Shown one piece after another: positions 1 to 64,000 of a stretch of 64,000 bases of DNA (its first letter is position 1; the number at the start of each line of letters is the position of its first letter). The DNA is taken from contig JBBRLX010000002.1 of NCBI GenBank assembly GCA_038231135.1, positions 32,001 to 96,000 of the forward strand, in the 5' to 3' direction. A program made the translations under genes and the position numbers. The notes under the pieces are model-generated. The model was not told where the DNA came from. It saw only the letters and a list, made by a program, of their open reading frames with translations, and did no database searches. The DNA is from Candidatus Eiseniibacteriota bacterium. GTDB lineage: Bacteria > Eisenbacteria > RBG-16-71-46.

Positions 1-1
1 C

Positions 2-1045
2 AGCGAAGACGCGAGTGGCATCGGAAACCGGCATGAGTTTTCGTTGATCTGGGACGCACCACGCCGACGGATTCTCCTGTTTGGCGGTTACGATTATCAG
101 ACGAACGCTCGATTCAACGATGTCTGGGCCAACGCCGGGTCCGGTTGGTCTCCATTGAGCACCGCGGGAACGCCGCCGTCACCGCGCAGCAATCACAGCG
201 CGATCTTCGATGCTGCCGGGCAGCGCATGATCGTGTTTGGCGGCCAGACGGCCCCGAGCCCGGGAAGCGTGGTCTCCGACACATGGGCGCTCTCGCTCGC
301 AAGCACTCCTACCTGGACACGGCTATCCACCACCAACGACCCGTCGGCGCAATATCGGCACGCCGCGCTCTACGACGCTCAGCGCGGGAGCCTCGTCGTG
401 TTCGCGGGCCGGGACTCATTCGGCGCAGCCCAGGGACCGAGCGAGTTGCCCTTGAATGGCAGCCTCGCATGGCATTCTCTCGCGAGTAATCGGCCGAAGC
501 TCGTTCCATCGAACTTCGGGCCCGTGTTCGATGCGCTCCGGACCCGCTTCCTGGTTGCGGCCTCGGACACACTGTGGGTGACTTCACTGGGTGGGAAGCT
601 CGACTGGACGCCACTTCTCAGCGGTGACGCGAAGCTCAGTTTGCTGTACGCATTGGCTGCCGATGATCCGGTTCACGACCGTCTTGTCATCTTTGGCGGC
701 TATTATCCCGGCAACGCGGCGCGCTATTTGTATTTCGGTGCGGTGGCCGGAGTAGGGGATCCGGCACCCAGTGTGCAGGTTTCGCGTGCGCGTATCTCGG
801 TAATGCCGCAGCCATCACACGGAGCATTCTCGCTGTGGCTCTCGATGCCACGCCGTGATCGTGCGAGCTTCGAACTTCTGGACCTCGCCGGTCGGCGCAT
901 CGCGTCCGAGAAGCTCGGGACGCTGGAGGCCGGCGCGCATGTTGTGCACCTGGATCGCGGGATCGTTCAGAGAGCGGGGCTGTATTTCGTCAACGCACAC
1001 CTGGGTAGCGAGACCGTCACGGCACGCGTGGTGATCATTCAGTAG
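2..1045 (+). CDS. Kelch-repeat beta-propeller protein with C-terminal T9SS-type-A/FlgD-like sorting domain (5' partial)
   Basis: Repeated 'D..R.R...FGG...ND.W' kelch motifs. C-terminus 'PQPSHG...ELLDLAGRRI...AGLYFV...TARVVIIQ'. Frame is open back to the window edge. Confidence 0.8.
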   Translation, partial: SEDASGIGNRHEFSLIWDAPRRRILLFGGYDYQTNARFNDVWANAGSGWSPLSTAGTPPSPRSNHSAIFDAAGQRMIVFGGQTAPSPGSVVSDTWALSLASTPTWTRLSTTNDPSAQYRHAALYDAQRGSLVVFAGRDSFGAAQGPSELPLNGSLAWHSLASNRPKLVPSNFGPVFDALRTRFLVAASDTLWVTSLGGKLDWTPLLSGDAKLSLLYALAADDPVHDRLVIFGGYYPGNAARYLYFGAVAGVGDPAPSVQVSRARISVMPQPSHGAFSLWLSMPRRDRASFELLDLAGRRIASEKLGTLEAGAHVVHLDRGIVQRAGLYFVNAHLGSETVTARVVIIQ

Positions 1046-1147
1046 CGCATCGGCGTCAGACGGGATAGGTCTTCACCCCAAGGTACCGGGCCAGCCTCGC
1101 GTTCCCCCGCGCCGCAAACAGATCCGTCCGTGTCCACGGACATGAAT

Positions 1148-1181
1148 GAGCCCCACGAGGCGTCAACCTCATGGGGCTCTT
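1148..1181. terminator. Hairpin between convergent genes, probable bidirectional terminator
   Basis: gagccccacgagg-cgtcaa-cctcatggggctc: 13-bp stem with one mismatch. A second small hairpin (gtccgtg/cacggac) lies at 1126-1141. Confidence 0.55.
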
Positions 1182-1314
1182 CTGACTTCGTTGCCGCGCA
1201 ATGTCTTCGAGAGGCTTGAGCGAACTCAATCGTTCATGCCACGGCCGCCCAAGCCTATCGGCAGCTATGAAAAGGCAAAGCCGTCGCGGAGGCAGAACTC
1301 TAGTAACCAGGGGG

Positions 1315-1905
1315 CTACGGCTTCGCAAAGCGTGTCCAGAAGCTCAGCCCCACCGTCCCTACGTTCACCGCGACCGGGTTGGATTCGATCGCGTGGAACA
1401 TGCCTTCCAGGCGAAGACCGGCCGATGCGCCGAGCGGTACCGAGACGCCGACCGCGCCCAAGAACCCGGGCCAGAAGCGTGGGTCGGTGATGTAAACGGA
1501 CTCGTTGGTGGTGTCAAGGACCAGCTTCGGATCGACGAACTCCAGCGCGACGCCGAGCTTGAGATACGGCGAGATCGGCACGCGCAGCGGCGTAAGCATG
1601 GCTCGGATGCCGACCGCGGTCTCGGTGATGCGGACACCCTGACGTACGGCGAGATACCCAGGAAGCAGAACGGTCGTCTTGTCGCGCAGCACGTGATAGT
1701 TGACGTCCAGGAACAGCAGGTTCTGGTGTCCGACGGGCTGGTTCGCCGAGACGCCGACGTAAGTGCCGTCGCGCACCTCATGGGCGAGATCGCCGAGCGG
1801 CTTACTCCAGCCACTCTGGACGCTGATGGAGCGCGGCTCTGCGGACGCGAGCAGTGCCCCGGACAAGGACACGATCGCAGCGACGAGCACGATTCGAAAT
1901 TTCAT
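1315..1905 (-). CDS. Small outer-membrane beta-barrel protein (OmpA-like/porin family)
   Basis: Signal peptide, alternating amphipathic strands, 'ISPYLKLGV', terminal 'GTVGLSFW'. RBS GGAGG upstream. Confidence 0.7.
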   Translation of the reverse strand: MKFRIVLVAAIVSLSGALLASAEPRSISVQSGWSKPLGDLAHEVRDGTYVGVSANQPVGHQNLLFLDVNYHVLRDKTTVLLPGYLAVRQGVRITETAVGIRAMLTPLRVPISPYLKLGVALEFVDPKLVLDTTNESVYITDPRFWPGFLGAVGVSVPLGASAGLRLEGMFHAIESNPVAVNVGTVGLSFWTRFAKP

Positions 1906-1974
1906 GCGGCCTCCCGTGCTGCGGCAGCCGTAATACGAGGCAACGATTCCGCCGCATCAGTGTGCGTGGTCCGT

Positions 1975-2946
1975 CTACTCCCGCGGCGCGAATTCCTGGA
2001 TCCGTCCATTGCTCCGGACGGCGACGTAGAACGCGCCGTCCGGCCGGACGGCGATGCCTGTGGGGAGCGCTCCATAACCCTCGCGCTCGCGCAGCGGGAG
2101 ACAAGTCGTGAGGTACGCGCCGGTGCGTGTGAACGTCTGCACCCGCTCGTTCATGCTGTCGCCGACGTACACGGTGCCATGCGAGTCCACCGCCACGTCC
2201 ATCGGGTCGTAGAACTGCCCCGGTCCGTGACCATATCTGCCCCACGTCGAGACGAACGCGCCGTCTGATGTGAACTTCTGGACCCGGTCGACGATCTCAC
2301 CGAACAACCCTTCGCCGTCGACTACGTAAACGTACCCGCTGTCGTCCACCGCGACGCTGCACGGCCACTCGAACGATCCGTCTCCGCGACCGAGGCCCCC
2401 CCACTGCGAGAGGTACGCGCCGTCCGGACCGAACTTCTGCAGCCGCCGGTTCTGCGTGTCTGCGACATAGACGTTGCCGGATGCGTCGACAGCGATGCCA
2501 TCCGGCTCGCGGAATTGACCGTCGCCGGAGCCGAAGCTGCCCCATTGCGTCAGGTAGGTACCGTCGCTCGCGAACTTCTCGACGCGCTGGTTGTCAGCAT
2601 CGGCCACGTAAACCTTCCCGTCCGAGTCGATCGCGAGCTGCACCGGGGACCGGAACTGGCCGGACGCACTGCCGCTATCGCCCCACTGGAAGAGATAGCG
2701 ACCAGCCTCGTCGAACACCTGGATGCGGTGATTCCATGTGTCCGCCACGTACAGGCGGCCGCTCGGGCCGATCGCCACATCGGTCGGCCCCTGGAACTGT
2801 CCGTCGCCGGTACCGATTGCTCCCCAGGACCGTACGAGCGTGTAAGGCCCGAACTTCGGTACGACGATGAAGCTCTTCTTCGCGCAGGCGGAGAGAGCGG
2901 CGATGAGAGCGAAGCAGAAGGCAAGGAGCAGGAAGATGCGGCGCAT
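1975..2946 (-). CDS. NHL-repeat (6-bladed beta-propeller) lipoprotein
   Basis: Lipobox 'LSAC'; five to six 'WG..G.GDGQF..P..VAVD..G.VYVAD..N.R.QKF' repeats; RBS GGAGG. Confidence 0.9.
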   Translation of the reverse strand: MRRIFLLLAFCFALIAALSACAKKSFIVVPKFGPYTLVRSWGAIGTGDGQFQGPTDVAIGPSGRLYVADTWNHRIQVFDEAGRYLFQWGDSGSASGQFRSPVQLAIDSDGKVYVADADNQRVEKFASDGTYLTQWGSFGSGDGQFREPDGIAVDASGNVYVADTQNRRLQKFGPDGAYLSQWGGLGRGDGSFEWPCSVAVDDSGYVYVVDGEGLFGEIVDRVQKFTSDGAFVSTWGRYGHGPGQFYDPMDVAVDSHGTVYVGDSMNERVQTFTRTGAYLTTCLPLREREGYGALPTGIAVRPDGAFYVAVRSNGRIQEFAPRE

Positions 2947-3260
2947 GCAGCCTCCGACGGGTCGAATCGAGCCGGGGCGACTCCGGCTCCAGAACGCTAC
3001 CGCCGCGCCGCTACGGTGTCGAGCGGCGTCCTGACCTGTTCCTCCGACATTCGTCGTTCCCCTGTAGTGTGGTCGTCGCGCCTGATGGCCCTAAACCGCA
3101 TGACCGGCGAGTTCAGCGGATGACCACTGGGAGCGACAGCACCAGGTGCAATCGTGCATTCCAGGTTCTATGCTGTGAGCATCGTTGCCACGCATTCCCG
3201 AGAGCAAGCTGATATGACTTGTTCCACCGGCAATGATCGCCCCACCTTGGGAGTGGTTGC

Positions 3261-4424
3261 ATGAACCTGCAGGGCCGCCTCATCGCGATCTTCCTCGCCT
3301 CACTTCTGCCGTGCGTGCAGCGTCAGGCGTGGGCCGCGTCCATCTTCCCGGAGCCCCGGACCTCCGCGGCGGTCCTCGAGGTTGATCCCTCGGTTCGTTG
3401 TGCGGGTATGGGCGGTGCCGGCACGGCGGTGTTCTGGGGTGTTTCGCTGAATCCATGGGCCAATCCTGCACTGCTCGGGTACGCAGAGGGCGTGCGTTAC
3501 GAGCAAAGCGATGCGGAGTTCGGCCCCGGCGTGAAGTTGCGAGCGCGGGGTACGACGATCGGCTATGGCGGCCTGGGCTTAGGCACGACCGGCCGGCCCA
3601 TCGAAGGTCTGGGTAGGATCGACCTCGAGGCCACTGCGAGCCTTGACCAAGCATCACTCGGACTGATCGACCAGGCCAGATCGTGGAGCGCTGGGGCGAG
3701 CATCTCGCGGCTGCTCGAGACGCTCGCGCGCGGTTCTGGGCGGACGGCGCCTGCATTCACGCGGTTTGCCGACGTTGCGTTCGGCTACAGCGATAAGCGG
3801 GTCGAGGACGTGCTGTGGGTCAGCAGCCCCGGCGACAACAGCCGGATCGCCGAGCACACATTCGCTCGCGACCGCGGCGTGATGATACACGGGGGCGCCC
3901 CGCTACGCGTGCGGTGGCTTGGCCCGGCATGGATCGACGCTGCCTATGGCTATTCCGAGGTCAACTTCAACCAGCCGGCATTCGACGCCTTTGGCGTTAC
4001 GAGCCCGACCGCGAGAGATTGGCGCAACGGCGTGGCGCTGCACGCAACATTCGACGGCACGGCGCCGCTGCGGCGCCTGCCCCGATGGTTCGCGAGCGGC
4101 CTGGCGCCGTTCGTCTCGGCGGGCTGGGCCATGGACTTCATCCGGACCACGCAGGGTGAGGTCGGCCGCTCGCACGATGTGGACGGCTGGGGCGCGGAGC
4201 TCGGGATGGTGAACATCCTGGCCGTTCGCATGGGGCGGAGCGGGTCTTCGGCCAGCGGCTACGTCTCCCACACGTGGGGCGTGTCGTTCGGTCTACCGCT
4301 CGGGCGCTATGGCGGCGGCCGTTGGGACCACGCAAACGTGACGCGCGACGGACTCCCGGATTTGAAGCGCGACGGCTGGACCCTCTGGCTCGACCCGCTG
4401 GTCGTCTACCACGCCGTGCACTGA
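3261..4424 (+). CDS. PorV/FadL-like outer-membrane beta-barrel protein (divergent)
   Basis: Signal peptide followed by 'VLEVDPSVRCAGMGGAGTA...NPWANPALLG', matching the PorV/PorQ N-terminal 'L.I.P.AR..GMG....A...WNPA.L' motif. Beta-strand-rich body. Confidence 0.65.
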   Translation: MNLQGRLIAIFLASLLPCVQRQAWAASIFPEPRTSAAVLEVDPSVRCAGMGGAGTAVFWGVSLNPWANPALLGYAEGVRYEQSDAEFGPGVKLRARGTTIGYGGLGLGTTGRPIEGLGRIDLEATASLDQASLGLIDQARSWSAGASISRLLETLARGSGRTAPAFTRFADVAFGYSDKRVEDVLWVSSPGDNSRIAEHTFARDRGVMIHGGAPLRVRWLGPAWIDAAYGYSEVNFNQPAFDAFGVTSPTARDWRNGVALHATFDGTAPLRRLPRWFASGLAPFVSAGWAMDFIRTTQGEVGRSHDVDGWGAELGMVNILAVRMGRSGSSASGYVSHTWGVSFGLPLGRYGGGRWDHANVTRDGLPDLKRDGWTLWLDPLVVYHAVH

Positions 4425-4488
4425 GCCGTTGTGGGTTCGCGCCGCGAGGTTCACCCGCGCTCCGTCCGCAGGTCTCAACAGGAAATAC

Positions 4489-5079
4489 TCAGGGGGCAGT
4501 GTTGGGCACGAGGAGCATGTCCGGGACGGTTGTGGTATCGCCAGCCCCTGGCATCGTGAACGTCGTAGAGGTGTCACGGTAGGCCGTATGGAAGAAGAAG
4601 GCGCGCCACCGCCCCGGCGCGATGCCCCCGATCACAAAAGCGCCCGTGATGTCGCTTTCGCCTGCGGCCTCGGGAAAGGGTGTGCTGACGATAATGTTGG
4701 CATTCAAATTCGCGCCCAGCAGTCGTGCGTGCCCGCGAATGGCACCGGCGTTCAGAAGCCGCACGCCGGAGGTCGTGGATGGAGCGAACAAGGTCTCCGC
4801 CGCCGCCCAGGCGATACCGTGATTGACGGTAAGAACCCAGTCACCGGCCGTGACCTCGCCGAAATCGAAATGCCCGTTCGCGTCGGTCTCCATGAGCAGC
4901 CCAAGCGCGTAGGGGTTGGCGGGGTATTCAGCGCTGATGAGCGCTCCATGCGCAGGCAGTCCATCGGCGTCCAGAATGCTGCCGGCGAGCCGGCCCAAGC
5001 GAGGCCCCGTCGAGGGGCGATCAGGCGCACATGAAGCAAGCGTCACGAGCATCAGGCAAAGCGACAAAGCGCGAAGCAT
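4489..5079 (-). CDS. Lipoprotein with two carboxypeptidase-regulatory-like (prealbumin-like) domains
   Basis: Lipobox 'LASC'; 'G.L.G.I.DADG.P..GA....TDANG.F.F....G.W.L' and a second similar repeat. Start taken at the ATG of MLRAL. Confidence 0.7.
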   Translation of the reverse strand: MLRALSLCLMLVTLASCAPDRPSTGPRLGRLAGSILDADGLPAHGALISAEYPANPYALGLLMETDANGHFDFGEVTAGDWVLTVNHGIAWAAAETLFAPSTTSGVRLLNAGAIRGHARLLGANLNANIIVSTPFPEAAGESDITGAFVIGGIAPGRWRAFFFHTAYRDTSTTFTMPGAGDTTTVPDMLLVPNTAP

Positions 5080-5332
5080 CGAGGCGGTTCTCCAATTCCC
5101 GCGTCTCAGGTCGCGGGACCGCATGGCCGACCCCGCGGGACGCTCTCCCAGTCTAGATCCAGATCACTCCAAGGTCTAAGCGTCGCGCATTCGTAAGAGT
5201 CGTTGGGGCCCGGTCCCGGGACCCCGTCTGGCCCTGCTTGGAACGAGGTCCTGGCGGGACGACGAAGAGGCTTTCGCAACTCTGCTGCTTTCAACGAACC
5301 CAATTCGCGGGATTTCTCGCCCCCGTCCGGGA

Positions 5333-5360
5333 TCAAGGAGTCAAACCGTTGGGCCGATGA
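5333..5360 (+). promoter_or_regulatory. Putative sigma28 (FliA)-type promoter
   Basis: TCAAG-N15-GCCGATGA about 60 bp upstream of the GAF gene. The spacer is one base longer than canonical. Confidence 0.4.
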
Positions 5361-5422
5361 CTCTAGGAGGCTCTGCGCACGAGCCATTCTCATTGGCATG
5401 ACGAAGCCCGGAGAACAGCGAG

Positions 5423-5890
5423 ATGACAGCGGATGAATTGATCGCCAGGCTCGATAGTGCAAAGGGTGGTGACTTCGAGGTATTGCTGGAAATGGCGGTC
5501 CAGGGCCTCCACGACCTCGATCCGCGGTTTCACTGGACCGGCATCTACGAGCTTCATACCGACGACATGCTCCAGCTCGGTCCATTCGTGGGTGCGCCTA
5601 CGGACCATGTCTTCATCGGCGTTGGCGAGGGTGTGTGCGGAACGGCCGTGGCCGAACGATGCAACATGAATGTTCCGGACGTGAGCAAGGCCATCAACTA
5701 CCTGGCTTGCAGCAGCAACACGCGCTCCGAACTCGTCGTTCTCATCCGTTCTGGTGACACCATCTGGGCCCAGATCGATATCGACAGCCATGATCTCGCA
5801 GCGTTCGACCCTACGACCGAAGTGGTCGTGCAGCGGATAGCGGACTGGCTCGCGAATCGCTACGCGGCACGAGCGGCGCGGGCCGCGTAG
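5423..5890 (+). CDS. GAF-domain protein, free methionine-R-sulfoxide reductase (MsrC/fRMsr)-like
   Basis: 'WTGIY...LQLGPFVG...GEGVCGTA...VPDV...YLAC...RSELVV...IDIDS...AFD'. Confidence 0.8.
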   Translation: MTADELIARLDSAKGGDFEVLLEMAVQGLHDLDPRFHWTGIYELHTDDMLQLGPFVGAPTDHVFIGVGEGVCGTAVAERCNMNVPDVSKAINYLACSSNTRSELVVLIRSGDTIWAQIDIDSHDLAAFDPTTEVVVQRIADWLANRYAARAARAA

Positions 5891-5894
5891 AAAT

Positions 5895-6821
5895 ATGCTC
5901 GGCTCGGGAGAAGGACGCCTTGGGGCAGACCGGGTGTTTGCCGCGATCGAGCCCGTCATGGCGGCTCAGTCCTTCGAGACGGCCGTGATCGAGGCGGCGC
6001 GCCGGCTGAGCGAACTTGCCGGCCCGACCGTTCCCCTGGGACTCGTGATCATGCTCAAGGACGAGATCTTCCTCGAGTCCTGGTTCCCCGAAGAAACGGG
6101 CGTGCGTAGCGCGCTGCGCACCCACCTCCGCAGGTTTGCCATCGAGTCGGCTCGGCGGGGCGAGGGGGCGGTCGCATCGTTCCCGGCAAATGTCGGCAAC
6201 CCGCTTGAACCCAGAGTCCTCCTCCTTCCGCTCGGGGAGAGATTGACCGGCGTCCTCTGCTTCGCTCGTTCGCCGGCAGTGTCTGGAGATTGCGATGATG
6301 CCCTGCTCACGCAGGCGGCGAGCCTCATGGGCCAGAGACTCGCCACAATCCAGGACATCGAGGCGGAGCGCCGGAGAAGTGGGCAGTACGAGCGCTGGTT
6401 TCAGGCGAGCGTTCTACAGATCCGCACGCTCGACTGCGAGCGGCAGAAATTCGCAGCTCTGGCAAACACCATCGACGCTTCTGTGTTCGTCGCGGATCGA
6501 ACTGGAATTGTCCGGTGGTGTAGTCGTTCCGTGGTTGAGCGATCTTCTGGATCCAGCTCGAATGACTCATTCGTCGCACACCCCTGCCAGGAGCTGTGCC
6601 GCCAGATCGGCGGAGGCCATCTCCTTGCTTGCGGGCGGTGCCTCGTGGCTCGGGTGGTTGAAAGAGAGCCGGGAAGCCAACCGATCGTCTCGACCGCTGA
6701 CGTCGGCGGCCACATGGTTCGCATCACAGCCCGTCCCATCCGCAACGCCAAGGGTCGAGCCGAGGAAGTGATCGTCGTCCTCCAGGATCTGCTCTCCGCG
6801 AATGAGCAGCGGGTGGCCTGA
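5895..6821 (+). CDS. Sensor-like protein (GAF-like + coiled coil + Cys-rich PAS) without output domain
   Basis: 'VFVADRTGIVRW...HPCQELC...ACGRCLV...ITARPIRNAKG....VIVVLQD' PAS/PAC motifs. 4-bp gap after the GAF gene. Confidence 0.6.
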   Translation: MLGSGEGRLGADRVFAAIEPVMAAQSFETAVIEAARRLSELAGPTVPLGLVIMLKDEIFLESWFPEETGVRSALRTHLRRFAIESARRGEGAVASFPANVGNPLEPRVLLLPLGERLTGVLCFARSPAVSGDCDDALLTQAASLMGQRLATIQDIEAERRRSGQYERWFQASVLQIRTLDCERQKFAALANTIDASVFVADRTGIVRWCSRSVVERSSGSSSNDSFVAHPCQELCRQIGGGHLLACGRCLVARVVEREPGSQPIVSTADVGGHMVRITARPIRNAKGRAEEVIVVLQDLLSANEQRVA

Positions 6822-6858
6822 CCCTCGTCTCGCCACGGGACGCCGCCGGCCGCCGACG

Positions 6859-7875
6859 TCACCCCAGCGCTGCCGCATACCCCCACGCCCTGAACTGCTC
6901 CGGCAGCACGAACACCGTCAGGTCCGAGATGCGCCCGTCCACGCCGAGCGTCAGCACCGTCAGGCACACGGCGGTGTAGACGCCGTCGTGGCCGCGCACG
7001 TATGCCAGCGCCGCCGGCTGACCGTTCATGGGAGTCGACACGAGCCGGTAGCGACCCGGTCCAGGCTCGCCCTCCCACGTCGCCGGATGCCGAAACGCCG
7101 CCGCGAGCGCGTCGCGGCCCTTCAGCCAGAACATCCATGGCGGCATACTCATGATGGCGTCTTCGGCGAGCATCGAGACGAACGCGTCGAAGTCACCGGT
7201 CTCCCACGCGCGCACCAGACGCGCGAGCGCCTCGGCCTTGTCCTGGTCGAGGCTGGCGCTGCGGGGCGCCGGAGCATCGACGCTTGCGATGCCGGCACGT
7301 GCGCGCTGCAGCACGCTGTGGAACCCGGCGACGGTGGTATCCAGCACCGCCGCCACTTCCTTGGCGTGCCAGTCGAGCACATCGTGGAGAATGAGCGCCG
7401 CGCGTTGCCGGGGCGGCAACACCTGCAACGCCCGCATCAAGGCGAGCCGGACGCTCTCACGCAGCAGCAGCGCGGCCTCGGGATCGGCAGCGTCCGGTAG
7501 CAGCGCGTCCGGATAAGGCTCGAGCCATGCAATGTCGTGACGCGGTCCCATCGATGGCGGGCCGGGCTCAACCTGCGGACCTACGTCCTGAGGCAGCATG
7601 CGCCGCTTGCGCGTCCGCAGCATGTCGAGGCACGTGTTCGTCACGATCCGATACATCCAGGCGCGGAACGCGCCGCGCGGATCGTAGGACGCGAGGCCAC
7701 GCCACGCCTTGATCCGCGCCTCCTCCAGCGCGTCCTCCGCATCCTGGAAGCTGCCCAGCATACGGTAGGAATACACGTGCAATTCGCGGTTCAGCGGCTC
7801 GAGGAGCTCACCGAAGGCCGCCCCGTCGCCCATCCTGGCGGCGTCGATCCGCGATATTGGATTGATTTCGCTCAT
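6859..7875 (-). CDS. ECF sigma-70 factor with C-terminal SnoaL-like domain (SigG/ECF56-like)
   Basis: 'ELHVYSYRMLGSFQDAEDAL...FRAWMYRIVTNTCLD', 'WLEPYPD', 'LPPRQRAALILHDVL', C-terminal 'MPPW..W..GR...NGQPA'. Confidence 0.9.
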   Translation of the reverse strand: MSEINPISRIDAARMGDGAAFGELLEPLNRELHVYSYRMLGSFQDAEDALEEARIKAWRGLASYDPRGAFRAWMYRIVTNTCLDMLRTRKRRMLPQDVGPQVEPGPPSMGPRHDIAWLEPYPDALLPDAADPEAALLLRESVRLALMRALQVLPPRQRAALILHDVLDWHAKEVAAVLDTTVAGFHSVLQRARAGIASVDAPAPRSASLDQDKAEALARLVRAWETGDFDAFVSMLAEDAIMSMPPWMFWLKGRDALAAAFRHPATWEGEPGPGRYRLVSTPMNGQPAALAYVRGHDGVYTAVCLTVLTLGVDGRISDLTVFVLPEQFRAWGYAAALG

Positions 7876-8030
7876 GACCGATGAAATTTCCCTCCGGTGA
7901 CATTCATTGAGTAGACCGGATGGCACGCGGCGCCGCAAGCAGCGGCCGTCGTCGAACCTACGCGGGGGGCACGACGTTCCACTTCGTCAACGACGGCATT
8001 ATCGGGTCAGGAACCGGAATCTGTGACCGT

Positions 8031-8852
8031 TTAGAACTTCACGTTCATTCCCAGCATCGGTCCCGCGTCACCCGGCGTCACGGTCACACCGAACGGCGTG
8101 GAGTTGCCCCAGCGGGCGCGCAGGAAATCCTCGGTGCGGTCGGTGACCCAGTAGCCGACGGCGAAGCCGCCGATGACGTCGCTCAGCCAGTGCTCGTTGT
8201 CGCGCAGGCGCGACCAGCCGACGAGTGCCGCGGCGGGATAGGCTACGAACGGCACCCACGCGGCCTTCGTTTCACGGCTGAGCGCGGTGGCGGCGGCCAT
8301 CGAGATCGTGGCGTGCCCCGACGGGAACGACGCGTTGCCCGAGAACGGCTGGAAGCGGCTGGGATCGTTGGGCTCGTCGCGCGGCCGCGAACGGCCGACG
8401 ATCACCTTGGCTCCCAAGGCCACGACACCGGCGGCGACGAGCGAGATTCCCGAGCGCACGGCGGCGTGTCCGAGTTGCTCGTTGTGGAACAGCTTGCAGG
8501 CGCCCCATCCCAGCAACAGGGTGCCGCCCACGACCGTCGTGCTGCCGAGCGGACGCACGGCATCGGCGAGCCGCTTGCCTTTGCCGCTCGTGTTCGGAAA
8601 CGCGTCCTTGATCCGCTCGTCGAACGGAGCCGCGATCGCAACTCCGGCGAGCGTGCCGATGCCGAACCACAAGTCGCGGCGGGTGAGACCGGTCGGGCCG
8701 GGCGATTCCGAGCGGGCGTGTGCGGGGGTCTGGGCGAGGATGGTCTCTGCGGGGGGCAGTTGCAGTTCATCGGCGCGCGCCCGCTCCGCAGCCGCGGTCG
8801 CCGCCAGCGCGAGCACGACCGCCAGCGCCGCCACCCGCAGGGAGCGGATCAC
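8031..8852 (-). CDS. PAP2-family phosphatase with signal peptide
   Basis: Motifs KVIVGRSRP, SFPSGH, SRLRDNEHWLSD. GTG start inferred at VIRSLR. Confidence 0.85.
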   Translation of the reverse strand: MIRSLRVAALAVVLALAATAAAERARADELQLPPAETILAQTPAHARSESPGPTGLTRRDLWFGIGTLAGVAIAAPFDERIKDAFPNTSGKGKRLADAVRPLGSTTVVGGTLLLGWGACKLFHNEQLGHAAVRSGISLVAAGVVALGAKVIVGRSRPRDEPNDPSRFQPFSGNASFPSGHATISMAAATALSRETKAAWVPFVAYPAAALVGWSRLRDNEHWLSDVIGGFAVGYWVTDRTEDFLRARWGNSTPFGVTVTPGDAGPMLGMNVKF

Positions 8853-8893
8853 CTCGCCACCGGCGAACCCCCACAGGCCGCGGCGGATCGCAG

Positions 8894-9229
8894 TCAGCTC
8901 GAGCGGGAACCCTCGCTGGCCTCGCGCAGATTGCGCACGTCGATTTCCCAATCCACCCCGCGACGATCGTCGTGGGCGACGATGTGCCTCGGATCCGAGA
9001 TGTCCTCTTCGGTCAGCAGCAGATGCAGCTGCGAATTGCCGCGCAGAAACACCGTCACGTTGGGTCCCCAGAATTTCACCTCGACGTTGGGAATGGCACC
9101 GAAGTCGTCGTTGACGATGCTGGCGCTGAACCGAGGGCCGTCGATCGAACGACCGTGAAGCGAGGCGGCGGATGCCGCCACAGGCAGGATACAGACAACC
9201 AGCAGGGCGGCGGTAGCGGGTCGGAGCAT
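8894..9229 (-). CDS. Small secreted hypothetical protein
   Basis: Signal peptide (..ASA|A), RBS AAGGGAG, host-like codon usage, beta-rich mature part. Confidence 0.7.
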   Translation of the reverse strand: MLRPATAALLVVCILPVAASAASLHGRSIDGPRFSASIVNDDFGAIPNVEVKFWGPNVTVFLRGNSQLHLLLTEEDISDPRHIVAHDDRRGVDWEIDVRNLREASEGSRSS

Positions 9230-9465
9230 GACAGCTCCCTTTCATGCGCAGAGGTCCAGCCCGGTGCCCGACCACTTTATCACGCAGGGAACCGGCCCGG
9301 GGCGGCCATTCCCGTGACTGAAACCCGCATTCCCGGCCCAAATCCCACGGATGAAACCCGGACGACCCGGCCTGACATAGTAATAACATTGCACGCATGT
9401 GCCGATACAGGGTAGGAGACCCACCCCCCACATGTTTCTCCCTGGGCCGACCTCCGCGGAGCCAA

Positions 9466-10235
9466 TTGACGATCATTCGCTGGCAATTCCTCCATGCGCT
9501 GCTGGCTGCGGGCTGTGTCCTTGGGCTGGCGGCGCCCTGCCTGGCGCTTGCGACCCCGGGAACGGGACCTGCCGTCACGTTGGCCCGCCCAGCCCCGGGT
9601 ACCCCTGCGGTCCAGGTTTCGCCGGCGTTCGACGGCCGCGTTGTGGCCCTCCAGCCGTTCGGGGTCGTCGATGCCGCCCTGCTCCTCGCCACGGCCCGGG
9701 TGCTCCACCATGCCTGTCAGGTCGACGTCCAGTTGCTACCAGCCCGGGCGCTGCCCCGGCGCGCGTTCTACGCGGCGCGCCACCGCTACCGCGGCGACCG
9801 CCTGATCGACGACCTCGAGGCGCACACGCCGGCCACGTTCGCGAAGGTGCTCGGCATCACCGCCTCGGACCTGTCGGTGACGAACGGCCGCATCTTCGAT
9901 TGGGGTGTGCTCGGCGTGGCCGGACTCGCGGGCCGCGCGGCGGTGGTGTCCACGTGGCGGATGCGCCGCGGCGCGTCGCCGGACCTCGTGCGCCGGCGCC
10001 TGGAGCAGGTGGCGACCCACGAGCTGGGCCATACGTACGGCCTGCCGCACTGCGACACCCCGGGCTGCATCATGAACGACGCGAAGGGCACCATCCGGGT
10101 CGTCGACGGCTCGAGCGGCAGCTTCTGCCCGCGCTGCCGCCGCCGACTGGAGCTGGCGATGCGCAACGCCAGCGCGACACCCGGCAGCGTGGTCGCGCCG
10201 AAGCCCGTCCGGACTGACCCCGCAGCCGCTGGCCG

Positions 10236-10239
<4 letters not shown>
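9466..10239 (+). CDS. Archaemetzincin-family Zn metalloprotease (M54)
   Basis: [12 protein letters not shown]...CIM...FCPRC (HExxHxxGxxH plus Cys4). TTG start with GCGGAG RBS inferred. Confidence 0.85.
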
Positions 10240-12854
<2,615 letters not shown>

Positions 12855-12983
12855 GCGACGGTCACCTCCGTGGGGGCTCGAGACGCGAGATTAGCACACG
12901 GGAATCGCCCGATACCGTGCCGCCGGACGCGCTTCGGGGACGCCGTTTCGCCATTTCAGGGCCCGTCACGTTAGGATTATGGG

Positions 12984-13403
12984 ATGCACATTCCCCCGTT
13001 CAGCATCTTCTCCGCGATCAGCGAACTGCTGGTCACCGCCGGCGTGCTGTACGTGATCCTCCGCAACCGCTCCGCCCGGCGGTTCTCGTTCCCGATCTTC
13101 CTCACGGTCGTGCTGTTCGAGGGACTCGTGAACGTGCTGTACATGAGCCAGCGCGCGTCGCAGGCGTCGTCGGGCGCGGCGCCCATGGCGCCCGGGCTCC
13201 GGTTGTTCTTCGCGCTCCACGGCGTCGTCTCGCTGCTCGCGTTCATCGTGTTCGTGATCCTCGGCGTGTTCGCCCATCAGGATCAGAAACGCGGCGTGTA
13301 CTTCTTCCGCGACCGGCCCGGAGTCACCTGGACGTTCCTCGTGGTGTGGATCGTGAGCATCGTCTCGGGCGAGGCGATCTTCGCCGTCCGATACCTGCTG
13401 TGA
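12984..13403 (+). CDS. Four-TM membrane protein (DUF420-like)
   Basis: Four hydrophobic segments, 'FFALHGVVSL' motif. Confidence 0.65.
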   Translation: MHIPPFSIFSAISELLVTAGVLYVILRNRSARRFSFPIFLTVVLFEGLVNVLYMSQRASQASSGAAPMAPGLRLFFALHGVVSLLAFIVFVILGVFAHQDQKRGVYFFRDRPGVTWTFLVVWIVSIVSGEAIFAVRYLL

Positions 13404-13404
13404 C

Positions 13405-13860
13405 GTGACGCGGGGCACGCAGGGCTCGCCGCGCTCCCGGCGCCTGCGCGCGCCGCTGGTGCTCGCCCTGGGGGCGCTGCTGGCGTTCGAGGCGGCGGGC
13501 GGGGTCGTGCTGTTCTTCGCGCGCACCGCGTTCGGAACGTTTCCCGGCGTGAGCCCGCACGTGTGGGCGGGGTTCGCGCTGCTGGCCGCCTACGGGGTCT
13601 ATCAGTGGCAGCATCTGGCGCGCGTGCTGCCGCTGCGGCGGCGGCTCGACTACGCGCTCGGCCTGCTCGCCGCGGCGTGGTTCCTGCTGACGCTCACGAC
13701 CGGAGTCGTGCTCACGCTGCCCTGGTGGCGGGCGCGCGGCAGCGGCGGCACGGCGCCCTATCCCGAGACCGCGATGGCGCTCCACATCATCGGCTGCATG
13801 CTGGTGCTGACGTTCCTGGGCGCCCACCTGGGCGCGGTCCTGCAGCGCGATCGCAGGTGA
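13405..13860 (+). CDS. Four-TM membrane protein with four intramembrane His (possible heme-b binding)
   Basis: HVWAG, WQHL, LHIIG, GAHL in or near TM helices. 1-bp gap after the upstream gene. Confidence 0.6.
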   Translation: MTRGTQGSPRSRRLRAPLVLALGALLAFEAAGGVVLFFARTAFGTFPGVSPHVWAGFALLAAYGVYQWQHLARVLPLRRRLDYALGLLAAAWFLLTLTTGVVLTLPWWRARGSGGTAPYPETAMALHIIGCMLVLTFLGAHLGAVLQRDRR

Positions 13861-13896
13861 TGGCGCTGCCCGGTCCGGCTGCCGCGTAAGGCGGGT

Positions 13897-15360
13897 CTAC
13901 GCCGCCCGCTCGATGTAGGGCATGAGCGACGGCAGCACACGGCGTCCGAGCGCGGGGAACGGCATCACCGCCGCCACCACCGCGTTGAGGTGGTCCCACG
14001 TGACCTCGCCGCTCTCGATCGTCAGCGACAGCTCGAGCAGCATGCGGTAGATGCGCTCGCGGTGCGCGGCGGGCACGTCGAGCGTGTCGATCTCGGTGGC
14101 GATGCCGGCGATCTCGGACGCCGCCGTGACATCGACCATCGCGTCCCGCTCGTGCGGGGACGTTTCGGCCGGGGCGAAATCCTGCTCCGGGTCGTCGCGT
14201 CCCGCGGACTTCGCGGCCAGGTCGGCCTCGCGATCCAGCAACTCGTCGGCCTCGCCCTGGTACTTCGAGAACTCGGCGGCAAACTCGGCCACCGGATTCG
14301 TCCGGTTCTCCCGATCGGCGGCGGCGGCGGGTGCCTCGACCGGGGGCAGGCGATGCTCGGTCTCGTACTCCGAGCCGATCACATCGAACGAGGGCGTGCG
14401 GCCGGCGGCATCGATCTCGGCACCGATCGTCGCCAGGGGATTCGACCACTCCGGGGTCTGTCGGCCGGAGGGCATGATCACCTCGACTTCCAGTTCCGGC
14501 GCATCGGGCAGATTCACAGGTGGTGCCGGCGGCGCCGCGGGGACCGGTGACTCGTCCGCGGCGTAAGACGCCGACGGCCGCTGACTCACGTGGAGCTCAT
14601 CGGGCTCGACGCCGCGCTCAACCCGGAACGAATCATCTCCTCCCTGCTGGGGCGGGCTCGAGGGTGCGGCCTCCAGCCCGGACGAGTCGACCACCGGAAC
14701 GCCGGGATCTTCGACCGGCGCGGTGAGATTCCCCAGGCCCAGCATGTCCTTCAGACGCGGACGGATCGGTTTCTTCACGGGCTTTGCGGGTTTGGCGTTC
14801 TTGCTCTTCTTCTGGACGCCCCGCGCCTTCTCGGCGGGTGCCGGCGCAGGCGCGGGCGGAGTGGCGTGACTTCCGGGAGTGGCGCTCGCGGGGGTCGCGG
14901 CGTCGCCGCCGGGCAGATCGATGGTGCGCACGCCCGCGGCCGGAGCGACCCACGACGATCCGTCGTCAGACGTGCCATCGAGGGTCAGCGTCGGCGAGCC
15001 GTCCATCGGCAGCTCCGATGCGGGACTCAGCGCTTCGGATTCCTCGAGCACGATCCCGATCTGCTCGATCTCGGTCACCCACGAGCGCAGCAATTGCGCC
15101 GCCTCGGCGCAGCCGCGCTCGAACGCCTCGCGGGACTGCCGTACGTCGGCGAGCGTGGAGGGCGGGCTGAACGGCACGCGCCGGAACCGGCGCGACTTGG
15201 AGGTGACGCCCGGCCAGATCCGCTGAATGCAGGTGAGCGCGTTCTGGCGCCACTGTTTGAATTGCGGATCGCGGGGGCTCGCGTTGCGAAACTGACCGAG
15301 CTCGCCGATCTGCTCTTCGAGCCAGCCGCATGCGGTCGCGGGGGTGACGTGCGACTTCAT
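13897..15360 (-). CDS. Hypothetical protein: helical N- and C-terminal domains joined by a long disordered Pro/Ala/acidic linker
   Basis: Long ORF with GC3-biased codons. Start MKSHV with GGGAG RBS. Confidence 0.7.
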   Translation of the reverse strand: MKSHVTPATACGWLEEQIGELGQFRNASPRDPQFKQWRQNALTCIQRIWPGVTSKSRRFRRVPFSPPSTLADVRQSREAFERGCAEAAQLLRSWVTEIEQIGIVLEESEALSPASELPMDGSPTLTLDGTSDDGSSWVAPAAGVRTIDLPGGDAATPASATPGSHATPPAPAPAPAEKARGVQKKSKNAKPAKPVKKPIRPRLKDMLGLGNLTAPVEDPGVPVVDSSGLEAAPSSPPQQGGDDSFRVERGVEPDELHVSQRPSASYAADESPVPAAPPAPPVNLPDAPELEVEVIMPSGRQTPEWSNPLATIGAEIDAAGRTPSFDVIGSEYETEHRLPPVEAPAAAADRENRTNPVAEFAAEFSKYQGEADELLDREADLAAKSAGRDDPEQDFAPAETSPHERDAMVDVTAASEIAGIATEIDTLDVPAAHRERIYRMLLELSLTIESGEVTWDHLNAVVAAVMPFPALGRRVLPSLMPYIERAA

Positions 15361-15603
15361 CGCGACGCTCCCGGCTTTGCCGCGGCCCGGCGTGGCGCGG
15401 CCGCAGCGGTTCGCGGCCTGCGGGTCGCCCGGGACCGCCGGGCTCCGCGGGAGGCACGCGGGACGCCGATGACGATCAGCGGCAGGCGGGTTTCCCGATA
15501 GCTCCAGAACCACTGCGCGCGTCGCGGGGGCTTTGCGGCATCGGCCGGCGCGGGCCACAGCCGCAGCGCGCCGCCGCCGCACAGCACACAGGTCGAGACC
15601 GGC

Positions 15604-16212
15604 TCACCACTCCGAGAAGCGCTCTTCCTTCCACGGATCGGCGTCGTTGTGATAACCGTTCTGCTCCCAGAAACCGGGATGATCGCGATCCACCAGTTCG
15701 ATGGCCCGGATCCACTTCGCGCTTTTCCAGAAGTAGCGGCGCGGTACGACAAGCCGGAGCGGCCACCCGTGTTCGGGCGTGAGCGCGACCCCATCGTGTC
15801 GGTCGGCAAGGAGCACATCGTCTTGCAGCAGCTCCGATCGTGGCAGATTCGTCGTGTAGTTCGGCTCCGCGTGGAGGATCACGAACTTCGCTTCCGGCCG
15901 GACCTGAACGTGGCGGAACAATTCCATGACCGCCACGCCTTCCCACACGTTGTCGTAGCGGCTCCAGCGCGTGACGCAGTGAATGTCGCTGCGCAACTGG
16001 GTGCGCGGAAGCTGCTGAAACTCCTCCCAGCTCCACCGGGCCGGCGTTTCCACCAGCCCGAAGATCCTGAGATCCCATGTCGCCAGATCCACCTTCGGAA
16101 CGGACCCGTAGTGCAGCACGGGCCATTTCTCGGTCAGGATCTGGCCGGGCGGAAGCCGTGGCTCCTGCCGCGGGCTTTCGGGTATATCGGCAGGTTCGCG
16201 TGCGGATTTCAT
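15604..16212 (-). CDS. Sulfite-oxidase-like molybdopterin oxidoreductase (YuiH-like)
   Basis: 'RLPPGQ....WPVLH','DIHCVTRWS','EHGWPLRLVVP..YFWKSAKW','GFWE.NGYH..ADPW.EER'. RBS GGAGG. Confidence 0.9.
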   Translation of the reverse strand: MKSAREPADIPESPRQEPRLPPGQILTEKWPVLHYGSVPKVDLATWDLRIFGLVETPARWSWEEFQQLPRTQLRSDIHCVTRWSRYDNVWEGVAVMELFRHVQVRPEAKFVILHAEPNYTTNLPRSELLQDDVLLADRHDGVALTPEHGWPLRLVVPRRYFWKSAKWIRAIELVDRDHPGFWEQNGYHNDADPWKEERFSEW

Positions 16213-16435
16213 GGTGATTTCCTCCGGGTCCTGGACGCCGCTTAGTCCATCCTGGGTCCGAGCCGGCGTTCGGGAGCGAGTTACAACTTCGCAATCTAAC
16301 GCAAACCCCCGGGCTCGCGGAAAATCGCGGACGCGTGCACGGAATCCTCGCATTGTGCGGCGCGTGTCTGTAACCTTGCGCCACTTGCTCCGCCGCCGAG
16401 CCACAGGACCCCCGCGACCGTGTCTGCCCTGGAGG

Positions 16436-18496
16436 ATGAACGCGTTGAAAGAGATCCGCGCCTGGACCACGAAGGATTCATCCTCGCTGTACAACGTCGC
16501 GGGGTGGTCCAGCGGTTACTTCCGCATCAACAGCGCCGGGCACGTCGAAGTGACTCCGTCGGGACCCGGTGGCCCGAGCGTGGATCTGCACGACCTGGTG
16601 CTCGACCTGCAGCGCCGGGGCCTCGGCCTGCCGCTGCTCATGCGGTTCCCGGACATCCTCGACAGCCGGATCAAGGCGCTGTTTGGCAGCTTCGACAACG
16701 CCATCAAGGAATACGGCTTCCGCGGCCGGTACCGGGGCGTCTACCCGATCAAGGTGAATCAGCAGCACCAGGTGGTCGAGGAGCTGGTGCGCTTCGGGGC
16801 GCCGTTCGGCCTCGGGCTCGAAGCCGGCTCCAAGCCCGAGCTGCTGGCCGGTCTCGTGCTGCTCGACAGCCCGGACGCGCTGATGATCCTGAACGGCTAC
16901 AAGGACGCCGAGTACATGGAGACGGCACTGCTGGCGCAGAAGCTGGGGCGCTATCCGATCGTCGTGATCGATCGCTATCGCGAGCTGGACCTGCTGCTCC
17001 AGGTGTCGCGCCGGCTCGGCATCCGGCCGCACATCGGCGTGCGCGCCAAGCTCACCACCAAAGGCGCCGGCAAGTGGATGGAGTCGACCGGCGACCGCTC
17101 GAAGTTCGGCCTGACGGCGACCGAGATCGTGCAGCTCATGGACAAGCTGCGCGAAGCGGACATGCTCGACTGCCTCGAGCTGCTGCACTTCCACATCGGC
17201 TCCCAGATCTCGTCGGTGCGGGCGATCAAGGACGCGATGCGCGAGGCCTGCCGCATCTACGTCGAGCTGGCCCGGTCCGGCGCGGGACTCAAGTTCATCG
17301 ACGCCGGCGGCGGGCTGGGGGTCGACTACGACGGCTCGTCCACCAACTGGTCGTCGTCGACGAACTACACGCTGCAGGAATACGCCAACGACATCGTGGG
17401 CCCGATCCAGGAGGCGTGCGAGGCCGCGGGACTCGAACACCCCGACATCGTCACCGAGTCGGGCCGCGCGCTGGTCGCGCACCACTCGGTGCTGGTGTTC
17501 AACATCCTCGACGTGAACGAAGTGCTGTCCGGCCACTCGGCGCCGGCCGTCGACGCCGGGGACCCGCCCGTGATCCAGCAGCTCATCGAGACCTGGCGCT
17601 CGGTGTCGCGCAAGAATTTCCAGGAGGCGTACCACGACGCGCTGCAGCTCAAGGAGGAGGCGACGAACCTGTTCAACGTCGGCCTGCTCGACCTGCGCGG
17701 TCGCGCCCGGGTGGAACAGCTGTTCTGGGGCTGCTGCGAGGCGATCCTCAAGATCATCCGCGAGCTCGACTACGTGCCCGACGATCTCGAAGGCCTCGAG
17801 AAGGGCCTCGCCGACACCTACTACGGCAACTTCTCGGTGTTCCAGTCGGCGCCCGACCATTGGGCGGTCAAGCAGTTGTTCCCGACGATGCCGCTCCACC
17901 GGCTCACCGAGCGCCCGTCGCGCCGCGGCATCATCGCCGACCTGACGTGCGATTCCGACGGCAAGATGGACCAGTTCATCGACCTGCGCGACGTGAAGAA
18001 CTCGCTCGAGCTGCACCCGTTCGACGGTACTCCGTACTTCCTCGGCGTGTTCCTCGTCGGCGCGTACCAGGAGATCCTGGGCGACCTGCACAACCTGTTC
18101 GGCGACACCAACGCCGTGCACATCGCACTCGACGACCAGGGCTATCGCATCGATCACGTCGTCGAGGGCGATTCGGTCACGGAGGTGCTCGGCTACGTCC
18201 AGTACGCCAAGCAATACCTGATGCAGCGGGTGCGCCAGGCCAACGAAGACGCGTTGCGCCGCGGGCTGCTCACGTTCGAGGAGTCGGCGCTGCTGATGCG
18301 CCGCTACGAAGACGGCCTCGCGGGCTACACGTATCTCGAGGAAGAGGAGCCGCGGATCGCGAACGGCGCCCACGGGCTCGAGAAGATGGAGGTGCGGACG
18401 GTGACTCCGGCGCCGGTCACTCCTGCTCCGCCCCCCGCAACCGTCACTCCCGCGCCACTGCCGCCCGCACCGGCGCCGGCGGGCAAGGGCCGGTAG
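16436..18496 (+). CDS. speA: Biosynthetic arginine decarboxylase
   Basis: 'GVYPIKVNQ' (PLP Lys), 'GLEAGSKPEL','LHFHIGSQI','GGGLGVDYDG','TCDSDG','GAYQEILGDLHNLFG'. Confidence 0.95.
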   Translation: MNALKEIRAWTTKDSSSLYNVAGWSSGYFRINSAGHVEVTPSGPGGPSVDLHDLVLDLQRRGLGLPLLMRFPDILDSRIKALFGSFDNAIKEYGFRGRYRGVYPIKVNQQHQVVEELVRFGAPFGLGLEAGSKPELLAGLVLLDSPDALMILNGYKDAEYMETALLAQKLGRYPIVVIDRYRELDLLLQVSRRLGIRPHIGVRAKLTTKGAGKWMESTGDRSKFGLTATEIVQLMDKLREADMLDCLELLHFHIGSQISSVRAIKDAMREACRIYVELARSGAGLKFIDAGGGLGVDYDGSSTNWSSSTNYTLQEYANDIVGPIQEACEAAGLEHPDIVTESGRALVAHHSVLVFNILDVNEVLSGHSAPAVDAGDPPVIQQLIETWRSVSRKNFQEAYHDALQLKEEATNLFNVGLLDLRGRARVEQLFWGCCEAILKIIRELDYVPDDLEGLEKGLADTYYGNFSVFQSAPDHWAVKQLFPTMPLHRLTERPSRRGIIADLTCDSDGKMDQFIDLRDVKNSLELHPFDGTPYFLGVFLVGAYQEILGDLHNLFGDTNAVHIALDDQGYRIDHVVEGDSVTEVLGYVQYAKQYLMQRVRQANEDALRRGLLTFEESALLMRRYEDGLAGYTYLEEEEPRIANGAHGLEKMEVRTVTPAPVTPAPPPATVTPAPLPPAPAPAGKGR

Positions 18497-18550
18497 GCGG
18501 GTTCGTAATTCGGCGGCGCGGCCCGGCCTCGGGCGCGCTGCCAACGGTCG

Positions 18551-20629
18551 CTACGGCAGCAACGCGATCCGCTGCGTCCGCCGCTCGCCGCCCGCCGCGA
18601 TGCGCGCGAGATAGATTCCCGCCTGGACCCTGCGGCCCGCATCGTTGCGGGCATCCCAGGCGATCGAGTTCCAGCCACCGGCGAGCCGGGAGCGGTCGAT
18701 CCGGCGCACCCGGGCACCGGTGACGTCGTAGAGCTCGATCGACACGGCGCCCGGCCGCGGCAGCCACAGCGAGAACGTCGCCGCGTCGCGGGCCGGATTG
18801 GGATGCGGCGGCGCCAGCCGCAGGCTGCCCACCGCGTTCGGCCCGACCCCCACCTCGCCGGCGGCGGCGGTGCACAGGATCCACTCGTCGGGATCCAGCG
18901 CCACCGAGGTCGGTGGCGAAGGAACGTGGAGCGTGAAGTCCTGCGCGGCGAGCGAGTCTTGAAGCACGAACGCGTACGCCGAGCTCTGCCCGTGAACCAC
19001 CACGTCGATCGGCATCGTGAACGTCTGCGCCGACTGCAGCTGATCCACGTGCAGCGCGAGATCGTACCCACCGCCCGCCGGCTGGACCGTGTACAGGCAG
19101 CGATAGTTCGGGGCGTACTCGCCGTAGATCCATTCCTGGAAGAACTTGTGGAGGTCGCGGCCGGACACCGATTCGCACGCCGCCTCGAAGTCCTCGGTGG
19201 TCGCGTTGCCGAAGGCGTGGCGGCTGCGGTACTCGCGAAGTGACGCGTAGAACGCGCTGTCCCCCACCACGTGGCGGAGCATGCTGAGCACCCAGGCGCC
19301 TTTGGTATACGACAGGTCGTAGTCGAAGATCCGGCCCGAGCTGGTGTCGGCCGGCACGTACACCGTGCCCGCCCCGAGGTAGCGGCGCGAATGGAGATAG
19401 TTGTGATAGGCGGTGGGGCCGCCCGTGATCTCGGCCCACATCGCCTCGCAGTAGGTCGCGAACCCCTCGTTGAGCCAGATGTGGTGGAAGCTCTGGCAGG
19501 TGACGAGGTCCCCCCACCACGAGTGCCCCAGCTCGTGCGCCGTCAGGTATTCGGCGAACGCCCCCACGCTCGTGCAGGTCTGGTTCTCCATTCCGCCGCC
19601 ACGCGGTGTCTCGGCCTCACCGTACTTCTCGTTAAGGAACGGGTATTCGCCGAATTTCACCGCATAGGCCGCGATGATGTTCTTGACCAGCGCGTTCGCG
19701 GGCGCCGACGCCACCGCCTCCTCGGGATAGGCGTAGAACTGGATCTCCATCGAGTCGGCCGGCGAGTAGCGGTACCAGTCGGAGTGCGCGGCGTAGGGGT
19801 AGCTCGCGATCGACACCAGGTAGGTGGCGATCGGGTAGCGCTCGTGCCACTGCGCCACCGCCACCACGCCGTTGTCCGTGGCGAGGACGCGCGTGCCGTT
19901 GGACGCGGTTATGTACCCGGTGGGCACGGTGAGGCGCACGTCGACGGAGTCGGCCTTGTCGTCGGGGTAGTCCTTGCACGGCCACCACTGCCGGGCCCCG
20001 AACGGCTCGCTCAGCGTCCATACCGCGATCCGGTTGTACCACGACATGAAGCCGAACACCGGTCCGAACGCTCCGCGCAGCGGCGTGCCGTGGTACATGA
20101 CCCGCACCACGATCGTCTGGCCCGTCGCGTAGGAATGGTCGAGCGTCACGGTGAGCAGGTCCGCCGCGTGCTGAAACGCCGCCGGCAGTCCGCCCGCGGT
20201 GACCGAGTCCACCACCATGTTGTCGTAGAAATCGAGATCCATCGTGGTGAGGGGTCCGCTCGAGACCGTGGCCCGGATCAGGACGCTGGCGGTGAGCACC
20301 TGGCTCGGAATGTCGGGGTGCAGATCGAGCGAGTAGTACCGCGCATCGTACGCCGCCTGATTCGGCGTCTCATCCACCCGCGCGCCGGACGTCATGGCGC
20401 CTGTGGAACTCTTGTAGAACGCGAGGTAGCGCGTGAGGTCGGTCTCGTCGACCACGCCCCCTGGCCATCCCGCGAGCGAGGGCGGCAGGTAGATGGGCCG
20501 GGCGGCCGCCGGCGCGGCCAGCCACAGGGAGCCCAGGACTCCCCCGATCAGCAGCGCGAGCCAGAGCCTGCGCCCGGCGGGCCCGGATACCTCACGAGAC
20601 CGCGATTTCAGCAGTTGCAGAGCCACCAT
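18551..20629 (-). CDS. Secreted M1-family aminopeptidase with C-terminal FlgD/T9SS-like sorting domain
   Basis: Signal peptide, GGMEN, HELGH-X18-E (NEGFATY), CTD 'PHPNP...IELYDVTGARVR...WDARNDAGRRVQAGIYL'. Confidence 0.92.
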   Translation of the reverse strand: MVALQLLKSRSREVSGPAGRRLWLALLIGGVLGSLWLAAPAAARPIYLPPSLAGWPGGVVDETDLTRYLAFYKSSTGAMTSGARVDETPNQAAYDARYYSLDLHPDIPSQVLTASVLIRATVSSGPLTTMDLDFYDNMVVDSVTAGGLPAAFQHAADLLTVTLDHSYATGQTIVVRVMYHGTPLRGAFGPVFGFMSWYNRIAVWTLSEPFGARQWWPCKDYPDDKADSVDVRLTVPTGYITASNGTRVLATDNGVVAVAQWHERYPIATYLVSIASYPYAAHSDWYRYSPADSMEIQFYAYPEEAVASAPANALVKNIIAAYAVKFGEYPFLNEKYGEAETPRGGGMENQTCTSVGAFAEYLTAHELGHSWWGDLVTCQSFHHIWLNEGFATYCEAMWAEITGGPTAYHNYLHSRRYLGAGTVYVPADTSSGRIFDYDLSYTKGAWVLSMLRHVVGDSAFYASLREYRSRHAFGNATTEDFEAACESVSGRDLHKFFQEWIYGEYAPNYRCLYTVQPAGGGYDLALHVDQLQSAQTFTMPIDVVVHGQSSAYAFVLQDSLAAQDFTLHVPSPPTSVALDPDEWILCTAAAGEVGVGPNAVGSLRLAPPHPNPARDAATFSLWLPRPGAVSIELYDVTGARVRRIDRSRLAGGWNSIAWDARNDAGRRVQAGIYLARIAAGGERRTQRIALLP

Positions 20630-20709
20630 GCATCAAGTGTAGGCCCTGGCGCCGCAAGCCGGCCAGCGGCATCTGGCCGGGGCCCTCCGCGCCATCGGAA
20701 CCCGGGGTT

Positions 20710-21579
20710 TCACCGCGACTTCAGGCTCCCCGCCGCCAGGGTGACGAAGAACAGCGCGCTCAACGTGAGCACGACGGCACCGCCGGTCGGAACGTTCCAC
20801 AGGGTCGACAGCACGAGCCCGCCGATGCAGCTCGCGAGCGCGAGCGCGATGCTCCAGGCGATGTAGCCGCGCGTGCTGCGCGCGACGCTCCGGGCCGCGG
20901 CCGCGGGCACGACGACCAGCGCCTCGACCAGCAGCGCCCCGATGATCTTGAGGCTCACGACGATCGCCAGCGTCAGCAGCACGACGAACAGGTATTCGGT
21001 GTGGGTCGTGTCGGAACCGTTGGCGCCCGCGAGCGGCGGGCTCAGGCTGTCGAGCAGCAGCACGTTGTAGTGGCGCGCGAGCACGATCGCGACGCCGATG
21101 CCCACGACGAGCAGCAGCAGCAGGTCGCCGTCGGTCACGGTGAGCAGGCTGCCGAACATGACCGCCTCGATCTGGTGGATGTTGAATCGCCGGGTGGCCA
21201 CCACCAGCAGGCAGATGCCGAGACCCAGCGTCAGCGCCATGAACACGCCGATCAGCGTATCCGGCGGCAGCGTGGCCCGGCGCTTCACGTAGACCATGCC
21301 GACGGCGGACAGCAGACAGAACCCGAAGATCCCGGCGTAGGGGGAGTTGATCGGCTCACCGAGCAGCAGGCCGATCGTCAGGCCGGTCAGCGCGGCCTGT
21401 CCGATCGCGGTGCTGAAGAACGCCAGCCGCCGCGCCACGACCAGGTGGCTCATGCCGCCGAGCAGCGGCGCCACGATCAGCGCGGCGAGGAAGCCGCGCG
21501 CCATGAACGCGTAGGTGAACGCATCGGGAAGATGCGCGGCTCGCGCCAGTCCGGACAATGCCGCATAGAACGCGTTCAC
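20710..21579 (-). CDS. Metal ABC transporter permease (ZnuB/FpvE-like)
   Basis: Multi-TM, 'MFGSLLTV','KIIGALLVEALVVVPAAAAR','VPTGGAVV'. GTG start overlaps the ATPase stop. Confidence 0.9.
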   Translation of the reverse strand: MNAFYAALSGLARAAHLPDAFTYAFMARGFLAALIVAPLLGGMSHLVVARRLAFFSTAIGQAALTGLTIGLLLGEPINSPYAGIFGFCLLSAVGMVYVKRRATLPPDTLIGVFMALTLGLGICLLVVATRRFNIHQIEAVMFGSLLTVTDGDLLLLLVVGIGVAIVLARHYNVLLLDSLSPPLAGANGSDTTHTEYLFVVLLTLAIVVSLKIIGALLVEALVVVPAAAARSVARSTRGYIAWSIALALASCIGGLVLSTLWNVPTGGAVVLTLSALFFVTLAAGSLKSR

Positions 21580-22310
21580 GGCAGCTCCATCCCCGCCTGC
21601 AGCAGCCCGGCGGCCGGCTCGGCGCCGAACACCTCCGCGACGCTCCCGGTGCGGCGCACCGTGCGGTCGAGCACCGTCACCTGATCCGCGAGCCGCCGCA
21701 CCTGCGCCGGGTCGTGGGACACGATCAGGATCGTCGTACCGTGGCGGGCGCGCAGCTCCAGCAGCGTCGCGTCGAGCGCGGTCACCGCGGCCGGGTCCAT
21801 GCCGCTCGCCGGCTCGTCCGCCAGCAGCAGCTCGGGTGGCGGATCGATGGCGTTCGCCACCAGCAGCCGGCGCAGCTCCCCGCCCGACAGCACCCCGATG
21901 CGCCGCGACCCCATGCCGCCGAGCCCGACCCGGCCGAGCAGCGTGTCCACGACCTGTCGCGTGTGCGTTCGCAGACCCAGGCACACGGGGGCACGCTGGC
22001 GCTGGAACGCGAGGAACTCCGCGACTGTCACCGGCAGCGTCCGGTCGGCGAGGAAGCTCTGGGGCACGTAGCCGATGCGGCCGTCGCCGCTCCAGTTCAT
22101 GCGGATCGAGCCGCGGAACGCCTGCTGGCCGAGGAGTGCCGCGATCAGCGTGCTCTTGCCGGCGCCGTTGGGCCCGACGACGACGTGAATCGATCCGGCC
22201 GCCACGGCTATCGAGACGTCGTCGAGCAGGACGGTTTCGCCGGCACGGACGCCGAGGCCCGAGACCTCGACGAGCGGCGGGGCGAGGCTGCCGGACCCGG
22301 GGTCGCTCAC
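21576..22310 (-). CDS. Metal ABC transporter ATP-binding protein (FpvD-like)
   Basis: GPNGAGKS, IGYVPQ, LSGGE, DEPASGMD, SHD. Confidence 0.92.
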   Translation of the reverse strand: MSDPGSGSLAPPLVEVSGLGVRAGETVLLDDVSIAVAAGSIHVVVGPNGAGKSTLIAALLGQQAFRGSIRMNWSGDGRIGYVPQSFLADRTLPVTVAEFLAFQRQRAPVCLGLRTHTRQVVDTLLGRVGLGGMGSRRIGVLSGGELRRLLVANAIDPPPELLLADEPASGMDPAAVTALDATLLELRARHGTTILIVSHDPAQVRRLADQVTVLDRTVRRTGSVAEVFGAEPAAGLLQAGMELP

Positions 22311-23203
22311 TTCCCGGGATCGGTGACGAGCGCCTGAACCAGCGTATTCACGTTGGTCTGCATTTCCCTCTCGAACTTGTCGGGGGCGTACTGGCCCGTC
22401 GCGATGTGGCTGATGATATAGACCCGGACCTTGCCCTCGTCTCTCAGCACCTTGAGCAGCTTGTCCGGAAACGTCGCCTCGCTCAGCACGACCTGGATGT
22501 GCTCCCGCTTGATCAGGGCCACCAGCTCCGCCATCTCCCGCGCCGACGGGATGAGCCCGTGCGACGGCTCGACGACGCCGGCCAAGTCGATGCCGAACTC
22601 CTGCAGGAAATACGCGTAGCCGTCGTGGACCGTGACGACGCGGCTGAGCTTCGCGTTCGCGAGCTGGGTGGCCGCCGCCGCCTTGATGGCGCGCAGCCGC
22701 CGCGCGTAGACCGCCGCGTTGCTCTGGAACGCGGCGGCGTATTCCGGGCGCAGCCGGCCCAGCTCCTTCGCGATGTAATAGGTCTGCTGGATGGCGTTGC
22801 CGAACGAGATGAACGTGTGCGAGTTGATGGCGTTGCCGTTCTTGAACTTCATCAGCGGCGTCACGTCGTTCGGCCGCAGCACGGCCAGGTGCTTGTTGCC
22901 CGAGGCCTTGATCATGTCAAGGATGAAGTCGTCGTGGCCGATGCCGTTGATCACGATGGCGTCGAGGTCGGCGAGCTTCTTCACGTCCTGCGGGTTTGGC
23001 TGGTAGTTACCGGCGTCGATTTCGCCCGGGAGGATGCCGCGGACTTCCACGCCGGGGATGTTCCCGACGATGTTGCGCGTCCACGAATAGTAGGGATGCA
23101 GCGTCACGCCGATCTTCAGCGTGCGTGCGGCCGAGGGGACCGCGGCCTGGGCGACGCCTGCGAGCAGCAGGCAGGCGAGCGCTGTGAATCGGAACCGGCG
23201 CAT
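22307..23203 (-). CDS. Metal ABC substrate-binding protein (ZnuA fold, FpvC-like)
   Basis: Signal peptide; 'KIGVTLHPYYSW..NIVG','NGIGHDDF','NSHTF','TVHDGY','VEPSHG','ISHI..G.Y...KFE.EM..N' closely recall Pseudomonas FpvC. Confidence 0.9.
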   Translation of the reverse strand: MRRFRFTALACLLLAGVAQAAVPSAARTLKIGVTLHPYYSWTRNIVGNIPGVEVRGILPGEIDAGNYQPNPQDVKKLADLDAIVINGIGHDDFILDMIKASGNKHLAVLRPNDVTPLMKFKNGNAINSHTFISFGNAIQQTYYIAKELGRLRPEYAAAFQSNAAVYARRLRAIKAAAATQLANAKLSRVVTVHDGYAYFLQEFGIDLAGVVEPSHGLIPSAREMAELVALIKREHIQVVLSEATFPDKLLKVLRDEGKVRVYIISHIATGQYAPDKFEREMQTNVNTLVQALVTDPGK

Positions 23204-23226
23204 GGGTGGGCCTCGGTGGGAGCGGG

Positions 23227-23843
23227 TCACTGGGTGCCGGCGATGATCTGGCGCCAGCCCTGTTCGCGGTTGAAGAACGTGATCGGATGCACGACCGTGC
23301 CGGACACGGGGCCCATCCAGATCATGACGTGCAGCAGCGTGCCGTCGGACAGCCGATGATGCACCTCATCGGGCTGGATCCGCGGGTCGACGGGGATCCC
23401 GGGGTCGGGCTCCACGATATGGACTACGAAGCCCGGGCCCTGGGTGGATTTGGCGACGCCGACGTAGTTGATCTCGGTGGCCTCCTGGACCAACGCCCAC
23501 GAATGTCCGGCGCGATCGAGCGGGTCCGGCGCGAACGGCGGGATGCCGTCGGCCGCGAGCGCCGCCGGCTGCGGCCAGCGTCCGGTTGTGGACCGCACCC
23601 GTTCGGCCTCGGCAATGCCTTCCTGGATCTGACGAAACATCCGCTGCTCCGGCGCCGGCAGGTCGGCGAACGCGCGCTGGTCCAGGTCCAGCCGCCCGGC
23701 CCCCGGGGTCCGCGGCACCGCCGCCCGATCGAGGATCAGCAGTCCCGCGGCACAGCACAGGATGCGGGCGGTGAAGCGCAGCACCAGACCCAGCTCGTGA
23801 CGCACCGACGGCGGGCGCACGTCGACGGTGCGCAGGGTCGGCA

Positions 23844-23847
<4 letters not shown>
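23227..23847 (-). CDS. DUF6162/FpvK-like membrane-anchored protein
   Basis: N-terminal 'VRPP..RHE...VL' plus TM, 'WP.P..LAADGIPPFAPD', C-terminal 'GWRQI'. Located directly upstream of an fpvC-like gene. Confidence 0.7.
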
Positions 23848-26451
<2,604 letters not shown>

Positions 26452-26459
<8 letters not shown>

Positions 26460-28464
26460 GCGCGGGGGTTCCGAACCACCTCGCGAGCCACGCCTCCACC
26501 TCGCGGTTCCACAGGATCGAGTTCCGTGGCTTGAGCACCCAGTGGTTCTCGTCGGGGAAGTACACGAGCCGCGCCGGCACGCCCTTGGCCTTGAGCATGC
26601 CGTAGCACTGCAGGCCGTGGTTGATGGGCACGCGATAGTCGCGCTCGCCGTGCAACACCAGCATCGGCGTCGACATGTTCTGCGAGAACCGCGCGGGATT
26701 GCAGGCGTCGATCGCCTCGAGGCCGTTCCACGCCTCGCCGCCCCACGCCGCACCGCGGCCCATCGTCCAGTCGCTCGCGTACTGCCCGAGCGCGTCGAAC
26801 ACGCCGGCGTGATTCACGATGCAGCGGAACCGGTCGGTGTGGCCGGCAATCCATGCCGCCATGTAGCCGCCATAGGAGCCGCCGGCCGCCGCCATCCGCC
26901 GCTCGTCCACCAGCCCCATCGCGATGAGCGTGTCGGTCGCGCGCATCACGTCGTCGAACGGACGCTCCGCCCACTCGCCCTGGATCACCTTCGCGAACTG
27001 CTGCCCCCACGACGTCGAGCCCTGGAAGTTGACGAGCGCCGCCACGTAACCGGGCGCGGCGAACAGTTGCGGGTTCCAGCGCATGTGGAACACGTCGCCG
27101 CTGATGCCGTGCGGGCCACCGTGGATCACCTGCACCAGCGGGAGCCGCTCGCCGTCCCTGTGGCCGGGCGGCAGCACCACGAACATCTGGACGGTGACGC
27201 CGTGCGAGCCCTCGAAGTGCAACTCGCGCACCTCGCCCAACGCGACGCCGGACATCGCGGCGTCGGTGAAGCGCGTGAGCCGCGCGGGCGACCGGCCGTC
27301 GAGCCCGCACGAGAACACCTCGGAGGGTTCGACCAGGCTCTGCTGCACGAAGAACAGCCGCGTGCCCGCGATCGCGAGCCCGCCCGCCGATCCTCCCGGA
27401 ACCACCCGCTGCGGGGCGCCGTCGCCCCGGCTCGTGAACACCGACACGCGGCCGCGATCCTCGGTCACCAGGCACAGCGTGCCGTCGGACGCGAACTCCC
27501 AGCTGCCCGGTGACCGGTCCCAGCCGGTGACGATCTCGACGTGCGCGCCGCTGTTGCGGTCGAAGCGCATCAGCTGCACGCGGTCGGCGTAGAAATCGGG
27601 ATCGTGCGTCATGCCATAGACGATCGCCGCGCCGTCGGGCGAGTAGCGCGGTCGCAGATCGGAGGCCGGATGATCGCCCGTGAGGCAGGTGACCGTCCCG
27701 CCCGTCACGGGCACGGTGTAGATCGCGGAGCGCACGTAGTCGTGCTCGCCGTCCCAGCTCAGGCCCGCGAACGCGAGCTCGCGGCCGTCGGGTGCGATGT
27801 CGTACTGGCCCGACAACTCCATCCAGTCGAACCACAGCGTCGAGTCGGGGGTGAGGTCGCGCAGCGCATCGTTCGCGAGGTCGTACCGGAACAGGTGCGG
27901 CGTCTCACCGGTGGTGAGCCACTGGTCCCAGAACCGGAAGAACCGGTCCTCGGTGAGGTGCGCCTTGACCGGGTCCGCGTCGCGCCGATCGAGCTCGGCC
28001 GCGGTGGCCGCGGGCGTGAAGTGACCCTTGATCAGCAGCGCACCGAACACGATGCCAGAGCCGTCGGGCAGCCAGCGTGGATCGAACACCCCGAGCGGCA
28101 GGTCGGTGAGCCGCCGCGATTCGCCGCCGTCGAGCGGCATCACGTGCAGCTGCCCCTTACCCTTGTCGTTCCGGCGCACGAACGCGAGCTGCCGGCCGTC
28201 GGGCGACACCCGGGGCTCGGTGCTCGTGGAATCGGGGGACGTGAGCGGCCGGGGCTCGCCGGCCCCCACCGTCACCTGCCACAGCCGGGTGCGGGTCGAG
28301 TTCTTCTCGATGTCGGGCGTGGTGACGGGCACCACGCACCAGGTGCCGTCGGGCGCGGGCGCCGGCGCGCCGACGCGAGGAATCGTCCACAAGTCCTCGG
28401 GCGCGAGCGGGCGCCCCTGGCGGGCCGGGTACAGCGTGGCAACGGGGTTGGTGGCGACGGTCAT
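26452..28464 (-). CDS. S9 family peptidase (dipeptidyl/acylaminoacyl peptidase)
   Basis: PD40 propeller 'SPDG' repeats, IHGGPH, GGSYGG (Ser), D in 'GERDYRVP', H in 'DENHW'. Confidence 0.93.
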
Positions 28465-28749
28465 GGAACGCTCCTCGGCAGGTACTCAGGCGGCACGGCG
28501 AGGGAGACGACTGAGAAAAGATACCAAACCGGCGTCCCGTTCGTGGCCGCCGACGCTGCCGCGGCTTGCGGCGCACACCCGCCGGTGACCATCCGTGCAG
28601 CGGATTCGCCGCCCGGCGACGGAGGCGGTATGCTCCGGTGTTGAAATTCGGGTGACCGGACCCTCGCAGCCCGCGGGCCGCATCCAAACCGTTACCGACT
28701 CGCCGCGCTGGGCCGCCCCACCACCATCCTCCAGGGAACGAACCTCGAA

Positions 28750-31491
<2,742 letters not shown>

Positions 31492-31498
31492 GCGAGGC

Positions 31499-31849
31499 AT
31501 GGCGATGCGAATTCACAGGCACCTGGTTCTCACGCTGGCCGTTGCCGTATTGACCGGTTGCTCGGCGAAGGCTGTGCCCACCGGCGGACAGCGGGTCGCG
31601 ATCCACGTCACGGAGAACGGCTTCGAGCCGGCGGTGGTGAACGTGAAAGCGGGATCGCCCGTGACGCTACTGGTGACGCGCCTCACCGATCAGACCTGCG
31701 CCACCGAGCTGGTGATCAAGGCCGAGAACGTCCATCAGAGCCTGCCGCTCAATCACCAGGTCGCGATCACGTTCACGCCCGAGCACAAGGGCGACGTGAC
31801 GTACGTGTGCGGCATGGACATGCTGAAGGGCACGATCCGGGTGGAGTGA
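31499..31849 (+). CDS. Cupredoxin-domain lipoprotein (CupA-like)
   Basis: Lipobox 'LTGC','GFEP..V.VKAG.PV','TCATE','YVCGMDMLKG'. Confidence 0.85.
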   Translation: MAMRIHRHLVLTLAVAVLTGCSAKAVPTGGQRVAIHVTENGFEPAVVNVKAGSPVTLLVTRLTDQTCATELVIKAENVHQSLPLNHQVAITFTPEHKGDVTYVCGMDMLKGTIRVE

Positions 31850-31865
31850 GCGCGGCGCCAACGGG

Positions 31866-32681
31866 TCAGCCGACGGGCCTCTTGGCCACGGCATAGATCA
31901 CGTTCGCCTCCACCTCGCGCACGCCGTAGTGGTGGTGGTACTCGTCGCACGCGACCCGCACCCGCTGCCGCTGTTCGGCCGTCAGCTGATCGATCGTGCC
32001 GCGGTACCCCGAGCCCATCACGATCTTCCACCAGTCCTCGGCCGTGCCCACCGCATGCGTGCCCGCCTCGGCCACCGCCTCGGCGCCCGCGATGCCGGCC
32101 TTGTGGAACAACTCGAGCAGCTGGGCGGGCTCGGTCATGTCGTCCCACGGATTGAACGCCTTGTAGAGCTCGGGCCGCTCGACGCGCACGGCGTCCCAGA
32201 ACACCCCGTTCATGCGCTCGAACAGCCGCGGCCCCCACATGGTCACCGCGATGCGGCCGCCCGGCTTTACTCCGTGCCATAGCGCCTTGAGTCCGCGCAC
32301 CTTGTCGGGCAGGAACGAGACGCCGAACACGCACACTCCCACGTCGAAGCTGCCGTTCGACAGCTCCATCTGCTCGAAGTCGCCCGGCCGGAACTCCAGA
32401 TTCGTGAGTCCCAGTTCCGTGGCCTTGGTGCGGCCCAGCGCGACCAGCTTGTCGGCGAGATCGACCGCCAGCACGCGGCCCGTCGGGCCGACGGCACGGG
32501 CCGCCGGAATCGCGGACGCGCCGGTGCCGCTGCAGACGTCGAGCACGCGCTCGCCCGGAGCGAGATTCAATCGCTCGATGGTGGCGCTGCCGAACCGGTT
32601 CCAGAACGACAGCGCGTCGTCGTCGTAGTGATCCGCCGCGGCGTTGTACAACTTCGCCGTGCGTCGATTGGCTTCTTCCAT
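31866..32681 (-). CDS. Class I SAM-dependent methyltransferase (UbiE-like)
   Basis: 'RVLDVCSGTG','VLAVDLA','GDFE','FDVGVC','VKPGG'. Confidence 0.88.
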   Translation of the reverse strand: MEEANRRTAKLYNAAADHYDDDALSFWNRFGSATIERLNLAPGERVLDVCSGTGASAIPAARAVGPTGRVLAVDLADKLVALGRTKATELGLTNLEFRPGDFEQMELSNGSFDVGVCVFGVSFLPDKVRGLKALWHGVKPGGRIAVTMWGPRLFERMNGVFWDAVRVERPELYKAFNPWDDMTEPAQLLELFHKAGIAGAEAVAEAGTHAVGTAEDWWKIVMGSGYRGTIDQLTAEQRQRVRVACDEYHHHYGVREVEANVIYAVAKRPVG

Positions 32682-32900
32682 GAGATACCCCTGGGGGTGG
32701 ACGGCCAGCATGGGCACTCTACCGGTTCGGCGCCGAACGGCCTATCCGGTCCGGCCAGGATGCCGATCGCGACTCCGGGGGTGCCGAACGGCCATGAATT
32801 GGAGCCATCTCGAGGTTTGTGCGAAGCTGCGCCCCCGGCGTTCGTCCGCGGTGTCCGCGGGCATCCCGGGCCGTCCCCATCCGAGGAGCCGTTCGCCGCG

Positions 32901-33446
32901 ATGCCGTCCTCCGAGCACTGGCAGATCCCGCGCGTCGTGGACGTCATCGTCCGCGAACAACCGCGCTCGGTGCTGGACGTGGGAGCCGGCTGGGGCAAGT
33001 ACGGCGTGCTGTCGCGCGAGTATGCGAACCCGAACCGGGTCGACGCAATCGACGCGAACGAGCCGCGCTATCCCGTCTACGATCATGTCTACCGCGGCGA
33101 CATCGTGACGATCGACACGCTGTTGCCGAACGACGGGTTCCGGTATGACCTCGCGCTGTTCATCGACACGATCGAGCACCTGGAGAAACCACAGGCGTGG
33201 ACGCTGCTCGACCAGCTCACCCGCCGCGCGCGCCGCGTGCTGGTGACGACGCCGTGGGGCTTCCGCCACCAGGAGATCCCGGGCCAGCCGTTCGAGACCC
33301 ATCGCTCCGGCTGGTTGCCGTGGGAGTTCAAGGCCCGCTACGACGTGCACCGCACCCAGGTATTCCCGGGGCACTTCACGAAGCATCTGCGGTTGCCGCG
33401 GTTGTGGCAGATCTTGGTGTTGGTGGGGGCCCGCGGAGGCGGCTGA
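32901..33446 (+). CDS. Class I SAM-dependent methyltransferase (small)
   Basis: 'SVLDVGAGWGKYG','YDLALFIDTIEHL','ETHRSGW'. RBS GAGGAG. Confidence 0.8.
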   Translation: MPSSEHWQIPRVVDVIVREQPRSVLDVGAGWGKYGVLSREYANPNRVDAIDANEPRYPVYDHVYRGDIVTIDTLLPNDGFRYDLALFIDTIEHLEKPQAWTLLDQLTRRARRVLVTTPWGFRHQEIPGQPFETHRSGWLPWEFKARYDVHRTQVFPGHFTKHLRLPRLWQILVLVGARGGG

Positions 33447-33479
33447 GCCGAACCGGAGCCCGCCTGCTGGAAGGGACAC

Positions 33480-34079
33480 GTGCGTAAGCTGCAGATCCTT
33501 GTCGTCGGCGGCGTGATCGTCACCCTGGTGTCTCTCGGGGTAGCGACCGGGTCGATGCTCGAGGTCGGACGTCTGAAAACGCGCCTCCGGTCGGCCCAGG
33601 CTCATGCCGATTCTGCTTCCTCATGGATGAGCGCCTTTCGTGATTCGCTGGCACACGGAGGCACGGCGCCACCCGTGCCCGCATACGCTGCCGGACACGA
33701 CAGCACCTGGTACGTGATGCTTGCCCGGAGTTCCTCGGCGCTGGAACACTTCTGGCACGAGCAGGCGATGAAGGCCCGGGCCTCGGGCAACATGATGCTG
33801 AGCAAAGGCGAGATCGAGAGCCTGCGTCGACAGGGACTGCAAGATCCCGTGGAGGATCTCCGGCACGACCTCGTCGCGCATCCAGAGCTGATTCCATACC
33901 GACCGACGCATGGCGAATTTCAATTCCTCGCCCCGGAAGAGATTGTGCTTCTACCCGGTTCCTGGGTATGCGCCTACTTCGAAGATGGAATGGTGCCTGG
34001 CCATCTTCTCCTTCGCTACCAGGTGCTGCCCGGCGGAAGGATCGTTTGGAGGCGCCTCGATGGGCAGCTCCAGAATTGA
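33480..34079 (+). CDS. Hypothetical membrane-anchored protein
   Basis: N-terminal TM plus coiled coil, C-terminal 'DL..HPELIPY...WV.AYFEDG...G.LLL.Y.V...I.W' domain. Confidence 0.65.
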   Translation: MRKLQILVVGGVIVTLVSLGVATGSMLEVGRLKTRLRSAQAHADSASSWMSAFRDSLAHGGTAPPVPAYAAGHDSTWYVMLARSSSALEHFWHEQAMKARASGNMMLSKGEIESLRRQGLQDPVEDLRHDLVAHPELIPYRPTHGEFQFLAPEEIVLLPGSWVCAYFEDGMVPGHLLLRYQVLPGGRIVWRRLDGQLQN

Positions 34080-34119
34080 TGACTTGGACGCGGCGTTCCG
34101 CGAGAGTTGAGGCGATGCG

Positions 34120-34899
34120 ATGAGCCGGGTTCGAAGGATTCTGCTTGTGGTTCCACTGCTCAGCGTCATTGCGATTGGCGCGGTTGAGGCGAGCGTCGGG
34201 GGGCCTGCGCTGGCGGAGCTGCTCGGCTGGGATGCGCGCGCATCGAAGGTGTTCTTCCGAATCCAATACGTCGACGAGGGCAACCAGCCACCGAGAGTCT
34301 TCTGCTTCGACCTCGCTGCCCGGAAGCCGGCGCAGCTCACCCGCGTCTCGTGGAGTGAGCGTGACCGGCAGGACTCACTCTACGATGCGAACCTGGCGGC
34401 ATTGCGCCGCCGACTCCGACCGCTCGACGAGCATCTCTGTGAGACCATTCCCGCCGAGACCATCGTCATGGGAGTGGACACGTCGAGGACCCGCAACGGT
34501 CCATGGGCTCGCTATCACGTCCGTGTGAGGGACCCAATGTGCCTCGGAGACGCCACCCTCGAGATGACAACCGTAGGCGATCCGTGTGTTCGCCTGATCC
34601 GCCAGTGGACCATTCCAGGCCGCAGCGAGCGGATTGCGCTGGTGTCGTTCCGTGGTCTTCCGTATGAAACAGGGTACGAGGTCCAAGTGCCGGTCCTGCT
34701 TCCGCGCCCGGGAGAGCCCGCTCGCAACGTCGAGTTGCCGAAACGAGACCCGGGAGTAGCCGTTCACCATGCCTCATCGCAGGACGCACAGGCGTGCCGT
34801 CTGACGTTCGACTCCGCGCTCGAGTCGTACCCAGTAGAGCCCGGGCGCAAGAGCGCGATCGGGTTCGAGTCCGACCACGTGGTGCCCGCGACCCAGTGA
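34120..34899 (+). CDS. Hypothetical secreted protein
   Basis: Signal peptide (..VEA|S), RBS GAGG. The 3' end overlaps the convergent gene by 126 bp. Confidence 0.55.
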   Translation: MSRVRRILLVVPLLSVIAIGAVEASVGGPALAELLGWDARASKVFFRIQYVDEGNQPPRVFCFDLAARKPAQLTRVSWSERDRQDSLYDANLAALRRRLRPLDEHLCETIPAETIVMGVDTSRTRNGPWARYHVRVRDPMCLGDATLEMTTVGDPCVRLIRQWTIPGRSERIALVSFRGLPYETGYEVQVPVLLPRPGEPARNVELPKRDPGVAVHHASSQDAQACRLTFDSALESYPVEPGRKSAIGFESDHVVPATQ

Positions 34900-36855
34900 T
34901 CCGACCGGCCACGACCCCAGGCGGCGTCCCGCCAGGTCCCACAACGCAAGCGTGGCGGGAGCCGAGCTGGTGAGGTCGAACGCGATCTTCGGCTCGCCGT
35001 TCACGGGATTGGTCTCGGGCCCCTCCAGGCGAAACGCGAGGTCGCTGCCAACGAGCAGCGAGACGCTCGACACCACGGTGCGCATGCTACCCGTCACGAG
35101 TTGGAGCGAGTAGGTGTAGCGTTCGCCCTCAATGACGTCACGGTCCTCGAGCGTGATGCGGCCGGTGCCGTCGGGCAGAGCGGTCGCGAGCTGGACCCAG
35201 TCGCCTGCCTGGTGGCGGCGTTCGACCTGGAAATGGCCCGGCAAGCCGGGATCGACGAGCCAGGTGATGCGGGCCGTGCCCGACGACGCGTCCGCGGCGA
35301 CCAGTGACGCCAGCGTCGCGGTGGTCCCGTTGGCGGGTACGTGCGTGCTGTAGATCTGTTGAGGATCGACCCGGCCGTCGCCCCAGGCCACGATCGCGCC
35401 ACCGTTACCATCGGCCACGATCGCCGGAAACTCCTGCTGGCCCGCGGCGGCACAGGCTGGAAATCCACCGATGGGCCAATGCCCCGCCAGCGTTCCCGTC
35501 GCGGTCACGCGCTGGACATAGATGTCGTCGTCGGTGCCGTTGCGCCCGTCCTGCCAGGCCAGCAGCAATCCGCCATGTCCATCGGGAGCGATCGCGATGT
35601 GCCGCTGGTCCCCCGGCGCCGTACAGATCGGAAGTCCATCCGCCGGCCAACCGGGAGCGAGCGTTCCATCGCCCCTCACGTGTTGCGCGTAGATGTCGCC
35701 GGTGCCGGTTCCGGTGCTGTCTCGATAGTCCACCCAGGCCACGAAAGCGCCGCCCGCACCATCGGTCGCGACCGAGGTAATTCCGACAGGAGTTCCGTAG
35801 TAATTCAGCGTTCCGCCCGGCGCGCTCGGATGCGAGCACACGAGCAGCCCGTCGGCTGGCCAGCCCGCGGCCGTGCTGTCGTTCGATAGGTAATGCTGTC
35901 CGTAGATCTGATTCGTCCTCGTGTCGTGCCAGAACACCAACGCACCACCGCTGCCGTCGGAGGCGATTCCGGGGTCTCCGCCGATGCCCCTGAACGGCCG
36001 GGTGATGGTGATGTTGTCACCCACCTGGACGTGGACGCCGAATGCTCCCCCGTTGGGCTCCGGCAATTCCGCATACAGGACGAACATGCCACGGCCGCTG
36101 TCGGGGACGATGCCAATCGCCCATTGGGAGGTATTGGGAACGTTGACGGCGATACCACCGGACCATCCGGTGTCTGGCGCGCCGCTGGTGGCCAGGCTCA
36201 TGGCGACGAGATCTTCGTGAGGAGCCCGATGCGTATGAGTCATCGCAAGTAATACGCCGCCATCGGGGCTCGTCGTGAGCGCCGGCGCGGTGTCGCCGGA
36301 TACGCCCTGCACAGCCGCCGGGGCGTCGCCGAGGCGGGCTGCCTCGACCAAGGGCTCTCCATAGAAGTCGATGCCCCCGGTCGGCCATCCCGTGGCATCG
36401 GTTCCCTGGCCGGTCATGTGATTCAGGACGAGACCGAGACCGGGGTTGAACGGATCATGCATCGAGGCCGCGAGATAGGCCCCACCCTGCCGGTCCGCCG
36501 CCATGACCGCGTCTTCGTCCATGGAGCAAATGAAGCGTCCCGATTCCGGCCAGCCGGGCCACACCTCGCCGGCAGGCGTTCGATGTTGCGCGAACTGGCC
36601 TGCCCGATTTCCACCCTCGATCCAGGAATAGATCGCGCCGCCGGCGCCGTCGGGCACCATCACGACCTGCACTTGTCGTCCGAGCGATGGGGCGACGGGG
36701 GCTCCGTTGTCCACCCATGTGGACGCGCGCAAGCTGAATGCGGAGCTGCTGGGAGCGATCGATGCGACGATCGTGAGCGTGACAATCAGCGTCGCGGGGA
36801 GAAGAGCGGGCGCGAAACACGCATGCCGGAAACGTGACTGCGGAACCGAGGCCAT
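34774..36855 (-). CDS. Secreted 'DGxGG/WP' repeat protein with FN3-like domain and T9SS-like CTD
   Basis: Signal peptide; about 60-aa repeats 'DG.GG....W.D.R....DIY.Q.....G......WP..G..VC.A.G.Q'; CTD 'NPV...LALWDLAGRRL...PGLYWVRL'. Confidence 0.85.
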   Translation of the reverse strand: MASVPQSRFRHACFAPALLPATLIVTLTIVASIAPSSSAFSLRASTWVDNGAPVAPSLGRQVQVVMVPDGAGGAIYSWIEGGNRAGQFAQHRTPAGEVWPGWPESGRFICSMDEDAVMAADRQGGAYLAASMHDPFNPGLGLVLNHMTGQGTDATGWPTGGIDFYGEPLVEAARLGDAPAAVQGVSGDTAPALTTSPDGGVLLAMTHTHRAPHEDLVAMSLATSGAPDTGWSGGIAVNVPNTSQWAIGIVPDSGRGMFVLYAELPEPNGGAFGVHVQVGDNITITRPFRGIGGDPGIASDGSGGALVFWHDTRTNQIYGQHYLSNDSTAAGWPADGLLVCSHPSAPGGTLNYYGTPVGITSVATDGAGGAFVAWVDYRDSTGTGTGDIYAQHVRGDGTLAPGWPADGLPICTAPGDQRHIAIAPDGHGGLLLAWQDGRNGTDDDIYVQRVTATGTLAGHWPIGGFPACAAAGQQEFPAIVADGNGGAIVAWGDGRVDPQQIYSTHVPANGTTATLASLVAADASSGTARITWLVDPGLPGHFQVERRHQAGDWVQLATALPDGTGRITLEDRDVIEGERYTYSLQLVTGSMRTVVSSVSLLVGSDLAFRLEGPETNPVNGEPKIAFDLTSSAPATLALWDLAGRRLGSWPVGSLGRGHHVVGLEPDRALAPGLYWVRLERGVERQTARLCVLR

Positions 36856-37038
36856 CGGGAACCCCCTGCGGAAGAGCGAACGGCTGGCTTTAAAGCAGTA
36901 ACCAGGGAACCCGGCGACCTCCATCAGGGTGGCGTGTCCAACACGATTGTCGCCCCGTGCAGACGGATCGTGCAAGCAGACGTGCAGGTGACGCCGCGGA
37001 AGGACTCTACCGCGGCGTCCACCCCGCACGCATCCGCA

Positions 37039-38739
37039 TCACCGGCACACGACGAGGCGCGTCGTCGAGGAGCGGTCAGCCCCGCTCATGCGAATGAAAT
37101 ACAGACCCGCCGCTACGTTCCGACCGCGGTCGTCGCGCAGGTCCCAGTGCAGCGTGCGCGCGCCGGACTCGAGATTGCCCTCCACGAGCAATCGAACCCG
37201 GCGCCCCGTGAGGTCCTGAATGGACAGCGAGGCATGCTGCGGCCGCGCGAGCTGGAGCGTGAGCGCGACGTCGGTGCGCGCGGGATTGGGCCACGCGCGT
37301 AGCGAACCGGCTGCAACGGAGCCAGGGGTGACGCCCAGGTTACCCGAGACTGGGACCCTGCCCACGAACACCCCATAGTTGGTGACGTCCTCCCAGCCGG
37401 CGAATGCGCCACCCGCACCATCCGACGTGATGCTCGGGTAGCCCTGGGCGCCCGGAGCGATCGAGACCGCCCGGCCCGCCGCCGGCCATGCCGGGTCGAT
37501 CGCGCCGTTCCCGAGGACGTGCTGCGAATAGATATCGAGAGCCTCATCGGCGGTGCCCCACACCACGATCGCGCCGCCTACTCCATCGGACAGCGCGGCG
37601 GGCGCGGCGTTCGCCACCGCGAGCGACCGGCCACCGGCGGGCCACGCCGGGTCGCTCACACCAGCGGAGGACAGGTGCTGGACGCGGATCAAGCTCGCGT
37701 CCTGATATACGGCCAGCACGCCATTGCCGGCATCGCGAAGCACTGCCACCAATGCCTGGCTGTTGGCGGTCGGATCGACCGCGAGCCCGGTCACGGGCCA
37801 GGCCGGATCCAGAGTTCCCCCGGCGAGCACGTGATGTAGGTACGTCTGGGTCGAGGATCCCCGGCTGTCGTCCCAGGCCACGAATACCCCGCCGGAACCG
37901 TCGATGACCGTCTTCCCATTCCCCTGCGAACCGGGCGCGGTGCATACGGCGAGACCATTGCTGGGCCAAACAGGATCCGCGGTTGCGTCGGGGAGCATGT
38001 GATGGACGTAGATGTCGCGCTCGTTGGGCTGCGACGGAACGAAGGTCTGCCAGGCGACGAATGCTCCACCTGCCAGGTCCGGCGACATCGCCGTGACGTT
38101 CTGGGAGTTGGATGCGTTGCAGATCTTGGAGCCCAGATCGTCCAATGGCGAGACCGAACCCAGTTGGTCCGCGTGCGCCGCGTAGACGTCGTTGTCCGTG
38201 CTGCCCCGGAAGTCCTGCCAGCTCGCCAACGCTCCGCCCGTCCCATCGGAAACCGCGAGCGGGCGCTTCTGATTGTACGCAGCGGCGCACATCAAGGCCC
38301 CGCCCGCGGGCCAGGCGGCATCGAGGTCGCCACCCTCCAGTATGTGAAATGCGTAGGTCCGCCACTGGCCGCCGCTCTTGGTATCGTTACAGACCAGCAC
38401 GACGCCACCGTGCCCATCGGCCATCAGCGCCGGAGCATTCGACTGCTGGTTGTTTTGATCGGGGACGATACCCGCGACCGGCCAGCGCGAATCGATGTCA
38501 CCCGAGCCCAACACGTGCTGCACGTGGATCAGGCCGAATGGACTGGTGGCGAACCACGCGACGAACAGGCCGCCAGATCCGTCGGCCTCCACGACGGGAA
38601 CCGTGGGATTCGCGACGTAGGAGATGCGCAGGCCCTGTGGAGGATCGTAGGACCAGGCGGCGTGCGCAGCCGGGCTCAGGAGAGCCGAAGAGGCGAGCGC
38701 GGCGAGGAGAATCGACGAGGAACGAGTGTAGCTTCGCAT
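37039..38739 (-). CDS. Secreted 'DGxGG/WP' repeat protein with FlgD/T9SS-like CTD (paralog of 34774..36855)
   Basis: Signal peptide (AHA|A), about eight repeats, CTD 'AWPNP...IQDLTGRRVR...WDLRDDRGRNVAAGLYF'. RBS GGAGG. Confidence 0.88.
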   Translation of the reverse strand: MRSYTRSSSILLAALASSALLSPAAHAAWSYDPPQGLRISYVANPTVPVVEADGSGGLFVAWFATSPFGLIHVQHVLGSGDIDSRWPVAGIVPDQNNQQSNAPALMADGHGGVVLVCNDTKSGGQWRTYAFHILEGGDLDAAWPAGGALMCAAAYNQKRPLAVSDGTGGALASWQDFRGSTDNDVYAAHADQLGSVSPLDDLGSKICNASNSQNVTAMSPDLAGGAFVAWQTFVPSQPNERDIYVHHMLPDATADPVWPSNGLAVCTAPGSQGNGKTVIDGSGGVFVAWDDSRGSSTQTYLHHVLAGGTLDPAWPVTGLAVDPTANSQALVAVLRDAGNGVLAVYQDASLIRVQHLSSAGVSDPAWPAGGRSLAVANAAPAALSDGVGGAIVVWGTADEALDIYSQHVLGNGAIDPAWPAAGRAVSIAPGAQGYPSITSDGAGGAFAGWEDVTNYGVFVGRVPVSGNLGVTPGSVAAGSLRAWPNPARTDVALTLQLARPQHASLSIQDLTGRRVRLLVEGNLESGARTLHWDLRDDRGRNVAAGLYFIRMSGADRSSTTRLVVCR

Positions 38740-38772
38740 GAATCCCTCCAGGGTCAGGGTGCGATGGGGGGA

Positions 38773-38815
38773 TGGACACTCTCAGTATTCTACTGATTAA
38801 GGACCGTGTCCAGAA
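38773..38815 (-). promoter_or_regulatory. Putative promoter with overlapping operator palindrome
   Basis: TTCTGG-N17-TAGAAT on the minus strand; tcagta-ttc-tactga (38782-38796) overlaps the -10; flanking tggacac/gtgtcca inverted repeat. Confidence 0.45.
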
Positions 38816-38854
38816 AGTGAAAACTGCCTCGATAGCTTCCCAGAGTTTCCGGGC

Positions 38855-39856
38855 TCATTGACAATCGTTTACATTTCGGAGCCGTCGGTCCAATGGGCCC
38901 GTGGGTCCACGACCAGGCTCAACGTGGGCCGCCCCCGCTCCCCGATGCACCACCAGCTCCACCACGTCCGGCCGCGCGTAGTGCCCCGACACGTCGAGCG
39001 TCCACCGCGGCCCGGTGAGCCGCGCCGGGTCGATCTCCGCGTAGAGGATCCCCTCCTGCTCGTGGAGCGGGCCCGCCAGGAACTTGCCGTCGGGATCCAC
39101 GATCGCGCTGTCGCCGGGGTTGATCCATGCGCGGTCCGCCGGGTAGCGCTGCTTGAACGCATAGCGGTCCGGAATGTCGTCGCGGTGCACGGCCTGGCAG
39201 CAGCCGATCACCACGACGCGGCCCTCTTTCGCCACGTGCCGCAACGTCGAGGTCCACGGCTCGCCGCGATCCCAGGTGGCGGCGACGTGGATCTGGGTGC
39301 CGTCCTGATACAGCGCCTGCCTCGCCAGCGGCATGTAGTTCTCCCAGCACACGAGGCCCGAGACGCGGCCGAACGGCGTGGCATGGGCGCCCAGCGTGCT
39401 GCCGTCGCCGGCGCCGTGCACCAGGCGCTCGCCGCCGGTGGGCACCAGCTTGCGGTGGCAGCGCACGATCGCGCCCTGGTCATCGAAGAACAGCAGCGAG
39501 TTGTAGAGCGTCGCCCCGCCGCGCTCCCGGTTGCGCTCGTTGATGCCGATCACGACCCACGCGCCGGCGTCACGTGCGGCGCGGCCGAGGCGTTCGGTCG
39601 ATGCGTCCGGCACCGATACCGAATTCGCGAGCAGCTCGGCATAGAGCGCGTCGCGCTCCTTGCGATCGCCGGGCGGCAGCAGCCAGGTCCAGTCGGGATA
39701 AGCCGGCACGAACGCCTCGGGAAACGCGATCAGCCGTGCGCCCTCGCGCCCGGCTTCGGCGATGCGTTCGCACGCCTTGTCCACGGTGGCCTCGCGGTCG
39801 AGGAACACCGGCGCCGCCTGAACTGCGGCAATTCGAAACGAGGCAGCTGGGTTCAT
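38855..39856 (-). CDS. Nitrilase (carbon-nitrogen hydrolase family)
   Basis: Triad motifs FPEAF, HRKLVPT, VCWENYMPL; 'DVSGHYARPD'. Confidence 0.92.
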   Translation of the reverse strand: MNPAASFRIAAVQAAPVFLDREATVDKACERIAEAGREGARLIAFPEAFVPAYPDWTWLLPPGDRKERDALYAELLANSVSVPDASTERLGRAARDAGAWVVIGINERNRERGGATLYNSLLFFDDQGAIVRCHRKLVPTGGERLVHGAGDGSTLGAHATPFGRVSGLVCWENYMPLARQALYQDGTQIHVAATWDRGEPWTSTLRHVAKEGRVVVIGCCQAVHRDDIPDRYAFKQRYPADRAWINPGDSAIVDPDGKFLAGPLHEQEGILYAEIDPARLTGPRWTLDVSGHYARPDVVELVVHRGAGAAHVEPGRGPTGPLDRRLRNVNDCQ

Positions 39857-39935
39857 GGATCCTCCGAACCTGTGGGCCGCCCGCTGCCCGGCCCGCTGCG
39901 TTACGCTCGCATGGCCCGTCGCTTCGCGACGAGAA

Positions 39936-42900
39936 TCACGTGGTCTTCACCATGTAGTACGTGGCCGCCGGATGATGGACGACGATCGCGCTCGTCGACG
40001 CCTCGGGCACGAGCTGGTAGGCACTGGTGAGCGTCACGCCGATCGCCGTGTCGGGATGCAGCAGCTTGAACAGCTTCGCCTGATCCGCGAGCTCCGGGCA
40101 CGCGCTGTAGCCGAACGAATAGCGCTTGCCACGCTCGGGCTCGAGGCCCAGCTCGCCGCGGATCTTCTGGTGGTGCCATTCGGCAAGGCCTTCGGCTGCC
40201 GATACGCCGAGCCCGTGCACGAACAGCGCCTCGGCGTATTCGCCGCGCTGATCGAGTGCGGCACCCAGCTCGTCGACGTAGGGACCGACGGTCACCACCT
40301 GGCAGGCGAGCACGTCGAACCGGCTGGAATCGGCGGGCTGGAAGTAGTCCGACAGGCACAGGCCCTCGCGATCGTCCTGGCGCGGGAACGTGAACCGCAC
40401 GATCTCCTCGATCTTGCCGCGCGGGGTCAGCGAGTTCGGCGTGAACGCGGCGGGGTCGAACACCACGAGATCCTGCCCCTCGCTCTGCACGGGGAAGTAG
40501 CCGTACACCGCCGCCGGCTTGAGCCAGCCCTTGTGCTCGGCCTCGCGCTCGAGCTTCAACCGGCGCGGCTCGAAGTCCTCGCGGATCAGCCTGTCGTACT
40601 CCGCGCCGCTGCCGCGCGCGCCCCAGTGCAGCCGGTACAGCGTCTTGAGATCGATGCCGGCATACATGCCGGCGAACGACACGTCCTTGGTCCCGGTCAC
40701 CCGCGCTCCCCAGAACGGCGGGGACGGCACGGGGACGTTGCGGTCGACGAGCACCTTGAAGTCGCGCTGCTGCGCCGACGCCGCGGCGGAGCGCGCCTCG
40801 AGCTGCGACGACTGGGTCTTGAATTCGAACGCCTCCTTGCGGGAGCGCTCGACGGCCGCGGAGCGCTGCTCGGGATCGATCAGCTCGTTCATGGTGTCGA
40901 GGCCTTCGAACGCGTCCTTGCAATAGAACACGCCCGGGGAATAGAACACCTCGCCGTCGACGAGCGCCGTGCGCCGGCCGAAATTGCGATTGATCGCGGC
41001 GCCACCGATCAGCAGCGGGTACTTGAGCCCGGCGCGGTGCAGCTCGCCGACGCAGATCGGCATCTGCTTGCTCGTCGACACCAGCAGCGCCGACAGGCCG
41101 ATCGCGGTGGCATCGACCTCCTTCGCCTTGTCGAGGATCTTCTGCACCGGCACCTGCTTGCCCAGGTCGAACACGGTGAACCCGTTGTTCGACAGGATCG
41201 TCTTCACCAGGTTCTTGCCGATGTCGTGCACGTCGCCGTACACGGTGGCGAGCACGACGCGCCCCTTCGACACGTCGTCCTGCTTCTCGAGGTAGTTCTC
41301 GAGCTGCGCCACGGCGCGCTTCATCACCTCGGCGCTCTGGAGCACGAACGGCAGGATCAGCTCGCCCGAGCCGAACTTGTCGCCCACCTCCTTCATCGCC
41401 GGCAGCAGCACGGTGTTCAGCACCACGACCGGATCCTGGCGCTTTACCGCCGCGTCGACCAGCGCCTCGATGCCGCCCGGCTTGCGGTGCAGGATCTGGT
41501 AGTGCAGCCGCTGCTCGATCGTCATCGCCGCCAGCTCGGACTCCTCCTGCTTCTCGCGGCCCTCGGACGTGCGGCCCTCGAAATGCTGGATGAAGTTCGT
41601 GAGCGCGTCGGGAGTCCGATTGAAGATCAGGTCCTCGGCGAGCCGCTTGTCCTCGGCGGCGATCTCGGCATAGGGATCGATGTGCGCCGGATTCACGATC
41701 GCCATGTCGAGGCCGGCCTGCACGCAGTGGTACAGGAACACCGAGTTCAGCACCGCGCGCGCCTCGGTGCCGAGCCCGAACGACACGTTCGACACGCCGA
41801 GGCTGGTGAGCACGCCCGGCAGCTCCGCCTTGATGCGGCGGATGCCCTCGATGGTCTCGACGGCCGACGTCAGGAACTCCGCGTCGCCGGTGGCGAGCGT
41901 GAACGTCAGGTCGTCGAACACCAGCCGCTCCGGCGGCAAGCCGTACTCGTTCGTCACGATGTCGTGGATCTGCCGGGCCACCTCGAGCTTGCGATCCGCC
42001 GTCTTGGCCATGCCGGTGGGATCGATCGTGAGCGCGATCACCGCGGCGCCGTACCGCACGACCAGCGGCATCACGGCGTCGATGCGCTCGCGGCCATTCT
42101 CCATGTTGATCGAATTGATCAGGGCGCAGCCGGGATACGCCTTGAGCGCCTCCTCGATGACGTTCGCCTCGGTGGAGTCGATCACCAGCGGCGCCTCGAC
42201 GGACAGCGCGAGCTTCTTCACCAGCCGGCGCACCTGCGACGCCTCGTCGGTGCGCTCGGTCAGCGCCATGCACACGTCGAGCGTGTGGGCGCCGCCCTCC
42301 ATCTGCTCGCGCGCGACCGGGATCATCTCCTCGATGCGGTCCTCGAGCGCCAGCCGCTTCACCCGGCGCGAGCCCTGCGTGTTCAGGCGCTCGCCGATGA
42401 GCATTGGCGCCGGCTCCTGCCGCATCGACGTCGCGGTCATGCCGCTCGACAGGTACCAGCCGCTGCGGCCGGGGCGCGGCGTGGGCGCGCGCTGCCCGAT
42501 CGCCGCGGCCAGCGCGCGGATGTGATCGGGCGTGGTGCCGCAGCAGCCCCCGACGATGTTCACGCCCAGCTCGACGACGAATTCGCGCAGCGTCTCCGCC
42601 ATCGGGTCCGGCTTCATCGGATACAACGTGCGCCCGCCGTCGTTGATCGGCAGCCCGGCATTCGGGATCACGTGGATCGGCGTGCCGGCGTTCTGCGACA
42701 GGTAGCGCACGGAATCCCGCATCAGGTCGGGACCCGTCGAGCAGTTGAGTCCGATGATGTCGGCACCCATCGCCTCGAGCGTCGCGAGCGCGCCGCGGAT
42801 GTCGGTGCCCAGCAGCATGCGGCCGGTGGGATCGAGCGTGACCGAGCACTGCAGCGGCACGCGCCGGCCGGTGGCGGCCATCGCCGCGCGGGCGGCCAGC

Positions 42901-43427
42901 ATCTGCGCCTTCATCTCGAGGATGTCCTGGCAGGTCTCGAGGATCAGCACGTCGGCGCCGCCCTCGATCAGGCCGCGCGCCTGCCCCTCGAACGCGGGGA
43001 TCAGGTCCTCGAGCCTCAGCTTGCCGAGATCCGGATCCTCGGACGACGGCAGGTAGCCGGACGGTCCCATCGAGCCGGCCACGAATCGCGGCCGGCCGTC
43101 GGCCTGCTCGAACCGGTCGGCGACCTTGCGCGCCGTGGCCGCCGCGGCCCGATTCAGCTCGAGCGTCTTGTCGCCGATCCCCCATTCCTCGAGCCGGGTC
43201 TGCGACGCCTGGAAGGAGTTGGTCTCGACGACGTCCGCGCCCGCTTCGAAGTAGTCGGCGTGGATCGCCTCGACGACGTCGGGGCGGGTCAGCGACAGGT
43301 AGTCGTTGCAGCCTTCCTTGCCGCCGAAGTCCTCGATCGTGAGGTTCCGGGCCTGGATCTGGGTGCCCATGCCGCCGTCGTAGAGCAGCACGCGCTGGCG
43401 GAGGGTCTCGAGCAGACGGCTCGTCAT
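39936..43427 (-). CDS. metH: Cobalamin-dependent methionine synthase
   Basis: DGGMGT, LNCSTGP, GGCCGTTP (Zn), pterin domain IGERLN, B12 motif GDVHDIGKN, activation domain RYSFGYSACP. Confidence 0.96.
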   Translation of the reverse strand: MTSRLLETLRQRVLLYDGGMGTQIQARNLTIEDFGGKEGCNDYLSLTRPDVVEAIHADYFEAGADVVETNSFQASQTRLEEWGIGDKTLELNRAAAATARKVADRFEQADGRPRFVAGSMGPSGYLPSSEDPDLGKLRLEDLIPAFEGQARGLIEGGADVLILETCQDILEMKAQMLAARAAMAATGRRVPLQCSVTLDPTGRMLLGTDIRGALATLEAMGADIIGLNCSTGPDLMRDSVRYLSQNAGTPIHVIPNAGLPINDGGRTLYPMKPDPMAETLREFVVELGVNIVGGCCGTTPDHIRALAAAIGQRAPTPRPGRSGWYLSSGMTATSMRQEPAPMLIGERLNTQGSRRVKRLALEDRIEEMIPVAREQMEGGAHTLDVCMALTERTDEASQVRRLVKKLALSVEAPLVIDSTEANVIEEALKAYPGCALINSINMENGRERIDAVMPLVVRYGAAVIALTIDPTGMAKTADRKLEVARQIHDIVTNEYGLPPERLVFDDLTFTLATGDAEFLTSAVETIEGIRRIKAELPGVLTSLGVSNVSFGLGTEARAVLNSVFLYHCVQAGLDMAIVNPAHIDPYAEIAAEDKRLAEDLIFNRTPDALTNFIQHFEGRTSEGREKQEESELAAMTIEQRLHYQILHRKPGGIEALVDAAVKRQDPVVVLNTVLLPAMKEVGDKFGSGELILPFVLQSAEVMKRAVAQLENYLEKQDDVSKGRVVLATVYGDVHDIGKNLVKTILSNNGFTVFDLGKQVPVQKILDKAKEVDATAIGLSALLVSTSKQMPICVGELHRAGLKYPLLIGGAAINRNFGRRTALVDGEVFYSPGVFYCKDAFEGLDTMNELIDPEQRSAAVERSRKEAFEFKTQSSQLEARSAAASAQQRDFKVLVDRNVPVPSPPFWGARVTGTKDVSFAGMYAGIDLKTLYRLHWGARGSGAEYDRLIREDFEPRRLKLEREAEHKGWLKPAAVYGYFPVQSEGQDLVVFDPAAFTPNSLTPRGKIEEIVRFTFPRQDDREGLCLSDYFQPADSSRFDVLACQVVTVGPYVDELGAALDQRGEYAEALFVHGLGVSAAEGLAEWHHQKIRGELGLEPERGKRYSFGYSACPELADQAKLFKLLHPDTAIGVTLTSAYQLVPEASTSAIVVHHPAATYYMVKTT

Positions 43428-43502
43428 GGGGCATCCCTTGGAAACGTGGGGTTGGGGGCAGGCCGCTCGGGCCTGAGCTTCAGCAGGTTCGGGTAACCCG
43501 TA

Positions 43503-43531
43503 AGACTATCGGAGGCCCACCGGGCCTGCAA
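43503..43531 (-). promoter_or_regulatory. Putative sigma70 promoter of metH
   Basis: TTGCAG-N17-TAGTCT on the minus strand, about 75 bp upstream of the ATG. Confidence 0.55.
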
Positions 43532-43653
43532 ACCCGGGGCCGGGGACGGTCCGCGGGGCCGGGGTGCGGCCGGCGGCCGGCCGGTGTTAGTGTACAAGTG
43601 TAGATGTGCCGCGCCGCTCCGTGATTCACGCGAGTCACCATGACGGAGGCTTC

Positions 43654-44193
43654 ATGACGACCAATCCGATCGCAAGCTCGACCGTCACCAAGGCCCGGCT
43701 CTCGGATGTGCTGCTCGATGGACTGTTCGCCGGCATGATCGGGGCCGTCGTCGTGGCGGTGTGGTTCCTGGTGCTGGACCTGGCGCGCGGCCGGCCGCTG
43801 TGGACCCCGGCGCTGCTCGGCAACATGCTGCTGCACGGCAGCGCGGCCGCCCAGGCCGGCACGGCGGTCAATCCGCTGGAGGTGGCGGCCTACACCGCGT
43901 TCCACTTCCTCGCGTTCATCGTCGTGGGTGTCGCATTGTCCTACATGGTGACGCTGTTCGAGCGGTTCCCGATCATGTTCTTCGTGTTGCTCGTGCTGTT
44001 CGTGTGCCTGCAGGCCGGGTTCTTCGTATTCGACGCGGTGCTCGGCGCCGAGCTCATGCACCAGCTCGGCTCGTGGACGGTGGTCGTGGCGAACCTGCTC
44101 GCGGCCGGCAGCATGGCGTTCTACCTGTGGCGGCGCCACCCCAGCGTGCTGCGCGGCGTGGAACACCTGTGGGACGACGACCAGGACCAGTAG
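43654..44193 (+). CDS. Hypothetical four-TM membrane protein
   Basis: Four hydrophobic helices, 'PLWTPALLG','YTAFHFLAF'. RBS GGAGG. Confidence 0.75.
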   Translation: MTTNPIASSTVTKARLSDVLLDGLFAGMIGAVVVAVWFLVLDLARGRPLWTPALLGNMLLHGSAAAQAGTAVNPLEVAAYTAFHFLAFIVVGVALSYMVTLFERFPIMFFVLLVLFVCLQAGFFVFDAVLGAELMHQLGSWTVVVANLLAAGSMAFYLWRRHPSVLRGVEHLWDDDQDQ

Positions 44194-44212
44194 CGCGGGG
44201 AGGCGAACGGTA

Positions 44213-44923
44213 ATGGGATTTCTCGACGGCAAGGTCGCGCTGGTCACCGGCGGCAATCGGGGCATCGGCCGCGGCATCGCCGAGGGGCTGAGCCGTGAGG
44301 GCGCCACGGTCGTGCTCACGGCGCGCACCGCCGCGGCGGCGGACCAGGCGGCGAAGGAGATCGGCAACGACGCGATGGGCGTGGCGTGCGACGTGCGCTC
44401 CCACGAGCTGGTGCAGCGGCTGTTCGCCGAGGCCGCGCGCCGGCATGGCGGCGTCGACATCCTCGTGAACAACGCGGGCGTCGGGGTGTTCGGGCCGGTG
44501 GCCGACATGGACCCCGAGGACTGGCGCGCCACGATCGAGACGAACCTGAACGGCGTGTTCTACTGCTGCCGCGAGGCCATTCCCCAGATGAAGCAGCGCG
44601 GCGGCGGCTACATCTTCAACATCAGCTCGCTGGCCGGCAAGAACCCCATGCTGAACGCCGCGGCGTACAACGCCAGCAAGTTCGGGCTCAACGGCTTCAG
44701 CGAGGCGCTGATGATGGAGGTGCGGTACGACGGCATCCGCGTGTCGTACCTGATGCCGGGCAGCGTCGCGACCGAATTCGGGCGCGGCACGGCGGTCAAG
44801 TCCGACTGGGCGCTCACGCCCGCGGACGTGTCGGACGTGGTGCTGGATCTGCTGCGCTCCCCCGCCCGGGCGCTCTACAGCCGCGTCGAGATGCGGCCCA
44901 GCCGTCCGCCACGCAAGACGTGA
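44213..44923 (+). CDS. SDR family oxidoreductase
   Basis: TGGNRGIG, NNAG, YNASK, MPGSVAT. Confidence 0.93.
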   Translation: MGFLDGKVALVTGGNRGIGRGIAEGLSREGATVVLTARTAAAADQAAKEIGNDAMGVACDVRSHELVQRLFAEAARRHGGVDILVNNAGVGVFGPVADMDPEDWRATIETNLNGVFYCCREAIPQMKQRGGGYIFNISSLAGKNPMLNAAAYNASKFGLNGFSEALMMEVRYDGIRVSYLMPGSVATEFGRGTAVKSDWALTPADVSDVVLDLLRSPARALYSRVEMRPSRPPRKT

Positions 44924-45113
44924 ACTCCGGGGCTCACCCCGCGCCGGCGGCGGCGTACCCGCGCCCGTCGAATCGGCGTTGAGCCCGGGGGACGAGTCCG
45001 GTAACGTCTCCGCCGTTCCCTTGCACACCGTCCGTCGGTCCTCCCGTGCCTCACGCGGAGGTGGCCGTTCGCGTGCCCCGATGCCGGCGCACCGTTTTTC
45101 AGGAGGATGCCCA

Positions 45114-47192
45114 GTGAGACCCGTCCGAGGATTCGCCGTTGCACTGCTCGCCGCCGGCATGTGCGCCGCGGCGGCGCAGGCCGCCACGACCCCGACCGCC
45201 CGGCCTTTGGCCACGAAAGCGAAAGGATCCATGACCCAGACCGAGACCGCGTCCAGTGCACCGTTTTGGACCGGCAATCCCGGCCCGGAGGCGTTCCGCG
45301 CCGCCCAGGAGGAGCGCCTCGACCGCGCGCGCGCGCTGATCGCGAAGCTGGCCGCCTCGAAGCCCCCGTACACCGTCGAGACCACGCTGCGCGTGTTCGA
45401 CAACGCGCAGCTCGAGCTCGACGCCGTCGGCGCGCAATCGTCGCTGATGGAGAACGTGCATCCCGATTCCGCACTCCGCACCGCGGCCGAGAAGCTGTCG
45501 CAGGAAGCCTCGGCGCTGGGCACCGATCTGTCGCTGAACCACAAGGTGTACGAGGCGCTATCGGCGATCCCGACCACGGGCCTCGACGCCGAGACGAAGT
45601 ACTACGTCGAGAAGACGCTGCGCGACTTCCGGCTGTCGGGTGTCGACAAGGACGACTCGACCCGCGCGCGGATCAAGGCGCTGAACGACGAGCTGGTGGT
45701 GATCGGGCAGGAGTTCGCGCGCAACATCCGCGAGGACAAGCGCCCATTCACGTGGGACGCCACCGACCTGGCGGGCCTCCCGGACGATTTCGTCACCCGC
45801 CACAAGGCCGACGCGCAGGGCAAGGTGACGCTGACGGTCGACTATCCCGACGCGGTGCCGGTGTTCAGCTACGCGAAGAGTGAGGCGCTGCGCAAAAAGA
45901 TGTTCATGGAGTACAACAATCGCGCGTTCCCGAAGAACATGGACGTGCTGACGCGCATGATCGGACGGCGCCACGAGCTGGCGACGCTGCTCGGGTTCAC
46001 GAACTGGGCCGACTACACCACTGCGAACAAGATGGTCGGCACCGCGAAGAACGCCCGTGACTTCATCGACAAGATCGTGGACGCGTCGAAGGAGCGCGCG
46101 GCGGCGGACTACACCGTGCTGCTCGCCCGCAAGCAGAAGGACGTGCCGGACGCGAAGGTCGTCAACGCGTGGGAGACGTCCTACTACAACGAGCTGGTGA
46201 AGAAGTCCGACTACAATTTCGACTCGCAGAAGATGCGGCCGTACCTGCCGTACGACGAGGTGAAGCAGGGCGTGCTCGATCTCGCGAGCCGCATGTTCAC
46301 CGTGACGTTCAAGCGCGTGCCGGACGCGCCGGTGTGGGACAAGTCGGTCGAGTGCTACGAGATGTGGGACGGCGGCAAGCTCGCGGGGCGGTTCTACCTC
46401 GACATGCATCCGCGCGCGGACAAGTACAACCACGCGGCGCAGTTCGACGTCCGCACCGGCCTCAAGGGCCGCCAGATTCCGGAGGCCGCGCTGATCTGCA
46501 ACTTCCCGGGTGGCGATCCCGGCGAGCCGGGGCTGATGGAGATCAGCGACGCGACCACGTTCTTCCACGAGTTCGGCCACCTGCTGCACTCGCTGTTCGC
46601 GGGCCAGCACCAGTGGATCGGCACCGGCGGCATCCGCACCGAGCAGGACTTCGTCGAGGCCCCGTCGCAGCTGCTCGAGGAGTGGATGAAGGACGGCAAG
46701 GTGCTGCAGACGTTCGCGCGCCAGTACCAGACGCACGAGCCGATTCCCATGGAGCTGGTGCAGCAGATGAAGCGCGCGAACGAGTTCGGCAAGGGGCTCG
46801 GCGTGCGCCGCCAGATGGTGTACGCGAACACCTCGCTGTCCTACTACGATCGCGACCCGGCCCAGGTGGATCTCGACGGCACGATCAAGCAGCTCACCCA
46901 GGAGTATCAGCCGTTCCCGTTCGTCGACGGCACGCACTTCGAGTGCTCGTTCGGCCACCTCGACGGCTATTCGGCCGTGTACTACACGTACATGTGGTCA
47001 CTGGTGATCGCGAAGGACATGTTCAGCGCGTTCGACAAGTCGAACCTGCTCGATCCCAAGGTGCCGACGCGGTACCGGCAGATCGTGCTGGCTCCGGGCG
47101 GCTCGATGCCCGCGGCGCAGCTCGTCCAGACGTTCCTCGGCCGGCCGTTCGGCTTCGAGTCCTACCGGGCATGGCTGAACGAGGCGAATTGA
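45114..47192 (+). CDS. M3 family metallopeptidase (thimet oligopeptidase-like), exported
   Basis: 'FYLDMHPR..KY.HAA','FFHEFGHLLH','DFVEAPSQLLEEW','FGHL.GYSAVYYTYMWS'. AGGAGG RBS before the GTG start, followed by a signal peptide. Confidence 0.93.
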   Translation: MRPVRGFAVALLAAGMCAAAAQAATTPTARPLATKAKGSMTQTETASSAPFWTGNPGPEAFRAAQEERLDRARALIAKLAASKPPYTVETTLRVFDNAQLELDAVGAQSSLMENVHPDSALRTAAEKLSQEASALGTDLSLNHKVYEALSAIPTTGLDAETKYYVEKTLRDFRLSGVDKDDSTRARIKALNDELVVIGQEFARNIREDKRPFTWDATDLAGLPDDFVTRHKADAQGKVTLTVDYPDAVPVFSYAKSEALRKKMFMEYNNRAFPKNMDVLTRMIGRRHELATLLGFTNWADYTTANKMVGTAKNARDFIDKIVDASKERAAADYTVLLARKQKDVPDAKVVNAWETSYYNELVKKSDYNFDSQKMRPYLPYDEVKQGVLDLASRMFTVTFKRVPDAPVWDKSVECYEMWDGGKLAGRFYLDMHPRADKYNHAAQFDVRTGLKGRQIPEAALICNFPGGDPGEPGLMEISDATTFFHEFGHLLHSLFAGQHQWIGTGGIRTEQDFVEAPSQLLEEWMKDGKVLQTFARQYQTHEPIPMELVQQMKRANEFGKGLGVRRQMVYANTSLSYYDRDPAQVDLDGTIKQLTQEYQPFPFVDGTHFECSFGHLDGYSAVYYTYMWSLVIAKDMFSAFDKSNLLDPKVPTRYRQIVLAPGGSMPAAQLVQTFLGRPFGFESYRAWLNEAN

Positions 47193-47230
47193 TGTAGCGC
47201 CGCCGGCTTGCCGGCGGCCGTATCGATACG

Positions 47231-47270
47231 ACGAAGCCGCGCGACCGAACCATGGGTCGCGCGGCTTCGT
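47231..47270. terminator. Strong hairpin between convergent genes (bidirectional terminator)
   Basis: acgaagccgcgcgacc-gaaccatg-ggtcgcgcggcttcgt, perfect 16-bp stem. Confidence 0.7.
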
Positions 47271-47294
47271 GCATGGCGCCGACGGCGCGTCGCG

Positions 47295-48371
47295 TCAGCC
47301 CGCCGCCTTGCTGCTCTCCCCCGGCCTCACGGTGCCTGCCAGCTCATCGGCGTGGAACGACGAGCGCACCAGCGGCCCCGAGGCGACGCTCTCGAAGCCC
47401 ATCGCCTCGGCCTGGTCGCGCCAGTAGGCGAACCGGTCGGGATGGACGTACTCCACGACGGGCAGGTGCTGCGGCGACGGCCGCAGGTACTGGCCGATCG
47501 TGAGCAGGTCGCAGCCGTGGGCGACCAGGTGCTCGAGCGTGAGCATCAGCTCGTCGTGCGTCTCGCCGAGGCCTAGCATGATCCCCGACTTGGTCTTGAT
47601 GCCGGCGCCGCTCTGCTTCACGCGCTGAAGCAGCTCGAGCGAGCGCGAGTAGCGCGCGCTGGGGCGCACCAGCGGGTGCAGCCGCTCCACGGTCTCGATG
47701 TTGTGGTTGATCACCTCGGGTCGCGCGTCGATCACGCGCTCGAGGTCGTCGGCGTGGCCGCGGAAGTCCGGGATCAGCACTTCGATCACGGTGGTCGAGC
47801 GGCGGCGGATCTCGCGGATCACGTGGGCGAAGATCGTGCTGCCGCCGTCGGCGAGATCGTCGCGCGCCACCGACGTGATCACCGTGTGCCGGAGGCCCAT
47901 GCCCGCCACCGCTTCACCGACGCGGCGCGGCTCGTCCCAGTCGACGTAGCCGTTGGGCCGGCCCGGCGCCACGGCGCAGAATCCGCAGCGACGTGTGCAC
48001 AGGTCGCCGAGGATCATGATCGTCGCGGTGCCGCGCGACCAGCAATGGCCGAGGTTCGGGCAGCGCGCCTCCTCGCACACGGTGACGAGCCGCTGGGACC
48101 GCAGCAGCGCCTTGGTCTCGGCGTATTCGCCCGCGCCCGGCAGCTTCACCTTGAGCCATTCCGGCAGCCGGCGATGCCCGCCCGCGGCCGCCGCGTCGGC
48201 GCCGATCCCCGCCCCCGAGCCCGACGCGCAGCCGCGCGTGCGCGGCGCCACCGGCAGGCGCTGCGGCACCGCGGGCCGCGGCGCGCCGTACACGCGGATC
48301 TCGGGATGGGCTCCGGCGGCCGCCGGAGCCGGCGCAGCGGAGGCGTTCAGGATCGGGAGTTCGTCACTCAT
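47295..48371 (-). CDS. lipA: Lipoyl synthase
   Basis: CEEARCPNLGHC (auxiliary cluster), CTRRCGFC (radical SAM), GQYLRPS, VRSSF. Confidence 0.96.
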   Translation of the reverse strand: MSDELPILNASAAPAPAAAGAHPEIRVYGAPRPAVPQRLPVAPRTRGCASGSGAGIGADAAAAGGHRRLPEWLKVKLPGAGEYAETKALLRSQRLVTVCEEARCPNLGHCWSRGTATIMILGDLCTRRCGFCAVAPGRPNGYVDWDEPRRVGEAVAGMGLRHTVITSVARDDLADGGSTIFAHVIREIRRRSTTVIEVLIPDFRGHADDLERVIDARPEVINHNIETVERLHPLVRPSARYSRSLELLQRVKQSGAGIKTKSGIMLGLGETHDELMLTLEHLVAHGCDLLTIGQYLRPSPQHLPVVEYVHPDRFAYWRDQAEAMGFESVASGPLVRSSFHADELAGTVRPGESSKAAG

Positions 48372-48375
48372 TCTT

Positions 48376-49536
48376 TCAGTCCTTCGCCATGGAGCCGGGC
48401 GTGATGTCGCCGGTGCCCTTGAGCGCCAGCATGCGATCGAGCGCGATGCGCGCGTCGCGGCGGATGTCGTCGGGCACGCGGACCGGGTTCACGACGTGCC
48501 CGGCGGCGAGGTTCTCGAGCGTCCACAGCAGGTGCGCGGGATCGATGCGGTTCATGGTCGCGCACGGGCACACGTTCTTCTGCAGCGAGCGGATGTGCTG
48601 GCCGGGATGCTCCGCCGCCAGCCGGTGGACCAGGTTGATCTCGGTGCCGATCGCCCACGACGCGCCGGCCGGCGCGCGCTCGACCTGCTCGATGATGAAT
48701 TCGGTCGAGCCCACGAGGTCGGCGTTCTGCACCACGTCGTACGGACATTCGGGATGGACCAGCACCTTCACCGCGGGATCGGCGGCCCGGATCTCGTCGA
48801 TCTGGCGGCGTGAGAACTTGGTGTGCACCGAGCAGAACCCGCGCCACAGGATGATGCGCGTCTCCGGGCGGAACGCGCGGGCGTTCACGCCGTCGAGGTC
48901 CTCGACGCGGAAGTCCCACTCCGCCATGTGGTCGAGCGGCACGCCCATCGCGCTCGCGGTGTTGCGGCCCAGGTGCTGGTCGGGGAAGAAGAACACGCGC
49001 GGCTTGCGCGCCCACGCCCACTCGAGCACCGAGCGCGCGTTGGACGACGTGCACACCACGCCGCCGCGGGCGCCGCAAAACGCCTTGAGCGCGGCGGTCG
49101 AGTTCATGTAGGTGATCGGGACGATGGTGTCGCCGTGGACCGCGGTGAGCCGGTCCCACGCCTCTTCCACGTCCTCGATGATCGCCATGTCGGCCATCGA
49201 GCAGCCGGCCTTCATGTCGGGCAGGATCACGGTCTGGTGCGGCTGCCGCAGCACGTCGGCCGATTCGGCCATGAAATGCACGCCGCAGAACACGATGAAC
49301 TCGGCGTCGGGCTGGCCGGCGGCGAGCTGCGCCAGCTTGAACGAGTCGCCGCGCACGTCCGCGAACTCGATCACGCTGTCGCGCTGGTAGTGATGCCCGA
49401 GCACGACGACCCGCTTGCCCAGCGCGCGGCGCGCGGCCCGCGTGCGCTCGCGAATCTCGTCGGCCGCCAGCGTGGCGTAGTCCGAGAACGGGCGGGCGCC
49501 CGGGGCGGGAGGTGCCGTGACGGTGAGCGGGGACAT
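48376..49536 (-). CDS. nadA: Quinolinate synthase
   Basis: GHHYQ, VFCGVHFMAE, AGCSMA, YMNS, CTSSNA, FCSVH, VHPEC, IGTE, CPCATM. Confidence 0.95.
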   Translation of the reverse strand: MSPLTVTAPPAPGARPFSDYATLAADEIRERTRAARRALGKRVVVLGHHYQRDSVIEFADVRGDSFKLAQLAAGQPDAEFIVFCGVHFMAESADVLRQPHQTVILPDMKAGCSMADMAIIEDVEEAWDRLTAVHGDTIVPITYMNSTAALKAFCGARGGVVCTSSNARSVLEWAWARKPRVFFFPDQHLGRNTASAMGVPLDHMAEWDFRVEDLDGVNARAFRPETRIILWRGFCSVHTKFSRRQIDEIRAADPAVKVLVHPECPYDVVQNADLVGSTEFIIEQVERAPAGASWAIGTEINLVHRLAAEHPGQHIRSLQKNVCPCATMNRIDPAHLLWTLENLAAGHVVNPVRVPDDIRRDARIALDRMLALKGTGDITPGSMAKD

Positions 49537-49547
49537 GCCGGGCTCCG

Positions 49548-49988
49548 TCAGTCGAGCTTGCCGGGCACCGGACGCCGCGACGCGAAGCCGCCGTCGAGCG
49601 TGTGCCAGTGCTTCACGTCGGTCTCACCCATCAGCCAGCACAGGAAGATCAGGCGGTCGCCCTTGAGTGAGTAGAAATCGACGAGGCCACGCTCGAGATC
49701 CTTCACGATGCAGCCGCGGCGATGAATGCGCTCGACGCCGTGCCGGATCCGGTCCGCCAGCGCGTCGCGGCGCGCCAGCTGCGCCGTGAGCTCGTGGGCG
49801 TCGGGGTTGTCCGCGCTGGCGCCGGCGATCGCGAGCTGCAACACGTCGATCCGCGACTCCACGCGGCCGAGTTCGCGCCGCGCCTGGACCATGGCCTCCA
49901 ACTCCGGCTGGATCTCCTCCGCGGTGCGGTTCGCCTCGTCGACGGTGAACAGCGTGAGCTTGACCCGCCGCCGGTCAGTGTCCGCCAC
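49548..49988 (-). CDS. DUF2203-like protein
   Basis: 'FTVDEAN', coiled coil, 'KDLERGLVDF...FLCW..GE..V.HWH....GF..R.P'. The start codon is uncertain (GTG overlapping the upstream stop region). Confidence 0.8.
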   Translation of the reverse strand: MADTDRRRVKLTLFTVDEANRTAEEIQPELEAMVQARRELGRVESRIDVLQLAIAGASADNPDAHELTAQLARRDALADRIRHGVERIHRRGCIVKDLERGLVDFYSLKGDRLIFLCWLMGETDVKHWHTLDGGFASRRPVPGKLD

Positions 49989-50379
49989 AGCCACAACCCC
50001 CGCCGCCACAGCCGCAACCCCCGCCCGCATGCGAGTGGGGTTCAGCCGGCGCTTCGTCCGTCTGGAACGAGCGTCCGCAGCCGCAGCCGCTCGATGCCTT
50101 GGGGTTTGTGATCGTGAAACCGGACGCCTGCAGCGTCTCGACGTAGTCGATCTTCGCGCCGTCGAGGAACGTGGCGCTCTGCGGATCGACGAGCACCCGG
50201 ATGCCGCCGAACTCGCCGACCCAGTCGCCGGCTTCCGCCTGCGGGGCCAGCATCATTCCGTATTCGTAGCCCGAACAACCGCCGGCGTGAACCGCCACGC
50301 GCAGCCCGAACACCGGCTCGGTCTGCTGGGCGATGACTTCGACGATCTTGCGGGTCGCGGTATCGGTCACCGTAATCAT
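49975..50379 (-). CDS. A-type Fe-S carrier (IscA/ErpA/HesB family) with His/Cys-rich tail
   Basis: 'MITVTD.A','GGCSGYEY','IDY','NP.A..GCGCGRSF', extra tail HSHAGGGCGCGGGGCGCGGH. Confidence 0.92.
   Translation of the reverse strand: MITVTDTATRKIVEVIAQQTEPVFGLRVAVHAGGCSGYEYGMMLAPQAEAGDWVGEFGGIRVLVDPQSATFLDGAKIDYVETLQASGFTITNPKASSGCGCGRSFQTDEAPAEPHSHAGGGCGCGGGGCGCGGH
49982..50023. repeat. 21-bp tandem repeat (2 copies) encoding the GGGCGCG tail
   Basis: ccgccacagccacaacccccg / ccgccacagccgcaacccccg. Confidence 0.8.
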
Positions 50380-50401
50380 GAGAACTGTCTCCTGATGAGT
50401 T

Positions 50402-51130
50402 TCACGCTGCCGAGCCCCGGAACTCCACGACGCCGGCGATCGGGCGGACCCGTTCCCGCGGCAGCCATTGAAGCGGGTCGAAGCCAAATTCGCCGGCGAA
50501 TTCGCGGGCGACCTGCTCCCGAACCTGTTCCAGGCCCGGCGTTTGCGTTCCTTGCGCTGCACAGCAGGCCGCCAGCGACGTCATGCGCACGCCGCGCAGC
50601 CCGCAAGGGTGGATGAGATCGAAGTCGGCCAGATCGGGCGCTACGTTGAGGGCGAAACCATGATAGCTGACCCAGCGCCGGACCGCGATTCCGATGGACG
50701 CGATCTTGTCGTCGCCCACCCAGACGCCGGTATTGCGGGCCGATCGCCCGGCCACGATGCCGTACGCGGCAAGCGCCTGGATCAGTACTTGTTCGATGCC
50801 CCGCAGGTACTTGTGGAGGTCCCGTCCTCGTGAGTTCAGGTCGAGAATCGGGTACCCGACGAGCTGCCCCGGGCCGTGCCAGGTGACGTCGCCGCCCCGG
50901 GCCACCTCGAACACCTCGATGCCGCGGGCGCTCAGGGTCGCGGGGCTCGCCAGGAGCGCCCCCGCGCTCGGATTCCGGCCCACGGTGAGCACCGGGGGGT
51001 GGTCCGGAAACAGCAGCCAGTCCCCGGTGTCCCCGGCCGCACGGGCCTGTACGAGGCCCTCCTGCAGCTCGAGGCCGTCCCGGTAGGAAGTGGGACCCAG
51101 ATGACAGGCATGGAGCGTGGTCACAGACAC
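50402..51130 (-). CDS. lipB: Lipoyl(octanoyl) transferase
   Basis: HPPVLTVGR, RGGDVTWHGPGQLVGYP, KIASIG, HGFALNV, PCGL. The start may instead be GTG at 51124. Confidence 0.95.
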   Translation of the reverse strand: MSVTTLHACHLGPTSYRDGLELQEGLVQARAAGDTGDWLLFPDHPPVLTVGRNPSAGALLASPATLSARGIEVFEVARGGDVTWHGPGQLVGYPILDLNSRGRDLHKYLRGIEQVLIQALAAYGIVAGRSARNTGVWVGDDKIASIGIAVRRWVSYHGFALNVAPDLADFDLIHPCGLRGVRMTSLAACCAAQGTQTPGLEQVREQVAREFAGEFGFDPLQWLPRERVRPIAGVVEFRGSAA

Positions 51131-51148
51131 GAGCCTATCACCGGCCGC

Positions 51149-51181
51149 AAAAAACCGGGCCGCCCGGAGCCCTGGCCCCGG
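51149..51181 (-). terminator. Intrinsic terminator after the E2 gene
   Basis: Minus strand ccggggcc...ggcccgg imperfect GC stem followed by TTTTTT. Confidence 0.55.
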
Positions 51182-51210
51182 TCATCACCGCCCGATCGTG
51201 ACCGGCCGGC

Positions 51211-52593
51211 TCAGGCGTAGAACCACAGCAGTTCCGGGCGCTCGAGCAGCTCGCAGATCCGCCGCAGGAACTTGACCGCCACCTCGCCGTCGATCACCCG
51301 GTGATCGAACCCGATCGCCAGGTTCATCATCGGCCGCGCGACGATCTGGCCATCGCGAACCACCGCCCGCTCCTGGATCTTGTGGACCCCGAGGATCGCC
51401 ACCTCGGGCACGTTGATCACCGGGGCCGAGTTGATCGCGCCGAACACGCCGGCGTTCGTGATGCTGAACGTGCCGTCCTGGATGTCGTCGGGCTTGAGCC
51501 GTTCGGCACGGGCCCGGGCGGCCAGGTCGTTCACCTCCGCCGCGAGCTGCGCCACGTTCTTGCGGTCGCAGTCCTTGATGTTGGGAACGATCAGCCCCTT
51601 GTCGTCGCGGCCCACGGCCATGCCGATGTTGTAGTACTTCTTGAGCACGATCGCGTCGCCCTTCACCTCGCCGTTCACCCACGGGAATTCCTTGAGCGCG
51701 AACACCGACGCCTTGATGAAGAACGGCATGTAGGTGAGCTTGACGCCGTGCGCCTCGAGCCGGGGCGCGTATTCCTTGCGCAACGCGACCAGCGCGGCCA
51801 TGTCGGCCTCGTCGAAGCAGTGGGTGTGCGCCGCCGTGTGCTTCGCCTTCACCATGTTCTCGGCGATCAGCCGCCGCACCTTGGTGAACGGCACCGTCTC
51901 GGTGCGTTCGCCGGACGCGGCGGGTGCTGCGCTCGCGGTGAGGAACCCCGGCAGCGGCCCGGGCGCGGCGGCCGGAGCCGCCGTACGCGACGGGGCCGCG
52001 GGTGCGGGCGCCGCGGTCCGGTTCTGCAGGTAATCGAGCAGATCGTCGCGCGTCACGCGGCCCGAGACGCCGGAGCCGGCGATGCGCGTCAGCTCGTCGA
52101 GCGCCACGTTCTGCTCGCGCATGATTTTGCGCACCGCGGGCGACAGGCTGCGCTCGTGCTCCAGGTCGGTGCCGTTGCCGGCGCCGGACGCGGCCGCCTG
52201 CAGCGGTGCCGGCGCGCGCGACGCCGCCACGGGCACCCGTGAGCCGCCCGCCGGGGCGGGAGCCGCGGGCGCAGCGGGCGCCGGCGCAGCCGCAGCGGTA
52301 GCCTTCGCGGCCGCGGGCGTCGCGGCGGCGGGAGCGGGCGTCGCGACGGCGTCACCCGCGGACGCGAGCACGCCGATCTCGGTGCCGACGAGCACGGTGG
52401 TGCCTTCCTGCACCACGATCGACTGCAGCGTACCCTCGGCCGGCGACGGGATCTCGACGTTGATCTTGTCGGTCTGGATCTCGACCAGCGGCTCTTCCTT
52501 GCGCACGCGGTCCCCGACCGCCTTGAGCCACTTGGAAACGGTCCCCTCGGCGACGCTCTCCCCGAGCTGGGGCACGACGATGGATACGCTCAT
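51211..52593 (-). CDS. 2-oxoacid dehydrogenase E2 (dihydrolipoamide acyltransferase), single lipoyl domain
   Basis: Lipoyl 'PQLGESV.EG...TDKI', E3-binding 'SP.VRK...GSG..GRVTRDD', catalytic 'FDHRVIDG'. Substrate specificity (PDH, OGDH or BCKDH) cannot be resolved by eye. Confidence 0.93.
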   Translation of the reverse strand: MSVSIVVPQLGESVAEGTVSKWLKAVGDRVRKEEPLVEIQTDKINVEIPSPAEGTLQSIVVQEGTTVLVGTEIGVLASAGDAVATPAPAAATPAAAKATAAAAPAPAAPAAPAPAGGSRVPVAASRAPAPLQAAASGAGNGTDLEHERSLSPAVRKIMREQNVALDELTRIAGSGVSGRVTRDDLLDYLQNRTAAPAPAAPSRTAAPAAAPGPLPGFLTASAAPAASGERTETVPFTKVRRLIAENMVKAKHTAAHTHCFDEADMAALVALRKEYAPRLEAHGVKLTYMPFFIKASVFALKEFPWVNGEVKGDAIVLKKYYNIGMAVGRDDKGLIVPNIKDCDRKNVAQLAAEVNDLAARARAERLKPDDIQDGTFSITNAGVFGAINSAPVINVPEVAILGVHKIQERAVVRDGQIVARPMMNLAIGFDHRVIDGEVAVKFLRRICELLERPELLWFYA

Positions 52594-52684
52594 GATTCCC
52601 TGGCCTCCCCTGAAATCCTCCGCCCGCGGGCGGTATGCGTTGCGGTCGGGTGGCGCCGCGCTGCCTGCGCGGCCCGCGCCGTCG

Positions 52685-53239
52685 TCAATGTCCCACCGGC
52701 AAGTTCGATCCTGTGGCACGCTGCTGGTTGCGATGTTCGAGCCGCACCCGCCGGCGCTCCTTCGCCCGGGAGTGCTCGTCACGCTCGGTGTCGGTTTCGA
52801 GTTGCAGCGGCGGCACCGCGACCGGCCGCCGGGTGATCGCGTCGATCGCCACGAACGTCACGTAGGCGGTGCTCGTGTGGCGTCGCTCCCCGGTCAGGAA
52901 GTCCTCCGAATCGACATCCACGCAGATCTCCATGCTGCTGTGATCGACCAGCGTGATGTGGGCGCGGATCAGCGCGAGCTGGCCCACGAGGATCGGTGCC
53001 TGGAACGACATCTCGTCGATCGCCGCCGTGACCACGGGACAGCGGCTATGCCGACTTGCCACCACCGCGGCGGCCAGATCGATCCAGTGCATCACCGTGC
53101 CGCCGAGCACGCTGCCGTGGACGTTGGCCTGGTGCGGCAGCACCAGCTCCGCCATCTCCGTGGCCGAGTCCGCGACGCGGCGCGGCGGCAGCGCGGTGTC
53201 GGGCGCGGCGAGGATCGGGTCTCCCTTAGGTCGTGGCAC
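52685..53239 (-). CDS. Acyl-CoA thioesterase (hotdog fold, YciA-like)
   Basis: 'VLP..AN.HG...GG..M..ID','VVTAAID...F..PI.VG','SSMEI','AY.TFVAID'. Confidence 0.9.
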   Translation of the reverse strand: MPRPKGDPILAAPDTALPPRRVADSATEMAELVLPHQANVHGSVLGGTVMHWIDLAAAVVASRHSRCPVVTAAIDEMSFQAPILVGQLALIRAHITLVDHSSMEICVDVDSEDFLTGERRHTSTAYVTFVAIDAITRRPVAVPPLQLETDTERDEHSRAKERRRVRLEHRNQQRATGSNLPVGH

Positions 53240-53247
53240 GAATCGGG

Positions 53248-53277
53248 ATTATAGGGACCGGATCGGACGGGGCGCAA
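53248..53277 (-). promoter_or_regulatory. Sigma70 promoter of the thioesterase-E2 unit
   Basis: TTGCGC-N18-TATAAT, with the -10 ending 8 nt before the GTG start. Confidence 0.65.
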
Positions 53278-53296
53278 CGGACGGGGACAACCCATT

Positions 53297-53331
53297 AAAA
53301 CGGCCGGCCGTCCACGAAGGACGGCCGGCCG
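53297..53331 (-). terminator. Rho-independent terminator
   Basis: cggccggccgtcc-5nt-ggacggccggccg perfect 13-bp stem followed by TTTT on the minus strand. Confidence 0.85.
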
Positions 53332-53356
53332 GTGAAACCATGCTGGTTCCGCGACG

Positions 53357-55450
53357 TCAGTCGGTGATGACCGTCCGCGTCGTGCGCACCTCACCGTTCG
53401 CATGCAGACGGTAGAAGTACATGCCCGAGCGCACCTGCTTGCCGCTCGCGTTCAGACCGCTCCAGGACTTCTGATAGATGCCGGCTTCCATCCGGCCGGT
53501 GGCGATCGTCGCCACGTGACGGCCGAAGATGTCGTACACGCCGAGGTCGACCTGCGTCGCCCGCGGCAGCGAGAACTGGAAGTTCACCGTACGCGCCGGG
53601 TTCGGGAACGCGGAGAACGACAGCGCTCCCGCGAACTGCGATCCGACACCCGCCGGGTTCTTGATCACGATGTCGGCCTGCGACCTGGGAGCCACCCGGA
53701 AGCTGGGGGTGCTGGTGCTGGTCGTGTAGTGGATCACGCCGGTCACATCGACCAGCGTGCCGGGTGCGGGATAGCTCGCCGCGACATTCGGGCCGAGCAC
53801 CAGGTTGATGTTCTCGCAGAACATCGTGTCCGGGTACAACGGCGCCGGACCGGCGACGTGGAAGCCGGTGGTCGGCAGCGGGATGAACCGCTGAACCACC
53901 TTCACGTTCTGCAGCTTGACCAGCTCGGACAGGTAGTCACGCGCGCTGTTGATGTTCTGGTCGGCGTCGCAGGTGTCGTAGCTGGCGAGCGCGATCCGCA
54001 TCTTGATCGGCGCCGGAACGCCCGGCGTGCCGACGTCGCGCACGTACTGGACGGACGCGAACTCGTTCTCACTGAAGAACTCCTCGGACGCGCCGGCGAT
54101 CACGTACTGGTGACCCAGGGTCAGCGCGACCGGCGGTGCGAACACCGTGATGCCGCGGTGGTCGGCGGCCGGGCTCAACGGAGTCGGATCTTCCATGTAG
54201 TACAGGTTGCCAAACACGCCCGTCACAATGCCGGTCACCGTCGAGCGCGGTCCGAACAGGCCGTTCGTGAACTGGCCGAGCGCGCCCGCGTAATTGGACT
54301 TGTCGTGGCAGGGATTCGCGGCGAGCGAATCGGGGTTCGGCGACGACATCTGACCGGTGGTGAGCAGACCGGCGAGGAACGTGGAATTCACCGGCGTCGT
54401 CATGGTCTTGTTGTTGGCGACGCCCGTGATGCCATTGACCTGGATGGTTTCCTGCGAGCCGTCCAGCAGACCGGTCGTCACGTTGAGAATCACCGCACTC
54501 GTGCCGTCCATCACCGCCGAATTCACGGTGCCGAACGAAGCCAGCGTGTAGTTGGCCGTGTTCGTGGCGGTGCCCACGGTCACGTCGCGGTCGAACACGA
54601 CGCGGTACTGCGTGTCGGTGATCGAGTACGCGTCGGAGACACCGGGCGGCACGTTGTCGATGATGTCGGCGGCGTCACGCGGCATGATGCGGAATCCGCG
54701 CGTCGCCTCATTGCCGATGCCGGACACCTGGGTCAGGATCGTGCCCAGCGCCGGCGGCACGATGGTCGTGAGCTTGCCGAAGTCGAGGAACACCGAGTCG
54801 CTCGGGGCCGCGTCGCGGACGACGAGGCAGGCCTTGAACAGGTTCGAGTCGCCGACGCGCGCCACGCGGACGGGGCCGGTGAGCCTCACCAGCGCGCTCA
54901 CGTAGGGGGCGAACGTGGTGTTGGTGGGCAGCTCGTTCAGGTCCGTGGTATTGCCGGAGAAGAATCCCGGCAGCGGACGGCCGCTGACGATCTTGCGGAG
55001 CACGATGTTCGGGCTCGAGAAGTTGTTGTTCGGGGCCTCGAGCTCGGTGTCGCCGGCGAACTGGGCGACGCGCGCGAACTCGACGCGGATCGAGTCACCG
55101 CGCTGGAAGTTGTAGACCGGCCGCATGTTCGTGCCGTGGGTGAACACGTCGATACCGCTGTTCTGTCCGCCCGACGACTGCTGGATGTAGACATCGAAGC
55201 CGGTCGGGTTTTCGTCGAAGCCGGTGATGATGCCGCCGACACCGTTCACAGTGTCACCGATGGCGCCCGCGGCGCCGGTCTGCGGCGCGCAGGAGGCTGC
55301 GGTGTTCAGCAGCGACTTGAGGCGAATGATCGACAACGTATCCGTACATGTGACGTGATCCGAATTCGGATACGACGTAAACGCAAACGCGGCACTGGCT
55401 ACGATCAACATCGTGGCCGCGCCAAGAGCAGTAACAAGCAACTTCCTCAT
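53357..55450 (-). CDS. Secreted protein with tandem YhcR/ExeM-like OB folds, an Ig-like domain and a FlgD/T9SS-like CTD
   Basis: Signal peptide (AFA|F); two 'G..TG....Y.(Q/E).....GI.VF.....G....(V/I).....(Q/E)F....E' plus 'LV.L...V...G.....F...PR..ADI' pairs; 'V.FDRDV....A.N.ANY' Ig domain; CTD 'AFPNP...YDIFGR.V...WSG....G..V.SGMYF'. Confidence 0.85.
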   Translation of the reverse strand: MRKLLVTALGAATMLIVASAAFAFTSYPNSDHVTCTDTLSIIRLKSLLNTAASCAPQTGAAGAIGDTVNGVGGIITGFDENPTGFDVYIQQSSGGQNSGIDVFTHGTNMRPVYNFQRGDSIRVEFARVAQFAGDTELEAPNNNFSSPNIVLRKIVSGRPLPGFFSGNTTDLNELPTNTTFAPYVSALVRLTGPVRVARVGDSNLFKACLVVRDAAPSDSVFLDFGKLTTIVPPALGTILTQVSGIGNEATRGFRIMPRDAADIIDNVPPGVSDAYSITDTQYRVVFDRDVTVGTATNTANYTLASFGTVNSAVMDGTSAVILNVTTGLLDGSQETIQVNGITGVANNKTMTTPVNSTFLAGLLTTGQMSSPNPDSLAANPCHDKSNYAGALGQFTNGLFGPRSTVTGIVTGVFGNLYYMEDPTPLSPAADHRGITVFAPPVALTLGHQYVIAGASEEFFSENEFASVQYVRDVGTPGVPAPIKMRIALASYDTCDADQNINSARDYLSELVKLQNVKVVQRFIPLPTTGFHVAGPAPLYPDTMFCENINLVLGPNVAASYPAPGTLVDVTGVIHYTTSTSTPSFRVAPRSQADIVIKNPAGVGSQFAGALSFSAFPNPARTVNFQFSLPRATQVDLGVYDIFGRHVATIATGRMEAGIYQKSWSGLNASGKQVRSGMYFYRLHANGEVRTTRTVITD

Positions 55451-55589
55451 GGGAACACCTCTCGTTGAAGTGGGACCGGGTTGCGACACGTACTCTTAGC
55501 GCTCGTTTGGAAGGCGGTACCTCGTTGCACTCCCGCAACTCTCGCGCAGACGAGAAGTTGGTGTGCGAAGATTGGACAAGCCCATGCAA

Positions 55590-55598
55590 AGCATAACA
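55590..55598 (-). promoter_or_regulatory. Extended -10 promoter element for the OB-fold gene
   Basis: TGtTATGCT on the minus strand, about 140 bp upstream of the ATG in a lower-GC spacer. Confidence 0.45.
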
Positions 55599-55762
55599 AG
55601 CCGCGACGGGATGGGTCGAACAAAATGCATGAGTCGCTTGAGTTTCGACCGTGTAACGAGTTCGCGGAATCGGGGGAGAGTTTCAGGGTTCGAAACTTCG
55701 ATCGCCGCTGTGAACCGATGCTACCTGAACCACACAAAGGGTAGGGTCAGACGACCCTTCCG

Positions 55763-57208
55763 TCAAGGCCCAGTCAATCCCAGCAGCCCGAAAATCTTGA
55801 GGAGGACGAGGCTCGCACGCTGACCCGCGACCGCCGTTCCCGACACCATGGGGTAGGTATCCACGATCATCCGGCCCCCATGCGGCTGCGGCACGTTGAG
55901 ACCGACCGCCATGTCGATCGCATTGTCCTGCGAAAACGTGTGGGCGGGGACCACAGCGAGGATCTGCGAGGCGTCGCGGGTCAGGAACCCGCGCATGCCG
56001 CCGACGATGCGCCGGTTCACGAGGCTGTCCGAGAGCGTCGGGAACAGCACGGTTCCGGAACCGGACAGCCCCCATGCCGCCGACGAGTCGGGCACGGGGA
56101 AGAACTGGAACACCCCGGCGCAGTTGAGATACCGGTCCGCGAAGTCCAGGGACAACGCCCCGTTCGTGTTCGGCGTCGCGATCAGGGCGAGCGACTCGAT
56201 GAGCATGCGGCCGCCCTGGTCCAGGTAGGGGCCGATTCCGTCCCCGAAGCTCCCCAGCGTTTTCGAGGACAACGTCTGTTCGCCGTGATACCAGACCACG
56301 GTCTCGAACTGGTCGAGCGTCTGCTCGAGGTCCCTGGCCGACCGGAACGGCTGATTCACCGCCAGGTGCAGCACCGACCAGTCGCCGGCCAGGAGCCCGG
56401 CGTTCGCGATGGCATGGACGTAGAGCGTGTCGTTGCGGAACTTCGCCGCATCGTTGCTGGGCAGGTCGTCCACGAGCAGCAGCCGGGCCCGGGCCCCCGT
56501 GACCGGGGCGCGGACGTACCACCGCACGCTGTCGACCGAGCCGAGCATGCCGCCGTCGTCGATGCCCTGGATGTAGAGCGTGCGGAAGCCCGACTTATAG
56601 ACGCCGTTCTCGAGAAACTTGGCGCTCGGCAGCGTGAACGTGAAGCTGTTCGCGACCACCGCCTCGTCCTCGTGCCCGTTGAGCCACACGCGGCTCACGA
56701 CCTTGTTGGCGTCGCCGTCGGGATCCGACACCGTCCACTGGATGGTGATCGACGCGAACGTGGTGTCGGAGCGGTCGGCCGAGTTCGGCTTGGTGACGAT
56801 CCGCACCACGGGCGGGGTGTTCCTGAAGTTGAACACCTGGTGCGCCGGGTCCGGGTCCTTCACGCCCTTGTCGTCGATCGCGCGCGCCTCGAACACCGCA
56901 GACGTGAATCCGGTCGGGGCGAGCACCGTGATCAGGCTGTCGGTGAGCGTCGTGAACCGCCACGCGGAGTCGGCCGGAGCCGCGGGGTTGAGCAAGCGGA
57001 CTTCGTAGCCGGCGATATAGCCGCCGGCCTCGGTTCCGAACCAGTGCATGTGGACGACGTGGTTCACGGTGTCCACCGGTCCCTGGATGAAGATGATCGT
57101 GTGCGGCGCGGAATTCGGGCGCAGGACGCCCTTGATCCCGCACCCGGCCACGGCGAGTGCCGCGAGCGCGAGCCCCGCCCAGAGTCCCTCCATCGAGATC
57201 CGGCGCAT
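55763..57208 (-). CDS. Lipoprotein with two Ig/FN3-like domains and a C-terminal alpha/beta domain
   Basis: Lipobox 'VAGC'; 'N.AP.T','W.G......I.GYE','FEARAIDD.G..DP.PA','N.PP.V','DPDGD'; 'RLLLVDD...VVWYHGE...YLDQGG'. Confidence 0.85.
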   Translation of the reverse strand: MRRISMEGLWAGLALAALAVAGCGIKGVLRPNSAPHTIIFIQGPVDTVNHVVHMHWFGTEAGGYIAGYEVRLLNPAAPADSAWRFTTLTDSLITVLAPTGFTSAVFEARAIDDKGVKDPDPAHQVFNFRNTPPVVRIVTKPNSADRSDTTFASITIQWTVSDPDGDANKVVSRVWLNGHEDEAVVANSFTFTLPSAKFLENGVYKSGFRTLYIQGIDDGGMLGSVDSVRWYVRAPVTGARARLLLVDDLPSNDAAKFRNDTLYVHAIANAGLLAGDWSVLHLAVNQPFRSARDLEQTLDQFETVVWYHGEQTLSSKTLGSFGDGIGPYLDQGGRMLIESLALIATPNTNGALSLDFADRYLNCAGVFQFFPVPDSSAAWGLSGSGTVLFPTLSDSLVNRRIVGGMRGFLTRDASQILAVVPAHTFSQDNAIDMAVGLNVPQPHGGRMIVDTYPMVSGTAVAGQRASLVLLKIFGLLGLTGP

Positions 57209-57210
57209 GA

Positions 57211-59199
57211 TCAGAAGTTCTCCCGGTCGGATTTCACGATCAGGAACTTGCCGGTCTGCCGCTTCTTCGTGCGCTTGTCCTCGATCGCCCACATGTAGAG
57301 CCCGGTCGCCGCGGCCTGGCTCTGGCGGGTGATGAGGTCCCAGCCGAACGTGGTCCCCGACAGCACCGCCTTCACGTCGGTGCCGGGGCGGAAGATGCCC
57401 CGGGCATTGCGGCCGTCGTACGTCGCGCCGTTGAAGTCGGTCTCGAACACCAGGTCCCCGGATAGCGTGTAGATGTGGATCGTGCATTCGGTCGGCAGGT
57501 TCGCGAACCACAGGTAATGGTCCCGCGCCTGTTGCGCCCGGTCCCACGACGTCTCGACGCGATAGGGGTTCGGGAACACCGTCACGCTGTTCGGGGCGAC
57601 CTCGCCGGGTGCCGGCGCCGGCACCCCCGCCAGCTCGTTCTGGGCGAAGCCGCTCTCGAGCGACTCGATGTCCTGGGTGCCGAGATCGTAGGCCGTCACC
57701 GCGGTGAAGTACTTGAAGCCGTCGCGGAGGTGATCGATCGTGAACCGGTAGTGGTAGGTGACGCCGTCGATCACCAGCGGCTGGGCCAGCCGCACGGCAT
57801 CGAGGCCGGTGTTGAACCCGGTGGTGTCGTTGACGCCCCCCTTGAGGTCGAACTGCGCCGCCTGGTCCAGCGAGTCGCGGCTGCTGCCGATGTAGATGCG
57901 GTAGCCCTCGAAGTCCTTGCCGATCGGGCTCGTGCGGTCGATGAAGTTCTCCGCCGAATCGTCCCAGTAGTAATCGAGCGCATGATCCCTCGCCACGACC
58001 TTGAACTGCGGGGAGGGCGGCGGCACGGGCACGATGTAGTGGAGGTCGTAGGCGCGCTGGGCGGTGACCGCCCGCTTCGCGAGTTCCGCCGCAGTCGTGC
58101 CGCCGATGTAGGCGAAGTCCACGGAGATGCTGTCGCCCGGATTGACCGTGAAGAACGGCCCTACGGCCAACAGGCTCACGGGATCGCCGGTCCCCGGCGC
58201 GAGGCTGTCGGGCAGCGGGTTGAGATTGGTCTTGAGGCCGCTCGCCATCAGCACGTACTTGAGCGAGTCCTCGGAGCGTGCCGGATCGCCCGGGGCATAG
58301 TTCCAGGCCTGGAACGTGACCCGCTTGTCGGTGGTGTCGCTGACGTTGCCGGGCTTGACCCCGAGCAGCTTCATGCCCACCAGCTCCGGCACCAGGTCGA
58401 ACCGGCATTGCGCGGGGAACGGCCGGCCCTGGCAGAACCGCTCCGTCTCCATGCTCAGCGAGTCCACGTAGCCGATGAGCTTCTTCGAGAACCACCCGCT
58501 CGGCGGCACCTGGCTCTGCAGCCGCATGTTGCCGCTCGCGAACTCGTCGTACATGCCGAAGTACAGGCCGCGCAGCGGCGGGCCGTCGTTCTTGATGACG
58601 TAGTGGAAGATGACGAAGTGCGCGTAGTCGGAGAACGACCACGCGAACGTGTACTGGGTCACGATCACATTCAGCGGGCGGTGGCGCTTGCGGCGGTCGG
58701 CCGGGCGGTCGCTGTACTGCGAGATGTAGTCGGTCTCGCTGATCGCATCGCGATCGAAGAACCGGCTGTTCGGCAGCGTCGACCGCGCGCCGACCGACAG
58801 GCCGGCGGGGGTGAATTCGCTGGCGGCGGCGCTGCTGGAGCCGGCCGAACCGTCCTCGGCCGCGATCGTGACGCCGATGAACGCGCCGTCCTCGTCCGCC
58901 GACAGCGCGCCGATCCACGGGCCGCCGCGCACCATGTGCATGTGGCTCGAGCCCAGCGGGTATTCGAACGACGGCGCGAACGACGAGAAGTTCGTGCCGA
59001 TGAAGCCGTAGTTCGTGAGCGTCATGCCCACCTTGTTCGCGGTCAGCACGCGGGCGGCATACTGGATCGAATCGCCGGTGGCCGTGACGCGCTCCGCACC
59101 GTACGGTTCGGGAAGCAGCGGATGGTCCACGGCGGCGCGCGCGGAGGTGGCGAGCAGGGCGGCCGCGGCCGTCGCGAGCAGGATCGAACGGGTATGCAT
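57211..59199 (-). CDS. Large secreted protein with FN3-like domain and variant CTD
   Basis: Signal peptide; 'N.VGM.LTNYG..G...FEYP','P.PP.SP','DFEGYRIY','Y..AVTAYD','LESG','VFPNPY...F.NLP..CTI.IYTLSGDLV...WDL.T...Q..ATGLY...GKFLIVK'. Confidence 0.85.
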   Translation of the reverse strand: MHTRSILLATAAAALLATSARAAVDHPLLPEPYGAERVTATGDSIQYAARVLTANKVGMTLTNYGFIGTNFSSFAPSFEYPLGSSHMHMVRGGPWIGALSADEDGAFIGVTIAAEDGSAGSSSAAASEFTPAGLSVGARSTLPNSRFFDRDAISETDYISQYSDRPADRRKRHRPLNVIVTQYTFAWSFSDYAHFVIFHYVIKNDGPPLRGLYFGMYDEFASGNMRLQSQVPPSGWFSKKLIGYVDSLSMETERFCQGRPFPAQCRFDLVPELVGMKLLGVKPGNVSDTTDKRVTFQAWNYAPGDPARSEDSLKYVLMASGLKTNLNPLPDSLAPGTGDPVSLLAVGPFFTVNPGDSISVDFAYIGGTTAAELAKRAVTAQRAYDLHYIVPVPPPSPQFKVVARDHALDYYWDDSAENFIDRTSPIGKDFEGYRIYIGSSRDSLDQAAQFDLKGGVNDTTGFNTGLDAVRLAQPLVIDGVTYHYRFTIDHLRDGFKYFTAVTAYDLGTQDIESLESGFAQNELAGVPAPAPGEVAPNSVTVFPNPYRVETSWDRAQQARDHYLWFANLPTECTIHIYTLSGDLVFETDFNGATYDGRNARGIFRPGTDVKAVLSGTTFGWDLITRQSQAAATGLYMWAIEDKRTKKRQTGKFLIVKSDRENF

Positions 59200-60386
59200 C
59201 ACGGGCGCCTCTTGTAGCGGATCACCTGACCCCGGCCCAGGTCGGCGACGTACGCCAGGGAGTCGTCGACACCGATGGCGATGGGATCGAGCAGCGGCAG
59301 GTTGTCGGAATTCTTCTCGATGTTCACGTCCTGCAGGTAGGTACCGTAGGTGTCGTACCGGACGATTCGCTGGTTGTGCCGGTCGACCACGTACAGGAAG
59401 CCGGACTCGTCGACGGCGACACCCTGCGGGGCGTCGAAGCTGGTGCCGGTGGGCGTCTCGCTGCCGTCCACCTTCGTGATCCCGACGCCGGCCAGCGTGG
59501 TCGCGATCAGCTTCGCCTTGTTGTTGCCACGGTCGGCCACGAACACCGCGCCCCCGCGCGTCGGCGTCCACGTGGTCCCGCGCGGATCGGACACCGACGA
59601 GTTGCCGGTGCCGTCGAGCACCACCCAGGTGGTGTCCCGGTGCCAGTTCGCCCCCGGCATGTGGATGTCACCGATGCCCGGATACTTGGGACCCGGCGCG
59701 TAGCGGTAGACCCGCGAGATGAACTTGCGGGTGCGGATGCGCGGGTCGACCATCGAGGTGTCGAGCACCACGGCGATGCCGGATACGTAGACGTTGCCCA
59801 GGTCGTCGGCCGCGATGCCGTTGACGACCGCGATCGTGGTGTCGGTGAACGTCGACACCGTGTCGCCGCCGCTGATGCCGTATTCGCGCACCCGCCAGAT
59901 CGCCGAGTAGTCGAGGACGATGCTGGGCCGGCCGTCGTGCACGGTGTCCGGGCGGCAGGTGCCGCGCTCGGGGTCGAACTTGGCGAGGCACGAGTCGCCC
60001 TCGTCGAGCACGAACAGCTTGTTCCGGGCCGACGCGATCGCGACCGGATTGAACAGCGTCCGCGGCGCGTTGAAGAACGGCGAGCCGATCGGCACCGGCT
60101 GGGTGAACGGATACAGCCGGACTTCGCCGCGCGGGGTCTGCGGTCCGCCGCTGCCGCCGTGGTTGAACAGCAGGAACAACTGGGAGCCGGTGCCGCGCGT
60201 GATCATCACGTCGCGGATGCCGTCGAGGCCCTTCCACGTCGCCAGCATGGCGTAGCTCTTGTCGCTCGGCACCGGGGCGTTGTTGCGGCGCTCGGTCGGC
60301 AGCTCGAACTTGCCGCCGCAGCCGGCGGCGAGCCCGATCGCGAGCAATCCCACGCCCACTCCCGCCAGCACGCTCGCGCGGCGCAT
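59199..60386 (-). CDS. NHL-repeat lipoprotein
   Basis: Lipobox 'AAGC'; 'F.NP.AIA','GIAADD.GNVYV','VFVADRGN','F.APQGVAVDESG.LYVVD..N.RI'. Confidence 0.85.
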   Translation of the reverse strand: MRRASVLAGVGVGLLAIGLAAGCGGKFELPTERRNNAPVPSDKSYAMLATWKGLDGIRDVMITRGTGSQLFLLFNHGGSGGPQTPRGEVRLYPFTQPVPIGSPFFNAPRTLFNPVAIASARNKLFVLDEGDSCLAKFDPERGTCRPDTVHDGRPSIVLDYSAIWRVREYGISGGDTVSTFTDTTIAVVNGIAADDLGNVYVSGIAVVLDTSMVDPRIRTRKFISRVYRYAPGPKYPGIGDIHMPGANWHRDTTWVVLDGTGNSSVSDPRGTTWTPTRGGAVFVADRGNNKAKLIATTLAGVGITKVDGSETPTGTSFDAPQGVAVDESGFLYVVDRHNQRIVRYDTYGTYLQDVNIEKNSDNLPLLDPIAIGVDDSLAYVADLGRGQVIRYKRRP

Positions 60387-61396
60387 CAGAACGTCACCCC
60401 GAGCGAGAACCGGTGGATGGCGCCGAGGAAGCCGCCGTCGGTGTACGCGTAATCGAGCGTGCCGTGCAGCGAGGCCAGGTCGCCCGCGAAGCCGGCGCCG
60501 GCGCTGAACTTGAGATCGTCGGAATTGAAGTTGTAGCCGGTGCGCAGCGCGAACACGCGGCGGATCGACCACTCCGCGCCCGCCTTCATCTGCTGGCGGT
60601 TGTCGGCAGGCTGATTCATCTCGATCGCCGTGGTCAGGCGGTTCGTCGAGTTCTCGATCGGTTCGAACGCCAGTCCGTACCGGAAGCTGAGCGGCGGGTC
60701 GAACCCGTCGTACTGCCGCACCTCGCCGCTGTAGGGCGACACGTAGCGGCCGGCCGGCTTCAGCTCGGAGCCGAAGTTCGACAGCGAGGTCGCGATCCGG
60801 ATGCTGCCGATGCCGAGATAGAAGATGGAGCCCACATCGTAGAGGATGGCGCTGGTGGTCGGGCCGCCGAGCTGGGAACCCAGGTCCTCGCGGATGTACT
60901 TGGCCCCCACGCCGACCAGCAGCTTGTCGGTCCAGCGCCGCGCGTACGCCGCGCCGGCGACGAAGTCGGAGTAGGTGAACTGCCGGCCGGTGCCGAACGG
61001 ATCGAGGTCGGTCGTCTCCTGGACGGTGGTGCCGAGCACGCCGAACTGCAGGCCGATCGAGCCGCCGAGCCGCTTTGACGGGATCACCAGCGTGAGGTGG
61101 TCGTAGTGGATGTCGGCCGGCCAGTCGGCGTGCGACTCCGAGATCACCCGGCGCTGCAGCGATGCCAGCCCGGCGACGTTCCAGTAGATCGCGCTGGGGT
61201 CGTTCGCCACCGCGACGAACGTCTCCCCCATGCCGGTGGCGCGTGCCCCGACGCCGATGCGCAGGAACGTGCCCGACGCGGTGCCCGCGCGCTGCCCGCC
61301 GAGGTCGTTCTGGGCCGACGCCGGAGCGTGCGCCAGCATCAGCCATAGCCCCGCGGCCACCGCGGCCCGCAACAGCCGGCGATCAGAAGTCGACAT
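60386..61396 (-). CDS. PorV/PorQ-family outer-membrane beta-barrel
   Basis: 'AGT....FLRIGVGARATGMGE.FVA.AND.SAIYWN.AGL','D.G......N.G','GAEW....FALR.GY','DYAY...G.LG..HRFSL..TF' with C-terminal Phe. Confidence 0.9.
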   Translation of the reverse strand: MSTSDRRLLRAAVAAGLWLMLAHAPASAQNDLGGQRAGTASGTFLRIGVGARATGMGETFVAVANDPSAIYWNVAGLASLQRRVISESHADWPADIHYDHLTLVIPSKRLGGSIGLQFGVLGTTVQETTDLDPFGTGRQFTYSDFVAGAAYARRWTDKLLVGVGAKYIREDLGSQLGGPTTSAILYDVGSIFYLGIGSIRIATSLSNFGSELKPAGRYVSPYSGEVRQYDGFDPPLSFRYGLAFEPIENSTNRLTTAIEMNQPADNRQQMKAGAEWSIRRVFALRTGYNFNSDDLKFSAGAGFAGDLASLHGTLDYAYTDGGFLGAIHRFSLGVTF

Positions 61397-63998
61397 CGAG
61401 CTGCAACCTCCATTGGGCGCCGGGGCCGTAGTTCGACGGGTCGTCGACCGTGCCGGTCCGGACGAAATCATTGAGGCCGTTGACGTGGTTCGGATCGAAG
61501 GCGCCCTTGCCCCATACGTAACCCTGGCCGGTGACCGGATCCACCCGGTAGATCAGATGGGCGTTGAAGATGTTGGTGCCCTGGACACTCAGGTCGAACC
61601 GGCGGCTCATCAGCTGGAAGTAGTGATTCAGCTTGAGGTCCGTCGTGATCTGGAACGGCGCATTCTGCGAATACGGCAGGCCGATCGGGTTCTGACGCGA
61701 GATGTCGGACGGCGTGTAGGCGCGACCCGACGTGCCCTGCACGAACAGGTTGAGGCCGGTCTGCTTGAGGAAGCCGAATCCGTGCGGGGCTTCCTTGTCG
61801 TACCGCACGTCGAAGTTCGCGGACACCTTGTGCGGCCGGTTCCAGCTCACGAACACCTCGGACAGGCGGGTCTCCGAGCTGCCGCCGATCTCCTGCAGCG
61901 CCCGCTCCTCGTTCGGATTGCTGCTCTTGCCCTTGGTCTGCTGGTACGAATACGACAGCTTCGCCGACCAGTGGTTCGAGCGCCGCTTCTCGACCTCGAC
62001 CTCGAGCCCCTTGGATCGCGAGAAGTGCCCGTTGAGATAGATGAAGTACGACTGGATGTTCGTGCCGCTGAGCGGGTCGACGCGGGTCGCGCTGGGATAG
62101 TCGTAGACGTCACGCACGAAGAACGTGAGATTCACCGCCGCGGTCGGCAGGAACTGGTGTTTGGCGCCGACCTCGTAGTTCACCGAGATCTGCGGGTTCA
62201 GGTTCGGGTTGCCCTGCAGCGGGAACGACTCGCTCGAGATCGAGTTGAGCTTCGAATAGACGTAGCGGTACGACGGGATCTGGGTGAACTGCCCGTAGTT
62301 GAAGAAGAAGCTGCTGTTCTCGGTGATCGGATGCGACACGATCACGCGCGGCGACACGTGGACCTTCGTGCGCCGGCCGAACAGCGACTGGGTCTCGCTG
62401 TAGAAGCCGTTGCGCTCCTCGGCGGCGATGTTGTGGCGCGCGGTGTCGGCGAGCGCCGCCTCGGCTTCGCGCCCGATCACCCAGTAGTCGGCGCGCACGC
62501 CGACGTTGGCGACGAAGCCCTCGTACTCCAGCCGGTCGCGCAGGAACAGGTCGCCGATCCACGGGTGCGCGATCCACAGGTCGTGCGACTGCCCGAGCCC
62601 GTTCTTGTCGAAGATCCACGGATACTCGATGTCGAGGTACTGGACGGTCTGGAACTGGTGCTCGATGCCGAACTCGACCTCGTTGTGGTGCATGCGCTGG
62701 GTGAGGTTCCAGTTGAGTCCCCAGCTCGTCGTGCGACGGTCCGCCCACTGATAGTTGTCGCCGGTGTCGTTGAAATAGTCGTTCCGGCGCGGATCGCCGA
62801 CGGGGAAGCTGCGATCGTCGGGTTCGACGAAGTCCTGCCACATCTTGCCGCCGACGTCCTGGCGCTGGGCGTAGAAGTACCGCGAGATCTGGGCTTCGGT
62901 GTAGCCGGTGGTCGACAGCGTGCGCCGCCACTGCAGCTCCGACGTGACGTTGTCCTCGAAGAACGTGGCGGCGTGGTCGATGCGGTGCGCCCACTGCCAC
63001 GGGTACGCGGGGTCGCCGAGATCGCCCTGCGCCGAGAGGAACGTGCGGCTGAAGCCCTGGTCGATCGCGATGCGCTTCGAGTACGAGTAGTTGAGCTTGT
63101 CGGTGTCGTTGGGTTTCCACTGCAAGCCATAGCGGCCGGCCCAGCGGTTGTCCTGCGACGGCGACCAGTAGTCGGGGTAGGTGAACTTGTGGCCGAAGAA
63201 CGAGTCCTCGTAGCTGGACTTGAGCCGCGGATGCAGATAGGGCGGCAGCAGCGTGCGATCGAGCAGGCTCGCGTTCTTGTCGTTGAGGTAGCTGAACCGG
63301 GTCTCGAACAACGATCCCGACACGTCGAGAATCGTCGAGAACGAACCGGGCAGATGGATGCCGACGCGGTTCAGGAGCGGTGTCCACAGCGGATCGGGGC
63401 CGCTGGTGACGAGCTGCCACGCCCGCCCGCCGTAGCTGCCCGACGATGTCGTGAGGCCGAGCTGGAACTTGTCGGTGCCGTCCTTGAGCTTGATCTCGAC
63501 CACGCCGGACAGCGCGTTGCCGTAGCGCACGTCGTAGGCGCCGGTGGCAACGTTGACCTCGGACACCGAGCGCGCGTTGAGCTGGCCCGCCGTGGACTGG
63601 CCGGTGACGAGATCGCGGTTCGCGACGCCGTTCACGACGAACACCGTCTCGTCGGCGCGGCCGCCGCGGATGTGGATCTGCTCCGCGTCGGTGCTGACGC
63701 CGGCCTGCTGCTGCAGCACGTCGCCCACCGTGGTGACCGCCAGGTTGCGGATGTCGTTCGCGGTGACGCTGCGGAGCGTGGCGCCCTGCTTCACCTCGAC
63801 GAGACGCCGCTCGGCCGTGACCTCGACGGTCTTCTCCTCGCGCACAATGATGTCCTCGAGCTGGAAGTTCACCGGGATCGGCTTGCCGGCGGTGACCACG
63901 ACTCCCGGCTGCGAGCCGGGCTTGTAGCCGAGGAACTGGACGCGCACTTCATAGGTGCCGACCGGCACGCCCGTCACGAGGTAGTCGCCCTCGGAGCT
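61383..63998 (-). CDS. TonB-dependent receptor, SusC-like with N-terminal carboxypeptidase-regulatory-like domain (5' partial)
   Basis: 'VPVGTYEV...FLGY', plug 'IHIRGGR.DE...V.G','TGAYD..YGNALSGVV', barrel 'SPR...SHPI','GNPNL.P....YE.G', C-terminal Phe. Frame is open to the window edge. Confidence 0.93.
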   Translation of the reverse strand, partial: SSEGDYLVTGVPVGTYEVRVQFLGYKPGSQPGVVVTAGKPIPVNFQLEDIIVREEKTVEVTAERRLVEVKQGATLRSVTANDIRNLAVTTVGDVLQQQAGVSTDAEQIHIRGGRADETVFVVNGVANRDLVTGQSTAGQLNARSVSEVNVATGAYDVRYGNALSGVVEIKLKDGTDKFQLGLTTSSGSYGGRAWQLVTSGPDPLWTPLLNRVGIHLPGSFSTILDVSGSLFETRFSYLNDKNASLLDRTLLPPYLHPRLKSSYEDSFFGHKFTYPDYWSPSQDNRWAGRYGLQWKPNDTDKLNYSYSKRIAIDQGFSRTFLSAQGDLGDPAYPWQWAHRIDHAATFFEDNVTSELQWRRTLSTTGYTEAQISRYFYAQRQDVGGKMWQDFVEPDDRSFPVGDPRRNDYFNDTGDNYQWADRRTTSWGLNWNLTQRMHHNEVEFGIEHQFQTVQYLDIEYPWIFDKNGLGQSHDLWIAHPWIGDLFLRDRLEYEGFVANVGVRADYWVIGREAEAALADTARHNIAAEERNGFYSETQSLFGRRTKVHVSPRVIVSHPITENSSFFFNYGQFTQIPSYRYVYSKLNSISSESFPLQGNPNLNPQISVNYEVGAKHQFLPTAAVNLTFFVRDVYDYPSATRVDPLSGTNIQSYFIYLNGHFSRSKGLEVEVEKRRSNHWSAKLSYSYQQTKGKSSNPNEERALQEIGGSSETRLSEVFVSWNRPHKVSANFDVRYDKEAPHGFGFLKQTGLNLFVQGTSGRAYTPSDISRQNPIGLPYSQNAPFQITTDLKLNHYFQLMSRRFDLSVQGTNIFNAHLIYRVDPVTGQGYVWGKGAFDPNHVNGLNDFVRTGTVDDPSNYGPGAQWRLQLDVDF

Positions 63999-64000
63999 CG

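Follow-up and report, generated by a model that had tools for sequence, protein, structure and literature searches.

A TonB receptor with a CarboxypepD-type N-terminal domain, accompanied by co-encoded and co-inherited surface proteins, is the arrangement known from SusC/SusD (RagA/RagB), and the same features recur in the locus described here, which lies in a window of 64,000 nucleotides (the whole stretch of DNA that was analysed) from a Candidatus Eiseniibacteriota genome. Other described systems resemble the locus in further respects, as far as the accessible parts of the sources go. In the T9SS attachment complex of P. gingivalis, PorQ holds PorZ and PorV holds PorU (PMC5562754), the tails of PorZ and PorU being uncleaved (PMC11285876); our locus likewise combines a PorV/PorQ-family barrel gene with the gene of a protein whose tail, by weak matches, comes nearest to those of PorZ and PorU. 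In the type-B CTD systems with PorP/SprF, each cargo protein also has one co-encoded barrel (PMC12618676). The ddbABCDEF genes for DNA utilisation in B. thetaiotaomicron share with our locus a non-SusD TonB receptor, a tandem-OB DUF5689-like protein and the number of six genes (10.1101/2025.03.18.642099), a likeness in architecture. In the systems with BtuG-type non-SusD lids, as in ours, conserved lipoproteins, one of them a beta-propeller, adjoin a non-SusC receptor (10.1101/2023.03.17.533168).

The original prediction had described a SusD-less operon of five co-directional, coupled genes, in which a dedicated PorV paralogue holds its co-encoded CTD protein at the surface next to the receptor. 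An ORF check recovered all five genes in the same places on the minus strand (Table 1), and the junctions read as described: the receptor stop (61383-85) and the barrel ATG (61394-96) overlap by 14 bp, TGATG joins the barrel gene to the NHL gene (60384-88) and the latter to the gene of the CTD protein, hereafter the partner (59197-201), and the Ig lipoprotein gene, whose stop lies at 55763, starts after a gap of 2 bp (57209-10). The number of genes did not stand, since a sixth co-directional gene, part of the conserved unit, had been missed. Directly behind it is the sole terminator-like site within 53000-56000 (53331-53301), where shuffled sequence gave a mean of 1.7 sites, weaker or equal. 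At the other end, the receptor gene begins 178 bases outside the window, directly followed upstream by an adenosine deaminase gene.

Table 1. Features of the six-gene locus, with positions in the window.
Feature	Position	Strand	Basis
TonB-dependent receptor, 931 aa	61383..64000, start outside window at G000:C2:96178	-	PF00593, plug and CarboxypepD_reg
PorV/PorQ-family small barrel, receptor-linked clade	60386..61396	-	NF033709 171.5 bits and clade
NHL beta-propeller lipoprotein, Cys23	59199..60386	-	NHL E 6.5e-12 and lipobox
Partner: signal peptide, beta-supersandwich, FN3-like, variant T9SS tail	57211..59199	-	AlphaFold, Foldseek, sequence
Ig lipoprotein, Cys23: FN3/Ig-like domains and further C-terminal domain	55763..57208	-	fn3 matches, lipobox
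Sixth gene: two tandem-OB modules, Ig domain, type-A CTD	53357..55450	-	Domain matches
Intrinsic-terminator-like hairpin, 3' of sixth gene	53301..53331	-	13-pair stem, consensus match only

The receptor consists of a signal peptide, a CarboxypepD_reg domain, a plug and a barrel (E 1e-18), and with plug, barrel and a TonB gene in the genome it qualifies as a TonB-dependent transporter; a stretch resembling a TonB box lies ahead of the plug. It differs from SusC in matching no SusC model: its 871-aa in-window part gave 15 NCBIfam matches, and TIGR04056 (SusC/RagA) was none of them. An orthologue scoring above 700 bits is present in 37 of the 61 genomes of the phylum, and a profile search whose positive control matched found SusD in 0/61 of them. 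The predicted lack of a SusD gene beside the receptor was borne out, as none was found in the source genome, and a SusD gene upstream of the window is rejected, because the adenosine deaminase gene occupies that position. Unlike in SusC/SusD, the constant partner of the receptor is not a lipoprotein; it is a T9SS-type protein with a barrel of its own.

This barrel belongs to the PorV family, its score for NF033709 (PorV_fam) standing against a cut-off of 90 bits, and falls far below the cut-offs of both the PorV and PorQ equivalog models (59.5 against 250 bits for canonical PorV). The source genome has eight such paralogues including this one, and the PorU-linked one (on C30) is only 26% identical to it and falls in a different clade. 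The separate clade and the PorU-linked paralogue elsewhere rule it out as the general PorV, in line with the predicted dedicated paralogue. In the tree, a single clade (support 0.999), apart from the PorU-linked one, holds all 32 barrels labelled as members of receptor-partner-barrel triads and only 1 of 37 others. PorV-family matches number 6-18 per genome. The barrels differ from those of PorQ-PorZ and PorV-PorU in forming a separate clade, multiplied per genome and tied to TonB receptors, and the partner is of supersandwich-FN3 type, not a sortase or an LPS-delivery propeller.

The AlphaFold model of the partner (pLDDT 91.6, pTM 0.86) contains a non-catalytic beta-supersandwich at about residues 48-388, and an enzyme is rejected as the model has no catalytic barrel. 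Foldseek matched it to GH94/GH116 sandwich domains, FN3 and PorZ, the PorZ-type tail at rank 2, and the ESM Atlas matches of its N-domain are unnamed clusters only. The supersandwich is the fold of accessory domains of glycan enzymes. The sole PDB sequence matches of the partner are the tails of PorZ and PorU, both weak (E 8e-4 and 2e-3). Such a variant tail is carried by only 7 of the 159 CTD-bearing proteins of the source genome; four of these lie within triads, and the other three have no adjoining barrel or receptor. The type-B CTD with PorP/SprF had been named as precedent, and this part of the original prediction did not hold: the tail scores 14.5 bits against the CHU_C cut-off of 27, the barrel is of the PorV family and the tail is nearest to PorZ/PorU, so that a type-B system is rejected. 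PorP/SprF (PF11751) gave 0 matches in the source genome, in a search without a positive-control match from which we do not claim absence. PorQ-PorZ and PorV-PorU appear to be the better precedent for barrel and partner, because the partner tail is closest to the uncleaved tails of PorZ and PorU.

Rather than a one-off, the receptor-partner-barrel triad is a module that recurs: it makes up 20 of 45 PorV-family regions in five genomes, with four copies in the source genome and a maximum of 11 in a single genome. The three genes of the triad share their inheritance as a unit. The congruence of their trees, which the original prediction had put up for checking, holds over 39 loci, with distance correlations of 0.62-0.74 (0/500 permutations), rising to 0.77-0.82 for the 11 paralogues within a single genome, and with 2-3 supported splits in conflict per gene pair. 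Synteny is likewise conserved, the six genes recurring in two phyla: they stand together in 24 of 40 Eisenbacteria loci (of the others, 9 run into contig ends and 7 consist of a partner paralogue standing alone) and, in a different order, in 47 of 49 Ignavibacteria-side loci with full flank. Congruent trees are also expected from duplication of whole loci and are no proof of contact. Searches of the largely open-access literature returned no description of the triad or of the six-gene unit.

The two lipoproteins keep their lipobox cysteine, Cys23, in 60/63 and 59/59 aligned orthologues, and fn3 was matched in 18/63 orthologues of the Ig lipoprotein. They are real rival candidates for the receptor lid: either the NHL propeller, in the manner of BtuG, or the Ig lipoprotein could cap the same importer, leaving the barrel-anchored partner as an accessory binding protein. 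Receptor, barrel and NHL genes are contiguous in both gene orders, and the accessible text of one study reports non-SusD lipoprotein lids on 9/18 non-SusC receptors of B. thetaiotaomicron (10.1101/2023.03.17.533168); that text, with 0 matches for PorV, mentions neither a PorV-family barrel nor a CTD protein, the features that set our locus apart from BtuG-type lids. However, the three other triads of the source genome and most triads elsewhere keep the partner and have no such lipoproteins, and we regard a lipoprotein lid as unlikely.

Of the T9SS genes, SprA and PorU are present along with about 150 type-A cargo proteins, while GldM (0/41), GldN (0/1) and GldL (0/1) were not found, in searches without a positive-control match that do not amount to absence. 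PorF and Oar are comparison cases for a role of TonB receptors in T9SS export. Where the PorKLMN motor is not found, the receptor might likewise export or energise T9SS cargo instead of importing nutrients, and a TonB-dependent export route is listed in reviews (PMC9127263, in its accessible part). Against this stand the missing control of the motor searches, the lack of the orthologous receptor in many of the phylum's genomes with PorV-family genes, and the multiplication and diversification of triads in the manner of nutrient importers, which together leave an export role very improbable.

The sixth gene gives the only substrate clue within the unit. Its product, a secreted protein, is predicted to contain four OB folds and carries an ordinary type-A CTD, and no nuclease domain was found in it by domain search. 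The OB modules resemble both the OB pair of a solved EEP nuclease (E 8e-9) and DUF5689 domains found in neighbouring proteins (E 5e-17), the DUF5689 model itself matching only 1 of 66 OB proteins. Unlike ddbABCDEF, the core here has no nuclease gene in the source operon, its OB protein is T9SS cargo and not a lipoprotein, and a PorV-family barrel and partner are added, as judged from the accessible part of that report. In one related family, 8 loci have a gene for DUF5689, double PLD and CTD as the following gene (2 of 8 scanned). Upstream in the source genome are adenosine deaminase and RpiB, the linkage of the latter perhaps reflecting plain ancestry, and a DeoC-family aldolase is upstream in 7 of 11 class-level genomes, PF01791 covering other aldolases too. 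These OB folds and neighbouring genes point to nucleic acid as the probable substrate, except in Ignavibacteria, around whose loci no nucleotide-salvage gene is conserved within 9 kb. A glycan, peptide or cofactor, with the OB protein and salvage genes incidental, seems an improbable substrate for the same architecture. It would suit the likeness of the partner to glycoside hydrolase/phosphorylase sandwich domains, the lipoate/2-oxoacid dehydrogenase genes flanking the locus in both phyla, and the want of an OB gene in one family (of 16 loci offering enough room, 2 lack the gene). Yet the OB gene is retained across two phyla, the upstream slot is taken by differing nucleoside-catabolic gene sets, and in one family the OB and PLD gene comes next.

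We consider it quite likely that the locus encodes an import complex with a barrel-anchored partner and, given such a complex, moderately probable that its substrate is nucleic acid; the whole reading, an outer-membrane capture-and-import complex with the barrel-held partner beside the TonB receptor and DNA/RNA fragments as substrate, has a slightly better than even chance. The partner would exit via SprA, retain its PorZ/PorU-like tail and stay on its own barrel like PorZ on PorQ, and its supersandwich would extend above the receptor to serve as lid or scaffold, in place of SusD. The two lipoproteins may be accessory subunits specific to the six-gene subfamily. The protein with four OB folds would leave the cell as ordinary type-A cargo and bind nucleic acid, which would be cut by nucleases that some relatives encode next to this protein, TonB would power import, and the deaminase, RpiB and DeoC-family enzymes would consume the products. 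More tentatively, and with some doubt, the triad could count as a third basic type of importer in the outer membrane, with a T9SS-exported, barrel-anchored lid that predates or parallels SusC/SusD across FCB phyla, the six-gene form being its ancient single-copy version for nucleic-acid capture.

In whole phyla related to Bacteroidota, TonB receptors and T9SS parts occur without SusD (0/61 genomes here). If true, a barrel-anchored partner would account for the capture of polymers there and explain the abundance of PorV-family genes per genome, and PorV paralogues would do more than shuttle cargo. The six-gene form provides a testable path by which abundant soil and sediment bacteria may use extracellular DNA/RNA, and orthologous loci are carried by Ignavibacteria, a lineage with cultured members.

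The five genes of the original prediction and their junctions are all present in the window sequence, namely the 14-bp overlap of receptor (TBDR) and PorV-family barrel, TGATG at each of the next two junctions and a 2-bp gap before the Ig lipoprotein gene. The receptor gene starts 178 bases outside the window, which spans positions 32001-96000 of contig C2, and no SusD is encoded upstream of it; SusD_RagB was found in 0/61 genomes of the phylum by a search whose control rang. Adenosine deaminase and RpiB genes precede the receptor on the same strand, with uridine-kinase-family, thymidine kinase and PnrA-like genes on the opposite strand. At the other end a sixth co-directional gene lies 312 bases past the fifth, and a terminator-like hairpin behind it ends the operon. 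In its product (OB protein), a tandem-OB module occurs in two homologous copies (hhalign 99.9%), alongside an Ig domain and a type-A tail. This module has a match in PDB 9SF8/9SF9, at their N-terminal part (E 8e-9); these entries are SpnA, whose resolved OB3-OB4 are described as being among the domains required for DNA binding (PMC13601614).

Homologues carry the source label Candidatus Eisenbacteria, and an orthologous receptor (>700 bits) occurs in 37/61 genomes, mostly as a single copy. Synteny is conserved. Among 40 Eisenbacteria regions fetched around the best partner matches, 24 hold six genes in the window's order, 9 end at contig edges and 7 have a lone partner paralogue; 20 further regions, representing 18 loci, retain the first five genes in 17 (one is cut); of the 16 loci long enough to include the OB gene, 14 have it and 2 lack it. 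An Ignavibacteria-led alignment, scanned against GTDB, gave at least 705 confirmed stretches. Of the best 69 loci, which come almost exclusively from Ignavibacteria, 48 have all six genes; a full downstream flank is available in 49, with six genes in 47 and fragmented genes in the other two. Here the genes run partner, OB, Ig lipoprotein, receptor, barrel, NHL. The loci are related by descent and do not count as independent cases, but that the six genes stay together in both phyla despite a changed order argues for a functional unit. Many of these Ignavibacteria loci (L072-L139) have a further CTD-like ORF behind the NHL gene, cut by the flank.

The receptor consists of CarboxypepD_reg, plug and barrel domains and matched no specific NCBIfam family, and the small barrel scores above the PorV_fam threshold and below the PorV, PorQ and PorV2 equivalogs. 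For the partner, the secreted protein with a variant CTD tail, a confident fold was predicted (pLDDT 91.6); the model resembles sandwich domains of GH94/GH116 enzymes, FN3 arrays and PorZ in Foldseek, and the catalytic helical barrel is not present in it. PorZ and PorU are the sole matches, both weak, of the tail among PDB sequences.

The genome (assembly completeness 93%) encodes SprA, a PorU above cut-off, nine TonB_C matches, 14 TonB-dependent receptor matches and eight PorV-family genes, together with about 150 type-A cargo proteins. GldN and GldL were not found in this genome, and GldM was found in 0/41 and 0/5, by searches without a ringing control; a T9SS with a motor other than GldL/M/N is possible. 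The variant tail occurs in 7/159 proteins with a C-terminal CTD by a profile built partly from those same seven, which also rank top with a profile from alignment A1 alone (56-170 bits vs at most 36 for others). Four of the seven belong to triads of receptor, partner and barrel and three lie outside.

Features of the operon, its genome and a relative
Feature	Location	Remark
Partner	window 57211-59199	variant CTD tail
OB protein	window 53357-55450	sixth gene
Lipoate/2-oxoacid dehydrogenase genes	window 47295-53239	downstream of operon
Variant-tail protein	contig C2:176563-177687	no adjoining receptor or barrel
Variant-tail protein	contig C24:50027-52402	no adjoining receptor or barrel; lipoprotein-like genes next
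Variant-tail protein	contig C16:30411-32780	no adjoining receptor or barrel
Tandem-OB module	contig C2:3251-8230	protein of 1659 aa with the sixth gene's module and a type-A tail; outside window
Tandem-OB module	contig C44:20339-21130	protein of 263 aa with the sixth gene's module; outside window
TonB gene	L063:16295-16939	one relative; directly behind sixth gene

The barrel is not the general PorV, being one of eight paralogues: triads account for four (contigs C2, C35, C8 and C3), and a fifth follows PorU. A tree of 69 barrels groups all 32 that neighbouring genes mark as triad members (one has partners and no receptor in range) with a single other sequence in one clade (support 0.999), and places the PorU-linked barrel in a separate 13-member clade (0.996). 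Across five genomes with complete lists of PorV-family matches, 20/45 fetched regions are triads. Congruence of receptor, partner tail and barrel trees held over 39 triads (L164 and L170 were excluded, for want of a receptor in range and for fragmentation): distance correlations were 0.62-0.74, a level reached in 0/500 permutations, and 0.77-0.82 among 11 paralogues of one genome. The barrel tree recovers 18/22 supported receptor splits, with 2-3 conflicting splits per gene pair. Triad subfamilies span phyla, and the six-gene type clusters in all three trees. Such congruent sequence trees show inheritance as a unit and are no evidence of physical contact. A second partner gene lies between adenosine deaminase and receptor in nine loci (L037, L039, L040, L045, L046, L053, L055, L217, L220), with 43-47% identity to the window copy in those measured, so that two partners may share one barrel there.

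PorZ and PorU are reported to keep uncleaved tails (PMC11285876) and to be held by PorQ and PorV, respectively (PMC5562754), and type-B cargo is described as using cognate PorP/SprF shuttles, with a single PorV common to type-A cargo (PMC12618676). By analogy, we infer that the barrel would be a private anchor of the partner beside the receptor. The operon would work like SusC/SusD and the ddb locus, yet belongs to neither. A lipoprotein might serve as the lid instead of the partner, a live alternative given that lipoprotein lids have been described (10.1101/2023.03.17.533168).

Several features favour nucleic acid as the substrate: the OB modules, their resemblance to DUF5689 domains of neighbouring proteins, a DUF5689, double-PLD and CTD gene behind the OB gene (8 loci, one family), and, in the first set of loci, genes for adenosine deaminase (19 loci) and RpiB (17 loci). 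Directly upstream in 11 class-level genomes lie a DeoC-family aldolase (7/11), amidohydrolase with RpiB (2/11) or nothing relevant (2/11). DdbC with its tandem-OB partner DdbD is a reported precedent (10.1101/2025.03.18.642099). Against it count the glycan-type fold predicted for the partner, a nuclease gene not being found in the window's operon, and the Ignavibacteria loci, where lipoate genes flank and no conserved nucleotide-salvage genes were found within 9 kb. LipA, LipB and E2 genes, named by sequence appearance, flank the operon in both phyla, upstream in Ignavibacteria (L072-L139).

No description of the triad or six-gene unit was found in literature searched by title and abstract listing, and the operon is a real, conserved and apparently undescribed variant of lid-assisted TonB import.
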